From a virus: 33,499 nucleotides of DNA. Numbering within the stretch: the first letter of the stretch is position 1; each line of letters starts with the position of its first letter. The translations under genes were made by a program, and so were the position numbers. Where the stretch lies: the IMG/VR virus record IMGVR_UViG_3300017734_000036, one strand, 5' to 3'. This document shows positions 1 to 33,499 of this stretch, in pieces. The notes beneath the pieces were generated by a model. The model was given only the letters and a program-made list of their open reading frames with translations, was not told where the DNA came from and searched no databases.

Positions 1-86
1 ACCTTGAGTTTACCGGCACAGATGCAACGGTGCTGGTTTCTCTGCCAACGTGGTTCTACATCGTGCGCGAGGCGATTCCCTTCTGA
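1..86 (+). other. Duplicated 3' end (last 27 codons plus TGA) of the 33076..33462 nuclease gene. Not an independent gene.
   Basis: Translates to LEFTGTDATVLVSLPTWFYIVREAIPF*, identical to the C-terminus of the 128-aa ORF at the other end of the window. Confidence 0.9.
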
Positions 87-123
87 TATTCCAATATTAC
101 GGTGCCTAGGGTGTGGGATACTG
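1..123. repeat. Terminal overlap, copy 1. Identical to 33377-33499, so the genome is circular or circularly permuted with unit length 33,376 bp.
   Basis: Compared both ends base by base: 123/123 identical, same orientation. The repeat starts inside a CDS. Confidence 0.95.
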
Positions 124-322
124 AAATATTTCGATGGGCTTGCCAGTCAACACGATCCATGATATTTAAGGAAATATCTTCTAAGCATTGCTGCGCAGCA
201 TACGGCGCATCGCCTAGCAAGCGGGGCAATGCAGCATGCTATCCCTTTTATATATAAAAAAAAGGCATTGCTTAGTGCTTCGCATAGCATTCATTGCTAC
301 GCGCGGCATTGCTAAGGGGCGA
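87..322. other. 236-nt non-coding region between convergent operons. Contains AT-rich palindromes, repeated GCATTGC motifs and an 18-nt A/T-only block.
   Basis: No ORF with a plausible start or RBS. GAAATATTTC at 123-132. GATATTT-N4-AAATATC at 161-178. GCATTGCT at 185-192, 265-272 and 306-313, CATTGCT at 292-298, GCAATGC at 226-232. TTTTATATATAAAAAAAA at 246-263. Confidence 0.8.
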
Positions 323-348
323 CTATGCGCCGCCCCCTCTCTTTTCCT
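316..348 (+). terminator. Candidate plus-strand intrinsic terminator: GGGGCG / CGCCCC stem, 9-nt loop, then CTCTCTTTTCCT.
   Basis: 316-321 pairs with 331-336, followed by a pyrimidine/T-rich tract. The hairpin overlaps the stop codon of the minus-strand ORF ending at 323. Confidence 0.35.
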
Positions 349-520
349 CATTGCCTAGCTCCTGATTAAGAAACATCAAGCAAGCGTCATGGATGAAGCA
401 TATCCTGTTGAACTCTTGCTGGTCGATGCTGCCTAACTCTTTTTCTGCTAGTAGGTGGCCCAGCTTTAATTCTAGGCTATCCATGAGATAGTAAAACATC
501 TCCGGCCTATGCTGATTCAT
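323..520 (-). CDS. Hypothetical protein, 65 aa. Last gene of the leftward early operon.
   Basis: ORF track. Its start overlaps the upstream HTH gene by 14 nt. Looks helical, no recognised motif. Confidence 0.5.
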   Translation of the reverse strand: MNQHRPEMFYYLMDSLELKLGHLLAEKELGSIDQQEFNRICFIHDACLMFLNQELGNEEKRGGGA

Positions 521-689
521 TGCCTTGCTCTTTCTGGCAAGCTATCAGCAAAGCCACAGGCTGCGGCACCTTGCGCCGTCCTGTCTCGTAGTAGTAAACG
601 GCCTGTAAGCTAACGCCGAGGCGCTTTGCCATTGCCGCCTGTGATAAGCCAAGGCTCTGCCTTTCGGCTTTGAATTGTTCTGCTGTCAT
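507..689 (-). CDS. XRE-family helix-turn-helix DNA-binding protein, 60 aa.
   Basis: LGLSQAAMAKRLGVSLQAVYYYETGRRKVP is a canonical XRE/Cro-C1 HTH signature. GAGGAA RBS 7 nt upstream of the ATG. Confidence 0.75.
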   Translation of the reverse strand: MTAEQFKAERQSLGLSQAAMAKRLGVSLQAVYYYETGRRKVPQPVALLIACQKEQGNESA

Positions 690-712
690 GCTATGTTCCT
701 CTGGCTAGTGAT

Positions 713-742
713 GGCGGGGGTTTGCTGATCCTTTCCCCCGCC
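713..742. promoter_or_regulatory. Intercistronic 8-bp GC hairpin (GGCGGGGG-N14-CCCCCGCC). The loop carries an AAAGGATCA motif.
   Basis: 713-720 is the exact reverse complement of 735-742. Lies between the minus-strand genes 752..943 and 507..689. A T-rich tract follows on the plus strand only. Confidence 0.3.
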
Positions 743-751
743 ATTTCTCTG

Positions 752-943
752 TCATGTCTCGTCTTCTTCAAATTCTTTGCGCGGTATCCATCCGGTTTCT
801 ATGCCGCACTTGTTGCACCATACCTCGCAGTTGGGGTCGCCGTGCCACTCTCTGCTCCATACCTGATAGAACATATTGATATGGATGTGATCCGATCCGC
901 ATGTGTGGCAGACAACATCATCCTCAAAGCTAAACTGTGACAT
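752..943 (-). CDS. Small zinc-ribbon protein, 63 aa.
   Basis: CHTC...H...CEVWCNKC: two Cys pairs typical of a zinc ribbon. Preceded by the conserved AAAGGATCAGA junction cassette. Confidence 0.6.
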   Translation of the reverse strand: MSQFSFEDDVVCHTCGSDHIHINMFYQVWSREWHGDPNCEVWCNKCGIETGWIPRKEFEEDET

Positions 944-946
944 TCT

Positions 947-966
947 TCTGATCCTTTCTCTTTCAG
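947..966. repeat. 20-nt intercistronic cassette TCTGATCCTTTCTCTTTCAG, copy 1. On the minus strand it reads stop codon, AAAGGA RBS, spacer.
   Basis: Identical 20-mer at 1212-1231. Confidence 0.9.
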
Positions 967-1208
967 ATGATGTGGCAAGCTATGCCCTGATACTGGCAAT
1001 AACCAAAGATTTGATAGAGCCGATCCGGCATATCCCAATCGTCGTAAATCTGCACGTTGATCCCCTCTTTCTCTATGTTAAGCCACACAACGTAATCCTT
1101 GCCGATTGCCCATGCTGCGCCTTCCTCTGATACTGCTGTTGCCTCGCCTAATACGTTTCCAATGTAGCTACAGGCAAAGCTATATTTGGCTAGATGTTTC
1201 GCGTTCAT
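963..1208 (-). CDS. Hypothetical protein, 81 aa.
   Basis: ORF track. Preceded by the same AAAGGATCAGA RBS cassette. No recognised domain. Confidence 0.55.
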   Translation of the reverse strand: MNAKHLAKYSFACSYIGNVLGEATAVSEEGAAWAIGKDYVVWLNIEKEGINVQIYDDWDMPDRLYQIFGYCQYQGIACHII

Positions 1209-1211
1209 TTC

Positions 1212-1231
1212 TCTGATCCTTTCTCTTTCAG
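1212..1231. repeat. 20-nt intercistronic cassette, copy 2.
   Basis: Identical to 947-966. Confidence 0.9.
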
Positions 1232-1431
1232 CACCAATGGTCAGTGCCTATTGTGATGGGGCCAATCCCCGCGCTGTGCGTCGTGTCGCGTTCCAGTAGG
1301 TCAGCATAGCGTTGCGCTGCCTCTGTCTCTGTCTCGCACACTTCCCAGTGGTCATAGAGATAGACGCCCGGTGCCCATAGCTGGCACGGCTCACCAGTGC
1401 CGCGCCGCTCTGTATAGAAGACAACCCACAT
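1228..1431 (-). CDS. Hypothetical protein, 67 aa. This is the internal Met start of the 154-aa ORF.
   Basis: The ATG at 1431 follows the stop of the upstream mini-ORF after a 2-nt gap. The N-terminal extension of the tracked ORF overlaps that mini-ORF and is Ser/Thr/Cys-rich junk-like sequence. Confidence 0.5.
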   Translation of the reverse strand: MWVVFYTERRGTGEPCQLWAPGVYLYDHWEVCETETEAAQRYADLLERDTTHSAGIGPITIGTDHWC

Positions 1432-1433
1432 GA

Positions 1434-1553
1434 TCACCCCCACAGTGTCGGGTCTGGAAACACCAGAACCATCAGGACGCACACAAGCGCCATTGCCAGA
1501 AAGAATAGAATGCTGGCGAATATCTCGCGCACCCAGAACCATAGGTCGTTCAT
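1434..1553 (-). CDS. Small single-pass membrane protein, 39 aa. Below the ORF-track size cutoff.
   Basis: MNDLWFWVREIFASILFFLAMALVCVLMVLVFPDPTLWG. GGGGG RBS about 8 nt upstream of the ATG at 1553. Fills the gap between 1565..1846 and 1228..1431. Confidence 0.45.
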   Translation of the reverse strand: MNDLWFWVREIFASILFFLAMALVCVLMVLVFPDPTLWG

Positions 1554-1564
1554 TGCTCTGCCCC

Positions 1565-1846
1565 CTAGTCTGCTGAATGGAAGTTGTCGAGGATGCGCTG
1601 ATAAAGCTGACGCTTGCTAACGTGACCATGCCCGAAAGGCTCGGACACTCCACCGCCTTCACTGACCATCTTATGCACGTTCCAGCCGCCATAAGCGCCG
1701 GAGAGGTGGTAGACGCCTACGTTTGCTCGGAACTTACCGTCTCGCAGAGTGTAGGCTTCTGTGGGCCTTCCAAGCTTGGTATTGAGTTCGTCCAGCTTGC
1801 CCTCGATCATGCCCAAGAGAATTTGCTTTTTGGTTCTGCGTGCCAT
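1565..1846 (-). CDS. Hypothetical protein, 93 aa.
   Basis: ORF track. The start shares its first base (1846) with the stop codon of the upstream gene. Motif GAYGGW...GGGVSEPFGHG not assigned. Confidence 0.55.
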   Translation of the reverse strand: MARRTKKQILLGMIEGKLDELNTKLGRPTEAYTLRDGKFRANVGVYHLSGAYGGWNVHKMVSEGGGVSEPFGHGHVSKRQLYQRILDNFHSAD

Positions 1847-2169
1847 CAGTCTGCCCTCACTTTCATAAGCTCAAAGTGCTCTTCCTCGCACAATATCGCC
1901 ATGTTAAGACGATCCATGACGCCGAACATCTGATACCATTTGCCGTTGCCGCAGAAATCCTTGTGGTATTTCTTGGCGGCATTGTTGGCAAAGTATGTCC
2001 AAAGCTGCACGGCCTTGGTGCGGTTGTATGTGCCAGCATCAAAACGCTTTTGAAGGTTCTTTTCTATGATTTCGCGTTGCTGCCGGTACAGATCGGCATC
2101 ATTCAATGCGTACAGGTACAATTCGCGGGTTTCGTGTGAGTGTTCCATGATCTGATCCTTTTTTGTCAT
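1846..2169 (-). CDS. Hypothetical protein, 107 aa.
   Basis: ORF track. Compact operon context, no recognised domain. Confidence 0.55.
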   Translation of the reverse strand: MTKKDQIMEHSHETRELYLYALNDADLYRQQREIIEKNLQKRFDAGTYNRTKAVQLWTYFANNAAKKYHKDFCGNGKWYQMFGVMDRLNMAILCEEEHFELMKVRAD

Positions 2170-2244
2170 GGGTTGCTGATGGGCCTCATCAGTGCCGGCA
2201 TTACCGGTCAGACATAGCGCGACGGTGCCGCGCCATGTTTCGGC

Positions 2245-2433
2245 CTATGTACGCGCCATGCGTAAAATAGATTGCAATTCATATAACTTGCGCGTTTCCG
2301 GTGGTTGTTGTTGCATGCGCAGGACATAGGCGTCGGTTAAGTAATTGCGCTGTCGCTTGCTGCCTTCGGCGCAATAATATTCGGCAGTTGTTTCAAGATG
2401 CACTATTGCTTTGATTGCTTCATTGCGTGTCAT
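2245..2433 (-). CDS. Hypothetical protein, 62 aa.
   Basis: ORF track. Starts 2 nt after the stop of the upstream gene, with a GGGGG RBS. Confidence 0.5.
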   Translation of the reverse strand: MTRNEAIKAIVHLETTAEYYCAEGSKRQRNYLTDAYVLRMQQQPPETRKLYELQSILRMART

Positions 2434-2435
2434 GG

Positions 2436-2678
2436 TTACGCCCCCTGATATTCAACAAGATTAATGACAAGGCCAACGAGTGACCAAAAGAACGACACAA
2501 AGCCAGCTGCTGCCAGCCCCATGCCAAGGTAAAAGCCTATCTGGTCATGCGGTATCGTTTGCATGATTAGTGCGCCAGCAAGGCCAACGCTAACGCTGGC
2601 AATGACAAGAATGGAAAAGACGATAGCTTGCAGCTTGGCAATGGTCTTAGGGTGTCTGTGAAAAACTGCGCGTTGCAT
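2436..2678 (-). CDS. Small membrane protein, 80 aa, 2-3 predicted TM helices. First gene of the leftward early operon.
   Basis: Hydrophobic runs AIVFSILVIASVSVGLAGALIM and GFYLGMGLAAAGFVSFFWSLVGLVINLV. AAAGGATCA RBS upstream of the ATG at 2678. Confidence 0.6.
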   Translation of the reverse strand: MQRAVFHRHPKTIAKLQAIVFSILVIASVSVGLAGALIMQTIPHDQIGFYLGMGLAAAGFVSFFWSLVGLVINLVEYQGA

Positions 2679-3050
2679 AATGTTTGATCCTTTGTTGGTT
2701 GCTAGTGATAAGGAACCCTACCAATGGCATAATAGACTGTCAACAGGAAAAATGATATTTATGAAATATTCCTAGCACAGCACGGCAAGGCACATGCGGC
2801 GACGCCTATATATAAGGACAGCATGACAGGGCAGGGCATTGGCTTGTGATTGCGTGGAATGAGTGCGGTTTGCGCAACGCATGCACGCACAACAAAGACA
2901 AGGACGCGGAGCAATGCCAGCGACGCATGGCCGGCATAGCAGTGTGGCGACAGGGTAGGGGGGAGTGCCGCGACCCCATGCACCCCCGTCGGCGCGGCCA
3001 CTCTATACATGTGTTAATTACACCTATCCCACACACAGTCAGGAGGAAAC
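2679..3050. other. 372-nt non-coding region between the divergent early and late operons. The central part is GC-rich and dense in palindromes.
   Basis: Only overlapping junk-like ORFs in three frames (Cys/Arg/His-rich). Contains TATATATAA (2807-2815), GCATGC, GGCATTGG (2834-2841) and GCAATGCC (2910-2917). Confidence 0.75.
2715..2770 (-). promoter_or_regulatory. Candidate sigma70 promoter of the leftward early operon: -35 TTGACA, 17-nt spacer, -10 TAGGGT, with an AT-rich UP-like tract.
   Basis: Minus strand reads AATATTTCATAAATATCATTTTTCCTG-TTGACA-N17-TAGGGT. The -35 is 2738-2743 and the -10 is 2715-2720. The AT tract 2749-2770 contains the inverted repeat ATATTT-N3-AAATAT. Confidence 0.5.
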
Positions 3051-3440
3051 ATGGCTAGGCTAACGCAGAGCAAGGCAGAGAGCGTTGCGGAGTTAGTGAT
3101 GCAAGGGCATAGCCTTGTCAGTGCATGCAAAGAGGCGCGGATCAGTAGATCGGTACTGTATAAGAAGATGGGGGAGGATGCTGAGTTAAGTAATCTTATT
3201 CGTACTGCGCAGCAGCAGAGTGCGGAGAAGGCATTGGAGGATGTCGAGGTTATGTACCAGCAGCAGCTTACCGGTTCTAAGAAGTATGATCCTAATGTGT
3301 TAAGAGACTATGCTCTTCATGTTAGATGGAAGGTGGGCAAGGTCATGCCGGATCAGTATGGTGATGTTAAGAACCGTGCTGGTGTAGAGGTGTCGGATGG
3401 CACGGTGCGTATCGTTTGGGAGAGCGATAGTGCAAGTTAA
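3051..3440 (+). CDS. terS: Terminase small subunit, 129 aa, with an N-terminal HTH.
   Basis: Strong RBS AGGAGGAAAC-ATG. The N-terminal HTH-like segment SLVSACKEARISRSVLYKKM is typical of small terminases. Sits immediately upstream of and overlapping the large terminase. Confidence 0.65.
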   Translation: MARLTQSKAESVAELVMQGHSLVSACKEARISRSVLYKKMGEDAELSNLIRTAQQQSAEKALEDVEVMYQQQLTGSKKYDPNVLRDYALHVRWKVGKVMPDQYGDVKNRAGVEVSDGTVRIVWESDSAS

Positions 3441-4716
3441 GATCCCTTACAAGCCAAGAGACTTACAGGCTGAGATGCACGTCAGCGTAAAGCGTTGGAA
3501 CGTGCTTGTGATGCACCGCAGGTTTGGCAAGACGGTATGGGCTGTTAATCATCTTATTAAGCATGCCCTTACTTGTGAACTTCCTAGACCGCGTGTGGCG
3601 TTTGTAGCGCCTACTTTTACACAAGCAAAGCGTATTGCGTGGGATTATGTGAAGTATTATGCGTCTGTGATCCCTGGCGTGAAGTTTAATGAAACTGAAC
3701 TGCGTGTAGACTTCCCTAATGGCGGCAGGTTGATGCTGTTGTCTGCTGAAAACCCTGACAGCTTGCGCGGCATCTATCTGGATCTGTGCGTATTCGACGA
3801 GTTTGGGATGCAAAACCCAAGGGTATGGGGGGAGGTTGTGAGACCGGCACTGTCCGACAGAGAGGGTGCGGCTGTATTTCTAGGCACCCCAGCCGGACAT
3901 AATCATTTTTTTGATCTATTGGAACAGGCCAAGGCTGAGACGGCCAATGGCTCTGATCAATGGTATCACAAGACTGTGAAAGCCTCTGAAAGTGGTTTGG
4001 TAAAGGCAGAGGAGCTTGATGCAGCGAAGGCACAGATGACGCCAGAGCAATACGAGCAAGAGTATGAATGTTCGTTCACTGCTGCTATCATTGGTGCCTA
4101 CTATGGAAAACTGCTGGCTGATGCCGATGATACTGGAAGGATCACAAGGGTTCCGTATGATCCTGCTTATCCTGTGCATACAGCCTGGGATCTGGGTATA
4201 AATGACTCAACAGCTATATGGTTTGCTCAAGTCTTTCGTGGCGGCTCTATCAACATCATTGATTACTATGAGAACGGTGGTGTTGGGCTGGATCACTACG
4301 CTGATGTCTTGCGCCAAAAAGATTATCACTACGGTGATCACCTCGCTCCGCACGATATCGAAGTAAGAGAGCTAGGTAGCGGCAAGTCACGGCTTGAGAC
4401 TGCGTTTAGTCTCGGCATCCGCTTTCGTGTTGTCCCTAAAATGAAAATAGCTGACGGTATCAATGCTGCACGCATGATGATGCCAAAATGCTTTTTTGAC
4501 AGAGATAAGTGTAATGATGGCGTAGAAATGCTACGGCAGTACAGGCAGGAATGGGATGAACGCAAAAAAGTTTTTAGAGATCACCCGCGCCATGATTTCA
4601 CGAGTCACGCTGCGGATGCGTTTAGGTATTTGGCTGTTGGGCTGGAGAACAAACAAAATTTCACAAAGCCTCCGCAACAGATGGCAATGAACGACTACAA
4701 TCCGTTTACGCTATGA
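3397..4716 (+). CDS. terL: Terminase large subunit, 439 aa.
   Basis: Walker A HRRFGKT. Walker B LDLCVFDEFG. RNaseH-like nuclease motifs AWDLGINDSTAIWF and HDFTSHAADAFRY. An alternative in-frame GTG start at 3430 with a GGGAGA RBS is possible. Confidence 0.9.
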   Translation: MARCVSFGRAIVQVKIPYKPRDLQAEMHVSVKRWNVLVMHRRFGKTVWAVNHLIKHALTCELPRPRVAFVAPTFTQAKRIAWDYVKYYASVIPGVKFNETELRVDFPNGGRLMLLSAENPDSLRGIYLDLCVFDEFGMQNPRVWGEVVRPALSDREGAAVFLGTPAGHNHFFDLLEQAKAETANGSDQWYHKTVKASESGLVKAEELDAAKAQMTPEQYEQEYECSFTAAIIGAYYGKLLADADDTGRITRVPYDPAYPVHTAWDLGINDSTAIWFAQVFRGGSINIIDYYENGGVGLDHYADVLRQKDYHYGDHLAPHDIEVRELGSGKSRLETAFSLGIRFRVVPKMKIADGINAARMMMPKCFFDRDKCNDGVEMLRQYRQEWDERKKVFRDHPRHDFTSHAADAFRYLAVGLENKQNFTKPPQQMAMNDYNPFTL

Positions 4717-5129
4717 TAGTTGACCTGCACCACTACAGAACAGCTAGGGAAATAATGACGATTAGTCATTATCACCAAGACTATAGTGATCAGGACATCA
4801 AAGAGTTTATTGAACCGCCGCTGGCTCTAGGTAACTATCTCATCATCGAAGATGAAACAGGCTTTCCGTATGTGTTTGCAACATGGGCTTTTCCTGAGAT
4901 GCACCACATAGACGTATATGTGCGCACCGGCAAGTTCCCGTCATCTGGCTTCCGTGGTTGCGGCGACAGCCCTTGGGTCGTGGATTTTATTGCTTTCGGT
5001 GGCTTTCAAAGCGTAAAAGCTGGTTGCAGGTATTTAAAAGACACATTTATCGAAATGGGATATAGTGATTGCTATTGGCTGCGTACTGAAACAGGCAAAA
5101 TCGGCTTTCATAGCTTGAAGGAGAATTGA
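4713..5129 (+). CDS. HlyC/CyaC-type toxin-activating lysine acyltransferase (TAAT) family homologue, 138 aa.
   Basis: PYVFATWAFPE...CGDSPWVVDFIAFGG resembles the HlyC core PVAYCSWANLS...SGDRKWFIDWIAPFG (recalled from memory). His-rich N-terminal segment SHYHQDY. ATGA overlap with the terL stop. Confidence 0.55.
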   Translation: MIVDLHHYRTAREIMTISHYHQDYSDQDIKEFIEPPLALGNYLIIEDETGFPYVFATWAFPEMHHIDVYVRTGKFPSSGFRGCGDSPWVVDFIAFGGFQSVKAGCRYLKDTFIEMGYSDCYWLRTETGKIGFHSLKEN

Positions 5130-5130
5130 T

Positions 5131-5904
5131 ATGGGTTCCGGTGGTGGCGGCGGTGTAGACGCAGAACCTCGCAGAGATCCTTATGCAGATCCACGCAAGG
5201 CTGCTGGCTCACGCACAGATGCAACACGCATGTCAGGCGCTAGAAAGCGTGAAGAAGAGCGATTGCGGCGTGCATCTTTCGTAAGTGGCGATCAGTCCTA
5301 TGTAACCGGCGGCGGTGATATTGTGCGCGATACCTCTGGTGGGGGCGTGCTTACGAGAACTGGTGTGCAGCGTGCAGAGGCTTCTAGACAGGAGGAGCTT
5401 GAGACTTTGATCTCACGCCGCCAAGGTGGTTCTGGTGACCCAGAGGCGGGTAAGCGGCAAATGGCGATTGAGCAACTTGAAAAACGCAAAGAACAAACCT
5501 TGCCTGGGTTCCTTGGTGCCGTCTCTCGTATGAATATTGAACGCCAGCTTGCCGACTTGAAGGCTGGTGGCACACCGCAGTTTGGCCTTAGTCCTACTGG
5601 CACCTTCATAACTCGCGGAGTTACACCGCAGGGACAAGAAGCTCCTGGCGCTGCTGCGAATATTCAGCCCATGTTTGGTGCAATGGGCGTAGATAGCACA
5701 AGAACGCCAGAAATTACGCCAGAAGTAACTGAAGAGTTTGTGCCTGACGATAGGACCCTCATGGGAGCCGCAGATCGAGGTCGAGGCAGAGGTGAAACTC
5801 GACGCACAAGAGTTGCCGGGGCAGGTTCTCTTAAAACTGGCTACGGGGTATTGCTGCGTGGCCCAAGAGTAACAGCACCATCCGGTTCTGGACGTTTATC
5901 GTAG
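5131..5904 (+). CDS. Gly/Arg-rich, low-complexity (probably disordered) protein, 257 aa.
   Basis: Strong RBS GAAGGAGAATTGAT-ATG. Starts 2 nt after the acyltransferase-like gene. Contains GGGGG, RGRGRG and coiled-coil-like stretches. Confidence 0.65.
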   Translation: MGSGGGGGVDAEPRRDPYADPRKAAGSRTDATRMSGARKREEERLRRASFVSGDQSYVTGGGDIVRDTSGGGVLTRTGVQRAEASRQEELETLISRRQGGSGDPEAGKRQMAIEQLEKRKEQTLPGFLGAVSRMNIERQLADLKAGGTPQFGLSPTGTFITRGVTPQGQEAPGAAANIQPMFGAMGVDSTRTPEITPEVTEEFVPDDRTLMGAADRGRGRGETRRTRVAGAGSLKTGYGVLLRGPRVTAPSGSGRLS

Positions 5905-5913
5905 GAGTAGCTG

Positions 5914-6126
5914 ATGTCTATGTTCACCCCAAAGGTAACGATGCCACCGCCCCCGCCGCCGCCAGAGCCGCCAGCACAGGTTGATTACGAGCGTGCAGAG
6001 GCATTGGCCTCTGAGTCCCTACGTCAAGCTACAGGCCAGCGTAAGGGGCGTGGCGCTACTGTTGTGGCCGGTGCCTTGGGCGAACAAGTACAGTCAGGGC
6101 AAACCCCAACCCTGCTAGGGGGCTAA
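5914..6126 (+). CDS. Small protein with an N-terminal poly-proline tract, 70 aa.
   Basis: RBS GGAG. MPPPPPPPEPP, then a Gly-rich C-terminus ending TLLGG. Lies directly upstream of the portal gene. Confidence 0.55.
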   Translation: MSMFTPKVTMPPPPPPPEPPAQVDYERAEALASESLRQATGQRKGRGATVVAGALGEQVQSGQTPTLLGG

Positions 6127-6127
6127 T

Positions 6128-7726
6128 ATGGACGACATCAAAGAACTTGTAGCTCGTTTTGATTATCTTGAAAGTCGTCGAGATAATTGGGATACGCACT
6201 ACCAAGAACTGGCAGATTACATGCTGCCACGCAAAGCCGACATTGTGCGCAAGCGTAGTCGCGGCGAAAAGCGTATGGAGCTTATCTTTGATGGCACCGC
6301 ACTACAGGCTGTAGACCTTCTGTCTGCTTCACTGCATGGGATGCTTACCAGCGGCGCTACGCCGTGGTTTCACCTTGCGATGAAAGATCCTGACATTAGC
6401 CGTGATGACATGGTGCAGCGTTGGCTAGAAGACAGCAGCAAGCGTATGATCAGGGCGTTCAATCAGTCAAACTTTGAGACTGAGGTACACGAACTGTATG
6501 TAGATCTCGTTGTCTTTGGCACCGGCTGTATGTTTGTGGAGATGGATGGCGAGAACTTGCGGTTTAGCACGCGCCATATCTCAGAGTTTTACGTTGCGGA
6601 AGACCAGTTTGGCTTGGTTGATACTGTGTTCCGTAAGTACAAGATCCCTGCACGGCAAGCTGTGCAACGCTTTGGGTTGGAAAACGTAGGCAAGTTTATC
6701 CAGCGCACATTCGAGAAAAAGCCAGATGAAGAGGTAACGCTGCTGCATGCTGTTATGCCGCGCGATGATCGTGACACGACCAAACGCGACAACAAAAATA
6801 TGCCGTTTGCATCAGTCTATATTTGTATGGAAACCAAAATGCCGATTGCGATCAGCGGCTTCCAAGAGTTTCCGTACATTGTCCCGCGCTTTCTCAAGGC
6901 AACTGGGGAGGTAATGGGACGGTCACCTGCGATGGTGGCGTTGCCTGACGTTAAGATGATTAACTTGATGTCAAAAACCATTATCCAAGCTGCGCAGAAA
7001 CAAATAGATCCTCCGCTACTTGTTCCTGATGACGGGTTCCTTCTCCCTATCCGCACGCAGCCAGGTGGCCTCAACTTCTTCAGGAGTGGCACAAGGGATA
7101 CCATTACGCCACTCAATACTGGCGCAAACATTCCTATTGGCCTGCAGATGGAAGAACAGCGCCGTGGTGCCATCCGCTCTGCGTTCTATGTAGATCAGCT
7201 TCTGTCGGCCTCTACGCCTAACATGACGGCTACTGAGGTAGTGCAGCGCCAAGAGGAGCGTATGCGCGTTATAGGGCCGGTTCTAGGGCGTTTGATGAAT
7301 GAGATGCTGCGTCCCATGATTGACCGTGTGTTTGCGCTTATGTTGCGCAACGACATGCTTGCGGTGCCGCCAGAGGCTTTGCAAGGCAGGGACGTAGACA
7401 TTGAATATGTATCGCCACTGGCACGCGCACAGAAGTCCAGCAGTCTGAATGGCACGATGAAGGCTTTGGAGATACTTCTACCCCTTGCACAATCGCTGCC
7501 AGTTGGTGACCACCTCAACCCAGATGGGCTGGTAAATCATATCGTGGACTCTTTGGGTCTGCAGAAAGAGGTACTGTTGCCGCAAGCTCAGGTCGATCAA
7601 CAGCGCCAGCAGCGTGCCGCCGCACAGCAAGCGGAGCTAGAGCGTCAACAAGGCGCAGAAGACGTTTATACGGCTGCACAGGCCGCACAAGCAGTGAGGA
7701 TGGTTAGCGATGGCGGTGGAAGTTAA
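6128..7726 (+). CDS. Portal (head-to-tail connector) protein, 532 aa.
   Basis: The N-terminal motif RRDNWDTHYQELADYMLPRK is typical of podovirus head-tail connector portals. Size and position after the terminase fit. Confidence 0.85.
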   Translation: MDDIKELVARFDYLESRRDNWDTHYQELADYMLPRKADIVRKRSRGEKRMELIFDGTALQAVDLLSASLHGMLTSGATPWFHLAMKDPDISRDDMVQRWLEDSSKRMIRAFNQSNFETEVHELYVDLVVFGTGCMFVEMDGENLRFSTRHISEFYVAEDQFGLVDTVFRKYKIPARQAVQRFGLENVGKFIQRTFEKKPDEEVTLLHAVMPRDDRDTTKRDNKNMPFASVYICMETKMPIAISGFQEFPYIVPRFLKATGEVMGRSPAMVALPDVKMINLMSKTIIQAAQKQIDPPLLVPDDGFLLPIRTQPGGLNFFRSGTRDTITPLNTGANIPIGLQMEEQRRGAIRSAFYVDQLLSASTPNMTATEVVQRQEERMRVIGPVLGRLMNEMLRPMIDRVFALMLRNDMLAVPPEALQGRDVDIEYVSPLARAQKSSSLNGTMKALEILLPLAQSLPVGDHLNPDGLVNHIVDSLGLQKEVLLPQAQVDQQRQQRAAAQQAELERQQGAEDVYTAAQAAQAVRMVSDGGGS

Positions 7727-7913
7727 GAAGCTGCGAGAGATGTACAAGGGCGTGTTTAGTGATCACGCTGGTGAACAGGTACTACGAGATCTTGAGGCAC
7801 GCTGTAACTGGCGTGCTTCAAGCTATGTGGCGGGAGATGCAAATGCCACAGCGTTTGAAGAAGGCAAACGTGCAGTAATCCTTCATATCTACAACATGAT
7901 GAGTGAGGACTAA
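7710..7913 (+). CDS. Small conserved head-module protein, 67 aa. Possibly Bbp19-like.
   Basis: GAGGA RBS. Lies between portal and scaffold. The pattern G..VL.DL...C......GD...T.F.EGKR.V resembles small proteins at this position in BPP-1-like podoviruses (from memory). Confidence 0.5.
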   Translation: MAVEVKKLREMYKGVFSDHAGEQVLRDLEARCNWRASSYVAGDANATAFEEGKRAVILHIYNMMSED

Positions 7914-8759
7914 ATGTCAGAACAAGTGGCTGAACAGGTAGCCCAGCCTGATGCTGCGCCGATGGAAACACCGGCAGAGGTAGCGCAGGGCGGGTCTGGT
8001 AACGACTTCTTGACCATGATACCGGAGGATATCCGCGAACACCCTAGCTTTGGGCCTATCAAGGATGTGGAAAACCTAGCGCGTTCATACGTCAACGCAC
8101 AAAGATTGATTGGCTCGGAGAAAATCCCGCTGCCCATCAACCCAACAGACGAAGATCTCGACAACATTTATGGCCGGCTTGGCCGCCCAGAGGCCCCAGG
8201 TGGCTATGAAATCAAAGCAGATGGCAATGTGATTACTGAAGACATTGCTTCACAATACGCAGATATCGCCCATCAATTGCGTCTTACGCCACAACAAGCA
8301 CAAGGCGTTTTGGAATACTATCGTTCTACTGTGTCTAACTCTGCGGAGCAAATACAGCAAACAGTGGCAGATCAGGCGTCTAACACAGAAGCTGAACTGC
8401 GTCGTGAGTGGGGCAATAACTATGATGCGAAGCTCAATGCTGCATCAGGTGCAGCGCGTGAGTTTGCTGGTGACGGCATCCTTGATATGCAGTTGTCAGA
8501 CGGCACTTTGGTTGGCAACCATCCTGCCTTTATCAAGGCTTTCGCGGCTATGGCAGACTTTAAGTCTACTGTAACCAGCGAAGACAGCATTGACGGTGCG
8601 TCTGCAAACTATGGCATGACACCGAAGCAAGCGCAGTCTGAAATTGACGCAATCATGAACGATAAGAGTCATGCGTATTGGGACAGCAAGAATGTCACGG
8701 CACGGCAAAATGCCATCAATCACATGCAAGAACTGATGAGCATGATCCATGACAGATGA
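7914..8759 (+). CDS. Scaffolding protein candidate, 281 aa.
   Basis: Acidic, Gln/Ala-rich, helical-looking. Canonical position between portal and major capsid. Confidence 0.55.
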   Translation: MSEQVAEQVAQPDAAPMETPAEVAQGGSGNDFLTMIPEDIREHPSFGPIKDVENLARSYVNAQRLIGSEKIPLPINPTDEDLDNIYGRLGRPEAPGGYEIKADGNVITEDIASQYADIAHQLRLTPQQAQGVLEYYRSTVSNSAEQIQQTVADQASNTEAELRREWGNNYDAKLNAASGAAREFAGDGILDMQLSDGTLVGNHPAFIKAFAAMADFKSTVTSEDSIDGASANYGMTPKQAQSEIDAIMNDKSHAYWDSKNVTARQNAINHMQELMSMIHDR

Positions 8760-8985
8760 GGAACAAATTGAGCTACGTTTGGAGTGTCTTAGGATAGCCA
8801 TTGAGTTTGGCACCCAACGTGATATCATGAATCCTGCCCACATGGCACAAATGTACTATGATTGGGTAACACAGGGTAGCGTCGAAAGTCGTCCTGATGA
8901 CAGCCGGAAAGACGGCGGCTTGACGCCAGCCAAAAAGGCCAGGAGTGTCCGCAAGGGTAGCACACCGCAAATCGCCAAAATGTAA
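8749..8985 (+). CDS. Hypothetical protein, 78 aa, with a basic C-terminus.
   Basis: ORF track. Overlaps the scaffold stop by 11 nt and lies upstream of the capsid gene. Confidence 0.45.
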   Translation: MTDEEQIELRLECLRIAIEFGTQRDIMNPAHMAQMYYDWVTQGSVESRPDDSRKDGGLTPAKKARSVRKGSTPQIAKM

Positions 8986-9006
8986 CTGTAGTTAGGAGGT
9001 AGACCA

Positions 9007-9885
9007 ATGTCTACACAAGTCACTACGGCATTTGTGCAACAGTACTCTGCAAACGTGCAGATGCTTTCACAGCAGATGGGTTCCCGTCTGCGTGATGCGG
9101 TTCGCGTTGAGAATGTTGTTGGTAAAAATGCCTTCATCGACCAGATCGGTTCGGCTACTGCTGCCCTGCGCACCAGCCGCCATGCCGATACCCCCCAGAT
9201 GGACACACCCCATGACAGGCGTCGTCTGAGCCTTGCGGACTATGAGTACGCAGATCTCGTAGATGATCAGGACAAGGTACGTATGCTCATTGACCCGACC
9301 TCTTCCTATGCACGCGCTGCTGCCGCAGCAATGGGTCGTGCGATGGATGATGTCATTATCACTGCTGCAACCGGCACCGCCAACACTGGCGAGACTGGTT
9401 CTGGCAGCGCAACGCTTGACGCAACAGCAAACTCGGTAGGTTCCGCATCGTCCAACGACGGTCTGACTCTTGCCAAGCTGCGTGAAGCAAAGCGTAAGAT
9501 GGATCTCAATGACGTTGATCCGTCGATTCCGCGTTATATCGCGGTAGGCCCAAAGCAGATTGAAGACCTTCTTGGCGACACAACGGTCACCAGCAGCGAC
9601 TTCAACACTGTAAAGGCTCTCGTCCAAGGTGATCTGGATACCTTCATGGGCTTCCAATTCATCATGTCCAACCGTCTGTCCGTGGACTCTAACGATATTC
9701 GTAAGTGTTTTGCATGGGCTGAAGATGGTCTGACCCTTGGTGTTGGCAAAGACATCAGCGCACGCATTGATGAACGCGCCGACAAGGGATACGCAACTCA
9801 GGTCTATTACTGCATGAGCATCGGATCGGTGCGCATGGAGGAAGACAAGGTTGTGCAGATCTTCTGTGACGAAACCCCAGACTAA
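9007..9885 (+). CDS. Major capsid protein, 292 aa.
   Basis: Strong RBS AGGAGGTAGACCA-ATG. Size and position after the scaffold fit. The N-terminal FVQQYSANVQMLSQQ motif is typical of this capsid family. Followed by a decoration-size gene and a strong terminator. Confidence 0.75.
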   Translation: MSTQVTTAFVQQYSANVQMLSQQMGSRLRDAVRVENVVGKNAFIDQIGSATAALRTSRHADTPQMDTPHDRRRLSLADYEYADLVDDQDKVRMLIDPTSSYARAAAAAMGRAMDDVIITAATGTANTGETGSGSATLDATANSVGSASSNDGLTLAKLREAKRKMDLNDVDPSIPRYIAVGPKQIEDLLGDTTVTSSDFNTVKALVQGDLDTFMGFQFIMSNRLSVDSNDIRKCFAWAEDGLTLGVGKDISARIDERADKGYATQVYYCMSIGSVRMEEDKVVQIFCDETPD

Positions 9886-9900
9886 GAGGAGAGATAAACC

Positions 9901-10383
9901 ATGACTACGAAGAACTCGACTCTGGTCGCTAACTTTGAAGCGTCCCCGCAGGTATTCAGTGAGGCACACGAGCTTCACGGTGTACTGCGTGTTGCACAGG
10001 GTAGTATTGCTCTGGCGGCTGGCGACAGCACTGACAACGATATCGTCATGCTGGCACCTCTGCCTTCCAATGCGTCTATCACTGCAATTTCAGTTGCAGC
10101 AGATGCGCTGGGTGGTAGCTGTACCTTCAACGTGGGCTTGTATCAGACTGACGGCACTGTCGTAGATGAAGATTTCTACGCCACTTCTGTTGCTGATGGC
10201 ACGACTGCGGTTGCAGACCTGCGCACTGAAGCTGCTGATATTAACACTATCGGCGCACAGCTTTGGGAAAACGCAGGAGCATCGGCTGACCCAGGCGGCT
10301 ACTACTATGTAGCAGTGACCTTCAATGCAACTGGTGGAACTGGCGGCGATATGTCGTTCATTATTCACTACGTTGTGAACTAA
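9901..10383 (+). CDS. Capsid decoration / cement protein candidate, 160 aa.
   Basis: RBS AGAGGAGAG. Immediately after the capsid gene and before the terminator. Beta-rich, Ala/Thr/Gly composition. The position matches the decoration proteins of epsilon15- and BPP-1-like phages. Confidence 0.4.
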   Translation: MTTKNSTLVANFEASPQVFSEAHELHGVLRVAQGSIALAAGDSTDNDIVMLAPLPSNASITAISVAADALGGSCTFNVGLYQTDGTVVDEDFYATSVADGTTAVADLRTEAADINTIGAQLWENAGASADPGGYYYVAVTFNATGGTGGDMSFIIHYVVN

Positions 10384-10390
10384 CATGGAG

Positions 10391-10416
10391 GGGGCGGTTC
10401 GCCGCCCCTTCTTTCC
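10391..10416 (+). terminator. Intrinsic terminator: 7-bp GC stem, TTCG tetraloop, TTCTTTCC tail.
   Basis: GGGGCGG (10391-10397) pairs with CCGCCCC (10402-10408), loop TTCG. Lies directly after the capsid/decoration gene pair. Confidence 0.7.
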
Positions 10417-10431
10417 ATTGAGAGGTGTGCG

Positions 10432-11028
10432 ATGCCGTCTGTCGTTGATATCTGTAACGAAGCTATGGATTTGCTGGGTGCAGCAACTATTACATCACTC
10501 ACCGAAAACTCCAAAGAAGCGCGTTTGTGTAATAGGCGCTTTGAAACTGTCAGGGATCATGTCCTGCGTGCGCACCCTTGGAACTGCGCAATCACTCGCA
10601 AGGAACTGGCAAAAGACAGCGATGCCCCTGCATTTGGCTTCAATCATCAATTTACGTTGCCCACAGATCCGTTTTGCTTGCGGGTTTTGTCTTTTTGGAA
10701 CAGCAACGTCAACAACGAGTTAGCTGCATACGACAGCAACGTCATGTTCAAGATCGAAGGTCGCAAGGTTCTGAGCAATGAAAGTACCTGCAAGATCACC
10801 TACATCGCACGTATCACAGACACAGAAGAGTTTGATACGCTGCTTTCAGGCACCATAGCGCACCGTTTGGCGGGAGAGACTGCATACGCCATCACAGGTA
10901 GCAACGGCGTCTCACAGGCCATCATGGCGCTATACAATGAGCGTTTGAAGGAAGCGCGTGGTATGGACGCGATGGAAGGCTACCCAGACCAGATACAGGC
11001 AGATGATTTCTTAAACGTCAGGTTCTAA
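10432..11028 (+). CDS. Tail tubular protein A-like / adaptor, 198 aa.
   Basis: Size matches T7 gp11 (196 aa). The N-terminal pattern I.NEAMDLLGA..I.SL...S.EA......F...RD.VLRAHPWN.A is typical of the family. Followed by a gp12-size gene. Confidence 0.6.
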   Translation: MPSVVDICNEAMDLLGAATITSLTENSKEARLCNRRFETVRDHVLRAHPWNCAITRKELAKDSDAPAFGFNHQFTLPTDPFCLRVLSFWNSNVNNELAAYDSNVMFKIEGRKVLSNESTCKITYIARITDTEEFDTLLSGTIAHRLAGETAYAITGSNGVSQAIMALYNERLKEARGMDAMEGYPDQIQADDFLNVRF

Positions 11029-11029
11029 T

Positions 11030-13441
11030 ATGGCGCGTGTTTCTACTATCATAACTAACTTCCGCGCCGGAGAGTTTTCGCCTCGCCTTGAAGGCCGTAT
11101 AGACCTACAGAAATACAACGAGGCGGCAAAAGAACTAACCAACATGGTGAGTTTCCCGCAGGGTGGCATTACACGCCGCCCTGGTTCGTATTACGCGGGT
11201 GCATCAAAGGACGGTGGCAAAGTCAGGCTGGTAAACTTTGAGTTTAGCGACGAGCAAGCGTATGTGCTTGAGTTTGGTGCCAACTACATCCGGTTCTTCA
11301 AAGACGGCGGCATCTTAACGGAATCCACAAAGACCATCACAGCGGCCACACAAGCCAATCCTGTAGTCGTTACTGCTGCATCACATGGCTTCAACAATGG
11401 TGATCGTGTGTATATCACCAACGTCGCTGGCATGACGCAGCTAAACAACCGTGAGTTTACGGTGGCCGGCAAGACAACAAACACTTTCCAACTGTCGGGC
11501 ATCAATGGCACAGGGTTTGATGCGTACACAAGTAGTGGCGCTGTAGGCAAGATTGTCGAGGTAACCACCACCTATTCGGTCACAGAAATTTTTGAGCTAA
11601 ATCATGTGCAATCTGCGGATGTGTTGTTTCTCGCTCACAAAGACCATGAGCCAGCCAAGCTAACGCGCACAACATCAACCAGCTTCACACTGACTGACAT
11701 CGACTTCATTGATGGCCCATATTTAGACGAAAACAAGACGACAACCACACTATATGCCTCTGCGGCGACTGGCACTGGCATTACAATTACAGCGTCCGCA
11801 GCATTGTTTGAAAGTGCCGATGTCGGACGATTGATCAGGTTCCGTGAAATACTTGAGATTGAACATGATGCGTGGGCGGCAAGCACAAGCTACGCAAACA
11901 ACGCTACGGTACGCAACGCTGGGCATGTTTACAAGCAAGTCACCGGCAGCACACAGACATCAAACAACACACCGCCTGTGCATCTTACAGGCACAGAAAC
12001 CTATGGCACTATTAATTGGGAATACCTGCATGACGCACATGGTCATGTAAAGATAACAGGCTTCACTAGCTCAACTGTCGTTACGGCAGATGTGCATGAG
12101 GATCAATTTGGAAACTCGCGTTTGCCTGATAGTGCTGTGGGTTCAACCAATGCCAACATTCGCTGGTCTTTGGGGGCTTTTGGGGGAGATCAAAAGTTTC
12201 CCAAGGCTGTGGCGTTCTACGAAGAGCGGTTGTACTTTGCCGGCACTACAGGTCAACCACAGACCATCTTTGGCTCAAAGAGTGCTGACTTTGAAAATCA
12301 AACACCAGGCACAAACGATGACGATGCCATCAACATCACCATCGCGTCAGATCGCGTCAACGTAATCAAGCACCTGCTGCCTGGTCGGTTCCTTCAGATT
12401 CTGACTACAAGCTCTGAGTTTACGCTGTCAGGCGGCACAGGTGCAGAGCCTGTCACTCCCACAAACGTCAATGTTTTGCGAGAAACTACCTTTGGCTCAT
12501 CTGATGTCCGTCCGTTGCGTGCCGGCAACAGTACCATCCTTATCCAGAAGGGCGGGGAGCGGGTCAAAGAGATCACGTTTGATTTAGACACAGACGGTTT
12601 GCTGGGCGTTGATCTGACGATTCTGGCAGAGCATGTGGCTAGTGGTGGCCTCACAGACATGGTGTGGCAGCAAGAACCAGAACTTATCCTCTGGTTTGTC
12701 CACAGCGACGGCACCCTTGTAGGGCTGACCTATGACCGCGCCAACGGCGCTGTAGGCTGGCACCAGCATCCATTAGGCGATAGTGGGGTGGTAGAAAGCA
12801 TCACAGCTATCCCCAGCGGTGCAGAAGATCAGGTGTATGTGTCTGTAAAGAGAACGATCAATAGCGCAACGGTGCGCCACATTTGTTTCCTCAAGCCAAT
12901 CAGTTTTGGTACTGATGTCTCAGATGCTTTCTTTTTGGACAGCGGCTTGACCTACAGCGGGTCAGCAACAACCACTATCAGCGGTCTTAATCACCTTGAA
13001 GGCGAGACAGTGCAGATCCTTGCTGATGGCTCTGCGCACGCTGACAAGACCGTATCTGGTGGCAAGGTCATTATAGATCGTAGCTCGACCAAAGTGTCTG
13101 TTGGGTACACTTACAATTCGCTGGTGGAGACTCTGCGGCTAGAGGCCGGCGCAGATGACGGGATATCGCAAGGCAAGATCAAGCGTATCCACGGTGTCAC
13201 GGCACGTTTTCTCAACAGTGTAGGTGCAGAGGTCGGCCCCGATACTAGCAATCTTGACCGCATACCGTTTCGAGATAGCAGCATGGCAATGGATGTAGCG
13301 GTGCCTATGTTTACAGGCGACAAAGAAATTTCGTTCCCATCAGGTTACGACAATGATGCGCGGGTGGTGGTGCAGCAGTCCCAACCATTACCCATGACTA
13401 TTCTTGCAATTATGAGAAGGTCTAACACGTTTGATGCTTAG
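11030..13441 (+). CDS. Tail tubular protein B-like / nozzle, 803 aa.
   Basis: Size is close to T7 gp12 (794 aa). The N-terminal F.AGEFSPRLEGRIDLQKYN motif is typical of the family. Synteny supports the call. Confidence 0.6.
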   Translation: MARVSTIITNFRAGEFSPRLEGRIDLQKYNEAAKELTNMVSFPQGGITRRPGSYYAGASKDGGKVRLVNFEFSDEQAYVLEFGANYIRFFKDGGILTESTKTITAATQANPVVVTAASHGFNNGDRVYITNVAGMTQLNNREFTVAGKTTNTFQLSGINGTGFDAYTSSGAVGKIVEVTTTYSVTEIFELNHVQSADVLFLAHKDHEPAKLTRTTSTSFTLTDIDFIDGPYLDENKTTTTLYASAATGTGITITASAALFESADVGRLIRFREILEIEHDAWAASTSYANNATVRNAGHVYKQVTGSTQTSNNTPPVHLTGTETYGTINWEYLHDAHGHVKITGFTSSTVVTADVHEDQFGNSRLPDSAVGSTNANIRWSLGAFGGDQKFPKAVAFYEERLYFAGTTGQPQTIFGSKSADFENQTPGTNDDDAINITIASDRVNVIKHLLPGRFLQILTTSSEFTLSGGTGAEPVTPTNVNVLRETTFGSSDVRPLRAGNSTILIQKGGERVKEITFDLDTDGLLGVDLTILAEHVASGGLTDMVWQQEPELILWFVHSDGTLVGLTYDRANGAVGWHQHPLGDSGVVESITAIPSGAEDQVYVSVKRTINSATVRHICFLKPISFGTDVSDAFFLDSGLTYSGSATTTISGLNHLEGETVQILADGSAHADKTVSGGKVIIDRSSTKVSVGYTYNSLVETLRLEAGADDGISQGKIKRIHGVTARFLNSVGAEVGPDTSNLDRIPFRDSSMAMDVAVPMFTGDKEISFPSGYDNDARVVVQQSQPLPMTILAIMRRSNTFDA

Positions 13442-13856
13442 ATTTTTGCCGTTTGCACAAGAGCATGTTCAGCACATTAAGTTGATGTTTGATCTTTCTG
13501 AGGATGGCCGCAAAGCATTAGTTGAGCATAAAGATATTAGGGGCTACACACTTTTTGAGGAAGATGTTGTGCTTGGCATAGGCGGTGTACACAACATATG
13601 GAGTGGTGTAGGTGAAGCGTGGTTGCTTCTGGGCAAGGAAGCGTTTGCGCGGCCCAGAACTGTAGCGCGGCACACGGTCAATATATTCGATCACATGCAG
13701 GAAGAGCATCAATATCAGCGTATCCAGGCCAGCATCGCAGTAAAGGATGCAAAGGCTAAAAGGTTCGCAGAATGGCTTGGTTTTCAAAATGAGGGTATAA
13801 TGAGGAAATATGGGCCTGATGGTTCAGATTATTATCGTTATGCAAGGGTGATGTAA
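13434..13856 (+). CDS. GNAT-fold acetyltransferase-like protein, 140 aa, at the position of T7 gp13.
   Basis: C-terminal RIQASIAVKDAKAKRFAEWLGFQNEGIMRKYGPDGSDYYRYARV matches the GNAT acetyl-CoA-binding / C-terminal strand pattern. The tracked ORF starts at TTG 13431, but ATG 13434 is more likely. Confidence 0.5.
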   Translation: MLRFLPFAQEHVQHIKLMFDLSEDGRKALVEHKDIRGYTLFEEDVVLGIGGVHNIWSGVGEAWLLLGKEAFARPRTVARHTVNIFDHMQEEHQYQRIQASIAVKDAKAKRFAEWLGFQNEGIMRKYGPDGSDYYRYARVM

Positions 13857-14311
13857 TGGATGCGATGGCAATCGCAGCAGGTGCCAGTGCAGTAGCTGGT
13901 ATTGTAGGGTTCAAAGGCAATAAACAAGCCGCTCGTATTGCGCGTCAAACTGGCGAATACAATGCACAGCTTGCCGAAAACGAACTGGTAATGCTGCAAC
14001 GCCGCAGAGTGCAGCAAGAAAATGTGATGCGTAAAAACTCTGAGCGTTTAGCTGGTGCGCAAAGAGTAGCTACGGCGGCATCCGGTGTAGAAATGACCGG
14101 CAGTCCTTTATTGGCCTTGGCTGATACATTTTTTCAGACTGAGATGGATGCGCTAAACATACAGTACGCATCGGATTTTGATGCTTTGAACAAGGCATCA
14201 GAAGCTGCGTTAGCGCGTGCTGGTGGCGCTGCACAGGCAGCGGCGTTCCAAACTCAAGCATATAGTTCCTTGCTTACCTCTGGATCTCGCTCTGCACAAC
14301 TTATGGCTTAA
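13856..14311 (+). CDS. Internal virion protein (gp14-like), 151 aa.
   Basis: Hydrophobic N-terminus AIAAGASAVAGIVGF and an Ala/Gln-rich helical body. Position precedes the two giant ejection proteins. Confidence 0.5.
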   Translation: MDAMAIAAGASAVAGIVGFKGNKQAARIARQTGEYNAQLAENELVMLQRRRVQQENVMRKNSERLAGAQRVATAASGVEMTGSPLLALADTFFQTEMDALNIQYASDFDALNKASEAALARAGGAAQAAAFQTQAYSSLLTSGSRSAQLMA

Positions 14312-14322
14312 TAGGATTTAAT

Positions 14323-17220
14323 ATGCGCATCCCGCTGTACAACAAAGGACTAGGCCCGACAGTAGAGCTTGCCGTAGGTCAATCTGGGCCACGCGCAAGT
14401 CAGGCTACTTTTACGGCAGCAAGTCGTGCGCAAGCGCAGTTTGCAGATCAAGCCGGTCAAATTGCGTTCCAATTTGGGATGGCTGAAAAAAAGCGCGAAA
14501 CAGATCGTGTTGCTAACGAAGAAGCTACGCGCATCCAAGGTGAGGCAGACGACTTTCTGCTAAACAATCAAGACACAGAAACGGCTGTGTTTACCGACAA
14601 CTTTACCAAGTTTCAAAACGATCAACTAAATAAAATCAATGCTTTACCAAATCTAACGACACAGCAAAAAGCTGATGTCGCATCTAGGGCTAGTCGTTTG
14701 ATGGCTGGCAAATTAGCTGCCGGCAAGCAAAATACATTCAACCGTGGACAGGCAAGATCGTCTGACGCAACTAACGATTTTCTTGCTGCCAACATTGCTG
14801 AAATGGGCACCTTGGCTCCTACCGATCCAAGATACCAAGAGCTTCTCACACAAAATGTTGAAGAGATTAACAAGGGTATCGCTAATGGTCTGAAGATTAA
14901 TTACACGCAGACCAGTATGCAGTTGGCTGTGACTTCTCGTAATTACTTCAACAAAATTCAAGCAGCCACTACCACAGGTGATCTGGACGCGATTCAAGAG
15001 GACTTAAAGACAGACAAAACCCTGCCAACAAAAACATTCCAAGCTTTGTTAGGCAATGTTGCAGGGCAAAAGAATGTCATCAAAGCTCAGAATTTAGATG
15101 CTGCCAAGGGGGATCTTGCGGGGATTGCTGAAATCGCAACTCCTCAACAGCTTGATGACATAGCATCTGCATATCTTACAGGCACCGAAATTACTCTAAA
15201 AATCGGTGGTGAGGATGTAACGATTGACCCTACTAATCTTGGAGAAAGTGCCAGACTGTCAATGGCTGGCCTTAGTCTCAAATTTGAGAACGCCGCAATT
15301 GGTGAGTTGACTGATACCTTGGCCGGCAGAATATCAGAGATTGCAGACGACACAACTCGCACATCTTTAGAGCAAGCATCGCGAGACGCAGCAGATGGTA
15401 AAAACTTTGCGATTACACGCACAAACGGCGAAGTAGTAGAGTTTGATATCTCTCAACTGCCAAACGGCAAAAAGGTTGAAATCGCTAGTGTTCTTGGCAC
15501 GGCTGCGGCTCAATTGCAGGATCTTACATCTCGCGGAGTAGTCTCAGGCATGAATGATGTGCTTTCTGCCGACATGACTATGGAAGATGCGTTTAGCACC
15601 TTCCAAGGCTTTTACCGCCCAGAAATACTAGCCAACAAATCGCTAAAGCCAGAGCAAGTTGACTCGCTTGTATATAATTCTGCGAGCATATCTGTTGATG
15701 GTGTGAGTAGAAAACTGACAGAGGGTGACCTGAGCAACGTGCCAGAAATGTTGCGCCGTCTGGATACTGCTGAATCATTGCTGACACAGGATCTAGATGG
15801 TCGTGGCAGTCTGCAAAACAACGTAGACTCAAGCCTTGCATCGAACACAAGCACTACGCTCAACGCCATTTCAAGAGCTAGGTACGAGATTAACAAGAAG
15901 ATCAACGAAACCGCAAAGTTTAGTGTAGGCGTGAAGCAGCTTCAGAGCGGCACCTTCCGTGCAGACATGTTTACGCCTAGTGACGCTAATAAAATGGTTG
16001 CGGCAACTATATCTTTGATTGATCAGGAAGCCGTTGACTCAGGTCAAAACTCAATGAGCATGAAGTTCTCCATGCTTGAGAAAAACAACGTAGTCTACGA
16101 GGTCTATAAAAACCGCTTGGGTCAGGCTAGTTCTTTGGGCCGCAGTGGCGTGCTAGAGGCTGGAACAACAGACTTTGAGACTGTTCAGCGCGGTCTAAAC
16201 TTCTTCAACGCAATGAAGCGATATCCCGCCGTGTTGCAAAACCACACAACAAAGGAAGATCGCACGTTTTTTGAGGCCATCAATGCAAGGCTTGGGTTTG
16301 AAACGTTTGATAGTGCGATTGTAAATGTGTCGAGAGCGGCCTTCAACGGCGTCGATATCTCTGGCGTTACGAACAAAAAGATTGAGCAAGCCGCCGCAGA
16401 TGTCATGGACAGTGCGTCACCTGGCTTTATCGGCTCTCTGTTTGTTGACGGCCCCACAGAGGTGCAAAACGGCCCCGGAATCCAGACTTTGCTGGAGCAA
16501 AGGGTCAAGGACTATGTGAAACTGAACGTCAACGTAGAAAACGCTATTGAGCTTGCCAAAAAAGACATAGCTGAAACACATGTGTTTGTGCGCGGCATCC
16601 TAACACGCAAACAAGCAAACACCCCCGCTAATATTAATCAGCTTGCCAACCTTGCTGTCGAACAGGCTTTGCGGTTCCGTGACAAACAAAAGATTGGTGT
16701 GCCAATTATTTCAGATGATGACTTAGAGGCTGATGATCTGTCTTTGGTGGAGGTGCCAAGCCCAGGTTCTGGGGTTTGGGCGTTGATGTCATTGAGCGGC
16801 GTAAATGTGCCGGCAGTTATGATGACACAAGACGGAGATCAGTTTGCGATTGATGACAAACGCACAGTGACGACAACAGATGTAGTCGGCATGATTACTT
16901 GGACGACCAGAGAGCTTGAAAAGCTGGCAAGCGTTGATCAAGGTCTCGCAGATAAGGCGCGTCTGAATGAGGTCAATCAACAAGTTAAGGACACTGCTGC
17001 GAACATAGCCGTTGGTGTAATTACTGAGCAACAGATGTCCCTTGCAAAGCCATACATGTTTGGTGATGTCGTAACTATCATGCCGTCAGATGTAGCGGCT
17101 GCTGAAGCTGTGATTGCAGAGCAAACAGAAGACTCCAAAGGTGAGCGGATTATTCGTGAGCTTCTTGAAATAACAGGAGAAGCAGCGCCTATGCCGACAA
17201 TCTCAGCACAGGTGCCATAA
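14323..17220 (+). CDS. Internal virion / ejection protein (gp15-like), 965 aa.
   Basis: Large helical protein at the canonical podovirus core-protein position. Confidence 0.5.
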   Translation: MRIPLYNKGLGPTVELAVGQSGPRASQATFTAASRAQAQFADQAGQIAFQFGMAEKKRETDRVANEEATRIQGEADDFLLNNQDTETAVFTDNFTKFQNDQLNKINALPNLTTQQKADVASRASRLMAGKLAAGKQNTFNRGQARSSDATNDFLAANIAEMGTLAPTDPRYQELLTQNVEEINKGIANGLKINYTQTSMQLAVTSRNYFNKIQAATTTGDLDAIQEDLKTDKTLPTKTFQALLGNVAGQKNVIKAQNLDAAKGDLAGIAEIATPQQLDDIASAYLTGTEITLKIGGEDVTIDPTNLGESARLSMAGLSLKFENAAIGELTDTLAGRISEIADDTTRTSLEQASRDAADGKNFAITRTNGEVVEFDISQLPNGKKVEIASVLGTAAAQLQDLTSRGVVSGMNDVLSADMTMEDAFSTFQGFYRPEILANKSLKPEQVDSLVYNSASISVDGVSRKLTEGDLSNVPEMLRRLDTAESLLTQDLDGRGSLQNNVDSSLASNTSTTLNAISRARYEINKKINETAKFSVGVKQLQSGTFRADMFTPSDANKMVAATISLIDQEAVDSGQNSMSMKFSMLEKNNVVYEVYKNRLGQASSLGRSGVLEAGTTDFETVQRGLNFFNAMKRYPAVLQNHTTKEDRTFFEAINARLGFETFDSAIVNVSRAAFNGVDISGVTNKKIEQAAADVMDSASPGFIGSLFVDGPTEVQNGPGIQTLLEQRVKDYVKLNVNVENAIELAKKDIAETHVFVRGILTRKQANTPANINQLANLAVEQALRFRDKQKIGVPIISDDDLEADDLSLVEVPSPGSGVWALMSLSGVNVPAVMMTQDGDQFAIDDKRTVTTTDVVGMITWTTRELEKLASVDQGLADKARLNEVNQQVKDTAANIAVGVITEQQMSLAKPYMFGDVVTIMPSDVAAAEAVIAEQTEDSKGERIIRELLEITGEAAPMPTISAQVP

Positions 17221-20200
17221 TGAGCCTGATTTACAACAATCCTGGAAACATTCGGCCTGGTCAGGATTATGCTGGAGAAACTGGCGAGTTTTACACCGCG
17301 TCTGATGGCTCTAAGTATGTTGTGTTTGATAGCCCAGAAATGGGCTTGAGGGCTTTGTTCATTGATCTGCGGTCAAAGATTACACAGTTCAACGGTGACA
17401 TTGACCAGATCGTCAATAAATACGCTCCACCTACAGACAACAACCCGACTACTAGATATGCTAGTTTTGTCAAAGGCAAGATGGGCAAGGATGTAGTCAC
17501 TGAGGCTGATCTGCCGGATCTTGTGTCGGCGTTTGTCAGCTTTGAGAATAAGAAATCTGTAGCCAGCCAGTATCTCAAGCCTAACCTGTTGCAAACGGCA
17601 CAAAAGCTGTCTGCCGTCAGTATGCCAAAAGAAACTCGTCTTGCTGACGCGATGCAGCAAGTGAGTCTGGAACAACCGGCAGCATCATCTGAGTTTAGTG
17701 TAGAAGAAGCAGCAGCGGCTCAGTTTAGAAGCAGAGATGATCTGCCCACTGGACAAGAGTTTCCTGGTTCACCGCAACCGTCAGAAAACACGCCGAGTGT
17801 AGTGCCGCCAGAACCTGATGCACGTGCAGCGCGTGTGCAACGTCTGACTGACGCGGCTCAAGAAGACGATACAGATCTTGCGATTTTAGAAGAGCGGCAG
17901 CAGCCGGCTGTAGTACAAGACAGCCCTGTGTCTGACATTGCTTTGCAAGCAAGCATGATACAAGAGGCGCAGCAATCTGAGTTGCAGTTTGATGAGTCTG
18001 GCTTAGATCGCAACCTTATAGAAGACAGGCAAAAGCCAGCAGTGGCTGGCAATGTTGTGCAGGATGACTCTGGCATTGTGGTAACCGCGCGTGGGCCAGA
18101 AACAGACGAGCCGAGCCTAGATATACAGCCGCCAGAAGCTGTGCAGCCACAAGTTGCAGAGCCACAGGCAGCGCCGTTGGCACGCGCACCGATACAGCCA
18201 GAAACGGCTGAGACCCGCATTTTGCGACAGCGTGCAGAAAAACAAGCTAGAGAAGATGTGACTTTTGGAGATGCTGCTAAGGCTGCGTTTGCAGAAGAAA
18301 ACATCATGTCTTGGGTGTACAGAAACGCCGAAGAATTTACGCCTGACCCAGACTTTAAGTTAGAGAAAGACGCTTACGACAAGCTGGTCAAAGACATTCC
18401 CGAAGAGTATCGGGACTTTTTGTTTGAGGCCACTAGCCTTGCGCACGCAGAAGCTCTTCGCGAACAAGTAATGATCTCTATGGAGAACGAAGAGATTTTG
18501 CAGCAATACGGCTGGTCGGGTGTTGGGCTGCGTGTTGTAGCAACGATGCTTGATCCAGCAGCTATTGGCGTAACGGTTTTGACAGAAGGTGTGGCGGCAC
18601 CTCTTATCTGGGGCAACAAGGCTACGCGGCTTTCTAGGGCGTTTCGTGGTGCCTTTGGTGGTGCAGTGAGCACAGGTGCCATAGAGGCGTATCTGGTGTC
18701 TCAGAACGCCGTTAAAGACCCATATGACATACTTTATGGCATGGCTGGTGGTTTGGTGCTGGGTGGCGGCATAGGTGCGGCACTTGGCAAAAGTCAGAAA
18801 GAGTTTAACGCTGCGTTATCGGTAGTGGATGCGTCAGCCAGACAGGCACAGGTTGCTGATATTGGTGCTGTGGTGCAGCGTCGTATAGCAGAACAACAGA
18901 CTGCGATCCCAAGGGCTGCTTTCGACACATTCGACACTGGCGTTGGCGCGATGCAAAACCCTATGTCGATCTCGGTGCAGATCCCAGACCTTTCCACGCG
19001 CACAGATGACTTCTTAAATGAAATCGGTGAACCGGCTTTTGCTTCTATGGCAACAATGGCTGGTGGGCGTATCCCGCTGCGATTTGACATCTCAGGTCAG
19101 CTAAAAGCTGATGAACTAAACTCAATGCGTCAGGCAGGACATCTGCTTGCTGAAGATGCTGTTGGCTTCAACCAGCAGGGTGAGCTTATGCAGTCTACGG
19201 CAGACATCCTCAAAACAAACGCGATGAAGGCTGGATATGCAAAATATTACCAAGTGTATCGCCCTGCGTTCAACGAATGGGCAGAGTCAGAGGGTATTGG
19301 TTATCTGAGAAGACAGTTTGGCAGTACCCGCGCACAGTTTGGTGAGCTTGTTGCTGACGCTATCGAAAACCCAGGCTTGCAGCACCACCCACAGGTGGTT
19401 AGGGCAGCAACACGGCAAGCAGAATTGTTCCGTGATGTCTTGCGCAGAGCCAAGGCGGCTGGCGTCAAAGGTTTCGATGATATTCCAGAAGACCTAACGT
19501 ACTTTACCCACCTTTGGAGTCCGTACAAAGTGCGGGTTATGGTCGAAAATGGTGAAGATAAAGTCGTAGATTTGCTCAAAACATCTCTTGTTAGAGGCAC
19601 AGAGGGTTTGGATGAAGACCTAGCTGGCGAAATCGCTACAAGAATGGTCAAGAAGCTGCGTAACGCACAAGCAGGGTTAGACTCTGGGTTGGCTAGGGTG
19701 TTCACTGCTGATCAGAAAGACACCTTGCGCGACATTCTTATTGAAGAAGACATACTTGATGCGGACGCCGCTGACAGGTTGGTGTCGTTGTTTGAAAGGC
19801 CGCGCACAGGGTTGCCGTCACGCGCCAAACAAAGACTGAAAGTAGATATTAACGCTGAAATACCTTTGGATAATGGCAACATCTTGCGCGTCAAAGACCT
19901 TATGGATCGTGACGCTGAACAGGTGTTCAGTTCATATCTCACGCAAATGGAAGGCCGCATCGCGTTGGCGCAAAAGGGCATCAGATCAGAAGCCGACTAC
20001 AACGCACTAGTTAAGGCCATCAAAGACGAGGCTGACACAAGATATGGTGCTGACGCGGGAGACAAAATCAAAGGCAACCTAGAGAACATAGACGTTCTTT
20101 ACAATATGATCCTCGGCAGATCATCGCCGTTAGTTACAGATCCTGGTGCAACGTCAGCACGGTTGGCGCGTCTGTTCCAAGACTACAACTTTATCAGATT

Positions 20201-21413
20201 GATGAACCAGGTTGGTTTTGCACAGGTTGCCGAGCTTGGTAACGCACTGTCGATTGGTGGTGTGCGTGGCTTGATGCAGGTTGTGCCTGAGTTTCGATCT
20301 ATGGTGAAGCGTGCCAAAAGCGGTGAGCTTGAAGATGCAGTGGCTAGAGATCTTGAGGCGTTTGCCGGCATCGGTGCTGATCGTCTAATTCACCAAGCGA
20401 TGAATCGGTACGATGCGCAAGACATGTTTGTCATGGGTCGTGGCGACTTCATCGACAAAGCATCATTTGGCATACAGCCTATCAAGCGTATCGTTGCCGA
20501 TATTTCTGGTATGGCACCAGTAACGCTTGCACTGGAGCGTGCAGCAGGACGGATGGCTGTGCAGACCATAGTCGATGCGTCTTTCAAAGGTGGTTTTAGC
20601 AAGGCTTTGCAGCGCCGCATGACAGGCATGGGCGTTGATGAGGCTATGGCTAAAAAGATCTTTGATCAGATTAAAGAACATGCTGTCACGGTGCCATCGT
20701 CCATGTTCCGCAATCGCAAGGTCAAAGCGATCAACATGGGGCAGTGGACTGATGAGGAAGCTAGGGATGCTTTTATTGTAGCTGTGTCGCGTTGGACAAG
20801 ACGCAGCATCCAGCAAAACGATCTCGGCAACCTCAACAGGTACATGACCACCACTATGGGAAAAATGCTTACGCAGTTCCGTACATTTATGCTGGTGTCA
20901 CATGCCAAACAAACTTTGCATAGCTTGAAGGCTAACGATGTGCGTGGGTATGCGGCCATGATGACATCTGTGTTTTTTGCCGGCGCATCATACATTGGAC
21001 AGACATCACTTAACGCACAGTTCCGTGAAGATAAGCGGGAGTTTTTGGACGAGCGTTTGAGCATGAAAAACATTGGGCTGTCTGCGTTCCAGCGCAGTTC
21101 TTGGGCCGCTTTGCTTCCAGCAATGGTAGACACCGGCGCAGCCTTTTACACAGAAGACCCCATCTTTGCGTATGGCCGGTCATCTGGTTTGGCGACAAAC
21201 TTTCTGACAGGTGTACCAATGATTGACCTGGCCCAAAAGGCACACACTGTTGCGTCTGGTGCCAGTAGGGCAATCATCAACCCAGACTACCAATGGTCAC
21301 AGGGGCAGCAGCGTGCGCTGAACTCAATCATACCGCTGCAAAATGCCATAGGCATCAAGAACGCGATGAACAAACTTGTGGACATACAACCGCGTTATGA
21401 CAACTTGGACTGA
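17220..21413 (+). CDS. Internal virion / ejection protein (gp16-like), 1397 aa, with an N-terminal NPGNIR-motif domain.
   Basis: Size and position match T7 gp16. The N-terminal YNNPGNIRPGQDYAGE...FDSPEMGLRAL domain recurs in virion-associated proteins (from memory). Also has Gln/Pro/acidic linkers and a hydrophobic Gly-rich segment GMAGGLVLGGGIGAALG. Confidence 0.55.
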   Translation: MSLIYNNPGNIRPGQDYAGETGEFYTASDGSKYVVFDSPEMGLRALFIDLRSKITQFNGDIDQIVNKYAPPTDNNPTTRYASFVKGKMGKDVVTEADLPDLVSAFVSFENKKSVASQYLKPNLLQTAQKLSAVSMPKETRLADAMQQVSLEQPAASSEFSVEEAAAAQFRSRDDLPTGQEFPGSPQPSENTPSVVPPEPDARAARVQRLTDAAQEDDTDLAILEERQQPAVVQDSPVSDIALQASMIQEAQQSELQFDESGLDRNLIEDRQKPAVAGNVVQDDSGIVVTARGPETDEPSLDIQPPEAVQPQVAEPQAAPLARAPIQPETAETRILRQRAEKQAREDVTFGDAAKAAFAEENIMSWVYRNAEEFTPDPDFKLEKDAYDKLVKDIPEEYRDFLFEATSLAHAEALREQVMISMENEEILQQYGWSGVGLRVVATMLDPAAIGVTVLTEGVAAPLIWGNKATRLSRAFRGAFGGAVSTGAIEAYLVSQNAVKDPYDILYGMAGGLVLGGGIGAALGKSQKEFNAALSVVDASARQAQVADIGAVVQRRIAEQQTAIPRAAFDTFDTGVGAMQNPMSISVQIPDLSTRTDDFLNEIGEPAFASMATMAGGRIPLRFDISGQLKADELNSMRQAGHLLAEDAVGFNQQGELMQSTADILKTNAMKAGYAKYYQVYRPAFNEWAESEGIGYLRRQFGSTRAQFGELVADAIENPGLQHHPQVVRAATRQAELFRDVLRRAKAAGVKGFDDIPEDLTYFTHLWSPYKVRVMVENGEDKVVDLLKTSLVRGTEGLDEDLAGEIATRMVKKLRNAQAGLDSGLARVFTADQKDTLRDILIEEDILDADAADRLVSLFERPRTGLPSRAKQRLKVDINAEIPLDNGNILRVKDLMDRDAEQVFSSYLTQMEGRIALAQKGIRSEADYNALVKAIKDEADTRYGADAGDKIKGNLENIDVLYNMILGRSSPLVTDPGATSARLARLFQDYNFIRLMNQVGFAQVAELGNALSIGGVRGLMQVVPEFRSMVKRAKSGELEDAVARDLEAFAGIGADRLIHQAMNRYDAQDMFVMGRGDFIDKASFGIQPIKRIVADISGMAPVTLALERAAGRMAVQTIVDASFKGGFSKALQRRMTGMGVDEAMAKKIFDQIKEHAVTVPSSMFRNRKVKAINMGQWTDEEARDAFIVAVSRWTRRSIQQNDLGNLNRYMTTTMGKMLTQFRTFMLVSHAKQTLHSLKANDVRGYAAMMTSVFFAGASYIGQTSLNAQFREDKREFLDERLSMKNIGLSAFQRSSWAALLPAMVDTGAAFYTEDPIFAYGRSSGLATNFLTGVPMIDLAQKAHTVASGASRAIINPDYQWSQGQQRALNSIIPLQNAIGIKNAMNKLVDIQPRYDNLD

Positions 21414-21469
21414 CGCATCTTTCGGGGATCAGTGTTTTCTGATACATTTAGCCGGATTGGAGCAAACAA

Positions 21470-24400
21470 ATGACGGTTAGCAGCACCACTACCAAGAACA
21501 GCTATTCTGGCAATGGTTCTAATGACACCTTTGCTTACGGCTTCAAGATATTCGATGATGACGACATTACGGTTATCATCCGTACAGATGCGACAGGCAC
21601 TGAAACCGTCAAGACTAAGACCACCCACTACACAGTCACAAATGTCGGCAACGCATCTGGTGGCAACGTAGTTTTTACCGGCGGTAACATACCGGCCAGC
21701 GGTGAGACTGTTGTGTTGCGCCGCACATCTGCGCAAACGCAGACTACAGACTATGTAGCTAACGATCCGTTTCCTGCTGCTACCCATGAAGACGCGCTTG
21801 ATAAGCTAACCTTCCTTGCACAAGAACAGCAGGAAGAACTAGACCGCGCCATCAAGATTTCCAGAACAAATACAATGACTTCAACAGAGTTTACTGTTGG
21901 GGCAACTGAACGCGCTAACAAGATCCTTGCCTTTGACAGCAGCGGTGAGATCCAAGTTACACAAGAGATCGGCACCTTCCGTGGCAATTGGGCTGCATCG
22001 ACTGCATATGAGGTGCGTGATCTGGTCAAGGACACCAGTACAAACAACATCTTCATTGTAAACACAGAACACACAAGCTCTGGCGCACAGCCACTTACTA
22101 CTAACGCTAACAGCGCCAAGTACGACCTGATTGTGGATGCTGCGTCAGCGACGACAAGTGCCACAGCGGCGGCGTCATCGGCTACAGCAGCGGCTTCTAG
22201 CGCAACAGCGGCTGCTGCAAGTGAAACTGCTGCGGCAACGTCGGAGACTAACGCGGCGACATCAGCCACAACGGCCACCACCAAAGCCTCTGAAGCGTCT
22301 ACAAGTGCCACATCTGCTGCATCTAGTGCCACAACTGCCACAACAAAGGCGTCAGAAGCATCCACATCGGCTACTAACGCGGCAACCAGCGAAACAAATG
22401 CGGCCACATCGGCTACTGCTGCCGCTGCAAGTGCTACGGCTGCTGCGGCCTCTGAGACGGCTGCTGGCACGAGCGAGACCAATGCTGGCAACTCTGCCAC
22501 CACGGCGACGACAAAGGCGTCTGAGGCGGCTACAAGCGCCACCACGGCTACAACAAAAGCATCTGAGGCATCGACATCCGCGACCAATGCGGCAAGCTCT
22601 GAAACCGCTGCTGCATCGTCAGCTACCGCTGCGGCTGCATCACAGACTTCTGCGGCGGCTAGTGCTGCGTCTGCCGCGTCTGCGTTTGACAACTTCGATG
22701 ACACCTATCTCGGCAGCAAGACCAGCAACCCTACAGTCGATAATGACGGTGATGCCCTGGTTGCCGGCGCGTTGTACTTCAACAGCACAGCCAATGAGAT
22801 GCGAGTTTACGACGGAGCCAACTGGATTGCCGCCACCAGTGCTGGCAATGTCTCGCTCATCCTGTACGAGTACACAGCAACATCAGGGCAGACCACATTT
22901 AGCGGCTCTGACGACAACAGCGCCACGCTGTCCTATACGGCAGACAATCTGCAAGTCGTGATGAACGGTATCGTCCTCGACCCGTCTGACTTCACTGCTA
23001 CAAACGGCACCAGTGTTGTGCTGGCTAGTGGCGCAGCGACTGGCAGCCTTATCAACATCTATGCGTTCAAGAGCTTCACCACGGCTGACATGGTGAGCAA
23101 GACCAACGGCGGCACGTTCTCTGGCAATGTTACTTTTAGCGGGAACCTGACTGCTGATGGCGGCACGATTAAGCTGGACGGCAATTATCCGACAGGTTCA
23201 CAGAACGTCGCAATGGGTGACACTGCGCTTGACGATGGCAGCTTGAGCGGGAACGCGAATACTGCAATCGGCCACGCAGCAATGACTGCTAACACCTCTG
23301 GGTCGGACAATGTTGGAGTCGGCAAAAACGCACTGCTTGCGAATACTACCGGCGATGACAATGTTGCTGTTGGTAAAAACAACATGGATGCTAACTCTAC
23401 CGGCAGCAACAATACTGCTTTAGGCTCGGGTGCGCTGACATCAAATACAACCGCAAGTAACAACACTGCTGCTGGCTATAACGCGCTTGCGGCAACTACC
23501 ACTGGCCATAGCAATGCCGCAATGGGGTACAACGCACTTAGCGCAAACACGGCCAACGCGAGTGCTGCATTTGGCTCATCCGCATTGGCTGCCAATACAA
23601 CTGGTAGTAACTCTGCGTTTGGCTATAACTCCCTGCGCCTTAACACAACAGGCTCTGATAATACGGCTGTTGGGCGAGAGGCTCTTGAAGCCAACACTAC
23701 TGCATCCAACAACACGGCAGTGGGTCATAAGGCACTCACCGCAAACACCACCGGCACAGAAAACACCGCAGTCGGCGCATACGCCGGAGATAGCGTTACG
23801 ACAGCAACAGAAAGCACTTTTCTGGGGTATCAAGCCGGAGAGAAGGCGACAACAGGCACAGCAAATTCATTTCTTGGCCGTATGGCTGGACGTGACACGA
23901 CAACCGGCACCAACAACACATTTGTCGGTCATAATGCGGGTCTTTCTATTAGCACCGGCTCCAAGAATGTGGTTTTAGGCAGTTATGGCGGCAACAGCGG
24001 TGGCCTAGACATACGCACATCTAACAACAACATCGTGCTGTCAGATGGCGATGGTAATCCTAGATTCATTGTTGACGGCAATGGAAAGTCTATGATTGGC
24101 ACCACTAGCGTTGGTTCTGGTGCCTTACTGAGCATTGATGACACATCAAATACTGCAAACGTCTCTAAGTTGGGAATTTTTGGTTTCGGTGCGAGTAGGG
24201 GATATGGAATTGTATGCCAGCCTTCTATAGACACAGCAGCGACACCGGCTAGATTCTTAAATGCAGCCGGGACTGAAGTTGGTAGCATCAGCACAACTGC
24301 AAGTGCCACCAGCTTCAACACCTCGTCAGACTACCGTCTAAAAGAAGCGGTCGTAGATATGACAGGCGCAACTGAACGCCTCAAGCAACTCAACCCTGTC

Positions 24401-24622
24401 CGCTTCAACTTCATTGCAGATGCTGATACTACCATTGACGGTTTCCTCGCACATGAAGTGCAGACCGTTGTGCCGGAAGCTATTAGAGGCACACACAATG
24501 AAGTCGATGACGATGGCAACCCTGTCTATCAGGGCATTGACCAGTCAAAGCTGGTGCCGCTACTCGTCGCAACCATTCAAGAACTTGAGGCACGTATAGC
24601 CACACTTGAAGGAGCAAACTAA
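21470..24622 (+). CDS. Tail fibre, 1050 aa: T7-type N-terminal adaptor domain, Ala/Ser/Thr heptad coiled coil, 17-residue beta-helix repeats, and a C-terminal S74-type intramolecular chaperone domain.
   Basis: The N-terminal Y.GNGS...F.Y.F.I.....I.V motif is typical of podovirus fibres. Heptads span aa 226-405. NTAVG...NTTG repeats span aa 579-840. The C-terminus has SSDYRLKE...LNPV.F......DGFLAHEV..V.PEAI. Confidence 0.85.
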   Translation: MTVSSTTTKNSYSGNGSNDTFAYGFKIFDDDDITVIIRTDATGTETVKTKTTHYTVTNVGNASGGNVVFTGGNIPASGETVVLRRTSAQTQTTDYVANDPFPAATHEDALDKLTFLAQEQQEELDRAIKISRTNTMTSTEFTVGATERANKILAFDSSGEIQVTQEIGTFRGNWAASTAYEVRDLVKDTSTNNIFIVNTEHTSSGAQPLTTNANSAKYDLIVDAASATTSATAAASSATAAASSATAAAASETAAATSETNAATSATTATTKASEASTSATSAASSATTATTKASEASTSATNAATSETNAATSATAAAASATAAAASETAAGTSETNAGNSATTATTKASEAATSATTATTKASEASTSATNAASSETAAASSATAAAASQTSAAASAASAASAFDNFDDTYLGSKTSNPTVDNDGDALVAGALYFNSTANEMRVYDGANWIAATSAGNVSLILYEYTATSGQTTFSGSDDNSATLSYTADNLQVVMNGIVLDPSDFTATNGTSVVLASGAATGSLINIYAFKSFTTADMVSKTNGGTFSGNVTFSGNLTADGGTIKLDGNYPTGSQNVAMGDTALDDGSLSGNANTAIGHAAMTANTSGSDNVGVGKNALLANTTGDDNVAVGKNNMDANSTGSNNTALGSGALTSNTTASNNTAAGYNALAATTTGHSNAAMGYNALSANTANASAAFGSSALAANTTGSNSAFGYNSLRLNTTGSDNTAVGREALEANTTASNNTAVGHKALTANTTGTENTAVGAYAGDSVTTATESTFLGYQAGEKATTGTANSFLGRMAGRDTTTGTNNTFVGHNAGLSISTGSKNVVLGSYGGNSGGLDIRTSNNNIVLSDGDGNPRFIVDGNGKSMIGTTSVGSGALLSIDDTSNTANVSKLGIFGFGASRGYGIVCQPSIDTAATPARFLNAAGTEVGSISTTASATSFNTSSDYRLKEAVVDMTGATERLKQLNPVRFNFIADADTTIDGFLAHEVQTVVPEAIRGTHNEVDDDGNPVYQGIDQSKLVPLLVATIQELEARIATLEGAN
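22145..22684 (+). repeat. About 25 consecutive heptads x-A-x-(S/T)-S-(A/E)-T inside the tail fibre gene. The repeat is at protein level and the codons are scrambled.
   Basis: Read from the translation of aa 226-405. The TATTKASEA(S/A)TSAT units recur four times with different synonymous codons. Confidence 0.85.
23204..23989 (+). repeat. About 15 tandem 17-residue repeats N-T-A-h-G-x-x-A-h-x-x-N-T-T-G-x-x (beta-helix-like) inside the tail fibre gene.
   Basis: Read from the translation of aa 579-840. Confidence 0.75.
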
Positions 24623-24864
24623 TGGACGAAATCACTAGCGAACAAATCGCAGATAACTACACCGCTATGGGTCATAGCGTTGACCTTATCAACGCCATCA
24701 TCGCTGGTGACACTATGGCAGATGACGACGCAGCGGACAGGCAGGGCTGTGTAGACCGCAACGTCGAACACTTGGAACTGATGGTGGCAAAGGACTACTG
24801 GACCGACGAGGACATGACGGCGGTCAATGCTGCCATCACTGCTGGCAAGGGGTACACGGCATGA
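24622..24864 (+). CDS. Acidic hypothetical protein, 80 aa.
   Basis: ORF track. The start shares one base (24622) with the fibre stop codon, and there is an ATGA overlap with the next gene. Confidence 0.5.
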   Translation: MDEITSEQIADNYTAMGHSVDLINAIIAGDTMADDDAADRQGCVDRNVEHLELMVAKDYWTDEDMTAVNAAITAGKGYTA

Positions 24865-25886
24865 GCAGAGCAAGAGATTTCGCAGACCTCGCGGGTGCGG
24901 CTGATGCCGGTGGCATCACGGGCAGGAACCTTATCATTAATGGTTCAGCATCTATAAATCAACGCGGGGACGTTACTGGGAAAACTGCGTCAACATTTGG
25001 CGGTCCAGATAGATTTGAATTAGGTATTAGCAATATCGGAACATATTCAATATCTCAATCGTCAACGTCTCCTGATGGGTTTGCTAATTCATACAAGGTT
25101 GACTGCACCACCGCCGACGCATCCCCTGCATCTGGCGATTTCCTTGTTATCAGTCATAAAATAGAAGCGCAGAATTTACAGCATCTGCAATACGGCACAT
25201 CTGGAGCAAAAAAGATTACGTTGTCTTTTTATGCCCGTTCAAACAAGACTGGGACATATGCTGTTGAGTTAATTGCAAGCGATGCAAACAAGCACATCTG
25301 CCAAACCTTCACAATCAATTCTGCCGATAGTTGGGAAAAGAAAGAGCTTACTTTTGTAGGTAACACGGCTGATGTCATAAACAATGATAATGGCATCGGG
25401 ATGTATGTAAATTGGTGGCTTGGGGTTGGCTCTGGCTTCACCAGCGGAACTCTGGCTACATCTTGGGCAACACGCACAACAGCAAACATTGCAGTCGGTC
25501 AAACTGTAAATATTGCAGACAACACTGCCAACGAGTTTTTGCTAACCGGCGTGCAGCTTGAGGTCGGCTCTGCCACGCCGTTTGAGCATCGGTCGTTTGG
25601 CGATGAGTTGGCTAGGTGTCAGAGGTATTTTCAAGACTACACAACAGACAGATTTAGGCATCAACAGGGATATGCGGAAAATTCTACTGCATATGCTAGA
25701 GATATTCTCATTCCACAAATGAGAGCCAACCCTACCATTACGGTATCAGATACAAACTTGAACGGATTTGACCCCGTATCAGCAGCAGCAAATGCTCCTA
25801 ATAAAGTAGATTTTACTGCTACTTGTACCGTCACCGGAACATCACGCTATTACGATTTCAAATTTACTGCGGCTGCGGAGTTGTAA
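24861..25886 (+). CDS. Second tail fibre-like / receptor-binding protein candidate, 341 aa.
   Basis: The N-terminal RDFADLAG...NLIINGSASINQRG motif resembles fibre-like proteins of marine podoviruses (from memory). Beta-rich C-terminal body. Position follows the main fibre. Confidence 0.45.
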   Translation: MSRARDFADLAGAADAGGITGRNLIINGSASINQRGDVTGKTASTFGGPDRFELGISNIGTYSISQSSTSPDGFANSYKVDCTTADASPASGDFLVISHKIEAQNLQHLQYGTSGAKKITLSFYARSNKTGTYAVELIASDANKHICQTFTINSADSWEKKELTFVGNTADVINNDNGIGMYVNWWLGVGSGFTSGTLATSWATRTTANIAVGQTVNIADNTANEFLLTGVQLEVGSATPFEHRSFGDELARCQRYFQDYTTDRFRHQQGYAENSTAYARDILIPQMRANPTITVSDTNLNGFDPVSAAANAPNKVDFTATCTVTGTSRYYDFKFTAAAEL

Positions 25887-25888
25887 AC

Positions 25889-26077
25889 ATGAATATAACC
25901 AGTGCTAAATATGTAAATATTCCTGAACCAGACGGCTCTGTAATTGCAAATGGAGTTATTAAAGCGACAATCAATGGTGTCGAAATGTTTGTGCCTATTG
26001 ACCCAAATAACTCCGACTACGACGAAATCCAGCGACAGGTCGCAGCCGGTACCTTGACCATTGCGGACGCTGAGTGA
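25889..26077 (+). CDS. Hypothetical protein, 62 aa.
   Basis: Internal ATG of the tracked ORF with a GGAG RBS 8 nt upstream. Starts 2 nt after the preceding stop. Confidence 0.45.
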   Translation: MNITSAKYVNIPEPDGSVIANGVIKATINGVEMFVPIDPNNSDYDEIQRQVAAGTLTIADAE

Positions 26078-26247
26078 TGAGCAAGCCCACCGCCGCATCT
26101 GTACAGGCCCAGATCGACACTCATGAAGCTGTCTGCTCTGAGAGGTGGAAGGAAACTATTCTGCGTATTAAGCGCATCGAACACATCATGATTGGCACTG
26201 CTGGCACAACAATTCTGTTACTGGTGGGAATCATACTGAATGGATGA
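26077..26247 (+). CDS. Small tail-anchored membrane protein, 56 aa. Below the ORF-track cutoff.
   Basis: MSKPTAASVQAQIDTHEAVCSERWKETILRIKRIEHIMIGTAGTTILLLVGIILNG. The ATG overlaps the preceding TGA, and the stop overlaps the next ATG (ATGA). Confidence 0.5.
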   Translation: MSKPTAASVQAQIDTHEAVCSERWKETILRIKRIEHIMIGTAGTTILLLVGIILNG

Positions 26248-26432
26248 TCCATGTGTTCTTGCTGTTTGTGTATGTAGGCGTTGGTGAGGGTAAGCGGCTC
26301 ACTAGCAATGATATGTATTTCCGCAGTGTTGATGACTGCGTGTACTTTGCACAACGGCTGCACAAACAAGGCAACAACATCACTGCTTATTGTTTGCCAA
26401 CAATGGTAAATGAAGATGTAAGGATTTACTGA
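26244..26432 (+). CDS. Small secreted or membrane-anchored 2-Cys protein, 62 aa.
   Basis: N-terminal hydrophobic MIHVFLLFVYVGVG, then ...SVDDCVYFAQRLHKQ...YCLP. The architecture resembles small prophage periplasmic proteins. Confidence 0.5.
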   Translation: MIHVFLLFVYVGVGEGKRLTSNDMYFRSVDDCVYFAQRLHKQGNNITAYCLPTMVNEDVRIY

Positions 26433-26863
26433 TGCTTGCTGAACTTGCTGCAGCTAATGCCGCCTTTGCTGTTATTAAGCAAGTTGTATCCAACGGCAAA
26501 GATATAGCTTCTGCTGGCAATGCAATTGCAGAGTTTGTAGGTGCAAAAGAAAAGCTCCAAGCCAAAGCTGCCAAGAAGGGCAATGGCTCAGATCTCGAAG
26601 AGTTTATGGCTCTTGAGCAGATCAAAGAGCGAGAAGAAGAACTCAAACAAATGATGATTATCTTGGGCAGACCGGGCTTGTGGCACGACTGGCAGCGTTT
26701 CCAAGCAAAGGCTAGGATAGCTAGGCGAGAGGCAGAGATAGCCTCTGCACACAAGCGCAAGAAGATTATCGAAGGCACTATTATTGCTGGGTTTATTCTG
26801 TGTTGTTTGGCGGTGCTTGGTGCTTTGTTTGTGTTGATACTGCACCATCAAGGGAGACTGTGA
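26432..26863 (+). CDS. Coiled-coil protein with a C-terminal TM anchor, 143 aa.
   Basis: Charged helical centre and C-terminal IIAGFILCCLAVLGALFVLIL. Start and stop are both coupled to neighbouring genes. Confidence 0.55.
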   Translation: MLAELAAANAAFAVIKQVVSNGKDIASAGNAIAEFVGAKEKLQAKAAKKGNGSDLEEFMALEQIKEREEELKQMMIILGRPGLWHDWQRFQAKARIARREAEIASAHKRKKIIEGTIIAGFILCCLAVLGALFVLILHHQGRL

Positions 26864-27069
26864 TGGAAGTAACTATGGAACGCTTTCTAGCGTGGAAGAT
26901 ACTTCCGCGCTTTATGATGTTCACTATGACGTTTATGTACATCCGTGTGATCGAATGGTTCATTTCATTGTCACCTGATGCGATGACTTCACAGGCCACA
27001 GCCCTAACAGCGACCGTCACTGGTGCAATGACAGGCGCTTTTGCTGTGTGGTTAGGATCTGAGAAGTGA
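26863..27069 (+). CDS. Two-TM small membrane protein, 68 aa. Holin candidate.
   Basis: Internal ATG overlapping the preceding TGA. Hydrophobic segments ILPRFMMFTMTFMYIRVIEWFISL and ALTATVTGAMTGAFAVWLG. Confidence 0.4.
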   Translation: MEVTMERFLAWKILPRFMMFTMTFMYIRVIEWFISLSPDAMTSQATALTATVTGAMTGAFAVWLGSEK

Positions 27070-27245
27070 ATACGGTCTGGGTCGTCATACTGGTGACTGC
27101 TGTGTCGCCATTTAACTACACCGTTTCTCCATTGACTGACGCTGATACGCTTGAACAGTGCCACTCCAAGGCCGTAAAGATTGAGCATGATATCGTGCGT
27201 GCAGACAACCAAGAGATGATGTGCATAAGGGTGGATTACGAATGA
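27066..27245 (+). CDS. Small signal-anchored 2-Cys protein, 59 aa, GTG start.
   Basis: The GTG overlaps the preceding stop (GTGA). MNTVWVVILVTAVSPF...DTLEQCHSKAVKIEHD...MMCIRV. Same architecture as the 26244..26432 product. The stop overlaps the next ATG. Confidence 0.4.
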   Translation: MNTVWVVILVTAVSPFNYTVSPLTDADTLEQCHSKAVKIEHDIVRADNQEMMCIRVDYE

Positions 27246-27619
27246 TACAGGCATTGATACCCGCCATTGCTGACCTTGCCGGCGGCTGGCTCAGGGGTAA
27301 GGCAGACGAAAAGGCAGCGCAGTCTAGAGTCAAGGTTGCCAAGGCAGAGGCTGAAGCAGAGGTAATGAAGGTCGCCGCCACGCATGAAGCTGGCTGGGAA
27401 AAGATCATGGCTGAAGCCAGCAAGGATAGCTGGAAAGACGAGGCCTGGACGATTTTGTTTATAGCTATCATAGGCATGTGCTTCATACCGCCCTTGCAGC
27501 CCTATGTTGAACGTGGGTTTGCCGCGTTAGAAACTACCCCTGATTGGTTTCAATGGGCTATGTATGCTAGTATTGCCGCATCATTCGGTCTGAGGGGTTT
27601 GAAAGGGCTGAAAAAGTGA
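27242..27619 (+). CDS. Membrane protein, 125 aa. Holin candidate: N-terminal charged helix followed by TM segments.
   Basis: Internal ATG in an ATGA overlap. KAEAEAEVMKVAATHEAGWEKIMAEASKDSWKDEAWTILFIAIIGMCFIPP, then a second hydrophobic segment WFQWAMYASIAASFGL. Reminiscent of 3-TM gene-transfer-type holins. Confidence 0.45.
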   Translation: MIQALIPAIADLAGGWLRGKADEKAAQSRVKVAKAEAEAEVMKVAATHEAGWEKIMAEASKDSWKDEAWTILFIAIIGMCFIPPLQPYVERGFAALETTPDWFQWAMYASIAASFGLRGLKGLKK

Positions 27620-27750
27620 GCTTGTATAGAAACATTCACGCCAAGCGTAAGAGGATTAAAGCTGGCAGTGGTGAGAAAATGCGTAAGGTTGGGCAAAAAG
27701 GTTCGCCAACTAAGAAAAATTTCCAACAAGCTAAAAAGAAAAAGCGATGA
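27616..27750 (+). CDS. Cationic mini-protein 1, 44 aa, GTG start.
   Basis: GTGA overlap with the upstream stop and ATGA overlap with the next gene. MSLYRNIHAKRKRIKAGSGEKMRKVGQKGSPTKKNFQQAKKKKR has 17 of 44 residues K/R. Confidence 0.55.
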   Translation: MSLYRNIHAKRKRIKAGSGEKMRKVGQKGSPTKKNFQQAKKKKR

Positions 27751-27929
27751 AGCGCAAGTTTGCAAAGGTGTCCAAGACAAAGGGCGGCGTGCCAAAGAAG
27801 TATGTGCGCGGTGCCAAGAACCCCAAAAAACGTGAGGCAGAGATTAAGCGCACGCAGCGTCTTTATAGGCAAGGCAAGTTGACGCCAGCTATGATGAACA
27901 GGATTAGCAAGCAGAGGAGCCGAGGATGA
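27747..27929 (+). CDS. Cationic mini-protein 2, 60 aa.
   Basis: ORF track. ATGA overlaps on both sides. Very Lys/Arg-rich. Confidence 0.6.
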   Translation: MKRKFAKVSKTKGGVPKKYVRGAKNPKKREAEIKRTQRLYRQGKLTPAMMNRISKQRSRG

Positions 27930-28189
27930 GCAAAGCCGCCACCGTTGCCAAGTATTCCAAATCGTCTGGCATATCCAAGTCAACACTCGGCAAGGTCTAT
28001 CAGAGAGGTCTAGGTGCCTACTACAGCAGCGGCAGTAGACCCAAGGTTTCCGCGCACCAATGGGCTGCTGGCAGAGTGCGCAGTTTTGCTACCGGCAAGG
28101 GCGGCGCACGCAAGGCTGACGCTGACCTGATCCGTAAGAAGAAAAAGCCTACAGCCAAAAAAGCAGCTAAAAAGAGGAGTAGGGCATGA
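27926..28189 (+). CDS. Cationic protein 3, 87 aa, with a conserved YYSSGSRP...WAAGRVRSF motif.
   Basis: ORF track. The RGLGAYYSSGSRPKVSAHQWAAGRVRSFATGKGG...ADADL motif resembles a family of unknown function seen in phages and giant viruses (from memory). Lys-rich tail. Confidence 0.65.
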   Translation: MSKAATVAKYSKSSGISKSTLGKVYQRGLGAYYSSGSRPKVSAHQWAAGRVRSFATGKGGARKADADLIRKKKKPTAKKAAKKRSRA

Positions 28190-28326
28190 TAGGCAAGCGG
28201 CAAAAAACTAAGATTAAACAGGTGGTTAAGAAGCTACGCGGTGCCTCAAAGGCGCACGCCGGTCAGGCCAAAACTCTTGAGTCCATGATACGCAAGAGTA
28301 ACGGAAAAAAGAAGCGCAAGGCATGA
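28186..28326 (+). CDS. Cationic mini-protein 4, 46 aa.
   Basis: ATGA overlaps on both sides. MIGKRQKTKIKQVVKKLRGASKAHAGQAKTLESMIRKSNGKKKRKA. Confidence 0.5.
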   Translation: MIGKRQKTKIKQVVKKLRGASKAHAGQAKTLESMIRKSNGKKKRKA

Positions 28327-28772
28327 ACAAGGATAAGCTACGTCAGGAACTTGCAGAGGACGAGGGCTGCAAGTACGAAGTGTACCTCGATCATATTGCT
28401 CTACCCACCTTTGGTCTGGGCCACCTGATAGTAGAAGATGATCCAGAACACGGTCAGCCTGTTGGCACACCTGTCTCTGAGGAGCGTGTGCGTCAGGCAT
28501 TTGCTCTTGATGTCGCTGTCACGATTGATGAGTGCAAAGTTTTATACCCAGACTTTGATGACTTACCCGAAGACTGCCAATTAATCATCGCGAATATGAT
28601 GTTTAATATGGGAAGGCCGCGTCTCTCTAAATTTAAGGGCATGAAAGCCGGTGTTGATGCTAAAGATTGGAACAGGGCTGCGGAAGAAATGGTCGACAGC
28701 CGCTGGCATGATCAGGTTCCCAACAGGGCCAAGAGGCTTGTCAAACGCATGAGAGCTTTGTCTGATGGCTAA
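28323..28772 (+). CDS. Endolysin: T4-type lysozyme (GH24), 149 aa.
   Basis: AEDEGCKYEVYLDHIALPTFGLGHLI carries the Glu / Asp / Thr catalytic triad spacing of T4 lysozyme (E11, D20, T26). Confidence 0.9.
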   Translation: MNKDKLRQELAEDEGCKYEVYLDHIALPTFGLGHLIVEDDPEHGQPVGTPVSEERVRQAFALDVAVTIDECKVLYPDFDDLPEDCQLIIANMMFNMGRPRLSKFKGMKAGVDAKDWNRAAEEMVDSRWHDQVPNRAKRLVKRMRALSDG

Positions 28773-29076
28773 GACACCGGCATGGCAGCGCAAGGCTGGC
28801 AAGAACCCGAAGGGTGGCTTGAACGCCAAGGGCAGGGCTTCTGCACGCAAGCAGGGTATGAACCTTAAGGCACCTGTGAAGAAGGGTGACAACCCGCGCA
28901 GGGCTAGTTTCTTAGCGCGTATGGGCGGCATGAGGGGGCCGGAACGAGATGCGAAGGGCAAACCTACCAGGCTCCTGCTTTCTCTCAGGGCATGGGGTGC
29001 AAGCAGCAAGGCTGACGCAAAGAAGAAGGCAGCAGCTATCTCCAAACGCAACAAAGCCAAGAAGGGGAAGAAATAA
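28765..29076 (+). CDS. Cationic protein 5, 103 aa.
   Basis: ORF track. Overlaps the lysozyme stop by 8 nt. WQRKAGKNPKGGLNAKGR...NPRRASFLARMGG... and a Lys-rich tail. Confidence 0.6.
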   Translation: MAKTPAWQRKAGKNPKGGLNAKGRASARKQGMNLKAPVKKGDNPRRASFLARMGGMRGPERDAKGKPTRLLLSLRAWGASSKADAKKKAAAISKRNKAKKGKK

Positions 29077-29198
29077 TGCCGGGAAAAATGAAGAAGGCCG
29101 CGAAGAAGAATGGCAACGGTATGCTGACGGCCAAGCAGAAGACACTGCCGCCAGCACTTAAAAAGAAGATCATATCGTCTAAGAAAAGGAGATCATGA
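29076..29198 (+). CDS. Cationic mini-protein 6, 40 aa.
   Basis: The ATG shares one base with the preceding TAA. MPGKMKKAAKKNGNGMLTAKQKTLPPALKKKIISSKKRRS. The stop overlaps the next ATG. Confidence 0.45.
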   Translation: MPGKMKKAAKKNGNGMLTAKQKTLPPALKKKIISSKKRRS

Positions 29199-29329
29199 TG
29201 CCAATGGGCAAGGGTACTTACGGTTCAACCAGAGGCCGTCCACCAAAGTCTGCCAAGATGAAGAAGCAAGCAGCAACAGCCATTGCGATGAAGAAGAAAA
29301 AGAAAAAACCTAAGACGCGCATGGCTTAA
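29195..29329 (+). CDS. Cationic mini-protein 7, 44 aa. Last gene of the rightward operon.
   Basis: MMPMGKGTYGSTRGRPPKSAKMKKQAATAIAMKKKKKKPKTRMA. RBS AAGGAG at 29186-29191. Ends at the terminator. Confidence 0.5.
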   Translation: MMPMGKGTYGSTRGRPPKSAKMKKQAATAIAMKKKKKKPKTRMA

Positions 29330-29351
29330 AAAAAGGGGGGCATGGCCCCCC
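29328..29351. terminator. Bidirectional intrinsic terminator between the convergent operons.
   Basis: A7 run, then GGGGGGC (29335-29341), loop ATG, then GCCCCCC (29345-29351). On the minus strand the hairpin is followed by T7. On the plus strand it is followed by TAGTTCTTCTCCTT. Confidence 0.75.
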
Positions 29352-29503
29352 TAGTTCTTCTCCTTGTAGCAATTCCAGCAGATATCCTCGCGTGACGCAA
29401 GAGATACCCAGTTGTGCTGAGTGTAATCACAGACCTTCTGACACCTCGCGCAATGAAATGGGCGACTGACCCTCACAGTCTTTTGCTGCTTTCTCTTCTT
29501 CAC
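29351..29503 (-). CDS. Candidate small zinc-ribbon protein, 50 aa, GTG start. Overlaps the end of the upstream gene out of frame.
   Basis: GGAG lies 7 nt upstream of the GTG at 29503. MKKRKQQKTVRVSRPFHCARCQKVCDYTQHNWVSLASREDICWNCYKEKN has CxxC-N22-CxxC. The stop codon abuts the terminator stem. Confidence 0.4.
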   Translation of the reverse strand: MKKRKQQKTVRVSRPFHCARCQKVCDYTQHNWVSLASREDICWNCYKEKN

Positions 29504-29648
29504 GCTTCATCTCCAGTCCGGCATTGAGGCAACGCAGAGCAAGATTTAGCATCTGCGTTGCATTCATTTGTTTGAGGTGGATGGTGCCGTCAATCGACAC
29601 CGCCACACCATCATTTCTTGGAATAATCAGGAAAGTCGGCTCCACCAT
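29427..29648 (-). CDS. Hypothetical protein, 73 aa.
   Basis: Internal Met of the tracked ORF, preceded by the AAAGGATCACAG RBS motif used elsewhere in the genome. Confidence 0.5.
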   Translation of the reverse strand: MVEPTFLIIPRNDGVAVSIDGTIHLKQMNATQMLNLALRCLNAGLEMKREEEKAAKDCEGQSPISLREVSEGL

Positions 29649-29832
29649 CTGTGATCCTTTCGATTTCACGCATCGTGATGTACCAGCGGCCCCCTAAACG
29701 CTTGCCTTTGATAATGCCCCTGTGGAGCATCGTACGCAGCATGTTGACCTGAGACTTGCTATCGGTGCCAAACAGCACCAAAGACGCCTCACGAGGGCTT
29801 AAAAGCGCCTTAGAATGGGATGTCTGGGTCAT
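29611..29832 (-). CDS. Excisionase/MerR-type (HTH_17-like) DNA-binding protein, 73 aa.
   Basis: ALLSPREASLVLFG....VNMLRTMLHRGIIKGKRLGGRWYITMREIERI matches the helix-turn-helix plus G-RW-I wing pattern. Start chosen at the internal Met (29832) to limit overlap with the upstream gene. Confidence 0.6.
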   Translation of the reverse strand: MTQTSHSKALLSPREASLVLFGTDSKSQVNMLRTMLHRGIIKGKRLGGRWYITMREIERITDGGADFPDYSKK

Positions 29833-30157
29833 CGTCCTCTGCCTTTGGCTGTGGTGCCGAATACTTGTGGCTGATCGCGTTGCCAATAGGCTTCATAGCT
29901 GGCTGCGATATGCCGTCAGAGATACTGTCCTCACCTTGGTATTCAGTAACTCTTGAGATGCGAATAGAGATAGTGCCGTCCTCGTTGGGGAACAGGCTGA
30001 CTTGGTGGCGCTGGCCTTCTCGCAAGGTGATATCCGCAGGAGTTTTTTGCTCCGCTGAATAAGGTTGCCAGTTGCCATTGCTATACTGTGCCTTGCCCTT
30101 TCCCTCCGCGTTAGGGAACAGCTTGATGTAGGTGATTGTGTCATAGCGTTTAGCCAT
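29810..30157 (-). CDS. Small SSB-like protein, 115 aa, with a bacterial SSB C-terminal tip.
   Basis: Ends in ...PKAEDDDPDIPF (E. coli SSB ends in DDDIPF). Lies next to an annealing-protein candidate. The N-terminal approximately 85 aa are beta-rich but do not match canonical SSB. Confidence 0.6.
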   Translation of the reverse strand: MAKRYDTITYIKLFPNAEGKGKAQYSNGNWQPYSAEQKTPADITLREGQRHQVSLFPNEDGTISIRISRVTEYQGEDSISDGISQPAMKPIGNAISHKYSAPQPKAEDDDPDIPF

Positions 30158-30770
30158 CAGATTTTAGCTCCTTCATGCGTGCTTGGCATTTTGCTTTGAT
30201 GTCTTGGAAGATCTCAGGGAACTCTTTGTTCGCAATGTCCATCCACTTCTTTGTGAACCCTGCGTTCATCCATTCTGTGATCTGCTTCATGTCAAACTGC
30301 GGCAGATAGTCAGTCGCTTGCTGCTGCAATTCCAACAGGTTAGGCGACGGCTCCTTTGCCGGAGGTAGGCTAGCGATAGCTTCTTCCTTTCTCCCCACGC
30401 CATCCATCTCGTTTGCTGACGCATACTCGCCGCCAGCTAGGCCCAACGATGCCAAGGCACGGCCAACAGCAGACGTTTCACAGTTTTCCAAGGCGCTTGT
30501 CTTGTTGACGTTGCCCTGCCCCCTGATCTCCTCTGCCATGCCGGAACCAATTACAGCGCCGTCCATGTTGGTGATATTGGCTTTGACCACGACACGCTGG
30601 CCGTCATCTACCAAGATGTGTGTGTCCACCCCAAAGTCGGTGCCGTGCATCTTGCGGAATGCTTCCATTCGATGCACCACCTGGGTGTACTTCTTGCCGC
30701 CGCGCTGGGTTACGCCATGACTAGCGTTCAACTCAGCGACAAGAGCCATAGTTTCTTTCAGGTCAGTCAC
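30150..30770 (-). CDS. Single-strand annealing protein candidate (Rad52/Sak-like), 206 aa.
   Basis: KKYTQVVHRMEAFRKMHG...VVVKANITN.DGAVIGSGMAEE.....NKTSALENCETSAVGRALASLG resembles the annealing-protein core ending in E..A.GRAL..LG (from memory). Synteny with the SSB-like gene. Confidence 0.45.
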   Translation of the reverse strand: MTDLKETMALVAELNASHGVTQRGGKKYTQVVHRMEAFRKMHGTDFGVDTHILVDDGQRVVVKANITNMDGAVIGSGMAEEIRGQGNVNKTSALENCETSAVGRALASLGLAGGEYASANEMDGVGRKEEAIASLPPAKEPSPNLLELQQQATDYLPQFDMKQITEWMNAGFTKKWMDIANKEFPEIFQDIKAKCQARMKELKSDG

Positions 30771-30975
30771 TCATGCCTCCTTGGGAAACTCCTAGATTAT
30801 CAGAGATTAGATGGACAAACAGTGCCAAACTCTTCTCCATTTCAGCGACCCTGTTGTTGCTTTCATAGACAGCCTTGTGCAGTTCATCCACGCGCACATA
30901 AAGCTCGTTGATGCTGTCTTGCATGTCCTCGCGGGTCACATACGGTGTGCCGATATCAACAGGTTCACTGTGCAT
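30763..30975 (-). CDS. Hypothetical coiled-coil protein, 70 aa.
   Basis: Internal Met with an AAGGAG RBS 8 nt upstream. INELYVRVDELHKAVYESNNRVAEMEKSL. Confidence 0.5.
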   Translation of the reverse strand: MHSEPVDIGTPYVTREDMQDSINELYVRVDELHKAVYESNNRVAEMEKSLALFVHLISDNLGVSQGGMSD

Positions 30976-31276
30976 GATAAAACTCCTTGTGCCACATGAC
31001 CATTTGGCTGCGGCCTGACGCACCCTTTCTCTTGGTGCTATCTGTAAAAATGATGCGCTTTTCTTTTAGCTGCTTGTATCTAGCAGTCACGGTGCTATAA
31101 CCGTGCAGCGGCAGGGCTTTCAGCACATCGTCTGAAATGCACCCTGCTGCACCAAACTCCCAGATTGCATCGGCTACTACGCTTTCCATCGCTGTCGCAT
31201 CGATGCTCTCTGCGGCGTCGTGGCTGGTGGCAGGGTCATCCCTGCGCACCAGTTTGAAGGCTGGGGTTGTATTCAT
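30965..31276 (-). CDS. Winged-helix (MarR-like) DNA-binding protein, 103 aa.
   Basis: Internal Met in an ATGA overlap with the upstream stop. DDPATSHDAAESID....ESVVADAIWEFGAAGCISDDVLKALP...YSTVTARYKQLKEKRIIFTD..RKGASGRSQMVW is a common phage wHTH pattern. Confidence 0.55.
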   Translation of the reverse strand: MNTTPAFKLVRRDDPATSHDAAESIDATAMESVVADAIWEFGAAGCISDDVLKALPLHGYSTVTARYKQLKEKRIIFTDSTKRKGASGRSQMVMWHKEFYHAQ

Positions 31277-31512
31277 GTCACGTTCCACTTCTTGTTTGTT
31301 TTCTTGAACGGCGTTTGCATATGCAAAACATTCTTGCCGTACCAAATCCGCAGGTATGGCCCTTTGGAAAAGCCATAGATTTTGAAGCTGGCGGGTCGCT
31401 TGTACTTTTTCCAAATCAGGACGCGATAACCAAGCAAACGCCACTCGCCAAAACCCAACTCCTTCCAAGGCCGAGGCCAGTCTGTCGGGATGTCGAGCTT
31501 TCCTTTCTTCAT
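31273..31512 (-). CDS. Trp/Lys-rich hypothetical protein, 79 aa.
   Basis: ORF track. Coupled start and stop with neighbouring genes. Confidence 0.5.
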   Translation of the reverse strand: MKKGKLDIPTDWPRPWKELGFGEWRLLGYRVLIWKKYKRPASFKIYGFSKGPYLRIWYGKNVLHMQTPFKKTNKKWNVT

Positions 31513-31736
31513 TCTTTGGCTCCATACTTTTTGCCGCGAATGTCACGCAATCTTGCGAACAGCAACAATTCATTCGCACATATCTCCATGTGGCGCGTTG
31601 TGTTCGCACTCATGTCGTCGTGCAAATCACCGACACTAATACAAAGGTTGAAGTTCAAGCTGTCCAACAGCGTTTGAAGCTCTTCCTCAGAAAACGTGAT
31701 GCTTACTTTCGCCTTAGGGCGTCCTGTCTTAGCCAT
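31509..31736 (-). CDS. Hypothetical protein, 75 aa.
   Basis: Internal Met (MAKTGRPKAKV...) overlapping the upstream TAA by 1 nt. Confidence 0.45.
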   Translation of the reverse strand: MAKTGRPKAKVSITFSEEELQTLLDSLNFNLCISVGDLHDDMSANTTRHMEICANELLLFARLRDIRGKKYGAKE

Positions 31737-32629
31737 TAAAACCTCCATAGTTGATTGGCTACGTCTACGATACTTGGGCCATGACGCCTTGCGATCTCGT
31801 TAAAGTCTGGCTGCACGAGGCCAGCCAGGTTGCGCCATGATCCGTGTGCGGCTTTCAGCAGGTTTTGACTGATCTGCCATGACCGCACTGCTTCAGCGTA
31901 TGCCTTCTCCAAAGCCTCTGGCTTGAGCAAGTCACAGTTGTCGGCGTCGGCTATGTAGTAACCTGACGCACTGACATACAGCAGTGACGGTGGCTCACCA
32001 GTTGCTTTGTTGTAGACAGCTTGCTGAATTTGTTGCTGCGCTGTGGGCGTGATGCCTTCCACCTTGGGTACGCGCCACGAGCGGGTGCCGTCCTTCTTAG
32101 GTGGGTTGCGCAGGGGCGGCTTGGCTTTCAGATCACACTGGATGCCACCGCCGGAATAGTCTTGGTAAAGCATGATAGGCACATCAAGGCGCGGCTCTTC
32201 TAGCCAGCGTTGATACTCGCCTTCTATCATGTTGGCGGTCTTGAACCGCTCACGCACGCCTTCAACAGCGTGCAGTATCATGTCAGGGATATAGTCTTTG
32301 AACGCCTCGAACTCCTCGGCGTCCTTGCCGCCATCCCACTTGCGCGGCTGATAGTTGTTGTACCGCTCCATTGTCTGAGCGATGGCCTTAGCCTGATCCA
32401 TGCCATCTTGCTGACCGACCATCGGCTGATACTTGTCCAGCCCTAGAATAAGGTTGGCACCATCCTGCACCACGATCCCGCACATGGGACGCGCTGCCAT
32501 TGGCAGCTTCACTCCAAGGTGGCGGCAGTAGAGCTTGAGAACAAACTCCCATTTGTCCTGTGTGGCACCAGATGCACTGTCGTGCTTTGCGCCGAACTCT
32601 TGCCGGTAGGCTGGTGTTTCGTGAGGCAT
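31736..32629 (-). CDS. Hypothetical protein, 297 aa. Possible RecB/lambda-exo-like PD-(D/E)xK nuclease.
   Basis: Start at the internal Met with an AAGGAAG RBS. IMLYQDYSGGGIQCDLKAK (D...DxK) is followed by QQIQQAVY (QxxxY-like). First gene of the operon that carries the annealing-protein and SSB-like genes. Weak, motif-only call. Confidence 0.5.
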   Translation of the reverse strand: MPHETPAYRQEFGAKHDSASGATQDKWEFVLKLYCRHLGVKLPMAARPMCGIVVQDGANLILGLDKYQPMVGQQDGMDQAKAIAQTMERYNNYQPRKWDGGKDAEEFEAFKDYIPDMILHAVEGVRERFKTANMIEGEYQRWLEEPRLDVPIMLYQDYSGGGIQCDLKAKPPLRNPPKKDGTRSWRVPKVEGITPTAQQQIQQAVYNKATGEPPSLLYVSASGYYIADADNCDLLKPEALEKAYAEAVRSWQISQNLLKAAHGSWRNLAGLVQPDFNEIARRHGPSIVDVANQLWRF

Positions 32630-32669
32630 TGTGTGCTTCCTTGTGCTTTTCTTTGTGTTACTATCCCCT

Positions 32670-32712
32670 CTATTGCATACCGGTTGACCCGGTGTCAACA
32701 GTGTAGTAGAAA
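32670..32712. promoter_or_regulatory. Divergent, overlapping promoter pair whose two -35 hexamers form the palindrome GTTGAC-N5-GTCAAC.
   Basis: Plus strand: TTGACC (32684-32689), N17, TAGAAA (32707-32712), ATG at 32718. Minus strand: TTGACA (32693-32698), N17, CAATAG (32670-32675). The 9-mer TGTCAACAG is shared with the other leftward promoter at 2738-2746. Confidence 0.4.
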
Positions 32713-32717
32713 AAAAT

Positions 32718-32921
32718 ATGACCTTATCTGAGTACCTAAAAGCAAAGAAGATTAGTCAGGCCAAGTTTGCACGGCGCTGCAACATGAGCCGCGCTGCTAT
32801 CTGCCGGATTGTAGATGGCAACCGTTATCCATCGGCAGAAACGATGCGCCGGATCTTTCTAGCCACAGAAGGACAGGTGAAGCCCAATGACTTTTTTACC
32901 GAAAAAATGTCACAAATGTGA
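32718..32921 (+). CDS. Cro/YdaS-family HTH regulator, 67 aa.
   Basis: ISQAKFARRCNMSRAAICRIVDGNRYPSAETMRRIFLATEGQVKPNDFF matches the Cro/YdaS pattern (HTH followed by I..AT.G.V...D.F). Divergent from the leftward operon. Confidence 0.7.
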   Translation: MTLSEYLKAKKISQAKFARRCNMSRAAICRIVDGNRYPSAETMRRIFLATEGQVKPNDFFTEKMSQM

Positions 32922-33075
32922 TGGCTCTGGGTGGGTGCGCGTAGCATCCACATGGGACGAGGGTGACGTTGTGCCAGACATTTGCTGGGAATGTGACGGC
33001 TCTGGTGAGTTTTATTTGCAAGAGAAAGAATACTTCTCTGAAGCTGACACAGACGCGCAAGGCGCATTAAAATAA
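32887..33075 (+). CDS. Stand-alone DnaJ-type zinc-finger protein, 62 aa.
   Basis: Two CxxCxGxG motifs (CHKCDGSG and CWECDGSG). Overlaps the Cro-like gene by 35 nt in another frame. Confidence 0.55.
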   Translation: MTFLPKKCHKCDGSGWVRVASTWDEGDVVPDICWECDGSGEFYLQEKEYFSEADTDAQGALK

Positions 33076-33462
33076 ATGAGCAAGATGCAACGCAACAAAG
33101 GCAGTCAATTCGAAAGATGGTGCTGCAATGAGATCAAAGACCACCTGGGTTATGAGAACGTGCGGCGCAACCTCTCTCAATATCAAGAGAAGGGCGGTGC
33201 TGATATCCTCATCCCTTACTGGTCAATCGAATGTAAACGGTATGCCACAGGGCCACATGGCGGGGCTGACGCATGGTGGCAGCAAGCTGTGAACGCTGCT
33301 GGCGACCTTTCTCCGCTGCTGATCTACAAGTACGACCGCCAAGATCCTGTGTGCAAGCTATACCTGCGCCATGTAAACCTTGAGTTTACCGGCACAGATG
33401 CAACGGTGCTGGTTTCTCTGCCAACGTGGTTCTACATCGTGCGCGAGGCGATTCCCTTCTGA
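33076..33462 (+). CDS. PD-(D/E)xK nuclease, Holliday-junction-resolvase-like, 128 aa.
   Basis: NKGSQFERW.......LGY..V.R........GADILIPYWSIECKR matches the resolvase-type pattern (G..FE...D-x8-ExK). The 3' end lies in the terminal overlap. Confidence 0.6.
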   Translation: MSKMQRNKGSQFERWCCNEIKDHLGYENVRRNLSQYQEKGGADILIPYWSIECKRYATGPHGGADAWWQQAVNAAGDLSPLLIYKYDRQDPVCKLYLRHVNLEFTGTDATVLVSLPTWFYIVREAIPF

Positions 33463-33499
33463 TATTCCAATATTACGGTGCCTAGGGTGTGGGATACTG
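33377..33499. repeat. Terminal overlap, copy 2. Identical to 1-123.
   Basis: Base-by-base comparison: 123/123 identical. Confidence 0.95.

Follow-up and report, generated by a model that had tools for sequence, protein, structure and literature searches.

A toxin-activating acyltransferase homologue encoded beside a gp7.3-like protein suggests that a marine podophage may lipidate one of its own injected proteins

The window analysed here (33,499 nucleotides; IMG/VR virus record IMGVR_UViG_3300017734_000036) is the nearly complete, ~33.5-kb genome of a marine podophage related to Pelagibacter phage HTVC010P. On its plus strand, the gene for the terminase large subunit (terL, 3397..4716; PF03237, phrog_2) is followed by an ORF for a 138-aa homologue of the HlyC/CyaC/ApxC-family toxin-activating acyltransferases (TAATs; 4713..5129), an ORF for a hypervariable, Gly/Arg-rich protein of 257 aa that is the candidate substrate (5131..5904), an ORF for a small Pro-rich protein of 70 aa (5914..6126; phrog_831, E 3.5e-4) and the gene for a T7-type portal or head-tail connector protein (6128..7726; PF12236, E 2e-147), which shares 58-59% identity with the portals of HTVC010P-type pelagiphages. 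The TGA stop codon of terL falls inside the ATGA with which ORF 4713-5129 begins, and the TAAT ORF, which stops at 5129, is separated by 1 nt from ATG 5131, the earliest start that is possible after the in-frame stop; both the ATGA coupling and the 1-nt spacing had been described in the initial annotation, with which the coordinates agree. A Shine-Dalgarno-like AAGGAG (5118..5123, plus strand), read from the sequence, lies within the final TAAT codons, 7 nt 5' of ATG 5131, where it codes for the C-terminal 'LKE' of the TAAT that is kept across the family alignment. The N-terminus of the 70-aa protein (MSMFTPKVTMPPPP) resembles that of T7 gp6.7 (MCFSPKIKTPKM) and those of HTVC010P gp03 and gp04, which match phrog_831 at E 2e-21 and 3e-19, respectively, and the 70-aa protein is probably a core or ejection protein.

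The 138-aa product matches the Pfam HlyC family (PF02794) at E 6e-8 with 33.1 bits, above the curated cut-off (GA 25), and by this resemblance, which is beyond chance, it is a genuine TAAT homologue. The membership claimed in the initial annotation was thus upheld by the very profile search suggested there, and the two motif line-ups with HlyC on which it had relied, including 'PYVFATWAFPE' with 'PVAYCSWANLS', were recovered in HMMER alignments. The PF02794 alignment covers profile positions 9-94 of 127 only, and a precomputed PF02794 match is found in 11 of 11 full-length or near-full-length homologues and is absent from a 92-aa fragment. When a profile of the 11 homologues was compared with the PDB, the sole match was ApxC (4WHN; E 3.7e-4), in which H21 of the window's enzyme is aligned to the His of ApxC 'SPLHRKW' and D91 to the Asp of ApxC 'IDWIA'. 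Both candidate dyad residues, whose presence the initial annotation had rightly anticipated, are invariant across the alignment of 11 relatives; catalytic residues named previously are His24 of ApxC and His37 and Asp107 of CdiC (PMC8510554). An AF2 model of the 138-aa protein (pLDDT 66, pTM 0.53) retrieves three ApxC chains as the top PDB matches with Foldseek (E 6.7e-4 to 3e-3, TM 0.56), followed by GNATs, which points to a TAAT (GNAT-like) fold with a weight that is limited by the moderate confidence of the model.

The window's enzyme shares with the RTX TAATs HlyC, CyaC and ApxC the PF02794 match, the His/Asp dyad, a predicted fold that matches ApxC best and a gene position immediately 5' of the presumed substrate gene. 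It differs from these classical TAATs in being 138 rather than about 170 aa long, such that only the core aligns and the C-terminal part is absent. Its surroundings also differ from RTX systems, with no RTX protein, no secretion genes and a neighbour without a conserved lysine in the context of a phage structural module. No member of an ACP family was found among the window ORFs scanned, and NCBIfam gave no match for any of the three proteins searched.

The order of TerL, acyltransferase, variable ORF, small Pro-rich protein and portal is constant in 79 related viral contigs of IMG/VR, with a phrog_831-type small protein encoded immediately before the portal in every locus, while the 1-nt gap between the TAAT stop and the downstream start is constant throughout the window's own clade. 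In this clade the pairing of the TAAT with a Gly/Arg-rich ORF persists from 100% to ~40% enzyme identity, and the immediate 5' position of the enzyme gene, noted initially in this one genome, is thereby borne out in related genomes. In IMG/VR, 163 candidate stretches encode a relative of the window's TAAT clade alone. Neither megablast of positions 3000-9000 nor tblastn of the 138-aa protein found a match among GenBank phages, so that the clade is without a cultured representative in that collection, and a search of genome contigs with the clade profile yielded no prophage copy or host clue.

The 257-aa neighbour contains 16% Gly, 12% Arg and 7 Lys, as its description as Gly/Arg-rich implied. 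It begins with MGSGGGGG (N-terminal peptide GSGGGGGVDAEPRR), carries TPE(I/V) repeats near residues 203-218, ends in a conserved basic C-terminal motif (RRTRVAGAGSLKTGYGVLLRG) and is probably disordered; a Pfam scan found neither an RTX nor any other domain in it. Its counterparts in relatives are 93-369 aa long. The window's protein itself matches neither PF11653 (VirionAssem_T7) nor phrog_1320, and shorter relatives give weak matches to these gp7.3 families (phrog_1320, E 0.006; PF11653, E 0.017, below the cut-off). T7 gp7.3 matches neighbour variant L076 at E 2.4e-4 by phmmer in a set of 188, and hhalign of the neighbour family with gp7.3 scores 26.1 compared with 11.1+-2.3 (maximum 18.7) in 60 shuffles. 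The termini can likewise be set side by side, MGKKVKK...GRKKARAGGKKSLS in T7 gp7.3 and MGSGGG...RRTRVAGAGSLK in the window's neighbour, which shares with gp7.3 a gene that shortly precedes that of a T7-type portal, a Met-Gly start and a basic C-terminal segment. We consider the neighbour to be a positional and, weakly, a sequence counterpart of T7 gp7.3, the homology being weak and prone to effects of composition. Six copies of T7 gp7.3, whose C-termini are anchored at the nozzle, lie within the tail channel; when the nozzle opens at infection, they are expelled ahead of everything else (PMC11784390). The locus had been assigned to a head-morphogenesis module; for the neighbour, 'T7 gp7.3-like tail-channel or ejection protein' is a more fitting label, given the profile matches and the T7 structure (PMC11784390).

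The comparison with T7 extends to the enzyme gene. T7 gene 7, long labelled just 'host range', lies directly 5' of gene 7.3, and a high-confidence prediction gives its product a GNAT fold. T7 and the window thus both have a gene of ~135 aa with a GNAT-superfamily fold directly 5' of a gene for a small basic Met-Gly protein, with a gp6.7-like protein and a T7-type portal close by; gp7.3 is also colinear with those relatives of the neighbour that have Lys-rich N-termini, in the succession of MG, basic helix, acidic/Pro segment and basic C-terminus. The two loci differ in that the neighbour in the window has 2.6 times the length of gp7.3 and that the 7.3-like gene precedes the 6.7-like gene in the window. 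T7 gp7 has no match to Pfam HlyC, hhalign of the window's clade profile with the gp7 family is not significant (probability 0.7%) and a broad TAAT profile gives a weak result (E 0.0039, probability 8.7%). The best fold matches of the gp7 model are ordinary acetyltransferases (GNATs) and not ApxC, the position equivalent to the His varies within the gp7 family, and in a Foldseek search of BFVD with the window's model a T7-like 'host range protein' scores no better than E 0.025. Homology of gp7 to TAATs is not established by these weak profile scores and generic GNAT matches; what is observed is that gp7 and the window's enzyme belong to the same superfamily and occupy the same position.

Phage TAAT genes are not new in themselves. 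A 'toxin-activating lysine-acyltransferase' has been annotated in Pelagibacter phages HTVC103P/104P/115P with no function given (bioRxiv 10.1101/2019.12.14.876532), and the GenBank records of the annotated phage TAATs, which include that of Roseobacter phage CRP-235, are MN698242, MN698243, MN698247 and MZ892989; we found no functional study of any phage copy in the literature. None of the TAATs of HTVC103P/104P/115P/CRP-235 was matched by tblastn from the window's 138-aa protein at E 1e-3. They fall into clusters other than that of the window's enzyme, which has His where the HTVC115P/103P type has Tyr or Trp. As in the window, the TAAT genes of HTVC115P and CRP-235 lie among structural genes, and the product of the next gene starts with Met-Gly: gp30 of CRP-235 is followed by gp29 (MGGGGGD, 491 aa) and gp46 of HTVC115P by gp45 (MGAISRVFKG, 417 aa), two large proteins that are otherwise unrelated yet fit the Met-Gly pattern.

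This pattern was surveyed in 234 phage TAAT-like genes, which form 7 clusters at 45% identity. The gene after the TAAT starts with Met-Gly in 171 of 229 cases (75%) and in 6 of the 7 clusters, compared with 3.4% in a control set of 986 other ORFs, each 100 aa or longer, all survey counts being phylogenetically non-independent. The N-terminus of the neighbour varies with the state of the dyad: Met-Gly starts are found in 133 of 144 neighbours of enzymes with His and Asp/Glu and in 36 of 37 neighbours of those with Tyr/Asp, but in 0 of 29 where the enzyme has Trp/Asp and in 0 of 17 where the dyad is lost (Tyr with Ser/Ala). Of 175 unique phage sequences, 102 have His together with Asp or Glu, as does every intact sequence of the window's clade, while in several phage TAAT-like clusters His is replaced by Tyr or Trp, or both dyad residues are lost.

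Known TAAT genes, such as hlyC before hlyA and cdiC before cdiA, lie directly 5' of their substrate genes (PMC8510554). CdiC, the TAAT of class IV contact-dependent inhibition loci, transfers 3-hydroxydecanoate onto Lys1467 in a non-RTX, largely unstructured and outer-membrane-binding domain encoded beside the enzyme, and the added lipid helps CdiA to engage the outer membrane of the target cell (PMC8510554). By analogy, CdiC is the closest functional counterpart of the proposed phage system, from which it differs in acting on a bacterial surface effector with a lysine acceptor, whereas the window offers a candidate phage substrate whose acceptor is probably not a lysine. A resemblance in function can also be drawn with the small internal virion proteins of eukaryotic viruses, such as VP4 of picornaviruses, which are myristoylated on their N-terminal Gly by the host N-myristoyltransferase (NMT); these proteins are externalised first at entry, and the lipid drives their insertion into membranes. 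The phage neighbours, too, repeatedly have flexible or basic residues after an N-terminal Gly, a likeness that is one of analogy. NMT also has a GNAT fold, but the window's enzyme is a TAAT and not a member of the NMT family, and its donor would be acyl-ACP rather than acyl-CoA, such that the resemblance to N-myristoylation would be functional only.

The pairing of a TAAT with a gp7.3-like protein suggests that this phage may lipidate one of its own injected proteins. We propose that ORF 4713-5129 may encode an active, shortened TAAT, expressed late together with terL, which would transfer a fatty acyl chain from host acyl-ACP to the protein of the adjacent downstream ORF 5131-5904. The modified protein would be the counterpart of gp7.3 and would be expelled first from the tail channel, whereupon the lipid would make its expelled N-terminal end adhere to the host outer membrane or insert into it, as happens on target cells with CdiA that CdiC has lipidated. 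From the sequence comparisons at hand we assign a probability of about 0.5 to the reading in which the adjacent ejection protein receives a lipid from the enzyme, perhaps at Gly1.

Which residue would receive the acyl chain is a question on which the initial annotation had followed HlyC, with G-K lysines as targets, either in the 257-aa neighbour or in the giant internal virion proteins. All characterised TAATs are lysine (epsilon-amine) acyltransferases (PMC8510554), the window's neighbour has its 7 Lys including one in EAGK, Lys-rich N-termini are common among neighbours from other clades (e.g., MGKVVKAITK and MGSVVKKIKK), and the large gp15/gp16-like proteins hold 50-61 Lys each. However, no lysine position is conserved among the neighbour variants, and variants with 0, 1 or 2 Lys adjoin intact enzymes, among them L066 on a 33-kb contig, which has none. 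The EAGKRQ site is present in the window's protein as described, but it reads EAEK in variant L002, its segment is absent from other variants, and it was rejected as a conserved acylation site. Lysine acylation therefore cannot be the conserved reaction on the neighbour, a result that concerns the neighbour as substrate and leaves other lysine-bearing targets unaffected; for the distant internal-protein genes, nothing ties them to the enzyme, whose conserved linkage is to the adjacent ORF. We regard acylation of lysines in either set of proteins as quite improbable. Because no lysine of the neighbour is conserved and some variants lack lysine altogether, the most likely acceptor would be the alpha-amine of the N-terminal Gly at position 2, the sole invariant amine of the neighbour, which can be exposed by removal of Met. 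The Met-Gly start is not specific evidence of N-terminal acylation, because the same starts are found in 68 HTVC010P-type loci that lack a TAAT-like ORF in the terL-portal interval; of the 188 small ORFs in this interval, 116 begin with Met-Gly, including 'MGSNSSSGGGGGG' types. T7 gp7.3 also begins with MGKK, and the HTVC010P genome has no TAAT-like ORF anywhere (two HMMs; best E > 1). The N-terminal Gly is thus a family trait independent of the TAAT and does not fix the acceptor site. In favour of the proposal, the small paralogue that is not adjacent to the enzyme gene mostly starts with Met-Ser in TAAT-encoding genomes (44 MS versus 8 MG, two TAAT-less isolates excluded), while in TAAT-less relatives it mostly starts with Met-Gly (38 versus 10). 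To our knowledge, alpha-amine acylation is known for no TAAT.

That Met-Gly is equally common in TAAT-less relatives, and so has no specific link to the enzyme, would also be expected if the enzyme acted on another target, such as a host envelope protein or lipid in takeover or superinfection exclusion, or another virion protein, and were adjacent to the variable ORF by late-operon co-expression only; in the HTVC103P-like subgroup, moreover, the TAAT lies in the early/replication region beside an unrelated small coiled-coil protein. We consider this unlikely, given that the pairing is kept to ~40% enzyme identity and is seen again, beside different neighbours, in other types of phage, that loss of the dyad coincides with a different kind of neighbour, and that known TAATs lie directly 5' of their substrate genes (PMC8510554). 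The enzyme might instead be a catalytically idle assembly factor with a GNAT/TAAT fold, a chaperone or scaffold that loads the tail-channel protein, as T7 gp7, with its unconserved His-equivalent position, may be; the phage clusters with an altered or lost dyad and the missing C-terminal part of classical TAATs are in line with such a role. His and Asp (or Glu) are, however, strictly kept in the window's and CRP-235 clades over a large divergence, which is hard to explain without catalysis, and an idle factor appears to us very unlikely. Returning to lipidation of the adjacent ejection protein, we put forward only tentatively its fullest form, in which the TAAT would acylate the Gly alpha-amine of the gp7.3-like tail-channel protein, the first-expelled lipopeptide would insert in the outer membrane, and T7 gp7 would be a modifying enzyme, or the degenerate relic of one, for gp7.3.

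Our literature searches brought up no case in which a phage-encoded enzyme covalently lipidates a virion protein of a tailed phage. Marine viromes commonly contain the gene pair, and further clades occur in isolates with cultivable hosts (CRP-235), which makes the hypothesis directly testable; T7, in which a predicted GNAT-fold protein is encoded by the gene just ahead of gene 7.3, is still more amenable to such tests. If the proposal is true, lipidation would be an extra maturation step in podophage assembly and would provide a mechanism for the interaction of the protein that is ejected first with the outer membrane. The TAAT family would gain a new class of substrate, possibly with acylation of an alpha-amine, and bacteriophages would have a counterpart of the myristoylated VP4 of picornaviruses.

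The gene of the 138-aa protein (4713-5129, + strand) shares an ATGA overlap with terL (3397-4716, + strand), and the 257-aa Gly/Arg-rich neighbour ORF (5131-5904, + strand) begins one base past its stop codon, all as described in the initial annotation. The ATG of the neighbour at 5131 is the earliest possible start codon in its frame, with AAGGAG 7 nt upstream. The 138-aa protein matches PF02794 (HlyC) of Pfam with an E-value of 6e-8 and 33.1 bits (curated cut-off, 25 bits), and its sole PHROG match is phrog_20210, a family of unknown function. Single-sequence phmmer comparison with ApxC gives a weak match (E 0.1), and a profile built from the protein and ten metagenomic homologues (39-89% identical) has ApxC (4WHN) as its sole PDB match (E 3.7e-4). 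In the profile alignment, H21 and D91, which are invariant among the 11 sequences, correspond to the His of 'SPLHRKW' and the Asp of 'IDWIA' of ApxC, respectively. A conserved His/Asp dyad is catalytic in the toxin-activating acyltransferase (TAAT) family, for which His24 of ApxC and His37/Asp107 of CdiC are named (PMC8510554). ApxC is also the best structural match (E 6.7e-4, TM 0.56) of a moderately confident AF2 model (pLDDT 66), followed by GNAT enzymes, and the BFVD matches of this model include phage proteins labelled HlyC. Because the PF02794, ApxC-profile, dyad and fold results agree, the earlier assignment to the HlyC/CyaC/ApxC family, with its catalytic His and Asp, is correct. In the metagenomic protein P0061 (988 aa), a TAAT domain is found at the extreme C-terminus (residues 862-961), joined to a long N-terminal portion that lacks annotation, which could point to a further substrate arrangement.

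The window is essentially an entire podophage genome, and related IMG/VR contigs are 33.3-33.7 kb. It encodes Sf6-type TerS and TerL, a T7-type portal (PF12236, E 2e-147), a capsid protein, tail-tube proteins, a gp14-like protein, two giant internal proteins, a lysozyme and a 1050-aa fibre/spike protein (21470-24622, + strand). The predicted C-terminal domain of the fibre/spike is an intramolecular chaperone of the Peptidase_S74 type (PF13884, E 8e-8), implying that this receptor-binding protein matures by autoproteolysis. On the minus strand near the left end (507-689 and 323-520), ahead of the packaging genes, a 60-aa ORF contains LGLSQAAMAKRLGVSLQAVYYYETGRRKVP, which by eye resembles an XRE-type helix-turn-helix repressor. 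The nearest isolates are HTVC010P-type pelagiphages (portal identity, 57-59%), and SAR11 is probably not the host, since the GC content of the window is ~0.50. HTVC010P and HTVC034P possess no acyltransferase and just two or three small ORFs from TerL to portal, and no TAAT-like ORF was found when all six frames of the HTVC010P genome were searched with HMMs.

The linkage of the enzyme gene with the Gly/Arg-rich ORF is kept in related genomes, as the gene order TerS-TerL-TAAT-variable ORF-70-aa protein-portal is found in all 79 IMG/VR loci retrieved with the family profile. In these loci, 0-15 nt (in most cases 1 nt) separate the enzyme stop from the start of the next ORF, which encodes a hypervariable protein of 93 to 369 aa with three constant features: an N-terminus of MGSGGG... 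or MGG..., in which the Gly run is ~3 to 13 residues, (T/I)PEV repeats, and, at the C-terminus, a basic motif that reads RRRTRG.R.G.AG...E.GYG.L.RG. The repeats are in tandem in the window and in other loci (L031, L036, L045 and others), and some variants add tracts of PKPKPAPKPK and EPEPQPQPDEP, which recall the periplasm-spanning spacer of TonB. No significant Pfam or PHROG family was found for the neighbour itself. Its shorter relatives with Lys-rich N-termini (e.g., MGGVRRAVKKVTKGV...) weakly match the families of T7 gp7.3 (termini MGKKVKKAVKKVTK...GRKKARAGGKKSLSVARSSGGGINI), a tail-channel protein (phrog_1320, E 0.006; PF11653, E 0.017), and are matched by gp7.3 in phmmer with an E-value of 2.4e-4. 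The hhalign score of neighbour relatives against gp7.3 is 26.1, compared with 11.1±2.3 for composition-preserving shuffles, and the global alignment is colinear. The 70-aa protein (5914-6126) belongs to phrog_831, and its N-terminus (MSMFTPKVTMPPPP) is like that of T7 gp6.7 (MCFSPKIKTPKM), a core protein that contributes to formation of the outer-membrane channel (PMC11784390). Given these likenesses, the enzyme gene, which had been placed in the head-morphogenesis module, instead probably adjoins genes for small ejected proteins.

Lysines of the neighbour in G-K contexts had been proposed as acceptors. No lysine position is conserved among the neighbours, variants with 0, 1 or 2 lysines are present, and the 33-kb contig L066 pairs an intact enzyme (VSHYHEDY ... 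WIIDFIA) with a lysine-free neighbour of 189 aa, all of which argues against that proposal. The initiator Met before Gly is removed by methionine aminopeptidase, and if the neighbour is the substrate clade-wide, the sole invariant amine in the sequences would be the alpha-amine of Gly1. In a wider survey of 234 phage TAAT-like genes (7 clusters at 45% identity), the gene after the TAAT begins with Met-Gly in 171 of 229 cases, across six of the seven clusters, compared with 3.4% of the 986 other ORFs (at least 100 aa long) found in these loci. Roseobacter phage CRP-235 (gp30, then the 491-aa gp29, MGGGGGD...) and Pelagibacter phage HTVC115P (gp46, then the 417-aa gp45, MGAISRVFKGATRAVKKV...) fit this pattern; HTVC103P departs from it, with gp34 in the replication region adjoining a small coiled-coil protein (MSDKDLL...).

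As a control, 80 HTVC010P-type loci were retrieved via the portal protein. Sixty-eight of them reach from the TerL end to the portal start; in these, no TAAT-like ORF is found between the two genes, and 116 of 188 small ORFs there begin with Met-Gly, including gp7.3-like 'MGSNSSSGGGGGG...' (150-245 aa) and gp6.7-like 'MGSIFKPKMPP...' ORFs. T7 gp7.3 likewise begins with Met-Gly. Because this start is usual without a TAAT, the N-terminal Gly is an old family trait rather than a signature of the acyltransferase. The retrieved loci also contain a conserved ~55-aa ORF starting MLDKIKKAFKKKKP / MFEKIKKIFKKKPK between TerL and portal, without counterpart in the window, and their gp6.7-like/gp7.3-like gene order is the reverse of that in the window. 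The gp6.7-like paralogue, which is not adjacent to the TAAT, begins with Met-Ser in 44 and Met-Gly in 8 TAAT-encoding genomes (two TAAT-less isolates left out) versus 10 and 38, respectively, in TAAT-less genomes. This contrast is expected from avoiding off-target modification, and is only suggestive because the counts ignore kinship and are phylogenetically uncorrected.

Among phage TAAT-like loci, the dyad residues co-vary with the neighbour N-terminus. Met-Gly neighbours accompany 133 of 144 enzymes with His plus Asp/Glu and 36 of 37 with Tyr plus Asp, none of 29 HTVC103P-like enzymes with Trp plus Asp, and none of 17 with Tyr plus Ser/Ala, in which the dyad is lost and neighbours have hydrophobic MPEAVV... 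N-termini. Tyr or Trp replaces the catalytic His in many phage TAAT-like proteins (L160-L239; HTVC115P/HTVC103P-type and other clusters), and 59 of 67 such loci have a His two residues ahead of the Asp ('WHIDT'), possibly a relocated catalytic residue. In the cluster L219-L239, which lacks both dyad residues, the neighbour is up to ~1,000 aa long and begins with a hydrophobic stretch (MPEAVVTAIITT...).

In T7, six copies of gp7.3 are found inside the tail channel at the adaptor/nozzle junction, with the C-terminal loop fixed to the nozzle and the basic N-terminal part along the DNA end, and gp7.3 is proposed to leave first when the nozzle opens (PMC11784390). The ATGA overlap with terL and the ribosome-binding site of the neighbour inside the enzyme gene make joint production of enzyme and neighbour probable, presumably as late proteins. 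We propose that the enzyme would attach a lipid to the neighbour, with Gly1 as the most plausible site and host acyl-ACP as donor; that the conserved basic C-terminal motif would serve as tail-channel anchor, as in gp7.3; and that upon nozzle opening the flexible lipidated N-terminus would exit first and partition into the outer membrane. Of the demonstrated precedents, CdiC comes closest: this TAAT lipidates the receptor-binding domain (largely unstructured) of the adjacent CdiA, which allows the domain to anchor in the lipid A leaflet of the target cell (PMC8510554). Catalysis by the phage enzyme is putative. Rival explanations are that the enzyme acylates lysines, in either the neighbour or other virion proteins, that its target belongs to the host, or that it acts in assembly without catalysis.

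TAAT homologues of marine phages have already been annotated, in a figure legend without discussion of function (bioRxiv 10.1101/2019.12.14.876532), in GenBank phage records and in a BFVD entry named HlyC. Our literature search found no paper that deals with TAATs in virions or with phage proteins acylated at the N-terminus, and the conserved pairing of a TAAT with a gp7.3-like protein, the lack of a conserved lysine in the TAAT neighbour and the co-variation of dyad and neighbour N-terminus all appear to be new.

T7 gene 7 (L123 1131-1532; NC_001604 19130-19531), which lies directly 5' of gene 7.3, encodes the 133-aa 'host range' protein gp7. No Pfam domain was found in gp7; its AF2 model (pLDDT 90) predicts a GNAT fold. 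This model matches 226 PDB entries at E ≤ 1e-3, and the 50 matches listed are all GNAT-type enzymes or toxins, several of them N-terminal acetyltransferases. The modelled likeness to the TAAT family is at the superfamily level, and no paper linking gp7 to the GNAT fold was found in the literature search. The window also contains a second GNAT gene (13431-13856, + strand; 141 aa, TTG start; PF13420, 27.1 bits, cut-off 24.3), homologous to gp14 of HTVC010P (31% identity, E 1e-20), and a gp14-like internal virion/core protein gene (13856-14311, + strand; weak PF24072 match) begins where it ends. Thus, the window has two GNAT-superfamily genes, each immediately ahead of the gene for a small virion protein that is probably ejected. 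Since T7 gp7 and the second GNAT sit likewise, a transferase gene directly ahead of a small-ejected-protein gene may be a recurrent arrangement in podophages.

What the first reader, a model, noticed from the sequence alone, without database searches (positions are those of the whole stretch)
27616..29329. Array of seven translationally coupled, extremely cationic mini-proteins bracketing the endolysin
- From the holin-like gene to the operon terminator, every junction but one is a 1-4 nt start/stop overlap (GTGA, ATGA, TAATG); cationic protein 5 overlaps the lysozyme stop by 8 nt.
- The chain encodes proteins of 44, 60, 87 and 46 aa, then the GH24 lysozyme, then proteins of 103, 40 and 44 aa.
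- All seven non-lysozyme products are Lys/Arg-rich, for example 17 of 44 residues in the first. None has a TM segment.
- Four of them fall below the 60-aa ORF-track cutoff and would be missed by standard callers.
- Several carry distinctive motifs (NIHAKRKRIKAGSGEKMRK; YYSSGSRP...WAAGRVRSF; KLRGASKAHAGQAK; GTYGSTRGRPPK) that I believe recur in unannotated small proteins of marine phages and giant viruses.
- No i-, o- or u-spanin is recognisable in this genome.
- A cationic peptide that replaces the spanin has been described for coliphage phiKT (gp28). These proteins could be outer-membrane disruptors acting with the lysozyme.
- Alternatively they could be protamine-like DNA-condensing proteins, or nucleic-acid or ribosome binders.
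- A multi-member cassette like this is not a described lysis architecture.
Basis: partly seen in the sequence, partly recalled or inferred. Interest (0 to 1): 0.68.

Follow-up and report, generated by a model that had tools for sequence, protein, structure and literature searches.

The report
Polycationic mini-protein cassette in marine phage
Seven real, very positively charged small proteins flank the lysozyme gene of this ocean phage. They belong to uncharacterised, extremely conserved families found across aquatic phages, and the evidence points to nucleic-acid or capsid-associated proteins rather than a new cell-bursting device.

Summary
Seven ORFs at 27616-29329 (44, 60, 87, 46, 103, 40 and 44 aa; net charge +14 to +28) flank a GH24 lysozyme with 1-8 nt overlaps. 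All seven show coding-type substitution patterns and have homologues elsewhere.

The window is a near-complete HTVC010P-type marine podovirus. The seven proteins are modules of a wider repertoire that includes DUF6321, DUF5824, an 'NIHAKRKRI' module and a GRP/AT-hook-like module. These modules occur in variable arrays, and fused to one another, in aquatic phages of SAR11, cyanobacteria, Roseobacter, Methylophilales and Limnohabitans.

Away from the window's own lineage they mostly sit beside terminase, portal, scaffold or capsid genes, not lysis genes. A DUF6321-bearing protein of cyanophage S-SM1 was detected in purified virions.

The proteins lack the hydrophobicity and amphipathicity of the phiKT disruptin. 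The two Pfam-classified members (P4, P7) are predicted to be folded helical domains with no solved relative.

Best reading (confidence about 0.4): late-made, polycationic, nucleic-acid-binding mini-proteins, probably loaded into the capsid. A role as spanin substitute is weakly supported (about 0.13). I found no paper on them.

The parts
27221..27619 (+). Holin-like membrane protein (context; first gene of the coupled chain).
   Evidence: phrog_2524 at 5e-28; weak GTA_holin_3TM match at 0.012. One strong hydrophobic segment. The homologue in HTVC034P, gp29, directly follows the M15 peptidase.
27616..27750 (+). P2: 44 aa, net +16, the 'NIHAKRKRIKAGSGEKMRK' module.
   Evidence: phrog_16028 at 3e-19. 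1328 clusters at 50% identity. Found in 84 aquatic phage records. Fused to P3, to DUF5824 and to DUF6321 in other proteins. The GTG start is supported by homologues that begin MSLYRNI.
27747..27929 (+). P3: 60 aa, net +20.
   Evidence: phrog_38321 at 1e-5. Homologues in L032, L042 and L076. Fused to P2 in P0243 and to P4 in P0197.
27926..28189 (+). P4: 87 aa, net +22; DUF5824 domain followed by a Lys-rich tail.
   Evidence: PF19141 at 8.8e-13, 49 bits against a cut-off of 25. 809 homologues. AF2 model is helical, pLDDT 77. No relative in PDB.
28186..28326 (+). P5: 46 aa, net +16.
   Evidence: No family match. Homologues in L076, L020 and L014. Weakest codon-position signal of the seven. The L020 and L014 homologues are mildly amphipathic, z about +2.
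28323..28772 (+). GH24 (T4-type) lysozyme, 149 aa, acidic, no signal or SAR segment.
   Evidence: PF00959 at 32.1 bits against a cut-off of 22.3. The E14-x8-D23-x5-T29 motif is read directly from the translation.
28765..29076 (+). P7: 103 aa, net +28; DUF6321 domain followed by a Lys-rich helix.
   Evidence: PF19846 at 6.8e-22. At least 8000 homologues. AF2 model has four helices, pLDDT 83. No PDB relative. The same domain sits at the C-terminus of the virion-detected S-SM1 protein SSM1_115.
29076..29198 (+). P8: 40 aa, net +14, the 'LTAKQKTLPPALKKKI' module.
   Evidence: Homologues in HTVC168P, Hodr and a jumbo-phage contig. In most phages this module is the C-terminal half of a roughly 45-aa gene whose N-terminal half is the P9 module.
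29195..29329 (+). P9: 44 aa (or 43 from the ATG at 29198), net +15, the 'MPMGKGTYGSxRGRPPK' module with an AT-hook-like GRP core.
   Evidence: The GRP core flanked by K/R is kept in 15 of 16 homologues. Weak match to phrog_29980.
29334..29352 (.). G+C-rich hairpin between the convergent late (+) and early (-) gene blocks; ends the operon.
   Evidence: 8-bp stem with 7 G-C pairs; A run upstream and T run on the other strand.

Best explanation
The seven ORFs encode a set of modular, polycationic, probably nucleic-acid-binding mini-proteins. They are made late, together with the virion proteins.

Their most likely role is inside or at the filling capsid. They would act as internal proteins that bind the phage DNA as counter-ions, and they may travel with it into the next cell.

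Shown:
- The ORFs are genes.
- They belong to families shared, shuffled and fused among aquatic phages.
- Two are folded helical domains.
- They sit in the late operon.
- Homologues of P7 and P2 mostly neighbour packaging and head genes.
- One DUF6321 fusion protein is a virion component.

Inferred:
- DNA binding.
- Packaging of the free-standing mini-proteins.
- The counter-ion role.

On this reading, their position around the lysozyme reflects their place at the end of the late operon in this phage lineage, not a shared function with the enzyme.
For: **Late expression.** The seven ORFs share a strand and an operon with the terminase, portal, capsid and tail genes. No terminator-like site of comparable strength was found in the scanned stretch 25800-29700 before 29334; the stretch upstream of 25800 was not scanned.

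**Gene neighbourhood within 5 genes**
- P7 homologues: 38 of 71 loci beside TerS, TerL, portal, scaffold or capsid genes; 14 beside lysis genes, most of them the window's own lineage.
- P2 homologues: 28 packaging, 3 of which also have lysis genes; 5 lysis only.
- In T7-like pelagiphages, cyanophages and roseophages, arrays of P2-, P8- and DUF6321-like genes lie between the scaffold and capsid genes or between the capsid and tail-tube genes.
- In Hodr the array lies directly upstream of TerL.
- In T4-like cyanophages the DUF6321 gene lies next to gp16 TerS.

**Virion detection.** S-SM1 SSM1_115 belongs to T4-GC119 and has DUF6321 at residues 424-493. It gave 13 peptide counts in purified virions (PMC3037559 Table S8). 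A DUF6321-like 517-aa protein of S-SCSM1 is named 'Virion protein'. That phage's virion proteome was measured by MS (PMC9602691).

**Fusions that link the modules**
- P2+P3, P3+P4, DUF5824+P2 and P2+DUF6321.
- P9 N-terminal half + P8 C-terminal half.
- Attachments to an HD-domain protein and to a cytidylyltransferase-like protein.
- P2 at the C-terminus of acidic proteins of 280-390 aa. One of these is encoded two genes upstream of TerL.

**Composition**
- P9 carries a conserved GRP core flanked by K/R. This is the AT-hook pattern, which I recognise from my own knowledge.
- Charge density is 0.25-0.36 per residue, about twice that of cationic antimicrobial peptides.

**Conservation.** P7 keeps 74-100% identity in contigs with G+C from 0.34 to 0.64, with 3364 synonymous against 1058 non-synonymous codon changes. 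This points to a target that is the same in all hosts.
Against: - No free-standing mini-protein has been shown in a virion or shown to bind DNA.
- The virion evidence concerns a 495-aa fusion protein in a myovirus. The domain need not be what puts that protein in the particle.
- The cytidylyltransferase link is weak. Cyanophage orthologues that were found in virions align only to residues 18-275 and lack DUF5824.
- Neither fold model matches a known DNA-binding fold.
- Arrays lie beside four non-homologous endolysin types in other phages: M15, VanY, phrog_894 and GH24. P4 homologues are more often near lysis genes (29 loci) than packaging genes (12 loci).
- Neutralising even 10% of the phosphate charge of a 33.5 kb genome would take about 50 copies of each of the seven proteins (my arithmetic). 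This is plausible but untested for so small a capsid.
Confidence: 0.4

Rival explanations
1. Lysis accessory. After the holin fires, the polycations reach the periplasm with the lysozyme. There they loosen the outer membrane by displacing the divalent cations that bridge LPS, taking the place of a spanin.
For: - The array brackets the lysozyme and is translationally coupled to it and to the holin-like gene.
- I found no canonical spanin.
- Arrays of the same families lie beside non-homologous endolysins in HTVC034P and HTVC202P (M15), a 215-kb jumbo contig (VanY) and L016/L017 (phrog_894).
- phiKT gp28 shows that a small cationic protein without a signal sequence can do this job (10.1101/515445).
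- Polycations such as protamine and polylysine permeabilise outer membranes (my own knowledge).
- P5 homologues are mildly amphipathic.
Against: - Large hydrophobic residues make up 14-20%, against 34% in gp28. Hydrophobic moment is no higher than in shuffles (z from -0.5 to +0.5), against +2.6 for gp28.
- Most P7 and P2 homologues lie in packaging or head modules with no lysin nearby.
- 32 of the 37 lysin-linked P4 loci share the window's flanking genes, so they represent one lineage's synteny.
- The modules are fused to an HD-domain protein, a cytidylyltransferase-like protein and a virion-detected protein.
- DUF5824 occurs in the head module of a phage whose record names an actinobacterial host.
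- Near-invariant sequence across hosts with very different envelopes is not what membrane-active peptides usually show.
- Seawater-level Mg2+ and Ca2+ would counteract a purely electrostatic action (my own knowledge).
- A conserved cluster of small membrane proteins at 26074-27245 offers other candidates for the missing outer-membrane step.
Confidence: 0.13
2. Nucleic-acid, nucleoid or ribosome binders that act inside the infected cell and are not packaged. Possible roles: compacting or protecting replicated phage DNA before packaging, silencing host DNA, or binding rRNA like small ribosomal proteins.
For: - Charge density and size resemble small ribosomal proteins and histone tails. The comparator sequences are from memory.
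- P9 has an AT-hook-like core.
- Fusions to an HD-domain protein and a cytidylyltransferase-like protein could tether enzymes to nucleic acid.
- Extreme conservation fits a universal target.
Against: - The genes are in the late structural operon, not the early block.
- The neighbours are specifically packaging and head genes, not replication or transcription genes.
- A DUF6321 fusion protein is in virions.
- No sequence or fold match to any ribosomal protein reaches significance. The best are uL2 at E = 0.06 and uS7 with Foldseek E > 1.
Confidence: 0.2
3. Capsid-assembly cofactors. The cationic modules bind the acidic scaffolding protein or the inner capsid surface and help procapsid assembly or scaffold exit, without a lasting role on DNA.
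For: - In T7-like aquatic phages the P2-like gene directly follows the scaffold gene, overlapping it by 1 nt in CRP-118.
- P2 forms the C-terminal tail of acidic proteins of 280-390 aa.
- In phage P22 the basic C-terminus of the scaffolding protein binds the coat protein (my own knowledge).
Against: - The acidic fusion partners match no scaffold family in PHROGs or Pfam.
- Arrays also occur far from scaffold genes.
- Seven different modules are more than such a role seems to need.
Confidence: 0.1
4. Some or all are chance ORFs in an A-rich stretch and are not translated.
For: - Four are shorter than 60 aa.
- P5 and P9 have no strong family match.
Against: - Codon-position-3 excess is seen in every ORF.
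- Homologues exist in unrelated phages, including fused forms.
- Two have Pfam matches above the curated cut-off.
- SD-like motifs lie upstream of P4, P5, P8 and P9.
Confidence: 0.02

Closest known systems
phiKT gp28 'disruptin' (10.1101/515445)
   Same: Small, cationic, no signal sequence or TM segment. Encoded next to a T4-type lysozyme of about 150 aa with the same E14/x23/T29 spacing, in a podovirus with no spanin.
   Different: - gp28 is net +7 with 34% large hydrophobic residues and a clearly amphipathic helix, and it binds membranes hydrophobically.
- The window proteins are net +14 to +28, have 14-20% hydrophobic residues and are not amphipathic.
- gp28 has no homologues beyond one close relative. 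These families have hundreds to thousands, mostly away from lysis genes.
Phage T4 internal proteins IPI, IPII and IPIII (PMC7697877)
   Same: Small basic proteins made late and held with the DNA inside the head. They are the closest functional analogy for the preferred explanation.
   Different: - T4 internal proteins enter the prohead through an N-terminal capsid-targeting sequence of about 10 residues, which a protease removes.
- No such signal or prohead-protease site is evident here.
- There is no sequence similarity.
- Packaging of the window's proteins has not been shown.
Protamine-like viral core proteins (adenovirus VII and Mu, baculovirus P6.9; from my own knowledge)
   Same: Very high positive charge, small size, made late, and condense genome DNA in the particle.
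   Different: - Those proteins are Arg-rich and largely unstructured.
- The window proteins are mostly Lys-rich: P3 has K 13, R 9; P5 has K 13, R 4; P8 has K 12, R 2.
- Two of the window proteins contain strongly conserved folded helical domains.
- No tailed phage is known to use such a set.
Pfam DUF6321 (PF19846), DUF5824 (PF19141) and PHROGs 16028, 28338, 4689, 38321
   Same: P7, P4, P2 and P3 are members by profile score.
   Different: These are catalogue entries with no assigned function. The full-text library I searched holds no paper that mentions DUF6321 or DUF5824.
AT-hook minor-groove DNA-binding motif (HMGA and AHL proteins; from my own knowledge)
   Same: P9 and its homologues keep an (R/K)-G-R-P-(P/A)-K-K core.
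   Different: The resemblance is at motif level only. No profile match was obtained and binding has not been tested.

Membership tests
Disruptin (phiKT gp28 type) | Small (under 80 aa), net cationic, no TM segment or signal sequence. | tested here: met
   Five of the seven are under 80 aa. All are strongly cationic and none has a hydrophobic segment.
Disruptin (phiKT gp28 type) | Predicted amphipathic helix with enough hydrophobic surface for hydrophobic membrane association. | tested here: not met
   Large hydrophobic residues 14-20% against 34%. Maximum hydrophobic moment 0.19-0.52 against 0.68. z against shuffles -0.5 to +0.5 for the three window proteins tested (P3, P5, P8), against +2.6 for gp28.
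Disruptin (phiKT gp28 type) | Encoded in the lysis cassette, and homologues keep that position. | tested here: inconclusive
   Met in the window and its lineage. Not met for most P7 and P2 homologues: 38 packaging against 14 lysis loci, and 28 against 8.
Disruptin (phiKT gp28 type) | Complements a spanin defect; permeabilises the outer membrane. | not testable with these tools
   Needs the lambda Rz/Rz1 amber complementation assay.
Spanins (i/o pair or unimolecular) | N-terminal TM with a periplasmic coiled coil (i-spanin); lipobox lipoprotein (o- or u-spanin). | tested here: not met
   None of the seven has a TM segment or a lipobox. The only lipobox ORF near the lysis genes (26281-26409) is not conserved in L017, L019 or L020.
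Pfam DUF6321 (P7) | Profile score above the gathering cut-off. | tested here: met
   78.3 bits against a cut-off of 28.5; profile positions 1-72 of 72.
Pfam DUF5824 (P4) | Profile score above the gathering cut-off. | tested here: met
   49 bits against a cut-off of 25; profile positions 63-123 of 127. An in-silico P3+P4 fusion aligns to positions 1-123 without gaining score.
T4-type internal head proteins | Present in purified virions. | tested here: inconclusive
   Shown only for a 495-aa DUF6321 fusion protein of S-SM1. There are no data for the free-standing mini-proteins.
T4-type internal head proteins | N-terminal capsid-targeting sequence cleaved by the prohead protease. | not tested
   No comparable motif is obvious in the sequences. 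No test was run.
AT-hook (P9) | Invariant G-R-P core flanked by Arg/Lys. | tested here: met
   15 of 16 homologues keep GRP with K/R on both sides. DNA binding has not been tested.
GH24 / T4 lysozyme (the embedded enzyme) | Pfam PF00959 above the cut-off and the E-x8-D/C-x5-T catalytic motif. | tested here: met
   32.1 bits against 22.3. E14, D23 and T29 are read from the translation.

The most novel reading that the evidence does not exclude
Aquatic tailed phages of many lineages carry a shared, shuffling toolkit of at least eight to ten families of polycationic mini-protein modules. These include DUF6321, DUF5824, the NIHAKRKRI module, an AT-hook-like module and DUF6496. The modules would be packaged with the genome as a histone- or protamine-like counter-ion system. 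That would be a class of virion component not recognised in tailed phages, possibly tied to hosts or waters where the usual counter-ions are limiting.
Probability: 0.3. Interest if true: 0.75.

Novelty: new variant of a known kind. Interest (0 to 1): 0.6.

Why it matters
These families are among the most conserved and widespread 'dark' genes of abundant ocean phages. I counted at least 8000 P7 homologues and 1328 P2 clusters at 50% identity. They occur in pelagiphages, cyanophages, roseophages and a jumbo phage contig. Several are too short for routine gene callers, and some are mis-annotated as ribonucleotide reductase.

If they are capsid-internal DNA-binding proteins, they change how genome packaging and delivery in small marine podoviruses should be modelled. 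They would also explain why enzymes carrying these domains turn up in virions. If they are instead lysis factors, they would be a second, multi-component solution to outer-membrane disruption.

Either way, the module set, its fusions and its two recurrent genomic positions give concrete, cheap experiments on cultured isolates.

Tried and rejected
- **Literature.** A search for DUF6321 and DUF5824 found no paper. Searches on basic small proteins in pelagiphage or cyanopodovirus virions gave nothing relevant. The P-SCSP1u cryo-EM paper mentions neither mass spectrometry nor these genes.\n- **Structure matches.** Foldseek against PDB gave nothing below E = 1 for P7 or P4. Profile searches of P2, P4 and P7 against PDB sequences gave nothing significant. 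An apparent helix-turn-helix look in P4 was therefore not supported and I dropped it.\n- **Rfam.** A scan of 26000-30000 found no RNA family, so the DNA-level conservation of the P2 region is not an RNA element.\n- **Virion-packaged cytidylyltransferase link.** I considered DUF5824 as the packaging tag of the cyanophage cytidylyltransferase/NMNAT proteins found in virions. I rejected it as evidence because only the pelagimyophage HTVC008M orthologue carries the domain; cyanophage orthologues align only to residues 18-275.\n- **'Ribonucleotide reductase' label.** This label on P2-like genes is an annotation artefact, not a fusion.\n- **P-SSP7 and Syn5.** These model phages lack canonical members. 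Syn5 gp59, next to TerL, and PSSP7_048, next to TerS, are only distant look-alikes, so their published proteomes do not help.\n- **Genome collection scan.** It gave 32 hits, all on MAG-binned or draft-assembly contigs of 37 kb or less from aquatic samples. It gave no host assignment and no prophage.\n- **Embedded o-spanin.** The candidate at 26281-26409 was rejected for lack of conservation.\n- **Giant viruses.** Their presence could not be confirmed.


Full report
**What is in the window.** The window is an almost complete genome of a marine podovirus.
- Its major capsid protein is 71% identical to that of Pelagibacter phages HTVC010P and HTVC035P. The DNA matches no isolate, and G+C is about 50%.
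- A long + strand late operon runs from TerL (3397) through the portal, scaffold/protease, capsid, tail-tube, internal-virion and fibre genes.
- It continues into a cluster of small membrane proteins (26074-27245) and a holin-like gene (27221-27619).
- It ends with the stretch in question, closed by a G+C-rich hairpin at 29334-29352. That hairpin faces the convergent minus-strand early genes.

**Check of the observation.** The ORFs, sizes and junctions are exactly as reported.
- The ORFs are P2 (27616-27750, 44 aa), P3 (27747-27929, 60 aa), P4 (27926-28189, 87 aa) and P5 (28186-28326, 46 aa). Then comes the lysozyme (28323-28772, 149 aa), followed by P7 (28765-29076, 103 aa), P8 (29076-29198, 40 aa) and P9 (29195-29329, 44 aa).
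- The overlaps are 4, 4, 4, 4, 4, 8, 1 and 4 nt.
- K+R is 28-39% of residues, net charge is +14 to +28 and pI is 11.4-12.0.
- No other product of the operon exceeds +0.03 net charge per residue, so the clustering is striking.
- Overlapping junctions are not special to the array: 12 of the 24 upstream junctions also overlap.
- Differences from homologues concentrate at the third codon position of the + frame in all seven ORFs. P7 gives 1383/1042/4015 and P5 is weakest at 41/33/59. Every ORF has homologues elsewhere. These are genes, not chance ORFs.
- The lysozyme is a genuine T4-type enzyme: PF00959 above cut-off, E14-x8-D23-x5-T29, and no signal sequence.

**What the seven proteins are.**
- P7 is a DUF6321 protein (78 bits) and P4 a DUF5824 protein (49 bits). 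P2 belongs to phrog_16028 and P3 to phrog_38321. All four families have unknown function.
- P7 has at least 8000 homologues, P4 has 809, and P2 has 1328 clusters at 50% identity.
- AlphaFold models built from the alignments are helical domains: pLDDT 83 for P7 and 77 for P4. Neither has a significant fold or sequence relative in PDB.
- BFVD returns only other DUF6321 proteins, from 56 to 1143 aa long.
- P9 homologues keep an (R/K)GRP(P/A)KK core, which is the AT-hook pattern (the motif identification is from my own knowledge).

**The proteins are shuffled modules.** Fusions tie them together.
- P2+P3 occur in one 95-aa protein (P0243) and P3+P4 in one 104-aa protein (P0197).
- DUF5824 followed by P2 occurs in proteins of 526-930 aa, one of which has an HD domain.
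- Three P2 repeats occur in P0242, and phrog_11180 is a P2+DUF6321 fusion.
- In most other phages the N-terminal motif of P9 and the C-terminal motif of P8 form a single gene of about 45 aa. The window's P8 and P9 look like reciprocal halves of it.
- Around P7 homologues in 80 IMG/VR loci, further cationic mini-protein families recur. A 'GQWSARKAQ' family occurs in 30 loci, a 'GRPYPNLVDNM' family in 10 and DUF6496-like proteins in 7.
- 44 of 71 loci have at least one more cationic mini-protein directly adjacent to P7.
- The full seven-member set occurs only in a near-identical contig. L076 has six of the seven. Other close relatives carry different subsets.

**Distribution.**
- Homologues occur in T7-like podoviruses of Prochlorococcus, Synechococcus, SAR11, Roseobacter and Limnohabitans.
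- They also occur in HTVC010P-type and HTVC023P-like pelagiphages, cobaviruses, T4-like cyanophages and pelagimyophages, Methylophilales myophages, Prochlorococcus siphoviruses and a 215-kb jumbo-phage contig. All are aquatic.
- P7 keeps 74-100% identity in contigs with G+C from 0.34 to 0.64. The jumbo-phage copy is 88% identical.
- In 185,579 species genomes there are only 32 hits. All are on MAG-binned or draft-assembly contigs of 37 kb or less.
- The best IMG/VR loci for P2 and P4 are all on contigs of 64 kb or less, so I could not confirm giant viruses.

**Genomic context elsewhere.**

| Family | Loci with the gene called | Packaging/head genes within 5 genes | Lysis genes within 5 genes | Neither |
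|---|---|---|---|---|
| P7 | 71 | 38 | 14 | 19 |
| P2 | 69 | 28 (3 also lysis) | 8 (3 also packaging) | 36 |
| P4 | 63 | 12 (4 also lysis) | 29 (4 also packaging) | 26 |

- Most of the 14 lysis-linked P7 loci belong to the window's own lineage.
- 32 of the 37 lysin-linked P4 loci carry the window's own flanking genes, so they are one lineage's synteny.
- Typical placements are:
  - scaffold, then minis, then capsid, as in HTVC168P, 7B11-B and CRP-118. In CRP-118 the P2-like gene overlaps the scaffold stop by 1 nt.
  - capsid, then minis, then tail tube, as in P-SCSP1.
  - minis, then TerL, as in Hodr.
  - TerL, then minis, then portal, as in L021.
  - next to gp16 TerS, as in T4-like cyanophages.
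- Against that, arrays lie beside non-homologous endolysins in HTVC034P and HTVC202P (M15), the jumbo contig (VanY) and L016/L017 (phrog_894). In CRP-5 they lie at the end of a late operon downstream of a lytic transglycosylase.

**Experimental anchor.**
- S-SM1 gene SSM1_115 is annotated T4-GC119 and carries DUF6321 at residues 424-493.
- T4-GC119 is listed as detected in purified S-SM1 virions with 13 peptide counts (PMC3037559, Suppl. Table 8).
- A 517-aa S-SCSM1 protein matching the P7 model is named 'Virion protein'. That phage's virion proteome was measured by MS (PMC9602691).
- I first thought DUF5824 might be similarly anchored through the virion-detected cytidylyltransferase/NMNAT proteins. 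Only the HTVC008M orthologue has the domain, and cyanophage orthologues align only to residues 18-275. I do not use that link.

**Test of the lysis reading.**
- phiKT gp28 is 56 aa and net +7, with 34% large hydrophobic residues. Its maximum 18-residue hydrophobic moment is 0.68, z = +2.6 against shuffles. LL-37 gives 0.89 and z = +3.8.
- The window proteins have 14-20% hydrophobic residues and moments of 0.19-0.52. The three tested against shuffles (P3, P5, P8) gave z between -0.5 and +0.5.
- Only the P5 homologues in L014 and L020 reach z of about +2.
- Their charge density is about twice that of cationic antimicrobial peptides.
- DUF5824 also occurs in a 347-aa protein just downstream of the portal gene in a phage whose record names an actinobacterial host.
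- I found no canonical spanin. The one lipobox ORF near the lysis genes (26281-26409) is not conserved, while the ORF that encloses it is.
- The conserved small membrane proteins at 26074-27245 are other candidates for the outer-membrane step.

**Most likely mechanism.** I judge it most likely (about 0.4) that these are late-made, polycationic, nucleic-acid-binding modules associated with the filling capsid.
- They would be internal proteins that offset DNA charge, and they may be delivered with the genome.
- The closest analogies are the T4 internal proteins, at about 1370 internal subunits per head (PMC7697877), and the core proteins of adenovirus and baculovirus.
- Shown: gene reality, family membership, modular fusions, late-operon position, neighbourhood statistics, and one virion-detected fusion protein.
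- Inferred: DNA binding, packaging of the free-standing forms, and the counter-ion role.
- One copy of each protein supplies 131 positive charges in total. About 50 copies of each would offset 10% of the 67,000 phosphate charges of the genome (arithmetic).
- The rivals are intracellular nucleic-acid or ribosome binders (0.2), outer-membrane disruptors (0.13), scaffold or capsid assembly cofactors (0.1) and non-genes (0.02).

**Novelty and verdict.**
- The families are catalogued as DUFs and unknown PHROGs, so the parts are 'known unknowns'.
- The cassette-level picture is new as far as my literature searches reach. It comprises co-occurrence, fusions, two recurrent genomic positions, extreme conservation across hosts and restriction to aquatic phages.
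- I rate it a new variant of a known kind, phage internal or DNA-associated basic proteins. My interest score is 0.6.
Its lead interpretation is weakened and its alternative is favoured.

Noticed in passing
window 26074-27245: Six tightly coupled small ORFs lie upstream of the holin-like gene. They are 57 aa (C-terminal TM), 62 aa (hydrophobic N-terminus, Cys-rich), 143 aa (C-terminal TM, phrog_32327), 69 aa (phrog_10198) and 59 aa (hydrophobic N-terminus, two Cys). The 57- and 62-aa ORFs are conserved in L017, L019 and L020. They are unassigned candidates for the missing outer-membrane lysis step.
   Followed up: partly
window 26281-26409 (+), embedded out of frame in ORF 26244-26432: A 41-42 aa ORF has a plausible lipoprotein signal (…AVLMTA|C), laid out like an embedded o-spanin. 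It is not conserved in relatives, whereas the enclosing ORF is, so it is probably chance.
   Followed up: yes
window 27630-27711 and 28763-28869: There is DNA-level similarity of 74-88% over 58-109 nt to Prochlorococcus, Synechococcus, Pelagibacter and Planktothrix phages, despite unalignable genomes and different G+C. It covers the P2 core and the start of P7. No Rfam family matches there.
   Followed up: partly
L001 2978-3127 (Synechococcus phage 7B11-B); also S-B28: 49-aa P2-like genes are annotated 'ribonucleotide reductase class Ia alpha subunit' in GenBank. This is a transitive annotation error. Some cyanophage cytidylyltransferase genes carry the same wrong label.
   Followed up: yes
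window 29076-29329 compared with L014-L054: P8 and P9 are reciprocal halves of a single gene of about 45 aa (MPMGKGTYGSKRGRPPKKK…LTAKQKTLPSALQKKIMKSKKK) found in most other phages. Each half is paired with a different partner half in the window, which suggests duplication and recombination inside the cassette.
   Followed up: partly
L004 9639-12673 (215-kb jumbo-phage contig, ERZ4229443): At least eight small cationic ORFs surround a VanY-type peptidase. They include an 88%-identical DUF6321 protein, a P8-like protein, a DUF6496 protein and a 'GRPYPNLIDNM' protein. The contig also has a DNA polymerase III alpha subunit and several 2OG-Fe(II) oxygenases.
   Followed up: partly
L102 2425-3468 (Actinomycetia phage DSL-LC01), residues 99-144: A further short conserved module matches the region just upstream of DUF6321 in several PHROGs (727, 28131, 10346, 22379). 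This hints at yet another member of the module set.
   Followed up: no
L101 42932-43060 (Syn5 gp59) and L100 39734-39982 (PSSP7_048): These are distant look-alikes of P2 (MSLYRNINKRKKAG…) and of the P9 N-terminus (KGTYGNG…). They lie directly beside the large and small terminase genes of the two model cyanopodoviruses.
   Followed up: no
window 28323-28772: The lysozyme has the same length class and the same E14/x23/T29 spacing as the corrected phiKT endolysin gp27 described in 10.1101/515445. I did not align the two proteins.
   Followed up: no
window 29351-32698 (- strand): This is a convergent early block. It includes a 206-aa protein whose homologues co-occur on the minus strand in related contigs (labelled SSAP206m in my scripts), plus small Cys-rich and HTH-like ORFs. 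I used it only as a synteny marker.
   Followed up: no
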